Assembly (NCBI GenBank): GCA_017421095.1
Contig: JAFQMB010000142.1
Span: 1-45,576 of the forward strand
Direction of reading: 5' to 3'
From: Oscillospiraceae bacterium
Lineage (GTDB): Bacteria; Bacillota; Clostridia; Oscillospirales; Ruminococcaceae
Length of the DNA stretch: 45,576 nucleotides
Part shown: in pieces, positions 1-45,576 of the stretch
Layout of the letters: each line of letters starts with the position of its first letter
Position numbering within the stretch: position 1 is the stretch's first letter
Notes under the pieces: generated by a model
Databases searched by the model: none
Told to the model about the DNA's origin: nothing
The model's input: only the letters and a program-made list of their open reading frames with translations
Program-made: the position numbers and the translations under genes

Positions 1-3000
1 AAAAACACAGTCGGCAACCCCCTGCAGCACCATCTCTTCTTTGGAATCGGTTTCAAAATCCACCAAAGAAAGGGGCAGCCGAAAGAGCAATCGCTGCTCT
101 TTATAAATTTTTCCCTTGATCATCCGTCCCACCAAATCGCTGCCGAAAAAGGCGGCAAGGTTGGCTCGCGGAACGGCCGAAATTTCCTTTTCGGTCAAAA
201 TTCCCCGCCGGGTAAGGCGCTGCAATTCTTTTTCCAAATCGGCTCTTGCGGCGGCAAAATCGATCTTTTCCAACACCAGATGGGCCATGGTTCCCCTTGC
301 GGCGGCAGAGATCTTTTCTTCACTCAAAAAGCCGGGACGGGGCAGTTTTGCGTCCACCGGATAAGATTCCAGTTTTTCGCCCGCCGCTTCCTTTTTCAGT
401 TGAGAAACGCTTCGCTTGGCCGGCGTACTCACCGCCGTCAGATGAGGATAGACAAATTCCATCTGCAAGCGGATTTGCTCCTCCTCTGCAGGATCGGGTT
501 CAAAAGTCGGTAGCTTTTTAGGCTCATTTTTCACATCCTTTATATCGGATAGCACACCTTCTTCATAAAAGAAGACCGTGAACCCCTTTTGCTTCTGCGC
601 TCCGGTCAGATCCGGTTCCTCCGCCATGGCGGTACAAAACAAACTCAAGGGATCATAACAAGCGGCAACCGTATGCCGCAGATCCGGATAAAACAGACGG
701 GCGGCGTCCTGCCGGTTTTGCACCTCTTTTTCCAGATCCTTCCCTGCCGCCACCAAATATAAACGCTCTTTGGCACGGGTCAGCGCCACATAAAGCACCC
801 GAATTTCCTCGCTTCTCTCTTCCGAGCGCATCAAACGGGCGGCCATTTTATGGGGCAGTGTGTCATATTCCCGATGAATTTCCGGAATGCGCCCCTTCAG
901 GCAGACCCCCAGTTTTTCGTGTACCAGCGCGTTTTTGTTGGAATCCTGCATATTGAATTTCTTTTGCAGATCCGCAAGGAAAACAATAGGGAACTCCAAC
1001 CCTTTGGATTTATGGATGCTCAAAATCCGGACACAACTTTCGTTGCCAAAGGAAAGGGCGGTTTCGGGCTTGATCTCTTTTTCCTGCCAATCGGCCAAAA
1101 GCCGCACAAACCCGGAAAGCCCCAAATAGCCCCCGTTTTCTCTTGCGGCAGCCAGGCTCAAAAGCTGACGAACCCTTGCCACCCGTTCGGCCCCGCCGCT
1201 CATCACCGCCAAAAGGTTTTCCAAATCGGTTTCTTCCAAAATGCGGCGAATCATCTCCTGGGCGGTCAAACAGGAAGCCTGCAACCGCCAAAAACGCAGA
1301 CGGCTTAAAAATTCTTTCACCTTTTCCTGCAAATCCTTCTTATCGCCGGACGCGGCAAAGGCATTCAAACGGACATAAAGCCCTCTCACACTACCGGTTT
1401 CCTTTTTATCCCAGGCGGTAATCTGCGCCAACTGGGTGGCGGTGAAATGGAAGACCGGGCCGGTCATGGCTGCGGCCAAGGGCAGATCCAAAAGGGGATT
1501 GTCAATGGCCTGCAACAGAGAAAAGAGGAAGGAGATCTCTTTGGTTTCAAAAAAGGCATCGCCGCTGTCGGCAATGGCACCAATCCCTCTTTTAGCCAAC
1601 TCTTTGAGATAGACCGAGGCCTTGTTTTTTACCGAACGCAGCAGAATGGCAAAATCCGAAGGACGGCAGGGGCGATACACCCCCCGGTCATAAACCTCGA
1701 TGCCCTTTTCCAGCATTTTTTCAATTTTAGCGGCAATAAATTCCGCCTGCACCTCTGTTGCCGAGTGCTCCTTCGTTTCCAAAAAGAAACAGGAAACCAT
1801 CTCTTCGTCTTTTTCGGGATAATCGGCGGCGGGAACAAGGGCATCCTCTTCCCCATAATCCAATCCCCCGTTTTCTCGGGTCATAATCGCCGAAAAAATC
1901 CGGTTGATAAAATCGGTGATCTCTTTTCTGGAACGGAAATTCTTGCCCAAAATAATCTTGGCAGGGAATGCGCTTCCCGGGGCATAGGGGGTATAGCGCT
2001 CTTTCTTTTCGGCAAACAAAGAAGGGTCTGCCAAACGGAATCGATAGATCCCCTGTTTCATATCCCCCACCATAAAGCGGTTTTGATCCTTTTTGGAAAC
2101 GGCGCGGAAGATGGCCTCCTGCACCCCATTGATATCCTGATATTCATCCAGCAAAATCTCATCATACCCGGCGGCAATCTGTTTGGCCAAAGAGGAAGGC
2201 TGATGGCTGCCGTCCGGCCTTTTTTCTGTCAAAAGGGCCAAAGCACCGTGTTCCAAATCGTTAAAATCCACCAACTGCCGTTCTTTTTTCTTTTCGGCAT
2301 ATCGGTCGGCCAGATCCTTGACCACATCAAACAGCCTCCGGACACCATCCGAATCCAGTAACATCTGAGCCCGATATTCCTCCGGGCTTTGTACCACAAT
2401 GTTTTTCCAATTTTGATAGATCTTTTTCAGTTCATCCCGTCTGTCTTTGCAATTTTCTCTGACTTCAGGCAACAGATTTCTCACCGTCACCAACCGCGGA
2501 TGGGTATATTCCTGCAACGCCGCATAAAAAGCCTCGGCATCCTTGTTTTGGATGGCCAAAAGAACCCTTTTTGTCGCCGCAAGATCCGCCACAAACGGCT
2601 CGTGATAGCCCTTTTGCATCAGATCTTCATAGGTAGCGATCTCATCAAGCAAAGATTCATATTCCGTTTCCAGAAAAACAAAATCCGATTCCGCCAACGA
2701 AAACACCGTCTGCCAGATCACAGAATCTTCCGCCGATCGGGAATCGGTGTAAAGGGAAAGTTTCTCCTCCAACCATTCTTCCGGCCAGGGGCAGCTCATC
2801 AAAAGCCGATAAAGCCGCTCCACCAATTCCGAGAGGGCCTTGTCATCCGCCCCTTTTCCCAAAGAGGCCGCAAGACGGGAAAAATTTCCCGATTCATCCG
2901 CCGCAAAGGCCGCTTCCAGCGCCTCATCCAGGGCAAGAGAAAACAAACTGCTCTGTTCCATCCCATCTGCCACCCGAAAGGTGGGATCCAGCCCGGTGAG

Positions 3001-3345
3001 ATGAAAATGCTCCCGCATCAGTTTCAGGCAAAAAGAATGGACGGTGCCGATCTGCGCGGTAGGCAAAAGAACCTGCTGACGGCGAAGAAAATGATCCTGG
3101 GGATGCTGCAAAATCCGGGCGGAAAGGGCGGCGGAAATGCGCTCGCGCATCTCGTTTGCCGCATCGTTTGAAAAGGTGCAGGCCAAAATGCGGTCGATGG
3201 AGGTGGGAGCGATGGGATCAATCAGCTTTTCCAACACCCGCTGGGTCAAAACGGCGGTTTTTCCGCTTCCTGCGGCCGCCGAAACCAACAGATTGCCGCC
3301 CCCGGCATAAATGGCATCCTTTTGTTGTTCGGTCCAGTTTCTCAC
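1..3345 (-). CDS. addA: ATP-dependent helicase/nuclease subunit A (AddA), C-terminus cut by window edge
   Basis: Absent from the ORF track because no stop lies inside the window. The reverse complement of 3345-3241 reads GTG-RNWTEQQKDAIYAGGGNLLVSAAAGSGKTAVLTQ, a UvrD-type N-terminus with a Walker A motif. The reverse complement of 60-1 reads DFETDSKEEMVLQGVADCVF, a RecB-type nuclease motif, in the same frame. The GTG start overlaps the addB TGA stop (GTGA). Confidence 0.9.
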   Translation of the reverse strand, partial: MRNWTEQQKDAIYAGGGNLLVSAAAGSGKTAVLTQRVLEKLIDPIAPTSIDRILACTFSNDAANEMRERISAALSARILQHPQDHFLRRQQVLLPTAQIGTVHSFCLKLMREHFHLTGLDPTFRVADGMEQSSLFSLALDEALEAAFAADESGNFSRLAASLGKGADDKALSELVERLYRLLMSCPWPEEWLEEKLSLYTDSRSAEDSVIWQTVFSLAESDFVFLETEYESLLDEIATYEDLMQKGYHEPFVADLAATKRVLLAIQNKDAEAFYAALQEYTHPRLVTVRNLLPEVRENCKDRRDELKKIYQNWKNIVVQSPEEYRAQMLLDSDGVRRLFDVVKDLADRYAEKKKERQLVDFNDLEHGALALLTEKRPDGSHQPSSLAKQIAAGYDEILLDEYQDINGVQEAIFRAVSKKDQNRFMVGDMKQGIYRFRLADPSLFAEKKERYTPYAPGSAFPAKIILGKNFRSRKEITDFINRIFSAIMTRENGGLDYGEEDALVPAADYPEKDEEMVSCFFLETKEHSATEVQAEFIAAKIEKMLEKGIEVYDRGVYRPCRPSDFAILLRSVKNKASVYLKELAKRGIGAIADSGDAFFETKEISFLFSLLQAIDNPLLDLPLAAAMTGPVFHFTATQLAQITAWDKKETGSVRGLYVRLNAFAASGDKKDLQEKVKEFLSRLRFWRLQASCLTAQEMIRRILEETDLENLLAVMSGGAERVARVRQLLSLAAARENGGYLGLSGFVRLLADWQEKEIKPETALSFGNESCVRILSIHKSKGLEFPIVFLADLQKKFNMQDSNKNALVHEKLGVCLKGRIPEIHREYDTLPHKMAARLMRSEERSEEIRVLYVALTRAKERLYLVAAGKDLEKEVQNRQDAARLFYPDLRHTVAACYDPLSLFCTAMAEEPDLTGAQKQKGFTVFFYEEGVLSDIKDVKNEPKKLPTFEPDPAEEEQIRLQMEFVYPHLTAVSTPAKRSVSQLKKEAAGEKLESYPVDAKLPRPGFLSEEKISAAARGTMAHLVLEKIDFAAARADLEKELQRLTRRGILTEKEISAVPRANLAAFFGSDLVGRMIKGKIYKEQRLLFRLPLSLVDFETDSKEEMVLQGVADCVF

Positions 3346-6300
3346 TGCCACGGGCTGCTCACCTCTTCTCCGTTCATCATCGGTTTTTGATGGGACTCTT
3401 CTGCTTGAAGCAACCGATAAAAAGCATCTTTATCCGGCTCGCTCATGGTCAGCGTTTTTTCTGCCATCTCGTTTTGGCAGATAGCTTGATAGGCGCAATA
3501 ATCGCACCGACAGCTCTTTTTGGTCACCCGGGGCAGCGCCTCGATCCGACCCTGCATCAATTGATCTGCCATTTCGCAAAGGGCCTTTTCCACATGGGCT
3601 CTGATGGCCCCGAGTTCCTGCAAGGTTGCCAGCGTTTCTTCCTTGGAATAGCCGCCGTTTTTTTTGCAGGCAGCAGGAATAAACAGTCCTTTTCCTGTGG
3701 GATCCATCCCGGAAAGCACCGCCTCATCCTGTAACACAATTCCCTGCATGGGGAACTGACGGATCACCTGCTCATCCGAAAGGGTTTCGCTCCCCTCTTT
3801 CCATTCGGGTCGGGCAGGGAAATAAAGAATACCGGCAGGGATTCGGTTGCCGTAACGCGTTTCTCCGTCCCGCCAGATGGAAAAGAGATACAAAAGCATC
3901 TGCAGATTCAAACCGTAATAGACATCCCGCAGGGCGAAATCCTTGGTGCCCGATTTATAATCCACCACCCGGATATATTTGACCCCCTTCTTTTCCATCA
4001 CATCCACCCGGTCGATCTTACCCACTACCGAAATCTCGTTGCCGCTTGGAGTGCAAAGGGTGAAGGCAGGTAATCCTTCCCTTTCGTCGCCCATGGGAAG
4101 TTCCGGATCCACAGGAACAAATTCCGACTGTTCAAATTCCAACGCCAACCGACGAATCATCAACGCCAGCGTGGACGAAATTCGGGTCAGTTTCGCCTTT
4201 TGCCGAGCAGAAAGGCTTTCAATATCACAAAAATTCTCTTTGGCAAAGGCATAGACCTTTTCCTTGCAAAAGGCCTTGATTTCGGCTTCGGAAAGGGCGA
4301 TCAGCCCATCGCCGCCAAATTCCCGAACAGCATCTTCCAACACGCTGTGAATGAGATTTCCGGCCTCCAGCGGAGCGATCTCTGCCTTGCGGCGCTCTTT
4401 CAAAAAGAGGGCATATTCCAAAAAATAAGAAAATTTACAACCGTAAAACCGATCCACCCGAGAGGCACTGAGTTTCACCGGACTGCCATAAAGGGTTTTG
4501 GCCGCCTCCTGATCTTCCAATTTCCAAATTTTCGGAAGAGACGCCTCCTCCAAGGCCTCTGCGGCAGCAGGATCTATTCTTTTCAAGGCACCAAACAAGG
4601 TAGCCTCTTCTTTTGTTCCCCGGCCAAAATGGGCCGAAGCCTGGGTGCGAAGGGTTTCTTTGTTGCAAACAAACAAAACAGGATCCAGCGCCGAAGCCTT
4701 TTCTTCTTCCAGATCCCAAAAAATCTCCTTCACATTTTGCAGATATCGGCTGGGCTGCAAGGGGGCATAATTTCTGTCTGTTCCGGCATAGGTAATAATC
4801 ACCTTTTCCGAAGCAGCGGTCAAGGCGGTATAAGCCACCAGATCCTCGCGGATGGCCATGGATTCTTCCAATCCGCCCAAATCAATCTCGCATTCCAGCA
4901 AAGCGCGGCGATCTTTTGGGGTCACCAAACTTCTGTTTTCCCCCTCCAACGGCCAGCTTCCGTGTGTAAACCCGCTGACAAAACAGATTTTTCGGTTGTC
5001 GGTTCTTATGCGGTCGGCGGTCCCCAAAAGAACGCTGTCCAAGGTGTTTGGCACTTCCCCCAAGGTGTATTGGGCGATTTGCAGATCATAAAGACGGATA
5101 AAAGTGGGCAGATCCATGGATTCGTTTCCAAAATGGGCCACAAACTGATCAAACACCGCTGCCAGACAGGCATAAACTCGACGGCTTTCTTCCAGCAAAT
5201 CGGGCTCGTTCCCCATCTCTTTTGTATAATGTTCTTCCAGATGCCGCTGGACCTCTTCTTTTTCCAAAAATTCCCATATTTTTGCGGCAAAAGTTCTGCC
5301 GTCTGCCTGTTTCAAATCATCTTGCAGATGCAAAAGCGGCCCAATCAGCCCTTTTCTGACCGATTCCAAATGAGCCAGTTCCACTCGATCCCGGCTACTC
5401 ATTTCCCCTTTCATCCCACTGGGCGGAGAGAGAAAGGGCTTTTTCCAACGGCCGCGGTCGATCTGCCAGATATAGGCATAATTTTCCAATTGGCTGATGG
5501 TTTCGTCATCCAGACCGGTGGCGCCGGTTTTGACATAGCGCAAAAGATCTTCGGTTTGAAAACCATAGCGCAAGACATCCAAAAGGGCGCGCAAAAACAC
5601 CGCCAGCGGCTTGTTTGCCACCGACTCTCTTTGATCCAAAAAGAGGGGAATCTGATATTTTGCAAAGGTGTGGGCAAAAAGATCGGCATTTTCTTCCAAA
5701 GATCGGGTGATGACCACCACATCTCGGAAGCGAACCGCCTCTTTTCGAACCGCTTCCAAAATCAAAGCGCAGACGGTTTCCACCTCCTGATAAACATTGT
5801 CGCAGGCCAAAATCCGCACTCGTTTTTCGCAAGAAACCTTTTCCGGCTTCTCTTCCGATAAAAAGCCCTCTTCCAGTGCCAAAAGGGCATCGTTTTTCGC
5901 CCGCAGGTTTTTTTGCAGGAAAACGGGCGCAGCCACATCCGCACCGCATCCTCTTGCCAGAGAAAGCAGATCCTGCAGGGTTTTATGATTTTCCGAAAAA
6001 AGGCCAAATCCACCGCTTTTATCCCGTAATCCATCGGAAGTCAGCGCAACAACCACCTTTTCTGCCTGACACAGCATCACCGACAAAAGTTGACTCTGTG
6101 CTTTGGAAAACCGATCAAAGCCATCCAGATAAAAAACGCTGCCGGCAAAAAAGTTTTCCGATTCTGCCGCCTCAGAAGCACGGATCAAACAGTCTGCCGG
6201 ATCCATCACGCCCTCTTCGATCAACTGCTCATAAGAAGCATAAAGGGCCGCCAAGTCCGAAAGGCGCATTCCCATTCCCTTGGGCAGTTTGCTTGCCGCC

Positions 6301-6709
6301 TCTTCCAGTTGCAAGGGGTCACCGCACAGGCGGAAGCCTCGTCAAAAAACGCCAAAAGCTGCTCCGCAAAACCGGGGGCGGTTGCCGCCTTTTGATAAAC
6401 CTGCAAAAGATCCTGCACCGTCATCGCCGCTCTGGCCGCCAGCAGCGCCTTTCCCCCTGCATCCAAAAAGCGGGGACTTTTGCCGGCTGCTTCAAAAATT
6501 CTTGTAGCCAACCGGGTGAAAGAAAGCACCTGCAAACGGAAAAAATCCGGCCCTGCCAACTGGGATGCCAGATTGCATTCACTTTCAAAGGAAAACTGCT
6601 CGGGCACCAAAAAGACCACGTCTTTTCCTGCCGCCAAATCTTCTGCCATCTGTCGGCGCAGGGTTTCTGTTTTTCCGCTTCCGCTGCGGCCGATCACCAG
6701 TTGCAGCAT
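3342..6709 (-). pseudogene. addB: ATP-dependent helicase/nuclease subunit B (AddB), split into two ORFs by an apparent 1-nt frameshift near 6315
   Basis: ORF 6221..6709 carries the N-terminus with Walker A (GRSGSGKT). ORF 3342..6314 carries the remainder, including the C-terminal Fe-S/nuclease cysteines (CRCDYCAYQAICQ). The frames meet at ...ACAVTP / LQLEEAAS; one extra C in the CCCC run (plus-strand GGGG 6315-6318) would restore a single ORF. Confidence 0.8.
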
Positions 6710-6890
6710 CCTCTCACCCTCTTTTCTTTGTTTCTTCTACTCTATCACATTCTTTGTCCCATTTTCGGGACAAAAGTCTGTCTTTCTCGCTTGAAATCAG
6801 TTTTTTCCATTATACCACATTCTGATCTTTTTGCCTATCTGCAGACAAAATCTTTTCAAAGCCATCCAATCCTTCCGCCCATTGCCGCTC

Positions 6891-6919
6891 TTGAAATCAA
6901 GCCGAAAATGTGGTATCTT
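6891..6919 (+). promoter_or_regulatory. sigma-70-type promoter candidate (TTGAAA-17-TATCTT with TGn extension)
   Basis: TTGAAA at 6891-6896, a 17-nt spacer, then TGG-TATCTT at 6911-6919, about 30 nt upstream of the 6951 start. Confidence 0.4.
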
Positions 6920-6950
6920 TATAAAAACGTTCAAAAGGAGTGACGCACAG

Positions 6951-7628
6951 ATGGAACCCTCCCTTTACACCATACCGGTTCAGGAGATTTTTGAGCCCAT
7001 GGAAGGCTGCCCCTTCTGCCGATTGCACAGCATGTTGGAAGATCGCTGTGTGGATTATATTTTGGGTGCCGCTATGATGGAGCCCAGCATCCGCCAGGAA
7101 ACCAACCGCATGGGCTTTTGCAACGATCATCTCTCTTTGATGCTGCAGCGAAACAACAAACTGCCCTTTGCCCTTTTGATGCAATCCCATTTGGAACACC
7201 TGCAAAAAGAACTTTTGTCCGGCTCGATTTTTTCTTCTCCTGTGAAAAAGGCGGCAAAGAGCGCAGAACAGACCTGCTATGTTTGCAACCGCATCGACAA
7301 AGCCTTTGATCAGATCATGAGCAACACCTTGGTGATGTTTGAACGGGATGCCGATTTCAGAGCCCTTTTTGCCAAACAGGAACATCTCTGCCTGCCTCAT
7401 TATCGGATGTTGATGGCCAAAATCGCAACCCGCCCCAAGAAAGAGGCCGCCGCTGAGATCAAGGCCGCTCAGGCCCTTTGCAAAAAAACCCTGGATCCCC
7501 TTTGCGAGGATGTGACCCATTTCACCAAAATGTTCGACTATCGCAATCGGGGCGGAGATTGGAAAAATTCCCGGGATGCCAACGAACGGGCCACCTGGTT
7601 TTTGACGGCAAAACCACCCAGAGGATGA
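6951..7628 (+). CDS. DUF6062-like protein with two CxxC pairs
   Basis: Start taken at the ATG at 6951, preceded by AAAGGAG at 6934-6940. The translation MEPSLYTIPVQEIFEPMEGCPFC...FCNDH...CYVC...CLPHY matches my memory of the DUF6062 family common in Clostridia. The upstream part of track ORF 6831.. has no RBS. Confidence 0.7.
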   Translation: MEPSLYTIPVQEIFEPMEGCPFCRLHSMLEDRCVDYILGAAMMEPSIRQETNRMGFCNDHLSLMLQRNNKLPFALLMQSHLEHLQKELLSGSIFSSPVKKAAKSAEQTCYVCNRIDKAFDQIMSNTLVMFERDADFRALFAKQEHLCLPHYRMLMAKIATRPKKEAAAEIKAAQALCKKTLDPLCEDVTHFTKMFDYRNRGGDWKNSRDANERATWFLTAKPPRG

Positions 7629-7698
7629 CAAAATTTTACAAAAAATGAAAAAAAGCGTCTCATTTTCTGCCCAACATCAGCAGCGGATGAAGGCGCTT

Positions 7699-7774
7699 TT
7701 TTCCACATCAGGATAAATCCGGAAAATGGGTATTCCAAGCGGTTTTTTCACATTTTCCACCGAGTTTTCCACAT
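7699..7774 (+). promoter_or_regulatory. cluster of same-orientation TTTTCCAC(A) repeats (response-regulator or DnaA-box-like sites)
   Basis: TTTTCCACA at 7699-7707, TTTTTCACA at 7744-7752, TTTTCCACC at 7754-7762 and TTTTCCACA at 7766-7774. The last three are spaced 10 and 12 bp apart, just upstream of a TATAAT that has a poor -35. Confidence 0.4.
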
Positions 7775-7802
7775 CATTGGGGAATTTTTTCTCAACAAAG
7801 GG

Positions 7803-7808
7803 TATAAT
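7803..7808 (+). promoter_or_regulatory. -10 hexamer TATAAT, candidate htrA-leader promoter
   Basis: A perfect TATAAT. The expected -35 position (about 7780-7785, GGGGAA) is non-consensus, which would fit an activator-dependent promoter. Confidence 0.35.
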
Positions 7809-7986
7809 GAACTTGCAGGAAAAGGAGTGAATTTCCCCCTTTTTGGCTATACAATCTGTAATCTTCCTTCTTTTTCGGCCTGAAATTTTTGCATTTTTTC
7901 CTTCAAATTTTAAGCTGTTTTTTCATTTCAAACTCTTTTCATTCCAAATTCATACTGCTTTCATATTTTCTTTTTATACTGATCCT

Positions 7987-8026
7987 GCGCTCCTCTTTTC
8001 GGCCGAAGAGATGCGCCTGCTTTTTT
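7987..8026 (+). terminator. terminator/attenuator-like hairpin plus T-run in the htrA leader
   Basis: An imperfect hairpin, GCGCTCCTCTT-ttcggccg-AAGAGATGCGC (7987-8016), is followed by a TTTTTT run at 8021-8026 and sits 30 nt before the htrA ATG. The palindromic CGGCCG elements at about 8000 and about 8032 could pair alternatively. Confidence 0.3.
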
Positions 8027-8054
8027 GATTCCGGCCGCAAAGGAGTGTTTCCTC

Positions 8055-9434
8055 ATGTCTGAATTTGAAAAAAATCCCATCTCTGAAATGGCCGCGCCCG
8101 ATTTGGAAAACAAAGCCCAAACAGCGCCTCTTCCCGAGAAAGCCTCTTATGAAGTTTCGTTGACCGATTCCCCGGCTGCCTCCCCCGATCAAATGCTCCC
8201 CTATTCCGGCGGTTGGCAGTTTGGAAAATCCGATCTCCGGGAAACTCCCATCGCTCCGCAACCGGTTTATTCGGTGAGTGGAACAGAATCCCGGGAGAAA
8301 ACGGAATCCAAAAACAAAAAGAAAGAAAAAAAGCCTCTCAGCACCGGAAAAGCGGTTTTCCTCTGCATCTCGATTTCTTTGATCTTTTCTCTTCTTCTGG
8401 CAGGGGGCGGATATTATTATCTGCAACAGGCTTTGCAGGGCGGTCAGGTGATTCTCCAACAGAGCAATCCTCCCCTCAGCAGCGATGGCCCTGCGGCTGC
8501 CATGGATGTGGCTGCGGTGGCAAAAATCGCCTCTCCCAGCGTGGTTGAGATCACCACCGAACAGCTTGTCACCGGCAGTTTTATGCAGCAATATGTGCAG
8601 GAAGGGGCCGGCAGCGGTGTAATTATCTCGTCGGACGGTTATATCGTCACCAATAATCACGTGATCAGCGGCGCCACCACCGTCACTGTCCGCACCACAG
8701 ACGGCAAGGAATACAACGCCGTTTTGGTGGGCACCGACGTGCAAACCGATATTGCCGTGATCAAGATCGAAGCCGAAAATCTGACCGCTGCCGTTTTCGG
8801 AAACTCCGACAATTTGCAGGTGGGAGATCCCTGTGTTGCCATCGGTAATCCTCTGGGGCAGCTTGGCGGCACCGTAACCGGCGGGTTCATCAGCGCCCTG
8901 GATCGCCAGGTGACCATCGATCAGGTGACCATGCAGCTTTTACAAACCGATGCGGCAGTAAATCCCGGCAATTCGGGCGGTGGTCTTTTTGACCGAAACG
9001 GATGCCTGATTGCGGTGGTCAACGCCAAATCCTCCGGCAGCGATGTGGAAGGTTTGGGCTTCGCCATCCCCGTCTCCATCGCCCGTCCGGTCATCGCGGA
9101 TCTCATCGAACACGGATATGTGAAAGGTCGCCCGTATATGGGAATTGCCCCAGTGGATATCAACGATTCTTCTACAGCCCGTTATTATGGCGTCAGTGAA
9201 TTCGGAGTATATATTTTGAAGGTCCTTCCCGATGGCCCCGCCTCTCAAACCGACCTTCGCAGCGGCGACCGAATCGTTTCGATTGACGGGATGGAAATTT
9301 CCTCCACCGCCGATCTCACAAGTTTTCTGAGCCGCTGTTTTGTTGGACAGACCATCGAAATCGAAGTGGCCCGTGCCTTTGGCAACGAAAAAATCTCGCT
9401 CACGCTGGCGGAATCCGTTCCCGAAGAATCTTAA
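8055..9434 (+). CDS. htrA: HtrA/DegP-family serine protease (trypsin-like S1C domain plus PDZ), membrane anchored
   Basis: AAGGAG at 8040-8045 precedes the ATG at 8055. The translation has an N-terminal TM segment (AVFLCISISLIFSLLLAG), catalytic motifs TNNHV, DIAVIK and GNSGGGL, and a C-terminal PDZ-like region. Confidence 0.9.
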   Translation: MSEFEKNPISEMAAPDLENKAQTAPLPEKASYEVSLTDSPAASPDQMLPYSGGWQFGKSDLRETPIAPQPVYSVSGTESREKTESKNKKKEKKPLSTGKAVFLCISISLIFSLLLAGGGYYYLQQALQGGQVILQQSNPPLSSDGPAAAMDVAAVAKIASPSVVEITTEQLVTGSFMQQYVQEGAGSGVIISSDGYIVTNNHVISGATTVTVRTTDGKEYNAVLVGTDVQTDIAVIKIEAENLTAAVFGNSDNLQVGDPCVAIGNPLGQLGGTVTGGFISALDRQVTIDQVTMQLLQTDAAVNPGNSGGGLFDRNGCLIAVVNAKSSGSDVEGLGFAIPVSIARPVIADLIEHGYVKGRPYMGIAPVDINDSSTARYYGVSEFGVYILKVLPDGPASQTDLRSGDRIVSIDGMEISSTADLTSFLSRCFVGQTIEIEVARAFGNEKISLTLAESVPEES

Positions 9435-9455
9435 AATTTTCATCTTTTTCCTTCT

Positions 9456-9485
9456 CCGACCGGGCATCTGCCCGGTCGGTTTTTG
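9456..9485 (+). terminator. rho-independent terminator of htrA
   Basis: The stem CCGACCGGGCA/TGCCCGGTCGG is followed by TTTTT. Confidence 0.8.
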
Positions 9486-9489
9486 CATC

Positions 9490-9520
9490 AAAAAAGATCC
9501 CTGTCAAAAGGCAGGGATCT
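9490..9520 (-). terminator. rho-independent terminator of the DUF4838 operon
   Basis: A 9-bp stem AGATCCCTG/CAGGGATCT with an 8-nt loop. On the minus strand it is followed by a U-run (plus-strand A-run 9490-9494). It lies just downstream of the stop at 9535. Confidence 0.65.
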
Positions 9521-9534
9521 TTCCTCTATTCTTG

Positions 9535-11310
9535 TTACATCCCCATTCGGGTAACACCCCAATACATCCGCTGATTTTTCACCCGCTCCCGTTGTTCTTC
9601 ACTCAACTGATCCGCTTTGGCCCAGGCCGCATCGATATGCCTGCTGATGACATCCTCGTAAGGATGATAAACCTCAAACAAATAAGGAGCAACCCAGGTC
9701 ATGGTAAAGGTGGATTTACAATGCTCTGCCGCATCTGCCAAGCAGCGATAATAAAGGAACATATCCTCTGCTGCTGCCCCATAAAGTTTTTGGCAGGCAT
9801 CATAAAGAAGAGTTTCCGCATCCCTGCTGTCATCCCACATTCCAACCGCCGTGGGATACCAAAGAGGCCAACGCAAGACCCCTTCGTCGCCATGGGCATC
9901 GTAAAACACGTCGTCCACCCCATAGGCTTCAAAAAGTTCCAGATTTCTTGTGGTCACATTTCCCTGCACCCAAGGAGCCATATCCCAACCGGCTCTGGTG
10001 CCGCTGAGGCAATACCAACCCCAGATGGCCTTGTGCTGCAATTCGGAGTTGGTGATATAATCGGAAACGCTGTCCTTCCAGGATTGGGTATAGGTGTTGT
10101 GGGTGATGCTGTTGAAGCCGGTGGGAATCAGATGCCCCTCATCCAAAGGCAGCATCAGACTGGTTTCCAAACAGAACATCACCTCTACGTTGGGCAGCGC
10201 CTTTTCTTTCACCGGCGGGAAAAAGGTGGTGTGATAGGCCAAAATGCTGATCTGTCGGTCGGGGTATTTTTCTCCCACAATTTTGGCCACATTGTTGGCA
10301 AAAATGAGCAGCTCATCGGTGTCGCTTCCGGCCGCCACGCACCTTTCACACTCGCACCAGTTTTCTTCCCAGCCGTCGTTGGCTGCAATGGAATAGTTGG
10401 TCTGCATCGGTCTGGCATCAAAAATGCTGATAATCCGCCCGGCCACCTCTTTGGCCAGTTCCTCGTTGGTATAACAATACTGCCAATAGGTGAAACGGCC
10501 GGGGTCTCTTGAACCGTCCACCAAGGCAAACCATTCGGGATGCTCTTCATAATAAACCGAAACCGGAATCAAACCGGGCACTCCGTGGCCGATGTGGTTC
10601 ACCTGGCCGCCCAAATACCAACGACTAACGAGATTGGCATCCAGTCTGTTCAGCCGACGGGAAGAAAATCTCGGGCTCTGTTCCAGGTCCACCTCATCCA
10701 CGCCCAAGCTTTCACAGGATGGAATCACCTGCCAAAGGGGATCGGCAGCAAACCAACCGCATCCCGCCTCTTCCAGAAAACGGTTTACCGCAAACTGGGT
10801 GCCGGTATAGTTGCCCGAATCGTTTCCGCAAAGAATGAGATAATTTTCCTTGCGCTTGATCACCAGTTTTTCTTCGCCGGGATATTCCTCAAAGGGGCCG
10901 ACGCCCAGCGCTTTGGTTTTTTCGGTCATCCCCACCAAAATATAATTGCCTTCTGCGGTCATTTCGCTTTCGCTGATTAAGGGCAATACCACACCGGTCA
11001 TTTCGGAAATATGATATTGCAGATCCCAGGCCGCTTTTTCGGCTTTTTCTTCTTTTTGATCGGAAATCACAATCATGGCCCTGGCTGTCTTTTCTTCCAC
11101 CAGTAAAAAATCGTCTGTTTCCGGTGTTTGAGAAACAAACTTTTCATCAAGAACCGGCAACGCTCTCTCTACATCCGCCTCGTAATTTGATGTTTCGGAA
11201 GAACTCTTCTCTTCTTTGGGCGGATTTTGCTCACAGGCAGTCAAAACCATCATACCGCTCAAAAGGAGCGCCAGGAAAAACGCCGTCAAACGCATCGTTC
11301 GCTTCATCAT
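9535..11310 (-). CDS. DUF4838-like putative glycoside-hydrolase-related lipoprotein (paralog 1)
   Basis: Start at MMKRTMRL (11310), after a GGGGGA RBS. The signal peptide has a lipobox (LTAC). Family-like blocks include GNYILVG...NYLILCGNDSGNYTGTQFAVNRFLEEAGCGWF, NDGWEENWCECERC and GWYC. Confidence 0.8.
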   Translation of the reverse strand: MMKRTMRLTAFFLALLLSGMMVLTACEQNPPKEEKSSSETSNYEADVERALPVLDEKFVSQTPETDDFLLVEEKTARAMIVISDQKEEKAEKAAWDLQYHISEMTGVVLPLISESEMTAEGNYILVGMTEKTKALGVGPFEEYPGEEKLVIKRKENYLILCGNDSGNYTGTQFAVNRFLEEAGCGWFAADPLWQVIPSCESLGVDEVDLEQSPRFSSRRLNRLDANLVSRWYLGGQVNHIGHGVPGLIPVSVYYEEHPEWFALVDGSRDPGRFTYWQYCYTNEELAKEVAGRIISIFDARPMQTNYSIAANDGWEENWCECERCVAAGSDTDELLIFANNVAKIVGEKYPDRQISILAYHTTFFPPVKEKALPNVEVMFCLETSLMLPLDEGHLIPTGFNSITHNTYTQSWKDSVSDYITNSELQHKAIWGWYCLSGTRAGWDMAPWVQGNVTTRNLELFEAYGVDDVFYDAHGDEGVLRWPLWYPTAVGMWDDSRDAETLLYDACQKLYGAAAEDMFLYYRCLADAAEHCKSTFTMTWVAPYLFEVYHPYEDVISRHIDAAWAKADQLSEEQRERVKNQRMYWGVTRMGM

Positions 11311-11360
11311 CCATCCCCCATTTATGTTGAAACAACTTCTAAAAAAGGAAATCTTCGCTG

Positions 11361-13007
11361 TCAAATATTTTCTTTGGTTTCTGATAACAGGGTTTTGGTC
11401 TTGGCCCAATAGCCAAGCTGATTTTCCACCCGTTCTTTTTCCTTGGCGTTCAATTGATCCAAAAGGGGCAAAACTTCATCCACCGCCTGCTGGATGGCAT
11501 CATACTCTCCATAAACCTTATAAACCGCCGGGGGAAGCCAGGTGATCGCATCAGAAGATTGGCAGGCCGCCGCCGTTTCGGCCAATGCCATATAATAACG
11601 AAACATCCCCTCTGCCGCCCTGCCAAAGAGCCGATGGCAGGCTTCATAAAGAACACTTTCCGCATCCCTTTTGCCATCCCACATTCCCATGGCGGCGGCA
11701 TAATAAAGGGGCCAGCGAACCGGAATCTTTTCGGGGCCGCTGCCATCAAAGAAAACGCGGGTCACACCGGCATCTTCCCAAAGTTTCAAATTTCTTGTGA
11801 TCACATTGCCCTGCACCCAAGGCACCTCAATCCAATCGGCAAAATCGGTGCCGATGCAATACCAACACCAGATGGTGGGATGAGCCACCTTTCCCTTTTG
11901 GATATACTCATAAAAATTATCCTTCCAGGACTGGGTATAGGTCACCTGGGTGATGGGATTGGGGCCGGTGGGAATCAGGTGTCCCTCATCCAAAGGCAGG
12001 AACATGCTGGTTTCGGTGCAGAACATCACCTCCACATTGGGCTCCACCTCCATATTGGGCGGAAAGAAGGTGGAATGATAACTAAGAATGGAAATAAAAC
12101 GGTCGGGGTGGGTTTTTTGCAAAATCTTTGCCACCTTGTTTATCAAGGTTAAAATTGCATCCGATTTGTTTTCCCGTTTGCGGCACGCATCACACTCACA
12201 CCAGTTTTTATCCCAACCGTCGTTGGCGGGCAAGGGAAAAGAGACCATATTGGGGGTTTTATCAAAGTATTCCCCGATGTTTTTGGCCACCGTTTGGGCA
12301 AGCTGATCGTTGCTGTAACAATACTGCCAATATTCAAACCGATTGGGATCTCTTTCGCCATCCACCAGCGCAAAGAATTCCGGATGGCTTTCATAGGCAG
12401 ATTTGGGCGCAAACCAGGGCAGACCGTGGCCGGTGATCATCTCTTCGCCGCCCAAAAACCACCTTTCCCCTAATTTGCCGACGTTGCTGATCTGACGGCT
12501 GAAGAATCTGGGAGTGTGAACCGCACAAAGGCCCTCTTCCACCCCAAGATCGGAAAAAGACGGGATCACATTCCAAATTTCCTCGTTGCCATAAAATCCG
12601 CATCCCGCTTCCAAGAGAAAAGCGGTCACCGCAAACTGGGTTCCCTTGAAATTCCCGGTATCGTTGCCGCAAAGGATCAAAAAATTCCCGATCCGCTGCA
12701 AAACCGTCTGTTCGCCGCCGGGATAGGTGGTAAAGGGGCCGATTCCAAGGGCCTTTGTCTGCAAGGTTTCTCCCACCAAAATGAAATTACCCGTTGTCAG
12801 GTCGGCTTCACTCTCTTTTTTGATGGCAAAATCTCCGCCGGTGATGGCATCCAAATGGGTTTTCAGATCCTCTGCCGCGGCTTGTTCCTTTTCCTTTGCC
12901 ATATCAGGAAGAATGATGCAGGCAACAGCCTTTCCCCCTTTGGCCAGCAAAAGATCTGCCTCTTTGAGATTTCCGGTCACATATCGTTTTTGCAGTTGGG
13001 GCATCAA
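11361..13007 (-). CDS. DUF4838-like protein (paralog 2), no signal peptide
   Basis: A strong RBS (AAAGGAGG, 7 nt) precedes the ATG at 13007. The sequence starts directly at the conserved mature domain (MMPQLQKRYVTGNLKEADLLLAKGG). It shares the same blocks as its neighbours, including NWCECDAC. Confidence 0.8.
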   Translation of the reverse strand: MMPQLQKRYVTGNLKEADLLLAKGGKAVACIILPDMAKEKEQAAAEDLKTHLDAITGGDFAIKKESEADLTTGNFILVGETLQTKALGIGPFTTYPGGEQTVLQRIGNFLILCGNDTGNFKGTQFAVTAFLLEAGCGFYGNEEIWNVIPSFSDLGVEEGLCAVHTPRFFSRQISNVGKLGERWFLGGEEMITGHGLPWFAPKSAYESHPEFFALVDGERDPNRFEYWQYCYSNDQLAQTVAKNIGEYFDKTPNMVSFPLPANDGWDKNWCECDACRKRENKSDAILTLINKVAKILQKTHPDRFISILSYHSTFFPPNMEVEPNVEVMFCTETSMFLPLDEGHLIPTGPNPITQVTYTQSWKDNFYEYIQKGKVAHPTIWCWYCIGTDFADWIEVPWVQGNVITRNLKLWEDAGVTRVFFDGSGPEKIPVRWPLYYAAAMGMWDGKRDAESVLYEACHRLFGRAAEGMFRYYMALAETAAACQSSDAITWLPPAVYKVYGEYDAIQQAVDEVLPLLDQLNAKEKERVENQLGYWAKTKTLLSETKENI

Positions 13008-13082
13008 AATTCCTCCTTTGTCGGGGCAAATTTCTCACCCGACCAACATTTTATCCGTTTCTGTTGATGAAAAACAATCAAA

Positions 13083-14852
13083 TCAAAGATTGACCTTGGC
13101 ATAAAGCCAATATTTCAGCTGGGTTTCCACCCTTTGGCGCTCTTCCTCGGTCAAAAGGTCCAGTTTGTCCTTCGCCGCGAGGATCGCCTCGTCGATTTCC
13201 TGCTCATTGACACTGTAAATATCCAACACATAAGGGGGCACCCAGGTCATTCCGTAAAACTGCTCGCCATACTCCGCCGCGTCGGCCAAATGCCGATAAT
13301 AGAGGAACATCTCCTCTGCCGCCGCTCCATAAAGCTTTTGACAGGCATCATAAAGAAGGGTTTCCCCATCCCGACTGTCATCCCACATCCCAACGCCAAG
13401 GGCATAAAACAAAGGCCAGCGCAGATCGGCCAGTTCGCCGTTGCAATCATAAAAGACTGTTTTTATCCCCATCTCTTCAAAGAGATCCAGATTTCTTGTG
13501 ATCACATTCCCCTGCACAAAGGGCACCCGGCCCCATTCTCCCCGCCCGGTGGCAATGCAATACCAACCCCAAATAGATCTGGTCTGCAATCCGGTATCAT
13601 CCATATATTGCTGCACGCTGTCTTTCCAGGATTGGGTATAAACATTTTTGGTCAACCCGTGGATACATTCGTGGATCAGTTCCCCTTTTGCCAGATCGGC
13701 CATGGGGCTGGTTTCCAGGCAAAACATCACTTCGGTGTTTTTGTGTGCCTTGGTCTTCAAAGGGGGCAAAAAGGTGCTGTGATAGGCCAGAATACTGATT
13801 GTTCTGTCGGGATATTTCAAACTTGTGATGGCTGCCACATTGTTGGCCAACACAAGCAGCTGATCGGTTTGGTTGCCGGCCGCCCGGCATCTTTCGCACT
13901 CACACCAGCCCTCGTCCCAACCGTCGTTGGCCGCCACCGTATAGCTGGTCAAATTGGGGTTGCCGTCAAAATTGTTCATCACTTTTTGGGCCACAAAAGC
14001 CGCCAAATCGGGATCGGTATAACAAAATTGCCAGTATTCAAACCGACCGGGATCTCTGGAATCCCCCACAAGGGCATACCATTCGGGATGCAGATCATAA
14101 TATCCGCTCCCTACCAACCAGCTCATTCCATGGCCAATGGTGTTTTGCTGGCCGCCCAAATACCATCTCAATCCCAGGTTATAAGAAATGCCGCTCATAC
14201 TTCGGCTTTCAAAACGGGGGGATTGATCCATATCCACCTGCCCCACCGCCAAAGACGACAGGGTCGGCACCACCTGCCAAAGGGGGTCGTTTGTGAACCA
14301 ACCGCATCCGGCCTCCTCCAAAAAACGGGTCACCGCATTGAATGTTCCCCGAAAACTTCCGGTGTCATTGCCGCAAAGGATCAGATAATTTCCTGCCCGG
14401 CGCAGGGCAAAGCCCTCCCCTTCCGGATAGGCGGGATAATTCCCCTCGCCCAAGGAAAGAGTTTGCTTTGTGGCACCGATCAGGATAAAATTCCCCTCGC
14501 TAAGATCAGCATCGTCGGTGATGATCTCAAGCAAAACATTTGTCATTCGGTTCACATAATTTTGCAGATCATAGGCGGCGGCCACCTCTTTGTCGGTGGC
14601 CTCTTTTGGAATCACAATTTTTGCGGCCGCAACACCATTCTGTACCAACAAAAGATCCCCTTCTGCAGGCGAATCGGTGACAAACTTTTTGGCCATTTGG
14701 GGCAGCGGGCGATCGCTGTCCGGCCCCTCACTCACCGTTTCGGAAACGGGTTCGCTCTTTTCAACCTCCACTTTTCCGCAGGCAGAGAGCAGGCAAAGAA
14801 CAGCCAGCAGCAAAGCCAGCCAAAAAGCAACCGTTTTTTCTTTTCTGCCCAT
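13083..14852 (-). CDS. DUF4838-like putative glycoside-hydrolase-related lipoprotein (paralog 3)
   Basis: GGAGG lies 7 nt before the ATG at 14852 (MGRKEKTVAFWLALLLAVLCLLSACGK; lipobox LSAC). By eye it is roughly 60% identical to paralog 1 over the aligned blocks. Confidence 0.8.
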   Translation of the reverse strand: MGRKEKTVAFWLALLLAVLCLLSACGKVEVEKSEPVSETVSEGPDSDRPLPQMAKKFVTDSPAEGDLLLVQNGVAAAKIVIPKEATDKEVAAAYDLQNYVNRMTNVLLEIITDDADLSEGNFILIGATKQTLSLGEGNYPAYPEGEGFALRRAGNYLILCGNDTGSFRGTFNAVTRFLEEAGCGWFTNDPLWQVVPTLSSLAVGQVDMDQSPRFESRSMSGISYNLGLRWYLGGQQNTIGHGMSWLVGSGYYDLHPEWYALVGDSRDPGRFEYWQFCYTDPDLAAFVAQKVMNNFDGNPNLTSYTVAANDGWDEGWCECERCRAAGNQTDQLLVLANNVAAITSLKYPDRTISILAYHSTFLPPLKTKAHKNTEVMFCLETSPMADLAKGELIHECIHGLTKNVYTQSWKDSVQQYMDDTGLQTRSIWGWYCIATGRGEWGRVPFVQGNVITRNLDLFEEMGIKTVFYDCNGELADLRWPLFYALGVGMWDDSRDGETLLYDACQKLYGAAAEEMFLYYRHLADAAEYGEQFYGMTWVPPYVLDIYSVNEQEIDEAILAAKDKLDLLTEEERQRVETQLKYWLYAKVNL

Positions 14853-15022
14853 AAAAACACCTCCGAAATGGCACATCTTCTCGCCTTTATTCTATAAAAG
14901 AACCACAAAATCGGCGAGTTCAGATTGGCTCTTTTTGTGTTCTCAATCACCTGTTTTTTCCAAGTTTGCTGTCAAAAAGCAGGAAATGACACCTCCCCTT
15001 TTTCATCTTTGAAAAATAGCAC

Positions 15023-15059
15023 AAAAAAATCCTCTGACTTTTGGTCAAAAAGCCAGAGG
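15023..15059 (-). terminator. rho-independent terminator of rex
   Basis: Hairpin 15031-15059 (CCTCTG-A-CTTTT / AAAAG-C-CAGAGG, loop GGTCA) is followed on the minus strand by U7 (plus-strand A-run 15023-15029). Confidence 0.75.
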
Positions 15060-15090
15060 AAATTTTCAAAATCATCAAACTTTCGATGGG

Positions 15091-15744
15091 TCACTGGGAT
15101 GTTTCAGGCAACTCCTCCGCTCGGCACATCTGATAACTCAATGTGAGCATGGCGTCGCCGATGTGGACATTCTGCACCATCACGTCGGGATGATCGGCCA
15201 AAATGTCATAGCGGCTGAAATTCACGAATCCCCGAATACCCAGTTTTATCAACTGGCCACACATCTCCTGTGCCGCCCACGGTCCCACACAGATCACCGC
15301 AGCTTCCGGTTTTTCCTTTTTGCAAAATTCTGTGAGGTTGTTTATGTGCTGCACCGTCAAGCCGCCATAACTCTCTCCCACTTTTCTGATATCGGCATCG
15401 AAAATCCCCACCAAATACAGCCCTTTGCGCTCAAAGGCCGTGTATCCTGCCAGGGCCCGGCCCATATTGCCTGCCCCCAGCAAAATCGCCTTTCTGGGAC
15501 GGTCGATGCCCAAAATTTCACCAATCTTTGCCCGAAGGGTGGGGATATGGTAACCATATCCCTGCTGCCCGAAGCCGCCAAAGCAATTGAGATCCTGACG
15601 GATCTGAGAGGCGGTCAGGTTCATCCGTTTGGCCAATTCCCCGGAAGAAATTTTGGTGATCCCCATAGCCTCCATATCCGAAAGGAAACGATAATAACGG
15701 GGCAAACGCCGCACCACCATCATGCTGATCGATTCCTGTTTCAT
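15091..15744 (-). CDS. rex: redox-sensing transcriptional repressor Rex
   Basis: RRLPRYYRFL...ISSGELA...ASQIRQDLNCFGGFGQQGYGY followed by a Rossmann GAGNMGRAL motif; this is the classic Rex architecture. Confidence 0.92.
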   Translation of the reverse strand: MKQESISMMVVRRLPRYYRFLSDMEAMGITKISSGELAKRMNLTASQIRQDLNCFGGFGQQGYGYHIPTLRAKIGEILGIDRPRKAILLGAGNMGRALAGYTAFERKGLYLVGIFDADIRKVGESYGGLTVQHINNLTEFCKKEKPEAAVICVGPWAAQEMCGQLIKLGIRGFVNFSRYDILADHPDVMVQNVHIGDAMLTLSYQMCRAEELPETSQ

Positions 15745-15789
15745 CTCATTTGCTCCTTTCTGTTCTACCGAAAGTTCACAATTTCTGTT

Positions 15790-16947
15790 TCAAGCGCCCA
15801 TCACGCGCATCAAAGCCTCGGCATAGCCCTTGGCGGTTGCGCCGCCCTCTCTGCCGGTGAAGACCATCTCGCCCGAAGAAGAAAGCTGATCCAGCGCCTG
15901 TTCCAACCGATCGGCCTTTTCCTGCTGGCCGATGTGGGACAAAAGCAACACGGTGGCCCGCAGCATGGAATTGGGATCGGCATAATCGCCTCTTCCTTCC
16001 TGCATCATTCGGGGTGCCGAACCGTGAATGGCTTCAAACATGGCATATTTCTTGCCGATGTTGGCGCTGCCGGCGGTGCCGACACCACCCTGGAACTCGG
16101 CCGCCTCGTCGGTAATGATGTCCCCGTAAAGGTTGGGCAGAATAAACACCTGGAAATCTTTCCGCCGCTTTTCATCGATCAATTTGGCGGTGGTAATATC
16201 GATATACCAATCGTTGGTTTCGATTTCAGGATATTCCTTGCCGATGTTGCGGCAGATGTTCAAGAAGTTGCCGTCGGTGGTTTTGATGATGTTGGCCTTG
16301 GTGATGATGCTCACCCGATCTTTTTTGTTGTTTCTGGCATATTCATAGGCCAGACGGGCGATCCGCTCGGTGCCCTGGGTGGTGGTCACCACAAAATCAA
16401 ATGCCAGATCTTCATCAATATTCACCCCATAAGAGCCCAGGGTATAAGCCCCTTCGGTGTTTTCCCGGAAGAAGGTCCAGTCAATGCCCAGTTCTTTCAC
16501 CTTCACCGGCCGTACATTGGCAAACAAATCCAAGGCCTTCCGCATAGCAACATTGGCGCTTTCGATGTTGGGCATTCCGCTTTTGGCATCGGGAGTGGTG
16601 GTGGGCCCTTTCAGAATCACATGGCAGCGTTTGAGTTCTTCCATCACATCGTCTGGAATGGCCTTGTTGTGCGCGATTCGGTTTTCAATGGTCAGTCCGG
16701 TGATCTCTTTGAAGACCACCTTGCCGCTTGCCACCTCATCCTGCAAAAGGAATTTCAACACATCGGCTGCCACCTGCGTGATCACCGGGCCGATGCCGTC
16801 GCCGCCGCAGATACCGATCACAAGCGGATCCAACGATGCATAATCAATAAAATCCCCTTGATCCTTCATCGCCTGCACCCGTTTTAACTGAGAAGCGATC
16901 AACTCGGCAAAGCGATCGGTTCCCACCTTGATTTTTTCTTCCATCAT
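15790..16947 (-). CDS. isocitrate/isopropylmalate dehydrogenase family protein (likely isocitrate dehydrogenase)
   Basis: GGAAGGAG precedes the ATG at 16947. Motifs GDGIGPV, FRENTEGAY, NLYGDIITDEAA and GSAP are typical of beta-decarboxylating dehydrogenases. Confidence 0.8.
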   Translation of the reverse strand: MMEEKIKVGTDRFAELIASQLKRVQAMKDQGDFIDYASLDPLVIGICGGDGIGPVITQVAADVLKFLLQDEVASGKVVFKEITGLTIENRIAHNKAIPDDVMEELKRCHVILKGPTTTPDAKSGMPNIESANVAMRKALDLFANVRPVKVKELGIDWTFFRENTEGAYTLGSYGVNIDEDLAFDFVVTTTQGTERIARLAYEYARNNKKDRVSIITKANIIKTTDGNFLNICRNIGKEYPEIETNDWYIDITTAKLIDEKRRKDFQVFILPNLYGDIITDEAAEFQGGVGTAGSANIGKKYAMFEAIHGSAPRMMQEGRGDYADPNSMLRATVLLLSHIGQQEKADRLEQALDQLSSSGEMVFTGREGGATAKGYAEALMRVMGA

Positions 16948-17022
16948 TTCCAAACTCCTTCCCATTGGGCCTTGATTCTATTTTCGCCCGTCTCTTTTGT
17001 CAGACGGGATCCAATATCCATA

Positions 17023-17964
17023 TTACTTTTCTGTCCGGACTGCAATTTTTTTGCCATCCGAAACCACCACAATATTCCCCTCATCCCTTGTGATGTAAAT
17101 TTCCACATCCGCGTTCTGCAATCTTTTCATAATTTCGCTGTGGGGGTGGCCGTATTCATTATCCTCGTCCACGCTGATGAGTGCAATCGAGGGAGATACC
17201 GCATTCAAAAACCGCTTGCTTGTGGAGGTGGAGGAACCGTGATGCCCCACTTTGAGCACATCCGCAGAAAGATCGCATCCAGCATCAATCAGATCCTTTT
17301 CGGCCCCCGATTCCATATCGCCGGTAAACAAAAATTTGGTGCTGCCATAGGTCACTTTCAAAACAATGCTGGTTTCATTGAGATCGTCATAAAGTTCTCT
17401 GGGCCCCAGAATTTCCACCTTTGCGCTGCCCAGATAAAAACTCTTTCCTGCCTCAGCCTTGGTCACCGGAATCTTCTTTTCGCTGATCACCGTCAAAAGA
17501 TCCAGATAGGTTTTGGTGGTGGGGGTTGCCTCTTCGGCCATATCGCTCAAATAGACCCGATCACAGGGAATTTTGGAAAGCACCGTGTCAAGACCGCCGA
17601 TGTGATCCGAGTGGGCATGGGTTCCCACCGCAATATCCAATTTTTTCACACCCTGAGAAGAAAGATAGGAAAACACCCGATCACCGGCATCATTTTCCGC
17701 CGCATCGATCAGCATATTCTTTCCGTCACACTGAACCAGCAGAGCATCGCCGATTCCCACATCAATCATATGTACCGAAAAATTGCCGTTATCTGCAACG
17801 CTGACAGATTCCAGACTGCCTTCTTCGATCCCAAACCATTCGTTCCAACGCTCCTGAAATCCGCTGGGGTCAACCAACCGATAGACGAGCAACCCAACCA
17901 GCAAGACCACAACCGACAACACCAGTTTGGTCAGCTTTTGTTTTTGTTTCTTGGTCATTTTCAT
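17023..17964 (-). CDS. membrane-anchored MBL-fold hydrolase (ComEC C-terminal-domain-like)
   Basis: An N-terminal TM segment, then VHMIDVGIGDALL, the HAHSDHIGG metal-binding motif and VGHHGS. Confidence 0.8.
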   Translation of the reverse strand: MKMTKKQKQKLTKLVLSVVVLLVGLLVYRLVDPSGFQERWNEWFGIEEGSLESVSVADNGNFSVHMIDVGIGDALLVQCDGKNMLIDAAENDAGDRVFSYLSSQGVKKLDIAVGTHAHSDHIGGLDTVLSKIPCDRVYLSDMAEEATPTTKTYLDLLTVISEKKIPVTKAEAGKSFYLGSAKVEILGPRELYDDLNETSIVLKVTYGSTKFLFTGDMESGAEKDLIDAGCDLSADVLKVGHHGSSTSTSKRFLNAVSPSIALISVDEDNEYGHPHSEIMKRLQNADVEIYITRDEGNIVVVSDGKKIAVRTEK

Positions 17965-18019
17965 CCCCGCCCGTCCTCCTGTTTGTTATATTTTTCGAAC
18001 ATATAACTTTTTATATATT

Positions 18020-19369
18020 TTATTTCCTTTTCACCTGCTCTTTTGCCGCGGCCAACAGGGTTTCTTTTTGGTTTTTCAATCTTCCATCCAACACCTGATC
18101 CAAAAGGTTTGCCAGCATCCGACCGATCTCTTCGCCCTCAAAGCCCAAAGAAAGAAGATCCTCTCCCTTCAGTTTCAGATCCCGAAGAGAAAAACAATCC
18201 TCTTCTGCCAACAGCCTTTTTCCCCGCTCTTCCAGCAAATCCAACGCCTGATTGGAAGCTGCACGAAAACGGTCACTCTGGCCGAACGTGTCTGCCCGGC
18301 GGAAGGTCAGATAATCCGAAAAATGCTCCTTCCCCAGTCGATGCAACAATTTCCGACAGGAAGCATCGGTGTTTTCAAAACGAAGATCATGACAGCGCAC
18401 CAGATGGCAGACCTCTTTGATGGTGGCATTATCCGCCCGCAACCGCCGCAGAATCTGTTCAGCCAGATGGGCAGACTGTTCGGGATGGCCCTTGAAATGA
18501 TCAATTCCCTCTTTATCGGTGGTTTTCAAAGCCGGCTTGCCCATATCGTGAAAAAGCGCCACCAACCGCAAAACCTTTTCCCCTGGCAGAGCGTCGATCA
18601 CCCATAAGGTGTGTTCCCAAACGCTTTTATCGTGATAAGGGCTGTTTTGTTTGCAATCAAACATGGGCTCCAACTCGGGCAACACCGGGAGCAAAACTTC
18701 CCCATACAAAGAAAGCACTCTTCCTGCCCCCACACCGCACAAAAGTTTCACCAACTCGGCGTAAATCCGTTCGGGAGAAATGGCAGACAAAAGATTCCGA
18801 CATTCTGTCATTGCCTTTGCCGTTTTTTCTTCGATGGTAAAATCCAGTTCCGATGCAAACCGCATGGCCCGCAAAATCCGAAGGGCATCCTCCCGAAATC
18901 GAGCAATAGGATCCCCCACACAGCAGACGATCTTTTGTTTCAGATGCGCTCTGCCGCCAAAGAGATCCAAAAGCCCCTCTTCACTATGATAAGCCATCGC
19001 ATTGATGGTGAAATCCCGTCTGGCAAGGTCTTGGTCCGGCTTTTCCAAAAAGGTCACCTCATCCGGTCGTCTGTGGTCGGAATAACTGCCCTCTGAACGA
19101 AAGGTGGTGATCTCAATGGGCATTTCGTCGGTCAAAAGGGTAACGGTGCCGTGACGAATGCCGGTGGGCAACACTTTGGCATCGGAAAAAACAGCCGCCA
19201 CCTCTTCCGGTTTGGCCGAGGTGGTCACATCCCAATCCTTGGGGATTCTTCCCAAAAGAGAATCCCGCACACATCCGCCCACCGCATAAGCAGAAAATCC
19301 CGCCCGGTGCAATCGATTCAACACCTGCTGCAACACCAAAGGAAGCCGGATCAAAGATTCCTCCTGCAC
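18020..19369 (-). CDS. cca: CCA-adding tRNA nucleotidyltransferase (polyA-polymerase head plus HD domain)
   Basis: AVGGCVRDSLLG, DWDV and HD-domain LFHDMGKP motifs. Track ORF 18020..19591 runs into ung. I placed the start at the GTG at 19369 (GGTGGG 9 nt upstream); the TTG at 19354 is an alternative, so the start is uncertain. Confidence 0.8.
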   Translation of the reverse strand: MQEESLIRLPLVLQQVLNRLHRAGFSAYAVGGCVRDSLLGRIPKDWDVTTSAKPEEVAAVFSDAKVLPTGIRHGTVTLLTDEMPIEITTFRSEGSYSDHRRPDEVTFLEKPDQDLARRDFTINAMAYHSEEGLLDLFGGRAHLKQKIVCCVGDPIARFREDALRILRAMRFASELDFTIEEKTAKAMTECRNLLSAISPERIYAELVKLLCGVGAGRVLSLYGEVLLPVLPELEPMFDCKQNSPYHDKSVWEHTLWVIDALPGEKVLRLVALFHDMGKPALKTTDKEGIDHFKGHPEQSAHLAEQILRRLRADNATIKEVCHLVRCHDLRFENTDASCRKLLHRLGKEHFSDYLTFRRADTFGQSDRFRAASNQALDLLEERGKRLLAEEDCFSLRDLKLKGEDLLSLGFEGEEIGRMLANLLDQVLDGRLKNQKETLLAAAKEQVKRK

Positions 19370-19401
19370 CGCGAAATTCCCACCTTTCCTTTCCTGTTCG
19401 C

Positions 19402-20079
19402 TCAAAGGCCTGCTTCCTCCCAGCGAATGGGAGCAACGCCGCTGGCCGACAGAAAATCGTTTGCTTTTCGAAAATGACCGCATCCGAAAAATCCCCGATA
19501 GGCAGAAAGGGGACTGGGATGGGGCGCCTGCAACACCAGATGCTTTGGATTGTTCAGCAACTGTTTTTTGGCACCGGCATTGGCTCCCCAAAGCAAAAAG
19601 ACCACCGGCTGATCGGTTTTATTCACCACGCGGATGATGGCGTCTGTCACCTCTTCCCAGCCCTTTCCCTTATGGGAATTGGCTGCGTGGCAGCGCACCG
19701 TCAAAACCGCATTGAGCAAAAGCACTCCTTGGCCGGCCCATTTTTGCAGATCGCCGCTTTCAGGGGCTTTGGAAAGAAATCCTTCCTGAATCAATTCTTG
19801 ATAGATATTTTGCAAAGACGGGGGAACCGGACAACCCTTTTTCACACTGAAAGAAAGCCCGTGGGCCTGCCCCGGTTCGTGATAAGGATCCTGCCCCAAA
19901 ATGACCACCCGAACCTCATGAAGTGGGGTGGCGCGGAGGGCGGCATAAATATCTTCCATGGGCGGAAAGATCACCCGGCTGCGATATTCCGATTTCAAAA
20001 ATTCCCGCAGTTGCAGATAATTTTCGCTTTCAAAGGTCTCTTTCAGTGCCTCATCCCAACCGCCGCCGATGGGTTTCAT
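19402..20079 (-). CDS. ung: uracil-DNA glycosylase
   Basis: Start at MKPIGGGW, after GGGGGAG. Motifs VVILGQDPYH and GLSFSV are family-1 UDG signatures. Confidence 0.93.
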   Translation of the reverse strand: MKPIGGGWDEALKETFESENYLQLREFLKSEYRSRVIFPPMEDIYAALRATPLHEVRVVILGQDPYHEPGQAHGLSFSVKKGCPVPPSLQNIYQELIQEGFLSKAPESGDLQKWAGQGVLLLNAVLTVRCHAANSHKGKGWEEVTDAIIRVVNKTDQPVVFLLWGANAGAKKQLLNNPKHLVLQAPHPSPLSAYRGFFGCGHFRKANDFLSASGVAPIRWEEAGL

Positions 20080-20098
20080 CTCTCTCCCCCCTGTTTTA

Positions 20099-20776
20099 TC
20101 ACATCTCTGCCTTTTCCTTGCTCCGCTGGCCCAGTTTGTTTTCCGTCCCATTGATCAATCGCACAATGTTGGAACGGTGCATAAAAATGCTGGTGGAGGA
20201 AATCACCGCTGAAAAAATCAGCGGCGGCCAAAGGGAAGCATATGCCCCCAGCAACCCGAAAATCAGCGTGCAGACAAAAAAGCAAACCATCCCCAACACA
20301 GAGCCGAGGGAAACATACTTTGTGGTGCTCACCACAATCACAAACAAAACAAAACAGATAACAGCAATCCGCCAATCAATAAACAACCAGGAGGCAACGG
20401 TGGTCAAAACCCCTTTGCCGCCTCGAAATTCAAACCAAATAGGCTTGATGTGGCCTGCGATCACAAAATAGGCACCCAGACAGCCGGCCCAAAGATAAGC
20501 CGGGTCTTCAGGGGTGTATCCAAAGGCAAAATGCATCAAGCCCTTGGCAAACCAAACGCCGCCTGCCGCCTTGGCCATATCCCCGATGAGGGTGAGAAGA
20601 GCCGCCTTGCCGCCATAAACCCGCAGGGTGTTGGTCAAGCCGGCGTTGCCGCTGCCGTATTCCCGAATATCCTGATGAAAAAGTTTGCGCGAAACGATCA
20701 CGGCGCTGGAAATGCTGCCCAGCAAATAGGCAACCACACAGATGGAAAGATATGCCAAAATATGCCAACCGATCAT
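20099..20776 (-). CDS. plsY: glycerol-3-phosphate acyltransferase PlsY
   Basis: AAAGGAG lies 7 nt before the ATG at 20776. The translation MIGWHILAYLSICVVAYLLGSISSAVIVSR...GSGNAGLTN is a polytopic membrane protein. Confidence 0.9.
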   Translation of the reverse strand: MIGWHILAYLSICVVAYLLGSISSAVIVSRKLFHQDIREYGSGNAGLTNTLRVYGGKAALLTLIGDMAKAAGGVWFAKGLMHFAFGYTPEDPAYLWAGCLGAYFVIAGHIKPIWFEFRGGKGVLTTVASWLFIDWRIAVICFVLFVIVVSTTKYVSLGSVLGMVCFFVCTLIFGLLGAYASLWPPLIFSAVISSTSIFMHRSNIVRLINGTENKLGQRSKEKAEM

Positions 20777-20801
20777 TCTGCTGCTCCTTTCTGAAAATGG
20801 C

Positions 20802-22124
20802 TCAATCCTCGCTCCGTTCCCGGATCTGCATCCGGATGGGAGTTCCCACAAAACCGAACACCTCACGAATGCGATTTTCAATATAACGCTGATAAGAATA
20901 ATGGAACAGATCCGCCCGATTGCAGAACAAAACAAAGGTGGGGGGTGCCGTTGCCGCCTGAGTCATATAATAAATTTTCAAACGGCGGCCCTTATCGGTG
21001 GGGGGCTGCACTCTTGTGGTGGCATCGGCCAACAGGTCATTGAGTTGCCCGGTGGGGATGCGCTTTTTGTTTTCTGCCACCGCCGCCACCATCATCTCAA
21101 ACATCTTATCCAGCCGCTGGCCGGTTTTGGCGCTGATGAAAACAAACGGCGCATAACTCATAAAGGAAAAATCATTTTCCAGTTTCTTGCGGAACTGTTC
21201 CAGCGTTCCGGTTTCTTTTTCAACGGCATCCCATTTGTTCACCGCGATCACACAGGCCTTTCCCTGTTCGTGGGCATAACCTGCCACCTTGGAATCCTGT
21301 TCAGTGAAGCCCACCGTCGCATCAATCAAAATCAAGCAGACATCCGAACGATCCACCGCCATGTAAGAACGCAGCACACTGTATTTTTCCACCGGATCAT
21401 CCACTCTGGATTTTCTGCGGATTCCGGCGGTGTCGATGAGCAGGAATTTGCCGTATTTATTCTCGATAGGGCTGTCGATGGCATCTCTTGTGGTGCCGGC
21501 CATATCCGAAACGATGCTGCGGTTTTCACCGGTCAGTTTGTTGATCAGCGAAGATTTGCCCACATTGGGTTTGCCGATCACCGCCACACAGATGCGGTCC
21601 TCTTCCTGTTCCACTTCGGGGATCTGCTGCAGTTCTTCAAAAATCCGATCCAGCAGATCGCCGGTGCCGTGGCCATGGACAGAGGAAACCCCAACCGGAT
21701 CCCCCAGCCCCAGATTATAAAACTCATAAAACTGTGCCGGCGGATCCCCCAGGGAGTCACACTTGTTCACACACAAAATCACCGGCTTGCCGCTTTTGCG
21801 CAAAAGCGCCCCAACCGCTTCGTCATTTGCGGTGACACCGGTTGTCACATCGGTCACCAAAACGATCACATCGGCGCTTTCCACCGCCAGCATCGCCTGC
21901 TCACGCATCTGCAGTAAAAGGGTGTTATCGGTTATGGGCTCGATGCCGCCGGTATCCACCAGCATAAAAGCGCGGTTGTTCCATTCGGCCTTGGCATAAA
22001 TTCGGTCACGGGTCACACCGGGAGTGTCATCCACAATGCTGATCCGCTTGCCGGTCAATTTGTTAAAAAGGGTGGATTTTCCCACATTGGGGCGGCCCAC
22101 CACAGCAACAATAGGTTCGCTCAT
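20802..22124 (-). CDS. der: ribosome-associated GTPase Der (EngA)
   Basis: Two tandem GTPase domains (GRPNVGKSTLFN and GKPNVGKSSLIN) plus a KH-like C-terminus. Confidence 0.95.
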   Translation of the reverse strand: MSEPIVAVVGRPNVGKSTLFNKLTGKRISIVDDTPGVTRDRIYAKAEWNNRAFMLVDTGGIEPITDNTLLLQMREQAMLAVESADVIVLVTDVTTGVTANDEAVGALLRKSGKPVILCVNKCDSLGDPPAQFYEFYNLGLGDPVGVSSVHGHGTGDLLDRIFEELQQIPEVEQEEDRICVAVIGKPNVGKSSLINKLTGENRSIVSDMAGTTRDAIDSPIENKYGKFLLIDTAGIRRKSRVDDPVEKYSVLRSYMAVDRSDVCLILIDATVGFTEQDSKVAGYAHEQGKACVIAVNKWDAVEKETGTLEQFRKKLENDFSFMSYAPFVFISAKTGQRLDKMFEMMVAAVAENKKRIPTGQLNDLLADATTRVQPPTDKGRRLKIYYMTQAATAPPTFVLFCNRADLFHYSYQRYIENRIREVFGFVGTPIRMQIRERSED

Positions 22125-22172
22125 GAATCATTTCTCCGTTCTCATAAATCAAATGGGGGTTGCCCGAAACGG

Positions 22173-23498
22173 TCAAATCTCGCGCACATCCCCTTGGGGG
22201 CTGACACTGTAAAACAGCAGTTTTTCAGGGATCACAGGGGAGGAGGAAAAGGCATATGCCCGCCGCAGATGGGCCATCCCGTCGGCCAGGTGTTTTTCAT
22301 CCGAGGCATAAAGGGTTGCCAGAAGATCACCCTTCTTCACCCGGTCACCCACCTTTTTCGCCAAAAGAATTCCGGCGCCGTGATCGATGCTTTCGCCCTT
22401 TTTCATTCGCCCTGCTCCAAGAAGAGCCGAGGCAAAGCCGCATGTTTCACCGTCCAGAGAGGAAAGATAGCCATCCTCTTCTGCCAAAAGAGCTGTTGTC
22501 ACATTCGAAAGAGGCAACCCTTCGGTCACAAAGGAAGGATCTCCTCCCTGGGCGATCACCATCTCTTTGCATTTTTCCAGGGCTGAATTATCCGAAAGCA
22601 CCCGTTTCACATCTGCCTCTGCTCTTTTTTCATCCTGTTTGTATCGTTCCGGCAGGCTGAGCAAAACAAGTCTGGTGGCCAACGCCAAAATCACACAACG
22701 AAGATCCTCCGGGCCGCCGCCTTTCAAAACCTCCAGCGCCTCGTTCACCTCCAAAGCATTGCCGATGGCGTTGCCCAAAGGCTGCTCCATTCCGGTCAGA
22801 ATCGCCCAAACGCTGCGATTGACCTGTCTTCCGATGGCAACCATCTCTTTGGCCAGTTCCAAAGCATCCGACGTTTCTTTCATAAAGGCGCCGCTGCCCA
22901 CCTTCACATCCAAAAGAATATCGGAACAGCCTGCCGCAATCTTTTTGCTCATAATGCTGGATGCGATCAGCGGAATGCTCTGCACCGTTCCGGTGCCGTC
23001 CCGCAGGGCATATAATTTTTTGTCTGCCGGCGCCAGGTCACCCGATTGACCAACCACCACCGCGCCCACCTTTTTCCCGATTTCGATCATCCGGTTGGCA
23101 GAAAGGGTGGTCTGAAAACCGGGAATGGCTTCCAGTTTGTCGATGGTGCCGCCGGTATGTCCCAATCCCCGGCCACTCATTTTGATCATCTTTCCCCCGA
23201 GGGCAGCCACAATCGGTGCTAAAATCAAGGTGGTCTTATCCCCCACTCCACCGGTGGAGTGTTTATCCACCGTGCGGGCCTGCAGGGCAGAAAGATCCAT
23301 CACATCGCCACTGTTTGCCATTTCCATTGTCAAAGCGGCGGTTTCTTCCGGCTCCATTCCAACAAAGCAAACGGCCATAAGGAAGGCTGCGGTCTGCTCA
23401 TCGGGAATGGTTCCGTCACAAATGCCACGAACAAAAAAACGGATTTCCTCGACATTCAGCGCCTTACCGGCCCTTTTCTTTGCAATCAGTTCCAACAT
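22173..23498 (-). CDS. pdp: pyrimidine-nucleoside (thymidine) phosphorylase
   Basis: MLELIAKKR...EEIRFFV...DEQTAAFLMAV...DKHSTGGVGDKTTL. The ATG at 23498 is preferred over the upstream TTG used by the track ORF. Confidence 0.9.
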   Translation of the reverse strand: MLELIAKKRAGKALNVEEIRFFVRGICDGTIPDEQTAAFLMAVCFVGMEPEETAALTMEMANSGDVMDLSALQARTVDKHSTGGVGDKTTLILAPIVAALGGKMIKMSGRGLGHTGGTIDKLEAIPGFQTTLSANRMIEIGKKVGAVVVGQSGDLAPADKKLYALRDGTGTVQSIPLIASSIMSKKIAAGCSDILLDVKVGSGAFMKETSDALELAKEMVAIGRQVNRSVWAILTGMEQPLGNAIGNALEVNEALEVLKGGGPEDLRCVILALATRLVLLSLPERYKQDEKRAEADVKRVLSDNSALEKCKEMVIAQGGDPSFVTEGLPLSNVTTALLAEEDGYLSSLDGETCGFASALLGAGRMKKGESIDHGAGILLAKKVGDRVKKGDLLATLYASDEKHLADGMAHLRRAYAFSSSPVIPEKLLFYSVSPQGDVREI

Positions 23499-23610
23499 CT
23501 GCACAAAACACACCCCCAAGCAAAAAACGAAGCCATACTACACCAATTATATTCCTTTTTATCATACCACAAAACACCCACTCTGGCAAGAGAAGCCGGG
23601 CAGAATTTCC

Positions 23611-23638
23611 AAAAGAAAGAGGGGGCAAAGGCCTCCCT
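23611..23638 (-). terminator. candidate terminator of spoIIR
   Basis: On the minus strand, hairpin AGGGAGG-cctttgc-CCCCCT is followed by a U-rich run (CTTTCTTTT). Confidence 0.45.
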
Positions 23639-23661
23639 TTTTCGCCTTCGCCCCACCGATT

Positions 23662-24303
23662 TTATTTTTCTTCCCCAAAGAGCCGATGATAAAGTTCCAT
23701 CACCGCATCATAAAGAAACAGCCGCACCTGATACTTTTCGCTGTTGGTCAAAATATCGCATTGGGTTTCGTTCAAAACGCTGCCAAGGGCAGTTTTGTTC
23801 TCTTCCTTAGAAGTGGCGGAAAGGCAGATTTTCGGGAAGAGCAGACACCACCAATTTTTTCCCTCGCCGCTTCCGATCACCACCCGAACCGCCTGATAGT
23901 TCCCGGCCGGCAGCGTGGTTCCGTCTTCATAAACCCGCTTGGAAAAAAACATCTCGGTGACCAGGATTTCCACCTCGTCGTTACAACCTGCCGCTTCCAG
24001 CGCCCCTTTGGCCGCCGCTTCCAGCCGTTCTTTTTCTTTTAGCGCAATATTTTTGGCTTCCTTGGCATCCAAAGCCGACGAAAAAAGTTCCCGTGCTTCT
24101 TCCAAAACGGCATCCCGCGCCGCCAATTTTAATTCCTGATCCAATCTTTCGTTGCTGTTTGCCACCACATGCAGTCGCAACACCTGCTCCCGGATCCCGT
24201 CCACCTGAGAAACAAAGGGCCTCATCGCCCCAAACACCAGCGCCAACCCTACAAAAAGCAATCCGCAGAGCGCCAACATCAACCCTTGTCTTTTCCGTTT
24301 CAA
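23662..24303 (-). CDS. spoIIR: stage II sporulation protein R
   Basis: LRLHVVANSN...GEGKNWWCLLFP is the SpoIIR hallmark. The start is placed at the TTG at 24303 (GGAGGG 7 nt upstream), giving MKRKRQGLMLALCGLL with a signal/TM segment. Confidence 0.88.
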   Translation of the reverse strand: MKRKRQGLMLALCGLLFVGLALVFGAMRPFVSQVDGIREQVLRLHVVANSNERLDQELKLAARDAVLEEARELFSSALDAKEAKNIALKEKERLEAAAKGALEAAGCNDEVEILVTEMFFSKRVYEDGTTLPAGNYQAVRVVIGSGEGKNWWCLLFPKICLSATSKEENKTALGSVLNETQCDILTNSEKYQVRLFLYDAVMELYHRLFGEEK

Positions 24304-24455
24304 GATCTGTCCCTCCTTTCTCTCTTTGCCAACATTCTGGGCATTTTTTCCGGATTCTATACAAAGAGAAAAAACTTTTTCCACCCATTGGCAATCAGGC
24401 ACCTTATCACATAAAATAGGGCGTCCGACAACGAGTATACAAGGGAGGGGTTTTT

Positions 24456-25334
24456 ATGGTGATCGGCATCTGCGGCGGAGATCTTCGTATGGCGGAACTG
24501 GCCAATCTTGCCGCCGCCCGGGGAGACCGGGTGTTTGTTACAGGTTTTGACTCGGGCGCGGTGTTTTCCGACCGAATCTTTCTCTCCCGGGATCCTGCCG
24601 TTCTTTCCTCCTGTGATCGGGTGATCCTGCCCCTTCCCGTCAGTCGGGATAATGAATTCCTTTTCGCCCCCTTCGCCGGTGCCCCTATCCCTCTTTCCGC
24701 CCTTTGGCCGCTCCTTTTGGATGTCCCCTTTGTCTTTGCCGGAAAGGTGGAAGAATCGGTCAAGAAGACCGCCGCACAAAAGGGGATTTTTTTGCAGGAT
24801 TATCTGACAAGAGAAGATTTTGCGGTAGCCAACGCCCTTCCCACCGCCGAAGGGGCCATCCAGATTGCCATGGAACAACTTCGCTGCACCCTGGCAGATG
24901 CTCCTTGCCTTGTTTTGGGCTATGGAAGGGTTGCGATGGTCCTTTCTCACCTTCTGAAAAGTCTTTCGCCCCGGGTCACTGTTTCCTGCCGCAACATCGG
25001 AGCCCTCACCCTGGCAGAAGCGATGGGCAACAAGACCATCCATCTCCCCCGTCTTCTTTCTCATATTTCTGATTTTTCTTTGATCTTCAACACCATCCCC
25101 GCCCGCATTCTGCCGGAAAGTCATCTGCGTGCCATGCGGCAGGATGCTTTGATTTTGGAATTGGCCTCTGCCCCGGGCGGCGCCGATCCTGCCCTTTGCA
25201 GAAAACTGGGGATCAAACTGGTCTCCTGTCAATCTCTGCCCGGCAAGGTGGCGCCGGTCACCGGCGGACGGATCATTTTGGAAACCACCGATCATATGGC
25301 CGCCGAACAGGCAGAAAGGGAGGAGAGGAGATGA
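24456..25334 (+). CDS. dpaA: dipicolinate synthase subunit A
   Basis: An AAGGGAGGGG RBS; the MVIGICGGDLR N-terminus and a Rossmann-like central domain (LVLGYGRV). It lies immediately upstream of dpaB with an ATGA overlap. Confidence 0.85.
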   Translation: MVIGICGGDLRMAELANLAAARGDRVFVTGFDSGAVFSDRIFLSRDPAVLSSCDRVILPLPVSRDNEFLFAPFAGAPIPLSALWPLLLDVPFVFAGKVEESVKKTAAQKGIFLQDYLTREDFAVANALPTAEGAIQIAMEQLRCTLADAPCLVLGYGRVAMVLSHLLKSLSPRVTVSCRNIGALTLAEAMGNKTIHLPRLLSHISDFSLIFNTIPARILPESHLRAMRQDALILELASAPGGADPALCRKLGIKLVSCQSLPGKVAPVTGGRIILETTDHMAAEQAEREERR

Positions 25335-25909
25335 AACGAATCGGTTTTGCTCTTTGCGGAAGCTTTTGCTGCTTTGAAAAGGCCTTTTGTGCCATGGAAA
25401 AACTGGTGGCATCCGGCTATCAGGTGACCCCCATCTTCTCGTTTGCCTCTCAAACCTGCAACACCAGATTCGGTTCCCCCGACCGACACCTTTTGCGCGC
25501 CGAGATGATCTGCGGCTGCCCCCCTGTCTGCAAACTGGAAGAGGCCGAGCGATTCGGCCCCGAAAAGAGTTTTGATCTGATGGTGGTGGCCCCCTGCACC
25601 GCCTCCACCTGCCGCCGTCTGGCCGACGGCCTTTATGACACCCCGGTTTCTCTTGGGGTAAAGGCTCATCTGCGCAACGGCCGGCCGGTTCTTCTCGCCA
25701 TCTGCACCAACGATGCCCTTTCCCTTTCCGCCCCCACCATCGGCCGTCTTTTGCCCCTCAAAAATTTCTTTTTTGTCCCCATGGTCCAGGATGATCCGGA
25801 AAATAAACCCACCAGCGCTGTGGCTGATTTCTCTCTGCTTCCCGCCGCTGTTTCCGCCGCCCTGGAGGGCAAACAGCTCAGGCCCTTGTTCCTTTTGCCG
25901 GAAAAATAA
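25331..25909 (+). CDS. dpaB: dipicolinate synthase subunit B (flavoprotein-like)
   Basis: MKRIGFALCGSFCCF...VAPCTASTCRRLADG is the typical SpoVFB/DpaB signature. The ATG at 25331 overlaps the dpaA TGA. Confidence 0.88.
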   Translation: MKRIGFALCGSFCCFEKAFCAMEKLVASGYQVTPIFSFASQTCNTRFGSPDRHLLRAEMICGCPPVCKLEEAERFGPEKSFDLMVVAPCTASTCRRLADGLYDTPVSLGVKAHLRNGRPVLLAICTNDALSLSAPTIGRLLPLKNFFFVPMVQDDPENKPTSAVADFSLLPAAVSAALEGKQLRPLFLLPEK

Positions 25910-25916
25910 TAAAAAA

Positions 25917-25947
25917 TAGCCCCTGCTGTTGCAGAGGCTATTTTTTT
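25917..25947. terminator. bidirectional terminator between dpaB and the convergent DUF4434-like gene
   Basis: The stem TAGCCCCTGC/GCAGAGGCTA is flanked by an A-run upstream and T7 downstream. Confidence 0.7.
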
Positions 25948-25970
25948 ATCAGACATTACAGATATTTTGA

Positions 25971-27008
25971 TCAATCATCCCAGCAGGCGAAACGGGCAGC
26001 ATACTGCACATAGGCTTTGTGGTTCAAGCGGCCGCGTTCAGCGCGGGCAGGATGTCTGTCTGAAGGAACATTGGGATTATAGTGGTGGGAATAAGAGAAG
26101 GTGATCATCTTTTCGGCATAAGCCGCTGCGATATGAAGTTGAGCGACAAAACGGCTGATATCCCCGGGGGCCAGGTCATTCGCATGATTGTCGCCGCGCA
26201 TGGATTCGTTGCCGAAATTCTCGCAGTTCACCCAGAAGCGCAGACGGCCATCCTCTTCCACCGCACGGGCAATGGCAGCCAGCCCCTCTTCCACATAGCG
26301 AATAGAAAAGTCGAAAGCACCGTAAGAATCCTGGGGACACATAATATCTCCCTTGCGGAAATTGGTCAGCCGCAGCATATTGCGATACTGTGCCTCAATC
26401 CGTTCAGGGGTGGAACGATAGGCGGCACTGAAGAAGGGCGACATCAGCATGGGCAGATCGGGATTGAGTTCGTTGAGCACCTCGATATCCTTATTGAGCA
26501 TTCTGGCCCAATCCTCTTCCCAGTTGTCGTTGTGGGTATACATCTCCTGAGTCCAATAGAAACCGGCAAAGGCCTCTTTATATTCTTCATAATAGGTGTT
26601 ATAAATCTCTCTGGCAAAGCGGGCGGTAAAATCGCAATAGGTATCCTGCCACTTTTCATCCACAAAAAAGCGGTCCCACCATTCCTGTCCGGCGATCATA
26701 GGCAGTCCGACGAACACCCCGATCTTATGATCTTTTGCCGATGCAAGCAGATTCCCCAGCATATCGGGATATTCTTCATACTCGGGCAGATGGAGTGCCG
26801 TGTCCTTTGCCAGCCCCTCGCTTTTGTGGTGAATCGTTTTGATCCCACCACGCTCCACCTCGCCGGTCCATTGAAGAACAAAGGTGTCAATCCCGGCCTC
26901 ATTGAGCACGTCGAAATGTTTGTCGAAATCGGCTTTTTGCCATTTCTCACACATCTCCGGCTGCATAAAATCTCCGGTCACAACAGGTTTACAACGCAAT
27001 CCTTTCAT
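25971..27008 (-). CDS. DUF4434-like glycoside-hydrolase-fold protein
   Basis: 345 aa with no signal peptide. It is Trp/Tyr/acid-rich in a TIM-barrel-like way (VTGDFMQP...VLQW...FYWTQEM). The family assignment is from memory only. Confidence 0.55.
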   Translation of the reverse strand: MKGLRCKPVVTGDFMQPEMCEKWQKADFDKHFDVLNEAGIDTFVLQWTGEVERGGIKTIHHKSEGLAKDTALHLPEYEEYPDMLGNLLASAKDHKIGVFVGLPMIAGQEWWDRFFVDEKWQDTYCDFTARFAREIYNTYYEEYKEAFAGFYWTQEMYTHNDNWEEDWARMLNKDIEVLNELNPDLPMLMSPFFSAAYRSTPERIEAQYRNMLRLTNFRKGDIMCPQDSYGAFDFSIRYVEEGLAAIARAVEEDGRLRFWVNCENFGNESMRGDNHANDLAPGDISRFVAQLHIAAAYAEKMITFSYSHHYNPNVPSDRHPARAERGRLNHKAYVQYAARFACWDD

Positions 27009-27031
27009 GGTGAAAACTCCTCTCGGATGTT

Positions 27032-28033
27032 TTATTTTTCAGTTTGTGCCCCATCTTGTGACACAAACCGTTTTTCCAACATTTTGCAAAAAAGACTGAT
27101 CTTTTCGGGGACCAAGGAATAATAAACCCGTCTTCCCTCCTGCCGTTTCGCGATCAACCCAGCGTCTTTGAGCAAATTCAAATGATAGATGAGCTTTGGC
27201 TGTGGCATCTCCATCAACCGGCAAAATTCCCCCACATAAATTTCCTTCTCCCGAAGTTTTGTCAACATCCGAAGCCGAATGGGATCATCCAGCGCCCGAA
27301 GGAAAACCGGCAAAAGATCCGTTTCTTCCTCCTGGGGTTCTATCCACTCCAACTGTCGAAGAGCCGCCTCGCAATCCAGCCCCATCAACATCAGGCAACT
27401 CTCTTCTTCCCGGGTAAGAAAGGTCAAAGGGTGGAGGGCAAACAAACTCACAGCCGCCTGCCACACATAAATTTTGGGCATTCTTTCGAAAAAGCGGATC
27501 ACATCCGAACATTTTTCTTCAGAAATACAAAGGTCGGTTCCCTCAAACTGAAAACGAAGGGCGCTCAACAGTTCCTTCTTCGTCTGATAAACCACCTGCA
27601 ACCGATCGGCCAGATGCAAAAGAAAGTCCACCGCCTCTTTCCGAATCAAAGAAATATCTTTCACCAACTGCTCCAGCGAGGAAAGAATCTGCGGATCCGT
27701 TTCCTCTTTCCAAAAGAGCAGCAGATCACCCAAAAGCCCCTCTTGATTCACAAAAGAAAGTTCCCTTGCGATCTTCTGCACCGGATCATATAAAAACAAA
27801 AGATGTTTGTATCGCTCCAGCAAAAAACAGCGATCCTCTTTGGGCAGGAAAAGCGCTTTCAGCCTTTCATCGGGCGATCCCATGGCATCTTTGAGATAAC
27901 ACATCATTCCCTGTTGCTCGGATGTTTTCGTTTGGATGGATTCTTCGGGCAAAAACATCCACCCTGCCGCCAACAAAAGATCCGCGCCAAAGCCTGCCTC
28001 CTGCACCGTGTGAATGGTGAGCCGTTTTTTCAT
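27032..28033 (-). CDS. ArsR/SmtB-type wHTH regulator with a roughly 250-aa N-terminal domain of unknown function
   Basis: GGAGGTGG lies 7 nt before the ATG at 28033. The C-terminus LDDPIRLRMLTKLREKEIYVGEFCRLMEMPQPKLIYHLNLLKDAGLIAKRQEGRRVYYSL is a canonical ArsR HTH. I do not recognise the N-terminal domain. Confidence 0.7.
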   Translation of the reverse strand: MKKRLTIHTVQEAGFGADLLLAAGWMFLPEESIQTKTSEQQGMMCYLKDAMGSPDERLKALFLPKEDRCFLLERYKHLLFLYDPVQKIARELSFVNQEGLLGDLLLFWKEETDPQILSSLEQLVKDISLIRKEAVDFLLHLADRLQVVYQTKKELLSALRFQFEGTDLCISEEKCSDVIRFFERMPKIYVWQAAVSLFALHPLTFLTREEESCLMLMGLDCEAALRQLEWIEPQEEETDLLPVFLRALDDPIRLRMLTKLREKEIYVGEFCRLMEMPQPKLIYHLNLLKDAGLIAKRQEGRRVYYSLVPEKISLFCKMLEKRFVSQDGAQTEK

Positions 28034-28064
28034 CGCTTTTCCACCTCCCATCCCTTTTTTATGA

Positions 28065-29657
28065 TCAGATTCCTTCGGTTTCACCGGCAGAAAAAACCTG
28101 CATCAGATAAGAAGCGGCTTTGACACCGTCCACCGCCGCACTCATAATGCCACCGGCATATCCGCAGCCCTCGCCGCAGGGATAAAGACCCGACGCCTCC
28201 AACGCCTGCATATTACCATCCCGAAGAAGTCGCAAAGGAGAAGAGGTGCGGCTTTCCACCCCGGTCAAAAGGCTGTCTGCCCCGTCAAATCCTTTTAATT
28301 TCCGGCCAAAATTGACCAGGCCCTTTTTGAGCATCTCTTCCACCCGCTTTGGGAAAAAGCCGTTAAAATCCGCATCCCGTACCCCGGGCAGGAAACTGGG
28401 CATCACCCGGCCAGTCCCCATTGGATGTCCGCTCAAAAATCCGCCCACCGTCTGACAGGGGGCCTTTCCGTCACTGCCGCCCAAAGAAAAGGCGGCCCGT
28501 TCCAATTCTTCCTGAAATGCAACACCGGCCAAAAGATCGGTTCCAAAATCCTTGCCACTAACCTCTGCCACCAGTGCGCTGTTTCCGTTTTTGCCATCTC
28601 TGGCAAAGTCGCTCATGCCGTTGGTGACCAACTGCCCCTCTGCGCTGGCAGAAGAAACCACTCGTCCCCCCGGACACATACAAAAGGTATAAACCCCCAT
28701 TTCGTTTTCCCGATAGGCCAGTTGGTAAGAGGCAGGCCCCAAACTGCCGGCATAGTCGTGTAACAAACTTTGATCCAGATCTTCTTGCAGATGCTCGATC
28801 CGCAGTCCCACAGAAAAATGCTTGGGCTCCATGGAAAGGCCGATTTCAGCCAGATGGCGAAAGAGATTCCTTGCAGAATGCCCCGGTGCCAAAATCATGG
28901 CCTCGGCAGGCAAAAAAGTCCCCTCTGCCACACAGCCGCAAAGTCTGCCGTTTTGAATTTCAATCTGCTCCAGACGGGTTTCAAAGCGAATTTCGCCCCC
29001 AAGACGCAAAATTTCCTGTCGCAGCGCCTTCACCACCGGCCGCAATTTATCGGTTCCGATATGGGGTTTCGCGGTGGTCAAAATCTCTGCCGGCGCCCCG
29101 AAGGAAACCAACTCTTCCAGCACCATTCTGCAATAAGGGTCATGGATGCGCGTGGTCAGTTTTCCGTCGGAAAAGGTGCCTGCGCCCCCCTCACCAAACT
29201 GCACATTGGCCCGTTCGTTCAATCTGCCGCCCTGCCAAAAATTTTCCACCGCGGCGACCCGTTTATCCATCTCGGCGCCCTGTTCCAACACCAGCGGCCG
29301 ATATCCGTTTCGGGCCAGCACCAGTGCCGCAAACATTCCTGCCGGGCCGAAACCCACCACCACCGGTCGGTGAAGCAGTTTTCTTCCCTTCCCGGAAGCC
29401 TTGGGCATTTCATATGCTGCCGGACGAATGGCCAGTCCCTTTTCAAAGAGTCTTTGCGCCGCCTGCTCATCCGCCACCTCTAACAACACGCTGCAAAGGA
29501 ATTTCACCTCACGGCGACGGGCATCCAAACTTTTTTTATAAATATACCCCTGCCGAACCTGGCTTTTTTTCAAACCAAGCCGGCGTATGGCAGATTCGAT
29601 TGCCCCTTCTTCCGCCTCATGGGGCAGCAAAACAATGTTTTGACAAAGAAGTTCCAA
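28065..29657 (-). CDS. FAD-dependent protein (COG2509-like NAD(FAD)-utilising dehydrogenase)
   Basis: A dinucleotide-binding VVVGFGPAGMFAALVLARNGYRPLVLEQG motif, and CPGG and GEGCGYAGGI motifs near the C-terminus. Confidence 0.8.
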   Translation of the reverse strand: MELLCQNIVLLPHEAEEGAIESAIRRLGLKKSQVRQGYIYKKSLDARRREVKFLCSVLLEVADEQAAQRLFEKGLAIRPAAYEMPKASGKGRKLLHRPVVVGFGPAGMFAALVLARNGYRPLVLEQGAEMDKRVAAVENFWQGGRLNERANVQFGEGGAGTFSDGKLTTRIHDPYCRMVLEELVSFGAPAEILTTAKPHIGTDKLRPVVKALRQEILRLGGEIRFETRLEQIEIQNGRLCGCVAEGTFLPAEAMILAPGHSARNLFRHLAEIGLSMEPKHFSVGLRIEHLQEDLDQSLLHDYAGSLGPASYQLAYRENEMGVYTFCMCPGGRVVSSASAEGQLVTNGMSDFARDGKNGNSALVAEVSGKDFGTDLLAGVAFQEELERAAFSLGGSDGKAPCQTVGGFLSGHPMGTGRVMPSFLPGVRDADFNGFFPKRVEEMLKKGLVNFGRKLKGFDGADSLLTGVESRTSSPLRLLRDGNMQALEASGLYPCGEGCGYAGGIMSAAVDGVKAASYLMQVFSAGETEGI

Positions 29658-29705
29658 TTTTGCTGCCTCCTCTGTTTTTTATAAAAGAAAACGTTTTCCT
29701 TTTTT

Positions 29706-29741
29706 GTCAAAAACGGACAGCGGAATTGCCCCTCTGTCCGT
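29706..29741 (-). terminator. terminator after cdaR
   Basis: The stem ACGGACAG/CTGTCCGT (29713-29720 and 29734-29741) has a 13-nt loop and T/A runs on both sides. Confidence 0.55.
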
Positions 29742-29754
29742 TTTTCTTCTTTCC

Positions 29755-31077
29755 TTATTCGCTGATCTGCACCGTCACCTGATATTCGCCATATGCCCAG
29801 GCCAGTTGATCCTCGATCAAAATCGTGGCAGCATAATTCCATTTTCCGCCGGTCAGACTTTTATCCAAAAAGTCCACCCGACAGAGCAGATCATCGGCAC
29901 TCAAATTCTCTAACACCGATTTGGGCCCCACAATCTCCACATTGTAAAGCACGGTGGTCAGCACATCGGCTTTCACCCCATCAGGCAGGTTCACCGTGTC
30001 AAAGCGTCTCACATTGAAGGTTTTGGTGGTCCATTCGCCGGGAGCAAAGGTCATCTGCACTGTGGGCACATTTTCCATGGAAATAAACCCGGAAGGCATA
30101 TTCAGTTCAAAGACATTTTTGAATCCCGGTTTCAAGTCCTTCAAAGAAACACTGCCCAGGTTCAGTTCGGTGATGGCATCGATTCTTGCAGCCGGACCGG
30201 CAATTTCAATCTCACTGTATTCCAACAGGTAGGGAATCTCTTTGCGCTTTTCTTCGCTGAGGCTGCCCACAAAATTCACCCGAAGGGGCACCTTTTTGGT
30301 CTTATAAACCGGCAAAACCACACTGACATCGGTTTTTTCCACCGTCAAATAGGTGGTGTCCACCTTAACGCCCTTATCATCGGTGAGCACCAGCGGCACC
30401 ACAAACTCTTCTGCCTCGGTCAGAACCGCATCGCTCTTCACCGTGGCAAGGGCCTGGGTCACCCGGGCCAGATCCTCGGAAGGACCCTGGACCATGATTT
30501 CCGTGACATTCAGTTCCGGGGGCATACAAAGCAGATCTTCGCCGATCTCAACGCTGCTGTAATCCACCTTAATGGGAACACTCTTTTTTTCCACCGTATC
30601 AAAACGGACGCTGATCCGTTCAGGGCTGATCTTCTGCACACTGACGCCATCCACTGTATAAGGCAAAACGGCATCCAGCTGAATCTCATAAATACCTGCG
30701 GCGTTGACCTTATCGATCTGCCCGGTGACGACAATTCCCGAAGAATCCTGCATCAACGTGCGAACCCCTTCCCGGTTGCCCGAAAGGGTCAAAGTGACCT
30801 CTTCAGCCGACATATTCACCACGCTCAGACCCAATTTGCTTACCGCAGTGTCGGTCAGATCAATGGTAATCGGCACGCCGGAAACACTTCCGGTAATCTG
30901 GGTAGTGGTGGCAAGGGTGATGGCCATCCAAATAACCACCGCCAAAAGGATACTCAAAAATTTCAGCCCTCTGTTCACGGTGAACAGGTGCTTCAAAAAA
31001 CTTTTGGTCTTGGCAAAATTACGGGTGAAGGGATTTTTGGCCTGCCCGCCTTTTTTCTGTTCAGCCATTTTCGCCAC
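29755..31077 (-). CDS. cdaR: YbbR-domain protein CdaR (regulator of diadenylate cyclase CdaA)
   Basis: An N-terminal TM segment followed by repeated YbbR-like beta domains. The gene overlaps the cdaA stop by 17 nt. Confidence 0.85.
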   Translation of the reverse strand: MAKMAEQKKGGQAKNPFTRNFAKTKSFLKHLFTVNRGLKFLSILLAVVIWMAITLATTTQITGSVSGVPITIDLTDTAVSKLGLSVVNMSAEEVTLTLSGNREGVRTLMQDSSGIVVTGQIDKVNAAGIYEIQLDAVLPYTVDGVSVQKISPERISVRFDTVEKKSVPIKVDYSSVEIGEDLLCMPPELNVTEIMVQGPSEDLARVTQALATVKSDAVLTEAEEFVVPLVLTDDKGVKVDTTYLTVEKTDVSVVLPVYKTKKVPLRVNFVGSLSEEKRKEIPYLLEYSEIEIAGPAARIDAITELNLGSVSLKDLKPGFKNVFELNMPSGFISMENVPTVQMTFAPGEWTTKTFNVRRFDTVNLPDGVKADVLTTVLYNVEIVGPKSVLENLSADDLLCRVDFLDKSLTGGKWNYAATILIEDQLAWAYGEYQVTVQISE

Positions 31078-31927
31078 CTCCCTGTTCGACTGTTTCTGTC
31101 TGGGAAGTCAAATAAGCCAGCAGAACCTTTTTCAGACTTTCTTTGTCAAAATCCCGTTCCAGGCGGCCGGCTCTGGCCAGGCTGATGGTGCCGGTTTCTT
31201 CCGAAACCACCACCACAAGGGCATCGGAATTTTCGCTCATCCCGATGGCGGCTCTGTGTCTGGTTCCATAATGAGCTCTGTGATCCATTCGCTGCATCAA
31301 CGGCAAAAAGCAACCGGCAGCATAGACCTTGCAATCCCGAACGATCACCGCACCGTCATGCAGCGGCGAACCGGTATAAAAAATGTTGCCCAAAAGAGAA
31401 ACACTCATGGTCGCATCCAACACGGTGCCGCTTTGAATGATATCTCCCAGTTTGGTACTGCGTTCAATCACCACCAACGCGCCGGTCTTGGTGCTGCTGA
31501 GCATCTCGGCAGCAGAGCAAAGGGTGTCAACCATACGGGTGACCTCGTCATGCTTTTCATCATTTGCCCGCATCCCCAGCTTGCCCAACACCGGGATCCG
31601 GGAAGATTGGCCCATATGTTCCAGCATCCGGCGCAATTCGGGCTGGAAAATGACCACCACAATCACGATGATATAGAAAAAGAAATTATCCAGAATGAAT
31701 TTCATGCCGGTCAGACCCATCAGCACCGTCAGCAGATAGATCGCACCCAGCACCAGGATTCCTTTGAACAACTGGGCGGCTCTTGTTTCCCGCATCAGCA
31801 TGATCAATTCATAAACCACCACGCTGATCATCAAAATATCAAGGCCGTCCCGCAAAAGATCCATATGGGAAAAAGTATACAGGATATTTTCGGCCAGATC
31901 ACGCACCGAATTCCAAAATTCTGCCAA
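31061..31927 (-). CDS. cdaA: diadenylate cyclase CdaA (DisA_N/DAC domain, three TM helices)
   Basis: GALVVIER...SPLHDGAVIV...GTRHRAAIGMSE..DALVVVVSEETGTISLA. The start is placed at the TTG at 31927 (AAAGGAGGGG 6 nt upstream) rather than the longer track ORF. Confidence 0.88.
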   Translation of the reverse strand: MAEFWNSVRDLAENILYTFSHMDLLRDGLDILMISVVVYELIMLMRETRAAQLFKGILVLGAIYLLTVLMGLTGMKFILDNFFFYIIVIVVVIFQPELRRMLEHMGQSSRIPVLGKLGMRANDEKHDEVTRMVDTLCSAAEMLSSTKTGALVVIERSTKLGDIIQSGTVLDATMSVSLLGNIFYTGSPLHDGAVIVRDCKVYAAGCFLPLMQRMDHRAHYGTRHRAAIGMSENSDALVVVVSEETGTISLARAGRLERDFDKESLKKVLLAYLTSQTETVEQGGGENG

Positions 31928-32056
31928 AAAGATCCCCTCCTTTTCCTCTGATTTTTCAGCCGAATCAAATTCTTTTGACTGATAATTTATTATAGCACGA
32001 TTCCTTTTGGAATTGCAATGCAAAAACGCCGGGATTTCAAAGGAATTTCGGCTCTT

Positions 32057-32536
32057 TTACGCCCCTTTTTCCACCAGACAGACACAAGAGGCGGCGATGC
32101 CCTCTTTTCTTCCGGTGAAACCCAGGCGCTCTTCGGTCGTGGCTTTGATATTCACCTGCCCGATGCTGCATTCCAGCGCTTTTGCCACATTCTCTCTCAT
32201 GGTTTGAATATAAGGCGCCATCTTGGGTGCCTGGGCGATGATAGTGGCATCCAGATTGTGTAACGAGTAGCCTTCTTCTCGCAAAAGACGCCAAACTCTT
32301 TGCAGCAAAACAAGACTGTCTGCCCCGGCATAGGCAGGGTCGGTATCCGGAAAATGGGTTCCGATATCCCCCAACGCCGCGGCGCCAAGCAGGGCATCAC
32401 TGATGGCGTGCAGCAAAACATCTGCATCCGAATGGCCCAAAAGCCCCATTTCATAAGGAATTTCAACACCGCCGACGATTAGTTTCCGCCCCTCGCAAAG
32501 CCGATGCACATCATATCCTTCGCCAATTCGCAGCAT
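32057..32536 (-). CDS. ispF: 2-C-methyl-D-erythritol 2,4-cyclodiphosphate synthase
   Basis: [13 protein letters not shown]...[30 protein letters not shown] is the canonical IspF signature. Confidence 0.93.
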
Positions 32537-32676
32537 ACTCGTTCCTCCCGCCTTTTCTTTGGCATCATTATACCTTCTTTTTTCAGGGAATGTCAATTTT
32601 CCGACCGGCTCTTTTGCAAGAAAAAACAAAATTTACAAAAAAAAGAAGGGGCACATAGCCCCTTCTTCCTCTTTGC

Positions 32677-34230
32677 TTATTTTGCGTAGTCCACCGTTCT
32701 GCTTTCGCGCACCAGATGCACCTTGATCTGACCGGGATATTCCATCTCTTTTTCGATCTTGGCGGCAATATCTCTGGCTACCAAAGGCATCTTCTCGTCG
32801 CTGATGACCTCGGGCTTGACCATAATACGCACTTCTCTGCCGGCCTGAATGGCAAAGGATTTTTCCACTCCCTGGAAAGAGTTTGCAATCTCTTCCAACT
32901 TTTGCAGCCGCTTGATATAATTTTCCACATTTTCTCTTCTGGCACCGGGACGGGCTGCGCTGATGGCATCCGCCGCCTGAACCAGACAAGCCACAACCGT
33001 TCTGGCTTCCACATCCCCGTGATGAGCGTGGATAGCATGAATCACATCCTGGCTTTCTTTGTATTTCCGGGCAACTTCCACACCCAGATTCACATGGCTG
33101 CCTTCCATTTCCTTATCCAGTGCCTTGCCGATGTCATGCAAAAGACCGGCTCTCTTTGCCACAGTGGGGTCCAGGCCCAACTCGGTGGCCATAATGCCGG
33201 CAAGATAAGCAACTTCCAGCGAATGATTAAGCACATTCTGGCCATAGCTGGTGCGATAGCGCAAACGGCCCAGAATCTTGACCAGTTCGGGATGCATCCC
33301 GATGACGCCAACCTCCATCACCGCACGTTCACCATCGTGTTTGATCTTCTGTTCCACCTCGCGGCGGGACTTTTCGATCATCTCTTCGATGCGGGCAGGA
33401 TGGATTCGGCCGTCGGTCACCAGTTTTTCCAAAGCCAGACGGGCGATTTCTCTGCGCACCGGATCAAAGCAGGAAAGGGTGATGGCTTCGGGGGTATCGT
33501 CGATGATCAGATCCACACCGGTACCGGTTTCCAAAGCCCGGATGTTTCTTCCTTCGCGGCCGATGATGCGACCCTTCATGTCATCGTTGGGCAGAGCGAC
33601 CACGCTCACAGTAGCCTCAGAAACGTGTTCGGTGCTGCAGCGCTGAATGGCCAAAGAGATGATCTCGCGGGCCTTATCGTCCGCCTCGTCTTTGGTGCGC
33701 TCTTCGAAATCGGCCAGCATAACCGCCTTTTCGTGGGTAAGTTCCTGTTCCAGAGTAGACAAAAGATGTTCCTTTGCCTGTTCCTTGGTATAGCCGGAGA
33801 TGCGCTCCAACACATCCATCTGGCTGTTCTTCAACCGTTCTGCTTCGGCGAGTTTTTCTTCCACCGCATGCAGTTTTCCGTTATAAGCCTCTTCCTTTTT
33901 CTCCAAATTATCCAGTTTTTTGTCCAGATTTTCTTCTTTTTGCTGCAGCCGTCTCTCCTGACGCTGCACATCGCTGCGCCGTTCTTTCAGTTCCTGTTCG
34001 GTTTCTTTGCGCAGTTTGATGGATTCATCCTTGGCTTCCAAAAGCAGTTCTTTTTTTCTGGTTTCGCCGGTCTTGATGGCTTCGGTTACGATGCGCTTGG
34101 CTTCGATTTCCGCACTGCCGATGGCCGCTTCGGCCTTTTTCTTCCGGTGGCTCCAGCCCATAAAGAAGCCCAAAAGGGCTCCGATGACCAGAGCACCCAC
34201 GGCGATGATTGTCCAAATCGTGTCACCCAT
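32677..34230 (-). CDS. rny: ribonuclease Y
   Basis: An N-terminal TM segment, a coiled-coil, a KH domain ([15 protein letters not shown]) and an HD domain (LLHDIGKA). Confidence 0.95.
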
Positions 34231-34836
34231 GGGGGGATCAACCTCCCTTTCTCGTTAAAATATGGTTTTTTCAAAGTTCCTGGTCGGGCATTTTGGTTGT
34301 TCACGGTCATTGGTTTGTTTCGGTCTGTTGATTTCGTGCATTGATGGTCATTTTGGCCCTTGCAAGAAAAAGAGCCATGCTTTTGCCCCGCTTGCCAACA
34401 AAGAGCAAACGTTTGGAGAGACGGGCAAAAGGAAAAAAGAAAATCGCAAGACAGGCGTCAAAAAACAGATAAACGCCGAAAAAATCAGATCCCTTTCGAT
34501 AAAAAAGGAAAAAAACTACAAAATGGCAGAGTATACCCAATGTATACCAACTTATTTTACTGCAACAGACGGATTCTGTCAAGAGGCAATAAAGGCGGCC
34601 GATTTTCCTTTCTGTTTTTCATTTTTTCTTTTCCCGATCGTCTGTCCTGTCCCGACGGGAGAACAGTTGTTCGCAAACCGGGAGCGATTTCTGTCAAAAA
34701 TTTCTTTATTTTTGAAATCTTTTCTCCCTATATCTGGTTTGAATTTGCCCTATTCTTGCCGTTTTTACATATTTTCCCTCGGCTTTCTTTTTAACGCATA
34801 AAATTTTAGAAAAAACTTTTTTCCCATTTTCCAATG

Positions 34837-34865
34837 TTGCAATAGGAGAATTTTTCCGATATAAT
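34837..34865 (+). promoter_or_regulatory. sigma-70 promoter of padR-degV (TTGCAA-17-TATAAT)
   Basis: TTGCAA at 34837-34842, an exactly 17-nt spacer, and TATAAT at 34860-34865. Confidence 0.6.
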
Positions 34866-34880
34866 GAATTGACAACAAAT

Positions 34881-34912
34881 GATGATCATCTGCAAAAGGC
34901 AGGATGATCATC
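34881..34912 (+). promoter_or_regulatory. candidate operator: 10-bp palindrome GATGATCATC present twice
   Basis: GATGATCATC occurs at 34881-34890 and 34903-34912, separated by 12 nt. Both copies lie 16-47 nt downstream of the -10 and upstream of the padR start. Confidence 0.5.
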
Positions 34913-34953
34913 AATATCATTGGAAACGATTTGGAAAGGTTGTGTTCCTTGTT

Positions 34954-35301
34954 ATGGCGAAAAAGGGAAGCCGAATCGACAACACCGGCATCGTCAGCAA
35001 TCTGAAAAAGGGCCTGACTGAACTTCTGGTCTTAAAACTGCTGAACGAAAAAACCATGTCTATTTATGAAATCATCAAAACATTAAAAGAACGGAGCGAG
35101 GGTGCCTGCTGCATCAGTTATCCCTATGCCGTGATCTATCGTCTGCAAAACGGCGGCTTTATCACCGATGCCGGCAAATCGGTAACCGATGATCGGCTGC
35201 GGTTTTCCTATCGAATCACCGCCTCGGGAAAAGAACGGCTGACCCAAATGCTGGCAGAATACGAGGCGTTTATGCAGGGCGTTTCCAAATTGCTGGATTG
35301 A
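34954..35301 (+). CDS. PadR-family transcriptional regulator
   Basis: LKKGLTELLVLKLLNEKTMSIYEIIKTLKERSEG...YPYAVIYRLQNGGFI is a PadR wHTH. The ATG at 34954 is chosen even though its SD is weak. Confidence 0.8.
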   Translation: MAKKGSRIDNTGIVSNLKKGLTELLVLKLLNEKTMSIYEIIKTLKERSEGACCISYPYAVIYRLQNGGFITDAGKSVTDDRLRFSYRITASGKERLTQMLAEYEAFMQGVSKLLD

Positions 35302-35484
35302 GCACATTTTTTGATACTTTTTATACCGTCTGCTGAGGCAGACGGTATTTTTTTTGACAGGCCTTCCAAAAATATATTTTATCGGGAAGTTTTCATGGAA
35401 ACCGAAAATCCTCACTTGACTTTTCGCAGTCCCTATGATATAGTATTGAAAACCAGATCAATTCTTTCGGAAGGAGAAAATCCG

Positions 35485-36372
35485 ATGGCTGACTATATTT
35501 TGAGCTGCTGTTCCACCGCGGATCTGACAAATGAGCATTTTGCGGCCCGCGATATTCACTATATCTGCTTCTCTTTTTTGCTGGACGGGATGCAATATCC
35601 CGATGATTTGGGTCGGTCGATGCCTTTTGATCGGTTTTATGCTGCCATGGCAAACGGCAGCGACACCAAAACCTCTCAGGTGAATGTGGAAGATTATATT
35701 GCCTATTTTAAAGGATTTTTGGAAGACGGCAAGGATGTTTTGCACATCGCCTTCTCCTCCGGTCTTTCAGGTTCCTGCAACTCCGCCCGCATCGCCGCCG
35801 ATGAGTTGAGAGAACAATATCCCCAACGCAAGATTCTGATTGTGGATTCTCTGGCCGCCTCTTCCGGTTACGGCCTCTTGATGGACAAACTGGCTGACCT
35901 GCGGGATGCAGGAATGAGTATGGAAGATTTGGCCGCCTGGACCGAAAACAACAAGTTGCATCTCCACCATTGGTTTTTCTCCACCGACCTCACCTTCTTT
36001 GTGAAGGGTGGAAGGGTTTCCAAAGCCTCCGGCTGGTTTGGCACCGTCTTAAAGATCTGCCCTCTTTTGAATGTGGATCTGAACGGCAAACTGATCCCCC
36101 GTTATAAAATCCGCGGCAAGGCCAAGGTGATTGAAGCCATTGTGAAGCAGATGGAAGAACACGCCGAAAACGGCACCGACTATCAAGGCAAATGCTTCCT
36201 TTCCCACTCGGCCTGCGAAGAGGATGCCAAAGCGGTGGCAGAGTTGGTGGAAAAGACCTTCCCCAAATTGGATGGCAAGGTTCAGATTTATTCCATCGGC
36301 ACCACCATCGGCAGCCACACCGGTCCCGGCACCGTCGCCCTCTTCTTCTGGGGAGACGAACGGATCGATTGA
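35485..36372 (+). CDS. DegV-family fatty-acid-binding protein
   Basis: GGAAGGAG precedes the ATG at 35485. MADYILSCCSTADL...TSQVN...SSGLSGS...DSLAASSGYG matches DegV family blocks. Confidence 0.88.
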   Translation: MADYILSCCSTADLTNEHFAARDIHYICFSFLLDGMQYPDDLGRSMPFDRFYAAMANGSDTKTSQVNVEDYIAYFKGFLEDGKDVLHIAFSSGLSGSCNSARIAADELREQYPQRKILIVDSLAASSGYGLLMDKLADLRDAGMSMEDLAAWTENNKLHLHHWFFSTDLTFFVKGGRVSKASGWFGTVLKICPLLNVDLNGKLIPRYKIRGKAKVIEAIVKQMEEHAENGTDYQGKCFLSHSACEEDAKAVAELVEKTFPKLDGKVQIYSIGTTIGSHTGPGTVALFFWGDERID

Positions 36373-36380
36373 CAGACCAA

Positions 36381-36410
36381 ACACCCCGCCACTTCGGGGT
36401 GTTTTTTCTT
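36381..36410 (+). terminator. rho-independent terminator of degV
   Basis: ACACCCCG-ccactt-CGGGGTGT followed by TTTTTT. Confidence 0.85.
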
Positions 36411-36497
36411 TTTCCGCCGACAGTAAACAAAAAGCATTTATACAATCTTGTGGGGAACATCTCTTCTCCGGAAGGCTGTGTGATGCAGGAATTTTTC

Positions 36498-36527
36498 AAA
36501 AAGAAAACCCCGTCAGCAGACGGGGTT
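36498..36527 (-). terminator. terminator of the 36539..37246 membrane-protein gene
   Basis: AACCCCGTC-agca-GACGGGGTT; on the minus strand a U-rich run follows. Confidence 0.7.
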
Positions 36528-36538
36528 CGGTTATCTTC

Positions 36539-37246
36539 TTATTCTTCCTCTTCATCGGGCAGATGAACGATGAATTTTTTCTTAGGAGCCGGCTGTTGGG
36601 GTTCTGTTTCCTTCTGGAGAACATCATTCGCCTCTTCCGCCACCCTGGGTTCTGCGGCGGCAAAAACCGGTTTTGCTTCTGCCGGGGGCAGCGAAATGGG
36701 TTTCATCACCATCAATCCCGCCCGATAAACATAAGGGGCAAAGGAAACACCCAAAACGATGGAAAGGATCATGGTCAGGGTGAACTGTTCGGGGTCCGCC
36801 CAGCGCCAAAGCACCGCAGCAGAAAGATATTGCACCACCAGGCCAAAGATCAAAAAGGCGATAAACAGACTGCCGAACACCAAAATCGAAGTGACGGTGG
36901 AAGCGATCATGGGGAAACGGCTGTTAATGAAAAACAGACAAAGGCTGATGAAACAACCGCTGATGGCAATCAAGGAAAGAGAAAAGAGCGGTGTATATTT
37001 TTTTGCCTTTCGATTCTGCTTTTCCGCCAAAAAGGCGAAATAGGCCAATTGTGCCACAGGAACGAAAGCCAAAAAGCGATTTTTTTCCTTTCTTGCGGTG
37101 GCATATTGCAGCACACCGAAAGAATAAAGCAGATACGAGGCAATGCAGACGGCGGCAATCAGATCCACCACCAAAGCAATTGCCAGGTTCACCGAATTGG
37201 TGGTCCAATCCATCATCGGATTGGCCGACAGCAAAAGGTTTCTCAT
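36539..37246 (-). CDS. hypothetical polytopic membrane protein with a Pro/Glu-rich C-terminal tail
   Basis: About 5 hydrophobic helices followed by the tail [38 protein letters not shown]...DEEEE. I recognise no family. Confidence 0.6.
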
Positions 37247-37452
37247 TGATCTTCACCCAATTTCTTAAAATTCCAACACCGATTGTGTTTTTCTGTTTTA
37301 GCGGCTGTCAGGATAAAACCACAAAACAACCCATTTTCTGTTATTATATCGTTCTTTCCGCTGTTTTGCAAGAGAAAGAAAAAATATCTTTCTACTTCGA
37401 CTGTCAAAGGAAGAGGTTTTTCCTCTCTTTTCAAGACTTTTACACAAAACAG

Positions 37453-37481
37453 GTGACAACCCAAACAAAATATGTTATAGT
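37453..37481 (+). promoter_or_regulatory. promoter of xpt (GTGACA-17-TGT-TATAGT)
   Basis: GTGACA at 37453-37458, a 17-nt spacer, and an extended -10 TGTTATAGT at 37473-37481. This leaves only a leader of about 20 nt before the RBS. Confidence 0.5.
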
Positions 37482-37506
37482 AATCGGGAAGACGGAGGTG
37501 GCATGG

Positions 37507-38094
37507 ATGAATTTTTTGGAAGAGAGAATCGCCAAAGAGGGCATTGTGAAAGAGGGAAATGTGCTGAAGGTGGACAGTTTTTTGAATCACCGGATGGATA
37601 TTGCACTGCTGGAAGAAATGGGCAAGGAATTTCACCGTCGCTTTGCAGACAAGCCCATCACCAAGGTGTTGACCATTGAAACCTCGGGCATTGCCATCGC
37701 CTATCCGGTGGCAAAGGCTTTCGGAGTGCCGCTGGTTTTCGCCAAAAAATCCGAATCTGTGAAACTTGACGGCGATGTGTATACCGCCGAAGTCGAGTCC
37801 TTCACCGAGAAGAAAAGCAATCGGGTGATCGTTTCCAAAAAATTCCTCACCTCGGAAGACCGGGTGCTGATCATCGATGATTTTCTGGCCAACGGCTGTG
37901 CGCTGCAGGGGTTGATCTCGCTGGCTTATCTGGCCGGCGCCGAGGTTTCAGGCATCGGCATCGCCATTGAAAAGGGCTTCCAGAACGGCGGCGAACGCAT
38001 CCGCAATCTGGGATATCGTCTGGAATCTTTGGCCATTGTTGAACAGATGGATGCCAAAACCGGGGAAATCACCTTCCGCCCCCAAAACGGATAA
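37507..38094 (+). CDS. xpt: xanthine phosphoribosyltransferase
   Basis: GGAGG lies 8 nt before the ATG at 37507. [11 protein letters not shown]....LKVDSFLNH and the PRPP motif [11 protein letters not shown] are present. Confidence 0.92.
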
Positions 38095-38136
38095 GTTTTC
38101 TGAAAGCAGAGAAAAACTTCAGGGAAAAACAGAAAC

Positions 38137-38171
38137 AACCAGCCCGCCGAATGGCGGGCTGGTTTCTTTTT
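38137..38171. terminator. strong terminator after xpt, also facing the convergent anti-sigma gene
   Basis: A 12-bp stem AACCAGCCCGCC-gaat-GGCGGGCTGGTT followed by TCTTTTT, with an A-rich run upstream. Confidence 0.85.
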
Positions 38172-38243
38172 GCGATATTTTCAAGAGAGGTAATGCCCTT
38201 TTGGGAAACAAGCAAACGAACATATTTTGCAAGCAGCGGCAGA

Positions 38244-38888
38244 TCAGCCGGTTCCTACACTATAAATTTTCCATCCTCCACCTTTCGTTCTTACCATTGT
38301 ATAAATCAAATAACTTTCCGTATAAGGAAGCGCCGCGCCGCCGGCATATGGGGAAGAACGATATTTCACACTAAAAACCATACAACCGACGTATGTGACA
38401 TCATCTCTCTTCTCGGAATTGATATACGCAAGTTTGCTTTCGGAAACATCGTCGCCTGAATAGGTGACAGAATACAATCTCGTTTTTGTTTCGGGCCGAT
38501 ATTGATATTTGATCAGTGCGATCACCTCGCCTATCTCTTCTTTGGTATAAACCTCAGAGGTTCGGTAGTCGATCGTTGGCGGCCAAAAATCATTGCAGAA
38601 CAGAAAAACGATCAGCGCAAGAAAAGCCGAAAGGCAAACCCAAACCGTAATCTTTCTTTTCATTCTTTTCTTTACCGTTTTGAAATCCGCAACAGCGCAG
38701 CTATTATCCTTATTCTTTTGCGCGATGATATTCTCTGCTTTGCCCGGTTTTGCCAAACGCTCCAGTTTTGCGGCGCAATCCGGGCAGCTTTTCAAATGCG
38801 CCTTGATATAATCGGCGGTTTCGGAACTGACCATCTCTTCCAAATAAAGGGGAAGCAGATCACAAACCACACAGCAATCATGTTTCAT
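38244..38888 (-). CDS. anti-sigma factor (zf-HC2 N-terminus, one TM, extracytoplasmic domain)
   Basis: The HLKSCPDC (H-x3-C-x2-C) zinc-finger motif and TM segment ITVWVCLSAFLALIVFLFC. The start overlaps the ECF sigma stop by 11 nt. Confidence 0.8.
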   Translation of the reverse strand: MKHDCCVVCDLLPLYLEEMVSSETADYIKAHLKSCPDCAAKLERLAKPGKAENIIAQKNKDNSCAVADFKTVKKRMKRKITVWVCLSAFLALIVFLFCNDFWPPTIDYRTSEVYTKEEIGEVIALIKYQYRPETKTRLYSVTYSGDDVSESKLAYINSEKRDDVTYVGCMVFSVKYRSSPYAGGAALPYTESYLIYTMVRTKGGGWKIYSVGTG

Positions 38889-39378
38889 TCTGTTGTTCCT
38901 CCCATCTGCTTTTTATCATCATTCTCGCACGGTGATAGGTCACGCAGGCCCAATTTTCAGATTTTTCGAATATTTGGCCGATCTGTTTGAAACTCAACTC
39001 TGCAAACACCCGCCACATAAAAACTTCTTTATACGGATCGGGGAGCTCGTGTAAAATATTTTGAATTTGCAAAGTTTCTTCGTTTCTGGCAAGCGCTTCC
39101 TCAAGATTTTCGCCTTGGTCGGCGAGATTCAGAAGTTCGGGATCATCAACAAGCTCCATGCGCTTTTTCTTTTTCAAATAAGAATAATAACAATTCTTGG
39201 CAATCTGACAAAGCCAAACCCGAATGTCGCAATCCCCCCGAAAACGGTCAATGGCGTTCATTGCCTTGAAAAAGGTGTCTGCGGTGATTTCTTCCGCGAT
39301 CTGCTCATCACCGGACAATTTGCGGATGTATCGGAAGACATCGGTAAAATACATCCGATATATTTGTTCAAATTCCAT
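38878..39378 (-). CDS. ECF-type RNA polymerase sigma-70 family factor
   Basis: 166 aa. Region 2 is DVFRYIRKLSGDEQIAEEITADTFFKA...FRGDCDIRVWLCQIAKN; region 4 is LPDPYKEVFMWRVFAELSFKQIGQIF..SENWACVTYHRA. Confidence 0.88.
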   Translation of the reverse strand: MEFEQIYRMYFTDVFRYIRKLSGDEQIAEEITADTFFKAMNAIDRFRGDCDIRVWLCQIAKNCYYSYLKKKKRMELVDDPELLNLADQGENLEEALARNEETLQIQNILHELPDPYKEVFMWRVFAELSFKQIGQIFEKSENWACVTYHRARMMIKSRWEEQQNET

Positions 39379-39405
39379 CGACCGATCACCTGCCTTCGTA
39401 TATAT

Positions 39406-39431
39406 GACGCTTGAAAACAGAAAATCTTACA
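39406..39431 (-). promoter_or_regulatory. possible ECF-type autoregulated promoter (TGTAAG-16-CGTC)
   Basis: On the minus strand, TGTAAG (39431-39426), a 16-nt spacer and CGTC (39409-39406), 28 nt upstream of the sigma ATG. It only partly matches the xxAAC/CGTC pattern. Confidence 0.25.
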
Positions 39432-39686
39432 AAATATTTTGCGGAAATTTCAAAAATTTCTTGCCGCAATTTTATTTTACTACTTTATACGGCGCAGCAC
39501 AAGAATCCAATAAAAAATCACGCTGAAAGCGTGTATGGAATCAGGCCGACAAAACATACTCTTTCGGTGATACCATCCGCGACTTCGTCGCAATTCCATG
39601 ATAGTCCTTCCTTCGTCGGCCCGGATAAAAAATAGCCTGCTTTCGCAGGTCGTTTTTTGCCCAATGTGAGAAACTTGTATCAAAAC

Positions 39687-39809
39687 AAAACGGGGTTGGT
39701 CTTCTCTCGCAAAAGTTTGGCAAAGCCTGCGGCTTTGCGAGGCTCAACAATGGGAAACTCGTATCAAAAACAAAAAGACCCATCTTGCGATGAGTCTTTT
39801 TGTTTTGGT
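39687..39809. repeat. copy A (partial) of the ~165-bp tRNA-Leu-associated repeat
   Basis: 39691-39809 matches copy C at 117/119 positions by hand alignment. It contains the GCAAAGCC-tgc-GGCTTTGC hairpin and the AGACCCATC-ttgc-GATGAGTCT terminator hairpin, but lacks the tRNA-3'-like head. Confidence 0.85.
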
Positions 39810-39854
39810 AATTGTACTTTACGATGAATCCCGCACTGCGAATTATGGCCACAA

Positions 39855-40331
39855 TTATGCTGTTTTGTAGTATTTCTTGATTAACTCTTCGAGTTTTTCA
39901 TCATCACAACTAAGATGCGTGGTTGAGATGGTATTGCCATCAGCATCAAAAGTTTCTCCGTATCCGGCAGAAGAATAAAAGGTGTATTGTCCGTTGGAGA
40001 AGTTGATTCTAATGACCCAGTCGCCGTATGAAAAACTGGGGTCCATTGCCACAAGGGCAAAGATAATGGTGTCCGAGAATTTGAGGTTTGAAAAATCATC
40101 CAAAAAAGCTTCATTGTCTTTTTCGGATAATGTATAGGCAGGCTCATAGATTTTATCAAACCCCGGCTCGCCGTTTCCCTCCTGAATGCGCAGATCATAA
40201 AACTGTATCGAAACTATTTCTTCGGCGGAAATATCATAATATTTTTTGACAGGGATTATGATACAAGCGCTCAAGGAGAAAAGCAAAACAAAAGTCATAA
40301 TCATCAATAAAAACTGTTTGAACCGTTTCAT
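39855..40331 (-). CDS. small lipoprotein of unknown function
   Basis: GGAGG lies 8 nt before the ATG at 40331. MKRFKQFLLMIMTFVLLFSLSAC carries a lipobox. I recognise no family. Confidence 0.7.
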   Translation of the reverse strand: MKRFKQFLLMIMTFVLLFSLSACIIIPVKKYYDISAEEIVSIQFYDLRIQEGNGEPGFDKIYEPAYTLSEKDNEAFLDDFSNLKFSDTIIFALVAMDPSFSYGDWVIRINFSNGQYTFYSSAGYGETFDADGNTISTTHLSCDDEKLEELIKKYYKTA

Positions 40332-40404
40332 CACCGCACCTCCTCTATGGATATTATACAGCAAAAAGAAAACAATCGCAACTCATATCAATGCGGTTGT
40401 TCTT

Positions 40405-40576
40405 TGATTCGGATAACAGGAGTTACGGACCTACGTTTTGCGCCAAAAAACGAAACGGGGTTGGCCCTTTCTCGCAAAACTTCAGCAAAGCCTGCGGCTT
40501 TGCAAGGCTCAACAATGGGAAACTCGTATCAAAAACAAAAAGACCCATCTTGCGATGAGTCTTTTTGTTTTGGTGC
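40405..40576. repeat. copy B of the ~165-bp tRNA-Leu-associated repeat
   Basis: 40410-40576 versus 41772-41938 gives 159/167 identical with no indels (hand alignment). It begins with a tRNA-3'-end mimic (cggataacaggagttacggacctacg) and ends in ttttggtgcag. Confidence 0.9.
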
Positions 40577-40652
40577 AGTGAGTGATGATAAATCCGAACC
40601 AAATGCCTCTTCAAAGTGGAGCGTAGATGAAAAACGGCAAACTACAATAACA

Positions 40653-41501
40653 TTAGAGTTCTTTAAAAAAAGCCTCGGTCTTTCCGTGAAGGTCAAAGGA
40701 ATGCCACGCGATTGCAATGTTTTCATTGTAATTTATATAAAGATATTGCCCCATCATTCCGCCTTTTGCATATCCTTTTTCTTTTTTACCAAATTCGTAA
40801 GCGCGTTCCAGTACAATGTTAACCCATTCTTGTGATATAATTCTTTCTCCGTTCCATAATCCGTTATTCAAATAAATACGCCCAAGCTTTACCATATCCT
40901 CTGTGCGTAAATAAAGTCCGGTTGCACCAACAGGATAGTTTTTAGGGCATTTTGACCACGCAACTTCACGACAGCCTATTTTTTTAAAAAGACGGTCCAT
41001 AAGAAATTCATCAAGCTTCTCGCCGCTTATTTTGGTTACTATACGGGAAATAAGATAGTAGGCTGCATCAGAATAATCCCTGATCGTTCCGGGATCATTC
41101 GTCAACTCGCGGTCAAGCACAATAAACAGAAAATCATCCGTAGGGTATGTTGTAATGTCTTCTGTGTCAATATCAAGAAAGCCTGCGGAAAAGCCGATTT
41201 TATGGCGCAAAACATGATCGATCGTAACATTTTGCCATTTTCTTTGAGGAATTCCATACTGTTTCAGCTCGTCAGAAAAAATATCTGCAATCGTTGCATG
41301 GGGTGAAAGTTTTTTTTCGTCAAAAAGCATCCCTATTGCTGTGACGCAAAAAGCTTTAGCGACCGAATAACAGTTTTGACAAGGATTTGCCGGTATTCTT
41401 TCAAGAGTCTCAATTCCGTTTTCGGTAGAGACACTCAAGCAGTATGTGTTTATATCATTTCTTTTGGCAATATTATCAAGCTTTGTCAGTATGTCCAACA
41501 T
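40653..41501 (-). CDS. beta-lactamase-family serine hydrolase (PF00144-like), cytoplasmic
   Basis: GGAG lies 6 nt before the ATG at 41501. It has an SxxK motif (YSVAK), a YSD motif (Y-x-N position) and no signal peptide. Two 60-nt samples I counted in this gene were 35% GC, against 48-50% in flanking core genes. Confidence 0.75.
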   Translation of the reverse strand: MLDILTKLDNIAKRNDINTYCLSVSTENGIETLERIPANPCQNCYSVAKAFCVTAIGMLFDEKKLSPHATIADIFSDELKQYGIPQRKWQNVTIDHVLRHKIGFSAGFLDIDTEDITTYPTDDFLFIVLDRELTNDPGTIRDYSDAAYYLISRIVTKISGEKLDEFLMDRLFKKIGCREVAWSKCPKNYPVGATGLYLRTEDMVKLGRIYLNNGLWNGERIISQEWVNIVLERAYEFGKKEKGYAKGGMMGQYLYINYNENIAIAWHSFDLHGKTEAFFKEL

Positions 41502-41546
41502 TTTCTTCTCCAATCAAGTCAGTTTGATTATTTGCATTATCGCTTT

Positions 41547-41578
41547 GGTATAAAATTGCAACGGAAATTTTTTATACC
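41547..41578. promoter_or_regulatory. 9-bp inverted repeat GGTATAAAA-N14-TTTTATACC in the serine-hydrolase 5' region
   Basis: The arms lie at 41547-41555 and 41570-41578, between a candidate promoter (minus strand TTGCTC-17-TATACT) and the RBS. Confidence 0.3.
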
Positions 41579-41716
41579 GTTTATAGTATAGCATAAAAGG
41601 CATGGAAGAGCAAGTGATATGCGATGGAACTGATCCAAGTAGCGCTTTCATAATACTAATTTGCAGCAAGTAAGCATTACAGATCACCGGAACACACGTT
41701 TTCTGCGAAAACATAA

Positions 41717-41760
41717 AGAAATCCGAACCCTTCGCCTACCGGCTTTGGGTTCGGATTTCT
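41717..41760 (-). terminator. 14-bp-stem hairpin immediately after the pseudo-tRNA 3' end
   Basis: AGAAATCCGAACCC (41717-41730) pairs with GGGTTCGGATTTCT (41747-41760) around a 16-nt loop. On the minus strand it is followed by TTATGTTTT. Confidence 0.5.
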
Positions 41761-41767
41761 ACTGTTT

Positions 41768-41932
41768 GGTGCGGATAACAGGAGTTACGAACCTACGTTT
41801 TGCGCCAAAAAACGAAACGGGGTTGGTCTTCTCTCGCAAAACTTTGGCAAAGCCTGCGGCTTTGCGAGGCTCAACGATGGGAAACTCGTATCAAAAACAA
41901 AAAGACCCATCTTGCGATGAGTCTTTTTGTTT
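41768..41932. repeat. copy C of the ~165-bp repeat, directly abutting tRNA-Leu(CAG)
   Basis: It starts with tggtgcggataacaggagtt (41768-41787), identical to the tRNA 3' end at 41933-41952. It then has a 2-nt insertion and diverges. It carries the same two hairpins; its terminator hairpin serves the tRNA operon. Confidence 0.9.
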
Positions 41933-42019
41933 TGGTGCGGATAACAGGAGTTGAACCTGCACCGAGTTGCCCCGACTAGAACCTGAATCTAGCGCGTCTG
42001 CCTATTCCGCCATATCCGC
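41933..42019 (-). tRNA. tRNA-Leu (anticodon CAG), class II with long variable arm, CCA encoded
   Basis: Minus strand: GCGGATATGGCGGAATAGGCAGACGCGCTAGATTCAGGTTCTAGTCGGGGCAACTCGGTGCAGGTTCAACTCCTGTTATCCGCACCA. Acceptor stem GCGGATA/TATCCGC; anticodon stem CTAGA/TCTAG with loop TTCAGGT. Confidence 0.93.
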
Positions 42020-42069
42020 ATATACCGTATTCAATTTTCCGGTTACAGGAATCCGAAGGGAGGATCAGA

Positions 42070-42156
42070 TGGTGCAGACGGCGAGACTTGAACTCGCACG
42101 AGCTTACGCTCACTACCCCCTCAAAGTAGCGTGTCTGCCGATTCCACCACGCCTGC
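42070..42156 (-). tRNA. tRNA-Leu (anticodon GAG), class II, CCA encoded
   Basis: Minus strand: GCAGGCGTGGTGGAATCGGCAGACACGCTACTTTGAGGGGGTAGTGAGCGTAAGCTCGTGCGAGTTCAAGTCTCGCCGTCTGCACCA. Anticodon stem CTACT/GGTAG with loop TTGAGGG. Confidence 0.9.
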
Positions 42157-42203
42157 ATGACTTTCCGGGCCATCAATTCGGGCTTTTCCCAAACCGCCCT
42201 GCT

Positions 42204-42232
42204 ATTCTATCACGCCGCATCCTGATTGTCAA
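42204..42232 (-). promoter_or_regulatory. promoter of the tRNA-Leu pair (TTGACA-17-TAGAAT)
   Basis: On the minus strand, TTGACA (42232-42227), an exactly 17-nt spacer and TAGAAT (42209-42204), about 45 nt upstream of the first tRNA. Confidence 0.7.
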
Positions 42233-42277
42233 CCCTAAATTTTATCTTTTTTGATTTTCTTTCCCCGAAATTGTGCC

Positions 42278-42316
42278 AAAAAAAGAGGAGAGAACGGGAT
42301 CTCTCTCCTCTTTTTC
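42278..42316. terminator. bidirectional terminator ending the recA-recX-DUF512 transcription unit
   Basis: A 10-bp stem AGAGGAGAGA (42284-42293) / TCTCTCCTCT (42302-42311), flanked by A7 and T-rich runs. Confidence 0.8.
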
Positions 42317-42324
42317 TTTTTGTT

Positions 42325-43656
42325 TTATGCCTCCAAAGAGCGCCCCAGCATGGCCGAAAGCAGCGAATGGCCATCGTCTTCCACCACCCGAACAGAAACG
42401 CCGAATTTCTCTTCCAGATCCGAAGGGGTCAGATCGTCCAAAAAACGGCTGCCGGTGGATTCCAGCATATGCTCACAAAGCAAAATTTCCTCACCGATGG
42501 GTTTGTCTGTCAGCCCGTCGATCAGATCTTTGCCAGCCAAAAGACCGGCCACCGTGATGGTCTTTCCAAAGGTTTTGTTTTGCAAAGCAAAAACATCAAC
42601 CTGCAGAAAAGGAAAAACTTCTTTGGCTTTGGCGGCCAATTTTTCCAAAAGCGGCGCCGCCAGCATCCCGGTGGGAAGGGTGACACGCCGCGGCTGTTCC
42701 AAAGAAAGACCGGCTACCTTTGCCTCTTCCAGCGCAGCCATAAAATCGTTTTCCAGGGAAACACACATGCCCACCCCGTTTTCCAACTGAGGGAAATCAT
42801 CATAACGGGACTCTTCGGGCAGATCCATCCCGGCCAAAATATAAAATTCATCCGAGGCGTGGAAGCGATAAAAACCGTCCCGTGCAAAGGATTCTTTCGC
42901 CGCTGCATCGATCCGCGCAATCACATCCCGCGCCCCTTCTTTGTCAAAGAGATGCAACTCCTCCAGCCCTTCCCGATGGGCAGTCAGCCCCACCGGCACT
43001 GCCGAAACACTGCGAAGGGCGTCACCCAAATCCAAGAGATCCCTCAGGCTGCGGGAAAGTTCCTCTTTGTCGTTCCAGCCGGGGCAGAGCACCAACTGGC
43101 AGTTGAGGGCGATTCCGTGGGCGGCAAAGGTTCTCAAAATTTCCAAACTCTCTCCGGCGAAACGGTTTCGCATCATCCGACAGCGCAGTTCGGGATTTGT
43201 TGTGTGCACCGAAACGTTCATCGGGCTGATGTGCATTTCCAAAATTCTTGTGACCTCGTCGGGGGCAAGGTTGGTCAGGGTGATATAATTGCCGAACAAA
43301 AAGGAAAGGCGGCTGTCATCATCCTTGAAATACAAACTCTCCCGCATTCCCTTGGGCATCTGGTCGATGAAACAGAAAACACAGCCGTTGCGGCAACGGC
43401 GCTGTTCATCCATCAAGAAACTTTCAAATTCCAGTCCAAGATCGGCACCGTTTTTTCTGCGGAGACGGATATCTCGTTTCTTTCCTTTGGAAGTTTCCAC
43501 CTCCAAGAGGCAGATGCCGTCCTCTTCCAAATAAAAATCATAGTCCAAGAAATCATGAATCTCGTGGCCGTTCACAGAGACAAGCCGATCTCCCGCCGCG
43601 ATTCGTTTTTTGGCCGCAAGGCTTCCTTTGACCACATTTTGAATGATAACCGCCAT
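42325..43656 (-). CDS. DUF512 protein (N-terminal PDZ-like plus radical-SAM-like core)
   Basis: Start at MAVIIQNV (43656). The translation has an ...AAGDRLVSVNGHEI PDZ-like segment, then CRNGCVFCFID. The family assignment is from memory. Confidence 0.75.
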   Translation of the reverse strand: MAVIIQNVVKGSLAAKKRIAAGDRLVSVNGHEIHDFLDYDFYLEEDGICLLEVETSKGKKRDIRLRRKNGADLGLEFESFLMDEQRRCRNGCVFCFIDQMPKGMRESLYFKDDDSRLSFLFGNYITLTNLAPDEVTRILEMHISPMNVSVHTTNPELRCRMMRNRFAGESLEILRTFAAHGIALNCQLVLCPGWNDKEELSRSLRDLLDLGDALRSVSAVPVGLTAHREGLEELHLFDKEGARDVIARIDAAAKESFARDGFYRFHASDEFYILAGMDLPEESRYDDFPQLENGVGMCVSLENDFMAALEEAKVAGLSLEQPRRVTLPTGMLAAPLLEKLAAKAKEVFPFLQVDVFALQNKTFGKTITVAGLLAGKDLIDGLTDKPIGEEILLCEHMLESTGSRFLDDLTPSDLEEKFGVSVRVVEDDGHSLLSAMLGRSLEA

Positions 43657-43676
43657 ATTCGGTTCCTCTTTGTTTC

Positions 43677-44282
43677 TTAAATTTCTTCCGATTCGGTGCA
43701 TCGAAGCTGCTGCCGGATAACCGAAAGAGAAAATCCCTGTCTTGCCAGTGAAGCGACCACCTTTTTTGTTTCTCCCTCCGCCAAAAGGGAGGCATATTTG
43801 TGCTGCAAAAGATGGGCCACTCTCTTTTCTTCGCCGGGCAATTCCTCTCGCAAAATCCCCAAATCTTCCGCAGAAAGCCCTCTGCAGCGAAGCTGTTCCA
43901 AAATCTTTTTGTTGCTTGCCGCCCGACGGCAGATCATCTCTTCCGCCAACAGCCGACCATAAGCCAGATCATCCAAAAGACCCACCTGTTCCAACTCTTC
44001 CACCGCTGCGGCAGCATATTGGGGATCATTTGTTGCAGAAATTTTTTCCAGCAGTTTTTTCTTGGTATAGTTCTGACGATCCAAAAGATAAAGGGCCCGT
44101 TCCCTTGCCTTGCGGATGAGGGCGGATTCCAACAAGGGCAAAAGGTGTTCTTCCTTGATCACTGCCCCCTCTTCCAAGCCGAAGTGCTGACAAATTCCCT
44201 TGTCCACACAGGCTTTGTATTCCCCGTCCAGATAAAGATAGAAGCGGTTTTTCCCCACCTCTTTCAATTCGCTCACCCGCAA
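43677..44282 (-). CDS. recX: recombination regulator RecX
   Basis: About 200 aa of helical repeats located directly downstream of recA. The N-terminus KNRFYLYLDGEY and the ...RALYLLDRQNYTKKKL block are RecX-like. Confidence 0.8.
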   Translation of the reverse strand: MRVSELKEVGKNRFYLYLDGEYKACVDKGICQHFGLEEGAVIKEEHLLPLLESALIRKARERALYLLDRQNYTKKKLLEKISATNDPQYAAAAVEELEQVGLLDDLAYGRLLAEEMICRRAASNKKILEQLRCRGLSAEDLGILREELPGEEKRVAHLLQHKYASLLAEGETKKVVASLARQGFSLSVIRQQLRCTESEEI

Positions 44283-44359
44283 AAGACTGCCCCCCTATGA
44301 ACATCGGCAGGGCGGACAGTTTTCTGCCCACCCGCCAAAAAGATTCTTTCGTTTCAGAT

Positions 44360-45508
44360 TCAGATCTCGTCGAAATCAATGTCCACATCCATGGGCTTGA
44401 AATCGGCCTCATCCAGATCCCGGATCATCGGCGTTTTCTTTGCCGGTGTTTCGATATTTTCTGCCTCTTCGCCCTTGTCCATAAGTTTCGCCTTGATCTG
44501 TCCGGCGATCTCTTCCAAAACCTCAGGATGTTCCTTCAAATAGTTCTTGGAATTATCTCTACCCTGGCCCAGCCGCAGATCCTGATAGCTGAAGAAAGCG
44601 CCGGCCTTTTTCAAAATCCCCAGTTCCACGCCCATATCCAGCACCTCGCCCACATAGCTGATGCCCTGGCCATACATAATGTCGAAAAAGGCCTCTTTGA
44701 AAGGCGGGGCCACCTTATTTTTCACAATCTTGCACCGGGTGCGGCTGCCCACCATCTCGCTGCCCACCTTCAAGGTTTCCTGCTTGCGGATGTCGATCCG
44801 CACAGAGGCATAGAATTTCAGCGCGTTGCCGCCGGTGGTGGTTTCGGGATTTCCATACATCACACCGATCTTCATACGAAGCTGGTTGATAAAGATCAGC
44901 GTGCAGCCGGATTTGGCCACGATGCTGGTCAGTTTTCGCAACGCCTGGCTCATCAAACGGGCCTGCAAACCCACATGGGAATCCCCCATCATCCCTTCAA
45001 TCTCGGATTTGGGCACCATGGCCGCCACCGAGTCGATGACGATCACATCCACCGCTCCGGAACGGGCCAGCGCTTCGCAGATTTCCAAAGCCTCTTCCCC
45101 GTTATCCGGCTGGGAAACCAAAAGTTCGTCGATGTTGACCCCCAGCGCCTTGGCATAAATGGGGTCCAGTGCGTGTTCGGCATCGATGAAAGCTGCGTTG
45201 CCGCCGCCCTTTTGCACCTCGGCCACCACATGCAACGCCACCGTGGTCTTACCCGAAGATTCAGGGCCATAGATCTCCACAATCCGGCCCTTGGGAATGC
45301 CGCCGATGCCCAGCGCAATATCCAAAGAAAGACTGCCGGTGCTGATAGCCTCCACATTCATCACAGCGTTTTCGCCCAGCCGCATCACCGCGCCCTGGCC
45401 AAAAGTCTTTTCGATGTTGGCCAACGCCAGATCCAACGCTCTTTTGCGCTCATCTACCTCGCTGACGGGCTTCACAGAAGCAGTTTTGCCGGTTTCCTTC
45501 TTTGCCAT
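44360..45508 (-). CDS. recA: recombinase RecA
   Basis: [22 protein letters not shown]...[20 protein letters not shown]...[10 protein letters not shown] is the unmistakable RecA signature. Confidence 0.97.
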
Positions 45509-45541
45509 TGTTCCATCGCTCCTTCATCTGCAAACAGTTTA

Positions 45542-45570
45542 TGAACATTTGTTCGTTTGAGGCTATTATA
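45542..45570 (-). promoter_or_regulatory. recA -10 element plus LexA (Cheo/SOS) box
   Basis: On the minus strand, TATAAT (45570-45565) is followed by CGAACAAATGTTCA (45555-45542). This matches the Firmicute LexA consensus CGAAC-N4-GTTCG at 9/10 positions. The -35 would lie beyond the window edge. Confidence 0.7.
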
Positions 45571-45576
45571 TCAGCC

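Follow-up and report, generated by a model that had tools for sequence, protein, structure and literature searches.

In the 45,576-nt Oscillospiraceae contig analyzed here (JAFQMB010000142.1, in full; hereafter, the window), two single-gene units of foreign base composition lie in tandem behind a tRNA-Leu(CAG) gene, bounded by three copies of a ~165-bp repeat, and their presence varies among strains. The repeat is probably not an independent element but a duplicated tRNA-Leu(CAG) junction, made up of 4 to 20 nt of tRNA tail, the bidirectional terminator, and ~100 nt of neighboring sequence. We favor, with some reserve, the explanation that the array was built by tandem Campbell-type insertions of integrase-less, CIME-like single-gene islets, which were later reshuffled between the repeats.

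RESULTS

Copies of the tRNA-Leu(CAG) 3' end lie within the repeats

The array is headed by a pair of tRNA genes and a gene for a DUF512 radical-SAM protein. The first tRNA of the pair is tRNA-Leu(GAG) (42070-42156, minus strand; ARAGORN; Rfam tRNA, 45.9 bits), and it is followed by an intact tRNA-Leu(CAG) (41933-42019, minus strand; ARAGORN; Rfam tRNA, 54.6 bits) that was 100% identical across all strain contigs that include the tRNA gene. By sequence match only, a promoter-like site for the pair was located at 42204-42232 on the minus strand (TTGACA-17-TAGAAT with a TG, 11/12 consensus positions).

A repeat search and a MAFFT alignment recovered three ~165-bp copies at the places where an earlier reading of the sequence by itself (the sequence-only reading) had put them, spaced 1362 and 765 bp apart. 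Read in the tRNA sense, copy C (41767-41932, minus strand) consists of a terminator hairpin (T, 41932-41888), a spacer body with a GCAAAGCC-GCA-GGCTTTGC hairpin (Xb, 41887-41808), a pseudo T-arm (P, 41807-41787), and a 20/20 match to the tRNA 3' end (F, 41786-41767). Copy B (40405-40576, minus strand) starts with GCACCA, the last 6 nt of the tRNA (40576-40571), and continues with T, Xb, P, and F' (40424-40405), a tRNA tail in which the terminal GCACCA has become GAATCA. The truncated copy A (39682-39809, minus strand) comprises ACCA (39809-39806), T, and Xb; its P-F part, and with it the tRNA 3'-end piece, is missing, and Xb abuts a flank that is common to all strains. The near-identity counted by hand in the sequence-only reading (159/167 for B against C and 117/119 for A against C) held in ungapped comparison, with 162 of 172 positions identical between B and C (40405-40576 versus 41767-41938) and 125 of 128 between A (39682-39809) and C. 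Overall, the copies were 94 to 98% identical to each other, with 100% identity of the terminator part across all three and 91 to 96% identity of the body.

Both hairpins described in that reading, a long stem with A/T flanks and a GCAA cap and the GCAAAGCC-GCA-GGCTTTGC structure, were confirmed, and they dominated the fold of the whole unit (z = -5.2 versus shuffles, folded as DNA in the tRNA sense). When folded as RNA, the plus strand gave z = -5.2, and the tRNA-sense strand with the terminator left out gave z = -3.3, both versus shuffles. The terminator hairpin is probably functional.

The last 20 nt of tRNA-Leu(CAG) read AACTCCTGTTATCCGCACCA, and this sequence is copied in the repeats: in tRNA orientation, it closes repeat C (41767-41786, 20/20) and repeat B (40405-40424, 17/20). 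The sequence-only reading had overlooked these tail copies. CGGATAACAGGAGTT occurs three times, against 0.05 occurrences expected. Similarity to the tRNA breaks off abruptly within the T loop, a pattern that fits a recombination junction rather than a decayed tRNA duplicate. We also considered the repeat as a decayed second tRNA-Leu gene and rejected this idea, since the 22 nt upstream of the 20-nt tail were not significantly tRNA-like and an Rfam tRNA hit was absent. At their right ends, the units again meet tRNA-terminal bases (GCACCA or ACCA) followed by the terminator, which indicates that every unit sits in a tail/terminator junction. The succession of tail copy, terminator, and ~100-nt spacer is thus the classic signature of an insertion into the 3' end of a tRNA gene.

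Each unit carries one gene of foreign composition

Exactly one credible coding sequence lies between consecutive repeat copies, and both are encoded on the minus strand, which is that of the tRNAs, in agreement with the sequence-only reading. The hydrolase unit (40577-41766, minus strand; GC content, 38.8%) contains a 13-bp hairpin with a T-rich stretch after it (41717-41758), a candidate promoter read from the sequence (TTGCTC-17-TATACT, 41585-41613, minus strand) that is conserved in two loci from other species (L061 and L148), and a coding sequence for a 282-amino-acid PF00144 beta-lactamase-family serine hydrolase (40653-41501, minus strand; Pfam E = 6.6e-22), the homologues of which are all 282 amino acids long. 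A partial hairpin-arm copy, AAATCCGAACC, is located at 40590-40600. The resulting 11-nt inverted repeat near both ends of the hydrolase unit has no counterpart in the lipoprotein unit. Exact look-up of the window's DUF512 and hydrolase proteins returned nothing on record.

The lipoprotein unit (39810-40404, minus strand; GC content, 38.6%) contains a candidate promoter found by promoter scan (TTGCGA-17-TATAAT, 40353-40381, minus strand; 10/12 matches), an imperfect hairpin, a ribosome-binding site, and a 158-amino-acid open reading frame with a lipobox (LLFSLSAC; 39855-40331, minus strand). The protein matched no family in Pfam, NCBIfam, or PHROG, and its own family comprises 52 homologues. 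The short sequences flanking this unit are imperfectly identical. Judged by these elements, the two units are predicted to be complete transcription units, in which a hairpin precedes a sigma-70-type promoter belonging to the unit and the gene is followed by the shared terminator. The right ends of the two units have a GGATTYATCRT motif in common, at equal distance from the CCA. Both genes are foreign in base composition, with GC contents of 38.6 to 38.8% compared to 49.9% for the window and 52 to 55% for DUF512, recA, and xpt. Neither the hydrolase nor the lipoprotein had relatives in viral contigs.

Distal to the array, a flank common to all haplotypes (39379-39681, minus strand) carries a small bidirectional terminator-like hairpin at 39636-39649. 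The idea that this flank is an older, decayed repeat copy was dropped because its local alignment was no better than that of shuffles. The first conserved gene pair beyond the array encodes an ECF sigma factor (38878-39378, minus strand; Pfam) and a zf-HC2 anti-sigma factor (38244-38888, minus strand; Pfam); it was present in all strain contigs reaching that far, and its GC content of 42 to 44% is likewise under the window mean. The window also encodes recA, recX, and addAB. In line with the sequence-only reading, no integrase, recombinase, or transposase gene was detected in the window: a Pfam scan of 36 non-overlapping open reading frames that span it, several of which had no family match, found no PF00589-type or other recombinase.

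Strains differ in which units they carry

To compare haplotypes, we used contigs of further strains of this species, in which the flanking genes were 98 to 100% identical. Identical gene content in related strains, which the sequence-only reading had named as a finding that would speak against it, was not what we observed; the presence of the units varied, and four states of the locus were found. Both units were present in the window and in L050, L051, and L053; the lipoprotein unit was present and the hydrolase unit absent in six contigs (L001, L048, L049, L052, L054, and L065); the hydrolase unit was present and the lipoprotein unit absent in L002; and L004 was empty, with the pseudo-tail fused directly to the terminator and flank. 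The two rarest states come from weak contigs: L004, the sole source of the empty junction, is a 968-nt metagenome contig that begins within the repeat, and L002, the sole source of the hydrolase-only state, is a contig of a metagenome-assembled genome whose first 74 nt are unmatched, which means either a truncated hydrolase gene or a chimeric contig.

Where the window has copy A, seven contigs of other strains have nothing but the initial 34 nt of T. In every case, the GAATCA form of the tail went together with the lipoprotein unit, which puts the edge of the unit inside the final nucleotides of the tail. Variants of the spacer body assorted independently of the units on either side, which shows recombination within the repeats. 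The intact tRNA was always followed by an "empty" repeat and never by a unit.

Searches found the repeat at this locus only

The sequence-only reading had named dispersal of the unit at many unrelated sites as a further finding against it; neither the window nor the collections that we searched showed such dispersal. Diagnostic submotifs of the repeat occurred exactly three times in the 45.6-kb window, compared to ~0 to 0.05 times in shuffles. No copies outside the locus were detected in 1.2 Mb of fetched related loci, nor in genome, metagenome, viral, phage, and plasmid collections. Viral contigs yielded 0 hits when scanned for the spacer or for the pseudo-tail, and so did metagenomes scanned with a degenerate spacer pattern; in BLAST searches of phage and plasmid collections with the tRNA plus repeat, the tRNA alone was matched. 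An integrase-bearing relative with a matching attachment region was found in none of the viral, metagenome, genome, phage, and plasmid collections. One hairpin of 19 nt, GCAAAGCCGCAGGCTTTGC, is also present in many other genomes of Clostridia, in repeat-like settings with dissimilar flanks. A scan of the genome collection with this hairpin returned 42 loci, which we set aside after BLAST and inspection of the flanks showed that they have the 19-mer alone in common; the scan thus yielded no orthologous locus. Against Rfam 15, only the two tRNAs passed; the hits within the repeat covered hairpins only and scored 27 to 30 bits, compared to gathering thresholds of 55 to 80.

Homologous genes lie behind tRNAs in other species

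In another species (L061), tRNA-Leu(CAG) and a displaced 3' half of the tRNA, 48 nt long and beginning at the anticodon stem, enclose an 87%-identical hydrolase gene. A degenerate tail of tRNA-Ala(CGC) precedes a 68%-identical lipoprotein gene in L066, and a single SF0329 gene is inserted between this tail and the real tRNA-Ala. Two further species (L148 and L150) have hydrolase homologues without an adjoining tRNA. A row of tRNA-Met-linked genes (L056) was examined as an array of the same type and rejected because tRNA-Met tail copies are absent. Among DUF512 relatives in metagenomes, sought as an outgroup, 80 loci were obtained with a best identity of 58%, and none had a tRNA-Leu downstream.

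DISCUSSION

Serial tandem integration anchored at a tRNA, one of the possibilities raised in the sequence-only reading, is supported by the displaced tRNA 3' end in the repeats and by the strain-wise presence or absence of each unit. In the scenario that we favor, a small circular foreign DNA would enter the tail/terminator junction by a single crossover, and each such insertion would copy the junction region and thereby create a new ~165-bp repeat. The pseudo-tRNA tails would act as secondary attachment sites, so that new units land behind the intact tRNA and leave it undamaged. We believe that the insertions were made by a tyrosine integrase encoded elsewhere, in which case the islets would be CIME-like elements that lack an integrase and piled up by accretion. 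Homologous recombination between the near-identical repeats could then delete, exchange, and re-assort units among strains. The layout of the locus, the tail copies, the polymorphism among strains, the base composition, and the parallels in other species are observed; the single crossover, the sequence of events, and the part played by an integrase are inferred.

Several observations count against this model. No integrase was found in 45 kb, and the units, at 0.6 and 1.2 kb, are far smaller than typical islands. The register of the array is formally ambiguous; given the "empty" repeat after the intact tRNA and the tail-less copy A, simple accretion would need an extra remnant element and secondary deletions. 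The imperfect flanks of the lipoprotein unit are unlike the trace of a recent conservative site-specific event, weak contigs underlie two of the four haplotypes, and the L148 and L150 homologues lie away from a tRNA.

A possible, though rather unlikely, alternative dispenses with a site-specific recombinase and relies on RecA only. Imported DNA with a tRNA tail and downstream region would use the tRNA and terminator as a portable homology anchor, entering by a single crossover of a circularized fragment or by homology-facilitated illegitimate recombination, and the 165-bp repeats would drive later gain, loss, and exchange. Repeats of this length and identity are ample for RecA, and recombination between them can yield loss of either unit from the two-unit state. 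The independent assortment of spacer-body variants, the lack of an integrase in the window, and the presence there of recA, recX, and addAB also suit this explanation. Moreover, the unit starts resemble a natural tRNA-downstream region, with an A-rich stretch, a hairpin, and a promoter, and L061 and L066 show such a layout, with homologous genes directly behind a tRNA or pseudo-tRNA tail. However, RecA leaves the first duplication of the 20-nt tRNA tail unexplained, as well as the boundaries at the T loop (window and L066) or anticodon stem (L061). Tyrosine integrases reportedly use T-loop and anticodon-stem sublocations in tRNA genes. Attachment site (attP) classes of the T-stem region and centered on the anticodon are listed in Table 1 of the Islander study (PMC4383910). 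In addition, the stretch by which the empty L004 and lipoprotein-only states differ is bordered by just 4 to 8 nt of imperfect repeat, which is too short for RecA.

The other rivals concern the repeat itself, which the sequence-only reading had also presented as a possible tRNA-3'-derived MITE or small-RNA family; with no other copies, no Rfam match, and no plus-strand promoter, this suggestion found no support. It is very improbable that the 165-bp unit is a nonautonomous, tRNA-tail-derived MITE- or REP-like element that inserted three times after CCA-like ends into pre-existing genes. The unit is compact and strongly structured, its tRNA-like end means that an insertion would recreate its own target, and GCAAAGCCGCAGGCTTTGC recurs in other Clostridia; yet copies outside the locus are absent from the window, from the related loci, and from public collections, terminal inverted repeats or a target-site duplication were not noticed on reading the sequence, and the strains vary in gene units, not in the repeat alone. 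We give even less credence to a functional RNA or regulatory module kept in three copies by selection, such as a small RNA (possibly directed against the tRNA-Leu tail) or a terminator/insulator. Both strands fold significantly more stably than shuffles, the plus strand would hold 20 nt complementary to the tRNA 3' end, and the invariance of the terminator part relative to the body would fit selection. Nevertheless, no Rfam family was matched at E ≤ 5 beyond trivial hairpin hits, a promoter-like site is absent upstream on the plus strand, compensatory changes were not seen on reading the copy alignment, and a terminator role fits the conservation of the hairpin but not the tRNA-tail copy or the strain polymorphism. 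An RNA or regulatory role is compatible with tandem insertion at the tRNA junction and is not a substitute for it.

Among known systems, tDNA islands are the closest in outline. An intact tDNA together with a displaced fragment marks an island (PMC4383910), and here, too, an intact tRNA and displaced 3' fragments in the same orientation bound strain-variable inserted DNA of foreign composition in a tandem layout. Islander rejects candidates that are shorter than 2 kb or lack an integrase, within a length range of 2 to 200 kb (PMC4383910). In contrast, our units are single-gene units of 0.6 to 1.2 kb, below that length range, and a tyrosine integrase is absent from the units and their surroundings, so that Islander would not report the locus. 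The duplicated block, furthermore, includes the terminator and ~100 nt of spacer, and the slot beside the real tRNA is always taken by an "empty" repeat.

CIMEs, known from ICESt1/ICESt3-type elements and streptococcal tRNA-Lys elements, have att sites on both sides and no genes for integration or transfer (PMC5704250). In accretion at attR, newcomers integrate in the att site that holds the displaced end of the target gene, giving rise to tandem arrays with complex excision (PMC5704250). Our units likewise lie without mobility genes between a tRNA-tail copy and a tRNA-end/terminator junction, which from their sequence would correspond to att sites. They differ in that a cognate ICE, IME, or prophage with a matching att did not turn up in the viral, phage, plasmid, genome, and metagenome searches, in that they have no trace of decayed mobility genes, and in that they hold one gene as opposed to several kilobases. 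In Prochlorococcus tycheposons, successive integrations occur at one tRNA and neighbors are separated only by a partial tRNA copy, with older elements pushed deeper and remnants with extra partial tRNAs scattered along the island (bioRxiv 10.1101/2020.12.28.424599). The succession of units at one tRNA with partial copies in between is alike; however, a tycheposon brings along a tyrosine recombinase and replication modules of its own, neither of which was seen here, and the host in our case is an uncultured Clostridia lineage rather than Prochlorococcus.

The likeness to an integron cassette array, which the sequence-only reading had pointed out, extends to single-gene units in one orientation, structured repeats of comparable size, and strain-variable content, with each unit seen alone and both together. 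Membership in that class is not supported, since intI, attI, and Pc are absent, the repeat consists of a tRNA tail with its terminator and is not an attC, and the units have candidate promoters of their own, which integron cassettes typically lack. Reading the repeat for attC cores (RYYYAAC ... GTTRRRY) gave a single GTTGAGC in the spacer, at chance level, without a partner RYYYAAC on the same strand. As a speculation that we regard as improbable, some uncultured Clostridia might run a tRNA-based, integron-like shuffling platform in which a recombinase encoded elsewhere moves promoter-bearing single-gene cassettes at tail/terminator junctions and decoy pseudo-tRNA tails provide safe landing pads. 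Such a platform would fit the units seen singly, the insertions at tRNA-Leu(CAG) and tRNA-Ala(CGC) elsewhere, and the GGATTYATCRT motif at the right ends.

The pattern of insertion at a tRNA site is familiar; what is unusual is the small size of the units and that no integrase lies nearby. Gene flux at a tRNA site is seen here at its smallest, with single, apparently self-expressed genes of less than 1.4 kb and no recombinase, gained and lost as islets among strains of one gut-type Clostridia species. Standard island finders ask for an integrase and a length of 2 kb or more and would pass over such islets, and the turnover of accessory genes at tRNA genes could therefore be underestimated where genomes come from metagenomes. 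Should a trans-acting integrase be responsible, the pseudo-tRNA tails would represent a minimal attachment site and could serve as a neutral landing pad for organisms that lack genetic tools; if RecA alone is responsible, the array would be a clean natural example of a tRNA gene used as a homology anchor across species.

Two of the three repeat copies at tRNA-Leu end in displaced tRNA tails

Repeat search and alignment bore out the three repeat copies described in the sequence-only reading: copy B (40405-40576) is identical to copy C (41767-41938) at 162 of 172 ungapped positions, and the truncated copy A (39682-39809) matches C at 125 of 128, again ungapped. The window contains the diagnostic motifs of the repeat exactly three times, where ~0 to 0.05 would be expected, and no copy beyond A, B, and C was found there. 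The unit folds far more stably than its shuffles (z = -5.2), and the computed fold is dominated by the two hairpins already noted, a long A/T-flanked hairpin with a GCAA cap and the shape of a bidirectional intrinsic terminator, and GCAAAGCC-GCA-GGCTTTGC. The tandem tRNA-Leu pair was likewise confirmed, as tRNA-Leu(CAG) (41933-42019) and tRNA-Leu(GAG) (42070-42156), both on the minus strand.

That reading had overlooked that repeats B and C carry copies of the tRNA tail. In the tRNA sense, copy C starts directly after the CCA of tRNA-Leu(CAG) and terminates in AACTCCTGTTATCCGCACCA, a 20/20 match to the 3' end of the same tRNA; copy B terminates in the same 20-nt tail, but with GCACCA replaced by GAATCA. 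In this orientation, we named the 45-nt terminator T, the spacer body of ~80 nt Xb, a 22-nt stretch with a pseudo T-arm (GTAGGTTCGT) P, and the tRNA tail F. Written in these terms, the array is tRNA-F / T-Xb-P-F / hydrolase unit / GCACCA-T-Xb-P-F' / lipoprotein unit / ACCA-T-Xb / common flank / ECF sigma / anti-sigma. At the right ends of the units, T is again preceded by terminal bases of the tRNA (6 or 4 nt), which places every gene unit inside a tRNA-tail/terminator junction. The tRNA likeness breaks off sharply within the T loop, a pattern that, as read from the sequence, fits a recombination junction. Upstream of F, we found no significant tRNA likeness and no tRNA match in Rfam. A decayed tRNA duplicate was rejected as the source of the repeat because the likeness ends in the T loop and the part upstream of F is not significantly tRNA-like.

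Two low-GC gene units in a housekeeping context

As had been proposed, a single CDS lies between consecutive copies, both on the tRNA strand: a 158-aa lipoprotein (39855-40331) between A and B, which has a signal peptide and the lipobox LLFSLSAC, and a 282-aa PF00144 serine hydrolase (40653-41501) between B and C. Promoter scanning and sequence reading placed a TTGCGA-17-TATAAT promoter and the ribosome-binding site GGAGG in the lipoprotein unit. In the hydrolase unit, the promoter TTGCTC-17-TATACT, which is kept before homologues in other species, comes after a 13-bp hairpin that has a T-rich tail. Each unit is thus predicted to be a self-contained transcription unit. The window as a whole has a GC content of 49.9% and adjacent core genes 52-55%, against 38.6-38.8% in the two unit genes.

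At the right end of the hydrolase unit (40590-40600), GGTTCGGATTT (tRNA sense) repeats the 3' arm of the 13-bp left-end hairpin (41717-41758), in inverted orientation to the 5' arm; were the unit circular, GGTTCGGATTT and the hairpin would lie on the two sides of the junction. GGATTYATCRT is common to the right ends of both units, 14-15 nt ahead of CCA. The low-GC tract (38244-41800, ~38-44%) reaches past both units into the ECF sigma/anti-sigma pair, which therefore may have been acquired earlier at this site.

A Pfam scan of 36 window ORFs detected no integrase, recombinase, or transposase, in agreement with the sequence-only reading, and returned housekeeping genes only, including addAB, htrA, the CCA-adding enzyme gene, der, plsY, spoIIR, ispF, degV, xpt, recX, recA, and a DUF512 radical-SAM gene. 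Within this set, addB (3342-6709) seems to be divided between two ORFs that overlap in different frames, with ADDB_N profile positions 1-138 mapping to 6221-6709 and the remainder to 3342-6314, the cause being a frameshift or else an error in sequencing. On the minus strand, 9535-14876 contains three DUF4838 paralogues in a row (624, 548, and 597 aa).

Strains differ in unit content

Exact-protein look-ups retrieved contigs that cover this locus in other samples and in one NCBI MAG; these were mapped by BLAST and aligned. Flanking genes are 98-100% identical across them, and unit content differs among related strains, with four states. Both units are present in H1 (the window, L050, L051, and L053). 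H2 has the order tRNA-T-Xb-P-F'-lipoprotein-ACCA-T(34 nt)-flank and lacks the hydrolase (L001, L048, L049, L052, L054, and L065). H3, hydrolase-GCACCA-T-Xb-flank without the lipoprotein, comes from L002, whose first 74 nt are unlike the hydrolase gene, the gene being truncated or the contig chimeric. H4 is an empty junction in which Xb-P-F is fused straight to T(34 nt)-flank; it was seen in L004, a 968-nt contig that starts inside Xb. H1 and H2 are not assembly collapses, because each was recovered from several independent samples that have SNPs of their own.

The GAATCA tail variant is linked to the lipoprotein unit in every case, and Xb variants assort independently of their neighbouring units; the "B-type" Xb precedes the lipoprotein in H1, yet in L004 it precedes the empty junction. 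This linkage and assortment place the boundary of the unit within the final few tail nucleotides and show ongoing recombination inside the repeats.

The repeat in genome, phage, and metagenome collections

The repeat does not present itself as a dispersed REP or terminator element, as no copy beyond the locus was found in the window or the collections scanned. Viral-contig and metagenome scans gave 0 matches, phage and plasmid collections matched the tRNA only, and an nhmmer profile of the unit had no match in 1.23 Mb of fetched loci. Rfam, a check that had been suggested, returned no family, only hairpin-level noise.

Scanning the genome collection with the 19-nt hairpin yielded 42 loci (L006-L047), many in Clostridia, that share exact GCAAAGCC-GCA-GGCTTTGC and have only that 19-mer in common. 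It is at times arrayed locally: 3 copies at 101-nt spacing in Yeguia hominis (L042), 2 at 187 nt in L043, and 2 at 268 nt in L026. The hairpin flanks are identical over ~150 nt between L017 (a Bacillota MAG) and L045 (Thermoanaerobacterium butyriciformans). These sequences hint at one or more unrelated hairpin-bearing repeat families. Four human-faecal "Bacteriophage sp." contigs (MT836921.1, MT835911.1, MT835693.1, and MT835905.1) carry, near a contig end, a tRNA-Leu 91-93% identical to that of the window, with its 3' end outwards, and stop at the tRNA or ≤~120 nt past it; assemblies may often break right behind tRNA-Leu in related gut bacteria.

Homologues of both genes in other species

The nearest hydrolase homologue outside the species (87% identity; L061, 6750-8205, also L062-L064) lies directly behind tRNA-Leu(CAG) in a chromosomal neighbourhood that differs from that of the window. 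About 300 nt past it is a displaced 48-nt copy of the 3' half of tRNA-Leu(CAG), starting at the anticodon stem and bearing a 4-nt insertion in the T loop, with an alignment score above all 2000 shuffles. The locus thus forms an islet of 1.37 kb that lacks an integrase but bears the classical signature of an island. Just past its tRNA terminator is a short D-arm-like stretch, TGGCGGATAATTGGC, which 82 of 2000 shuffles matched in score.

A 68% lipoprotein homologue in another species (L066, 9004-10477) follows a degenerate tRNA-Ala(CGC) tail, a hairpin, and a promoter, together a 75-nt direct repeat (73% identity) of the stretch after the real tRNA-Ala, 844 nt upstream; one SF0329-family gene lies between the real tRNA and the degenerate tail. 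By eye, the region upstream of the window lipoprotein resembles this post-tRNA hairpin-promoter block. The L066 layout is in the same style as that of the window, with another tRNA and another species.

Further hydrolase homologues occur in unrelated contexts. One lies within a row of small genes behind tRNA-Met (L056, 8262-12078; also L057-L059), where the mechanism is probably other than that of the window because the row contains no tRNA-Met tail copies. Genes in this row are parted by repeated intergenic modules, each with a terminator, a run of short hairpins preceded in every case by AATGATG, and a TTGACA-17-TATAAT promoter; products of 100, 117, and 89 aa look membrane associated by sequence. 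A 54-nt in-frame tandem repeat encoding KIYxGEYGRNCAYHI-type peptide repeats varies in copy number: L056 (11433-11594) has 3 copies, and L058 (2499-2768), whose hydrolase protein is identical, has 5. Two more homologues (L148 and L150) have no tRNA nearby. From these varied contexts, the hydrolase gene is mobile among genomes and tRNA linked in some of them only.

Origin of the array

With an intact tRNA, inserted DNA, and a displaced tail, the array has the anatomy expected of single-crossover (Campbell-type) insertion at the tRNA 3' end, the principle set out in the Islander paper (PMC4383910). We lean towards tandem integrase-less islets at tRNA-Leu, probably made by an integrase. In the history that we propose, which agrees with most but not all of the data, a first element would have created an H4-like state by depositing T-Xb-P and a displaced tail; the lipoprotein unit would then have entered the tail/terminator junction (H2), and the hydrolase unit would have arrived with its own T-Xb-P copy (H1), after which recombination between the 165-bp repeats would lose or swap units.

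The boundaries of tRNA likeness, at the T loop or anticodon stem, favour a tyrosine integrase acting in trans and point to it as the agent of the insertions. So does the H4/H2 difference, bounded by a 4-8 nt imperfect repeat that is too short for RecA; insertion of the islets by RecA alone is accordingly doubtful, though it retains more weight than the remaining alternatives. Against an integrase stand the lack of both the enzyme and a cognate element in the window and the collections scanned, the formally ambiguous register of the array, the empty repeat that always follows the real tRNA, the tail missing from copy A, and the imperfect junction repeats of the lipoprotein unit. That the repeat is a MITE or a functional RNA is, both readings taken jointly, very improbable.

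tDNA islands, accretion, and CIMEs are of a kind already known: CIMEs are att-flanked elements without an integrase, accretion is stacking via integration into an att site with a displaced gene end (both PMC5704250), and tycheposons form tandem arrays with partial tRNAs as sole separators (bioRxiv 10.1101/2020.12.28.424599). Compared with tDNA islands, CIMEs, and accretion, the window is unusual in its single-gene units, the complete lack of a mobility gene, and the tRNA terminator within the duplicated block, through which each inserted gene inherits a terminator. Pseudo-tails also appear to serve as landing pads behind an untouched tRNA, and each unit is seen without the other in the natural population. 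Islander-type tools would reject the window islets because they are <2 kb and lack an integrase (PMC4383910), and islets of this size and kind would thus escape such tools. An integron-like platform on tRNA tails, driven in trans, is a long shot, but would, if true, be far more interesting.

Follow-up and report, generated by a model that had tools for sequence, protein, structure and literature searches.

Repeated tRNA-Leu 3' ends in an Oscillospiraceae genome as probable joints of recombinase-less cassettes stacked at tRNA-Leu(CAG)

Large islands equipped with an integrase of their own classically use tRNA genes as landing pads. In the stretch of Oscillospiraceae DNA analysed here (45,576 nucleotides of contig JAFQMB010000142.1, referred to as the window) the 3' end of a tRNA-Leu(CAG) gene recurs downstream of the gene, and the question raised by this locus is what these pseudo-ends are. 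An earlier note, made from the sequence, took them for att-site scars left by integrase-mediated insertion. A 22-nt sequence, TTTGGTGCGGATAACAGGAGTT, is found exactly at 41931–41952 and at 41765–41786, with a 91% copy at 40403–40424; by our own estimate about 6e-5 exact 22-mer pairs are expected by chance in 45.6 kb. The recurrence of the last 20 nt of the tRNA described in the earlier note is confirmed and lies far above chance expectation. The second copy does carry a 2-nt insertion past these 20 nt (ac, on the plus strand) and retains gaacct, after which a weaker similarity extends into the variable arm (ggcgcaaaacg vs ggggcaactcg), and the copy in unit B (see below) shares this indel, reading ggacct in place of gaacct. 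The octamer tggtgcag at 40571–40578 had been likened to tRNA-Leu(GAG). The match to the first 8 nt of that gene on the plus strand, at 42070, is real, but an origin from it was rejected: the hydrolase cassette terminates in cactcacT/gGCACCA at its 3' side in all contexts, and this end accompanies it also behind tRNA-Leu(TAG) in other genomes.

The tRNA-Leu(CAG) gene is intact (54.6 bits) and lies directly upstream of an array that reads, in the direction of the tRNA, unit C, hydrolase cassette, unit B, lipoprotein cassette and unit A (Table 1). The final 18–20 nt of the gene (41933–41952) constitute the att-type core CTCCTGTTATCCGCACCA. The tRNA-terminal core (C)GCACCAA(A), GCACCAAA, is present at every segment border, in places in decayed form (GAATCAAA, TTACCAAA), and the 8-mer is identical in the three intact joints J1, J2 and J3. 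The GC content of the islet is ~0.40, with ~0.50 in the flanks, and its open reading frames encode the hydrolase, the lipoprotein, a sigma factor and an anti-sigma factor. No Pfam family was found for the lipoprotein and no integrase or excisionase among the islet ORFs. A search of Rfam over 39000–42400 at a permissive threshold returned the two tRNAs only, together with terminator-hairpin matches far below threshold that are regarded as noise.

Table 1. Coordinates of the anchor tRNA genes, cassettes, units and joints in the window
Feature	Position	Strand	Evidence and remarks
tRNA-Leu(GAG)	42070–42156	(-)	ARAGORN; Rfam RF00005, 45.9 bits; upstream in tandem pair, outside the array
tRNA-Leu(CAG)	41933–42019	(-)	ARAGORN and Rfam; anchor for the cassette stack
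J1, tRNA / unit C	41931–41938	(-)	core GCACCAAA
Unit C, gene-less 165-nt cassette	41773–41930	(-)	repeats, folds
Unit C, T1 bidirectional terminator hairpin	41894–41933		predicted fold
Unit C, P1 5' strand	41867–41872		
Unit C, P2 hairpin	41847–41865		GCA loop
Unit C, P3	41835–41842		paired with 41797–41804
Unit C, P1 3' strand	41789–41794		equals the pseudo T-arm
Unit C, pseudo-acceptor	41772–41784		
J2, unit C / hydrolase cassette	41765–41772	(-)	core GCACCAAA
Hydrolase cassette	40577–41764	(-)	homology limits against other contexts; missing in sister strains
Hydrolase cassette, start hairpin/terminator	41718–41759		
Hydrolase promoter	41585–41593		predicted; extended -10 TGCTATACT
Hydrolase CDS	40653–41501		282-aa beta-lactamase-family serine hydrolase; Pfam PF00144, E 6.6e-22
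Hydrolase cassette, end arm	40577–40600		GGTTCGGATTTATCATCACTCACT
J3, hydrolase cassette / unit B	40569–40576	(-)	core GCACCAAA
Unit B	40411–40568	(-)	95% identity to unit C; six private substitutions, interior
J4, unit B / lipoprotein cassette	40403–40410	(-)	decayed core GAATCAAA
Lipoprotein cassette	39812–40402	(-)	opens with GAACAACC
Lipoprotein CDS	39855–40331		158 aa; signal peptide and lipobox-like LSAC
J5, lipoprotein cassette / unit A	39804–39811	(-)	decayed core TTACCAAA
Unit A, long form	39615–39803	(-)	T1 39767–39806; core with 98% identity to unit C as far as 39682
Unit A, internal 20-nt duplication	39670–39681		GATACAAGTTTC...
Unit A, terminator hairpin	39636–39649		CCTGCGAAAGCAGG
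Unit A, decayed pseudo-acceptor	39615–39628		TTATCCGGGCCGAC; more decayed than the other tails

Each pseudo-end forms the final ~42 nt of a 165–174-nt repeat. Members of this repeat family are placed at 41765–41938, 40403–40576 (95%) and 39682–39809 (98%), and the predicted folds give a terminator hairpin, a Y-shaped core and a T-arm and acceptor resembling those of tRNA-Leu. A fourth copy on another contig of the same genome (C216) has 79% identity, no adjoining tRNA and no GCACCA. A MITE or IS-derived repeat was rejected on account of the copy number, four by nhmmer in the whole MAG (1.6 Mb), and of the absence of terminal inverted repeats; a tandem duplication of the tRNA 3' end with its downstream DNA was discarded too, since a different terminator follows the pseudo-end. 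The unit matched no Rfam family at or above the gathering score, and BLAST against 60 relatives in the family and order, in a genome set where this species is the sole member of its genus, recovered only terminator-like or tRNA-like pieces. Exact-pattern scans for the unit core and pseudo-end gave no hits in metagenome contigs or in viral contigs (two patterns each); in genome contigs the first pattern gave none and the second only JAFXHA010000070.1 (MAG RGIG6407), where tRNA-Leu(CAG) is followed by a related unit (unit'), a hydrolase cassette ending in a 55-nt partial tRNA, and unit' again. The unit' of this Clostridia MAG has the identical 2-nt T-loop insertion and compensatory stem changes, helix P3 being offset by one register between the lineages, so that column-wise pair counts under-report it. 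The pseudo-end with its 2-nt T-loop insertion is an intrinsic and conserved part of the structured 165-nt unit, which recurs in another genome and, on C216, at a distance from tRNA genes.

The lipoprotein and the hydrolase led to the sister strains by way of their 99%-identical cluster representatives; an exact look-up of this genome's DUF512 protein gave no match. The empty site is seen in at least five independently assembled sister-strain contigs that lack the hydrolase (L055, L062, L063, L064 and L068), and one pseudo-3' end is present there, not two, as read in the sequence of L055 (ENA ERZ27227510, k141_130729), with the same gene spacing in the other four. L055 is 98.2% identical to the window from recA through the DUF512 gene and the tRNAs to the unit and then runs straight into the lipoprotein gene. 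The arrangement of the window is found in three further contigs (L058, L065 and L066). The hydrolase together with one unit shows, among these strains, a precise presence/absence polymorphism at att borders. The single unit of L055 combines a C-type (tRNA-side) interior with a B-type 3' end, and therefore the joint falls within the 18-nt core identical to the tRNA; this placement uses the handful of SNPs separating units C and B and the sister-strain unit, all comparison sequences being metagenome contigs or MAGs in which some chimerism is possible.

Such a polymorphism could also arise with no site-specific enzyme, the tRNA 3' ends and the units acting as plain repeats in a shuffling of portable homology, with entry by transformation and RecA-dependent crossovers in the repeats and exit by unequal crossing-over. 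The units are 95–98% identical and in direct orientation, so that RecA recombination or gene conversion between them could yield the hydrolase indel, and no integrase was found in the MAG. Unit A also favours this explanation: it appears in the sister strains in a short form with the core missing (also in L067, whose contig stops before the hydrolase site), and the indel between both forms is bounded by a 16-nt microhomology, with no tRNA-terminal core at that place; this difference probably stems from RecA-dependent recombination or gene conversion between units. The joint of the hydrolase indel, however, falls within the final 18 nt of the unit, even though a 62-nt perfect block at the 5' side offers the favoured homologous substrate.

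The other contexts of the hydrolase cassette weigh on the same point. The segment recurs at 97–99.7% nucleotide identity next to at least four different sequences on its left side and likewise at least four on its right, and its protein has relatives at 87–99% identity. In L057, L059 and L072 it is 97.0% identical over 1234 bp and sits behind a tRNA-Lys–tRNA-Leu(TAG) pair, the joints reading ...caggcGCACCA followed by AAcagtag... at one end and ...cactcacgGCACCA followed by ACCaaaaaagg at the other, and the tRNA-Leu(TAG) gene upstream is intact in L059 and L072. The cassette of L056 is 98.5% identical with another right flank and that of L060 is 99.7% identical with another left flank. The sequence of joint J2, GCACCAAAcagtag, is also seen behind the tRNA-Leu(TAG) gene in L059 and L072, after another segment in L060 and, in L056, after '...accc' where this sequence is cut off on the left. 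The homology ends at GCACCAA in every context, also where a very distant organism carries the cassette at the intact 3' end of its tRNA-Leu(TAG), and the segment behaves as a site-specific insert. The core proteins beside the cassette in L057 share 38–45% identity with those of this genome, whose DUF512 protein has no relative above 58% identity among 5.8 billion proteins. Judged from the sequences, the hydrolase cassette has recently spread by horizontal transfer to tRNA-Leu genes of distant genomes, and an identical protein, P0305, is present in at least two different array contexts. The right border in L059, L072 and L056 shares only ~7–9 nt (GCACCAA) with the recipient, with no unit there, which is far too short for RecA-dependent exchange, and donor and recipient genomes are only 38–45% identical at the protein level. 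Shuffling by homology alone is thus considered unlikely.

Joints that share only 7–9 nt, constant across contexts, could instead reflect a target-specific transposition in which a trans-acting transposase sets the cassettes beside CACCA(AA), for example a DDE enzyme that selects its target, or an enzyme of the HUH/single-strand type with insertion 3' of a short, constant word; the repeated 7–9 nt would then be the target word or a target duplication. The strong hairpin that opens every cassette and the highly structured unit, reminiscent of IS200/IS605-type ends, agree with this scenario. On the other hand, the islet contains neither terminal inverted repeats nor a transposase gene, and the pseudo-end of the unit follows the acceptor of the host tRNA (TTATCC vs TTACCC), as expected of att hybrids. 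Related layouts point in the same direction. In L073 and L075 the related cassettes close with partial tRNAs, 55 nt long and beginning in the anticodon loop, a hallmark of tyrosine-integrase att sites; the order in L075 is tRNA-Leu(CAG), cassettes, partial tRNA, hydrolase and partial tRNA. We consider transposition very improbable. In L044 tRNA-Leu(CAG) is followed by the hydrolase and a pseudo-end with a 4-nt T-loop insertion, and a 68% homologue of the lipoprotein in L070 opens with GAACAACC directly after a pseudo tRNA-Ala end.

A further explanation is that classical integrase-bearing islands have decayed to single genes and att remnants with no present mobility. The absence of an integrase is consistent with it, and so is the decay of the unit A tail and of the cores at J4 and J5, that of J4 being found also in the strains without hydrolase. 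In one genome (G022) the same tRNA is occupied by a conventional island of 9 kb with a direct repeat of 57 bp and a truncated recombinase. Dead scars are nevertheless hard to reconcile with a cassette that is 97–99.7% identical across unrelated genomes and at different tRNA-Leu genes, with a presence/absence polymorphism inside one species and with the identical P0305 in its several arrays, and we give this explanation hardly any credence. The pseudo-ends are not dead scars but borders of recently moved cassettes, and the suggestion that duplicated tRNA 3' ends are insertion footprints is borne out by the empty site and by the site-specific hydrolase insert, whereas the mediation by an integrase is something that we infer.

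The preferred reading, which we hold to be probable, is that the pseudo-ends are the joints of recombinase-less cassettes which site-specific recombination has placed at, or beside, the 3' end of tRNA-Leu(CAG). The cassettes are best read as site-specific and trans-mobilised, in the manner of CIMEs or tycheposon remnants. Each of them is self-contained, opening with a bidirectional terminator hairpin that may restore termination of the tRNA transcript, followed by an optional promoter and one gene, and closing with a mimic of the T-arm, acceptor and CCA of the tRNA by which the target would be recreated for the next insertion. The two haplotypes, with and without the hydrolase and one unit, would differ by one reciprocal exchange inside CGTAACTCCTGTTATCCG, most simply accounted for by a circle of hydrolase cassette and unit that integrates or excises; a circular hydrolase cassette, joined head-to-tail from 40577 to 41764, is predicted to have the junction ...cactcactGCACCAAAcagtag.... 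Cutting and joining would be performed in trans by a tyrosine-type integrase, maybe supplied by an unbinned element or a helper and less likely by the host Xer proteins, and the structured 165-nt unit may serve as an arm or accessory part of the site. Across the MAG, PF00589 gave two matches, a Xer-like ORF on contig C65 and a short fragment on C9, and PF00239 gave none. The best tyrosine recombinase is XerC/XerD-like (148 and 137 bits) and scores 30 bits with the integron-integrase model, whose cut-off is 265. No related ICE or IME with a cognate integrase was found in the MAG or in the flanks elsewhere, MAGs being prone to miss mobile elements. Should an enzyme acting in trans be found, the array would represent a compact platform for gene capture in gut anaerobes that are abundant and uncultured, and would help to explain how accessory genes vary between strains in small (1.6-Mb) genomes without visible mobile-element machinery. 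Genetic tools for Clostridia could then draw on att sites that are short and defined. The gene-less structured unit adds a puzzle of its own, being a minimal att-arm cassette or else a structured nucleic-acid element of a new kind.

A wider proposal, possible but in our opinion rather doubtful, is that gut Clostridia (Oscillospirales-like lineages) possess an integron-analogous gene-capture system anchored at tRNA genes. The 3' end of tRNA-Leu, and probably of other tRNAs such as tRNA-Ala, would play the role of attI, and the tRNA-end mimic of each cassette would be the recombination site. The 165-nt unit would be a structured accessory or recombination site, recognised in folded form like attC, its fold kept by compensatory changes despite sequence drift, and the enzyme would act in trans, maybe a housekeeping or still unrecognised recombinase.

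With respect to the tRNA islands of tyrosine integrases, the array is similar in its insertion at the 3' part of a tRNA gene that is left intact, in the displaced and partly divergent tRNA 3' fragment at the far end, in newer insertions pushing older ones away from the tRNA, and in the foreign, low-GC, horizontally transferred nature of the DNA. It differs in that no integrase lies in or near any segment, in the core of the window-type hydrolase cassette, which comprises only the last 7–9 nt of the tRNA, and in the size of the exchange units, 0.17–1.2 kb with one gene or none, insulated by their own terminator and promoter, as compared with 5–100 kb for the islands. These recombinase-less cassettes have recently been exchanged among organisms belonging to different families or to groups still further apart.

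CIMEs keep attL and attR after loss of the integration and transfer genes and build tandem accretions of the ICESt1 type (PMC5704250; ICEberg 2.0, PMC6323972). The cassettes described here are likewise flanked by att-type sites, without integration and transfer genes, and stand in tandem at one att site, from which composite excision via non-adjacent att sites is expected. CIMEs, however, are decayed ICEs or IMEs of several kb beside a related functional ICE, whereas no parent ICE or IME is visible here, the make-up of the cassettes from terminator, promoter, one gene and tRNA-end mimic looks purpose-built, and they recur in very distant hosts. The tycheposon islands of Prochlorococcus contain partial tRNAs scattered as traces of older events (bioRxiv 10.1101/2020.12.28.424599); the resemblance to tycheposons and their degenerate remnants resides in variable islands adjoining tRNA genes and in the extra partial tRNAs. 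A tycheposon is equipped with a tyrosine recombinase and, as a rule, with a replication module, neither of which is present here, and the host is a gut Clostridia lineage; with no tyrosine recombinase and replication/packaging module inside the element, the islet was not assigned to the tycheposons.

An integron or CALIN was rejected as well, since the two ends of the unit are not complementary, the joints have the core GCACCAAA and no GTTRRRY, no IntI is found and the folds give a terminator and a Y-shaped core instead of attC. The cassettes also have promoters and terminators of their own, and their anchor is a tRNA gene and not attI. The array nevertheless shares with integron cassettes and CALINs the single-gene modules in one orientation and the similar structured repeats between them, whose structure is better kept than their sequence, and multi-cassette circles are plausible in both.

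The 20-mer whose duplication led an earlier note to propose att-site scars falls within an exact 22-nt repeat (41931-41952 and 41765-41786); the degenerate third occurrence, at 40403-40424, matches it at 91%. The other details claimed also hold: an insertion of 2 nt (in the T-loop), preservation of gaacct, and the edge tggtgcag (40571-40578). In the window these pseudo-ends constitute the final ~42 nt of a longer, gene-less repeat unit. Directly after ...ACCA, every unit opens with a bidirectional terminator hairpin whose 18-bp stem is perfect (T1), continues with a ~100-nt core and ends in GGCGCAAAACG-T-AGGTTCGTAACTCCTGTTATCCGCACCA, which copies the end of the variable arm, the T-arm (with two extra loop bases) and the acceptor-CCA of tRNA-Leu(CAG). 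When the 1.6-Mb MAG was searched in full with a profile, it gave four copies and none further. The fourth, on another contig (G000:C216:960-1100) and 79% identical, follows the terminator of an unrelated alpha/beta-hydrolase-like ORF, with no tRNA close by. Its end (...CCCTGTCTCCGCCG) looks like the acceptor end of tRNA-Ser genes in this genome (TCTCCGCCA) and not like that of tRNA-Leu, a hint that a version of the unit family adapted to tRNA-Ser exists as well.

Features of the tRNA-Leu array in the window
Feature	Position	Strand	Remarks
tRNA-Leu(GAG)	42070-42156	minus	ARAGORN + Rfam
tRNA-Leu(CAG)	41933-42019	minus	ARAGORN + Rfam
Repeat copy C	41765-41938		
Hydrolase segment	41764 to 40577	minus	
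Opening hairpin of the hydrolase segment	41718-41759		the segment's own
Repeat copy B	40403-40576		95% to C
Repeat copy A	39682-39809		98% to C; more decayed tail on to 39615-39628

On the minus strand, along which the tRNAs and genes read, the tRNA is followed by unit C, the hydrolase, unit B, the lipoprotein and unit A, beyond which lie an ECF sigma/anti-sigma pair and then xpt; GC is ~0.40 in the islet vs ~0.50 on either side. The segments are modular and bounded by the tRNA-terminal core. The 8-mer GCACCAAA stands at three joints (tRNA/C, C/hydrolase and hydrolase/B), and decayed cores are seen at the B/lipoprotein (GAATCAAA) and lipoprotein/A (TTACCAAA) joints. All cassettes carry a terminator at the start and a tRNA-end mimic at the end. 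A promoter with an extended -10 (TGCTATACT) lies in the hydrolase segment, whose product is a serine hydrolase of 282 aa (PF00144); the lipoprotein of 158 aa encoded by the other segment matched no Pfam family.

No named organism is closely related to the window's species, which is the sole one of its genus among the genomes compared, and no relative of its DUF512 protein exceeds 58% identity. Sister-strain metagenome contigs were reached through cluster representatives 99% identical to the lipoprotein and to the hydrolase, and the comparators are metagenome contigs or MAGs throughout. The hydrolase-less arrangement was found in five independently assembled contigs (L055, L062, L063, L064 and L068) and the window-type arrangement in three (L058, L065 and L066), while L067 has a short unit A and stops before the hydrolase site. 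In L055 (ENA ERZ27227510 k141_130729), which matches the window at 98.2% identity over a stretch that starts at recA and takes in DUF512, both tRNAs and one unit, the lipoprotein gene follows directly after that unit. The unit combines a C-type interior (GCCTCGC, GCCAAAG, GAGAAGACC, GGTTCG) with a B-type 3' end (TTATCCGAATCAAAgaacaacc), so that the 1362-bp difference between the haplotypes is a single exchange within CGTAACTCCTGTTATCCG, the tRNA-identical core, the crossover interval being placed by a few SNPs. Homologous recombination would prefer the perfect block of 62 nt that forms the 5' end of the units; the exchange lies outside that block. The hydrolase is thus a presence/absence polymorphism with its joint within the core, and this empty-site comparison, suggested in the earlier note, favours the reading of the pseudo-ends as recombination sites.

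Unit A of the hydrolase-less haplotype is short, T1 being followed at once by GATACAAGTTTC... without the unit core; the limits of this difference are set by a microhomology of 16 nt and not by a tRNA-terminal core, and it looks like the product of slippage or gene conversion. On the sigma/anti-sigma/xpt side the identity between the window (36501-39685) and L055:3834-7021 is 92.3%, vs 98.2% on the recA-DUF512-tRNA side, which places the array at the boundary of differently diverged segments. This boundary may reflect recombination with another lineage.

The hydrolase cassette also occurs in other contexts, and in every one examined the limit of homology is GCACCAA. Three contigs (L057, L059 and L072) carry it, 97.0% identical over 1234 bp, directly behind tRNA-Lys(TTT)-tRNA-Leu(TAG), with ...caggcGCACCA/AAcagtag... 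as the left joint and ...cactcacgGCACCA/ACCaaaaaagg (L059) or ...cactcactGCA/AAAACAGAAAGAG (L072) as the right one. L057 belongs to a very distant genome (HSP33 45% and an Rnf-type protein 38% identical to those of the window); evidently, distant hosts have recently acquired the cassette at their tRNA-Leu genes. The copy in L056 is 98.5% identical, with accc preceding the core at the cut left end of the contig and a right flank that differs from all other contexts, and that in L060 is 99.7% identical, with a different left flank (...cgccattcGCACCAAAcagtag) and the right flank of the window. A second cassette type, whose hydrolase protein is 87% identical, behaves in the same way: one identical protein (P0305) is found in two array contexts (L073/L076 and L074/L075) and the related L044, with cluster representative P0002, provides a third, the cassette DNA being 94-98% identical and the flanks unrelated or ~76% identical. 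RecA-mediated shuffling via the repeats, the main rival explanation, fails to explain borders that share just 7-9 nt with the recipient.

The far end of the window's hydrolase cassette (40577-40600) is a second copy of the right arm of the opening hairpin, and the cassette of L056 has an extra 125 bp (1168-1291) after the stop codon and ahead of the end arm, bounded by ...ctttgaa and ...attgaa. The hairpin arms are identical in the window, L059:361-402 and L072:5108-5149, with the 16-nt loop inverted (aaagccggtaggcgaa in the window vs ttcgcctaccggcttt in the tRNA-Leu(TAG) copies), which indicates that the whole palindrome was flipped. A 55-nt mini-cassette (L075:8507-8562) consists solely of this hairpin (AACAGTAGAAATCCGAACCC...GGTTCGGATTTC...CCCTGCACCA) with GCACCA on either flank, and the window cassette looks as if a gene had been placed into such a hairpin-only element.

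The same architecture is seen in JAFXHA010000070.1 (MAG RGIG6407; L073/L077), where tRNA-Leu(CAG) is followed by a related unit (unit'), a hydrolase cassette terminating in a partial tRNA of 55 nt that spans anticodon loop to CCA, a second unit' and the next gene. The terminator and interior of unit' differ from those of the window unit, and its end (GGCGCAAAGCG-AGGTTCGCAAATCCTGTTACCCGCACCA) has the same 2-nt T-loop insertion. Each pseudo-acceptor matches the tRNA of its own host (TTACCC in RGIG6407, TTATCC in the window). Folded independently, both units give one Y-shaped topology (z-scores -3.1 and -4.6), with a predicted closing stem GARCCU/AGGUUC (P1), an 8-bp hairpin with a GCA loop (P2) and a long hairpin ending on GGCGCAAA (P3). 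On the alignment P2 is 100% paired, four of its eight pairs being changed on both sides between the two lineages, and P1 is kept through G-U to A-U changes. P3, present in both, is under-reported by column counts because of a one-register shift between the lineages. The G-U pairs favour the gene-direction strand. Coming from effectively two to three independent lineages, these predictions are suggestive of a conserved unit fold.

Related layouts were observed at other loci. In L070 a 68% homologue of the lipoprotein starts with the same GAACAACC directly after a pseudo tRNA-Ala end (CGAACCCCTTCGAGTCTAACA); the order is tRNA-Ala(CGC), an SF0329-family gene, the pseudo-end and the lipoprotein homologue (L070:3004-4000), and a stretch of 75 nt, which runs from the tRNA end across terminator and promoter, recurs at 73% identity. 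Stacking is therefore not confined to tRNA-Leu. At its tRNA-Leu(CAG), a genome of the same family (G022) carries a conventional island of 9 kb, bounded by a direct repeat of 57 bp whose start lies in the anticodon loop (L041, contig G022:C39, 1673-1729 and 10693-10779); its cargo is an ABC transporter, an M20 peptidase and MatE, and its recombinase is a truncated serine-recombinase ORF with Recombinase and Zn-ribbon domains only. The window genome's contigs with tRNA-Leu(TAG) and tRNA-Leu(TAA) (C137:1-120 and C76:1-140) end ~120 nt 3' of the tRNA, within a shared repeat that combines a terminator with short hairpins, (A/G)ATGATAT being the spacer. In GCA_017504205.1 (L047:3295-3475, 3930-4145 and 6266-6322), single small genes and an 83% hydrolase homologue 3' of tRNA-Met are separated by an AATGATG-hairpin repeat of similar kind, and these repeats may represent a second kind of tRNA-linked cassette spacer. 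A small ORF of 54-nt tandem repeats that encode KIYIGEYGRNCAYHIEGN-like 18-mers (L047:6433-6594; L049:2499-2768) differs in copy number between two assemblies of one array.

The att-site interpretation is supported, with three corrections: the edge tggtgcag is the conserved 3' end of the hydrolase cassette and no part of tRNA-Leu(GAG), the joints are borders of recently moved cassettes and not dead scars, and the pseudo-end with the T-loop insertion belongs to a conserved structured unit. We infer that conservative site-specific recombination takes place here, through an enzyme that acts in trans. Our best guess for this enzyme is a tyrosine integrase, favoured by the long partial tRNAs of related cassettes (anticodon loop to CCA) and by the hybrid pseudo-end of the unit, divergent on the left and host-identical on the right; target-specific transposition is a minor alternative to such conservative exchange. 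No integrase or serine recombinase was found within the islet, and searches of the 99%-complete MAG with PF00589 and PF00239 gave one Xer-like tyrosine recombinase and a short PF00589 fragment only. In the simplest derivation by conservative recombination, a resident tRNA/unit/lipoprotein array would have recombined at the unit's core with a circle of hydrolase cassette plus unit, which would account for the six private substitutions in unit B; the opposite direction, excision, would be equally possible.

Assignment to tRNA-targeted islands, CIMEs or tycheposons founders in each case on the integrase or the parent element, and assignment to integrons on attC/IntI features. In its function the array is like tandem tRNA-targeted islands and like CIMEs, described as att-flanked elements in which the recombination genes have been lost and which undergo accretion with others (PMC5704250), and it is similar to the tycheposons and remnants of Prochlorococcus islands, which are separated by partial tRNAs (bioRxiv 10.1101/2020.12.28.424599).
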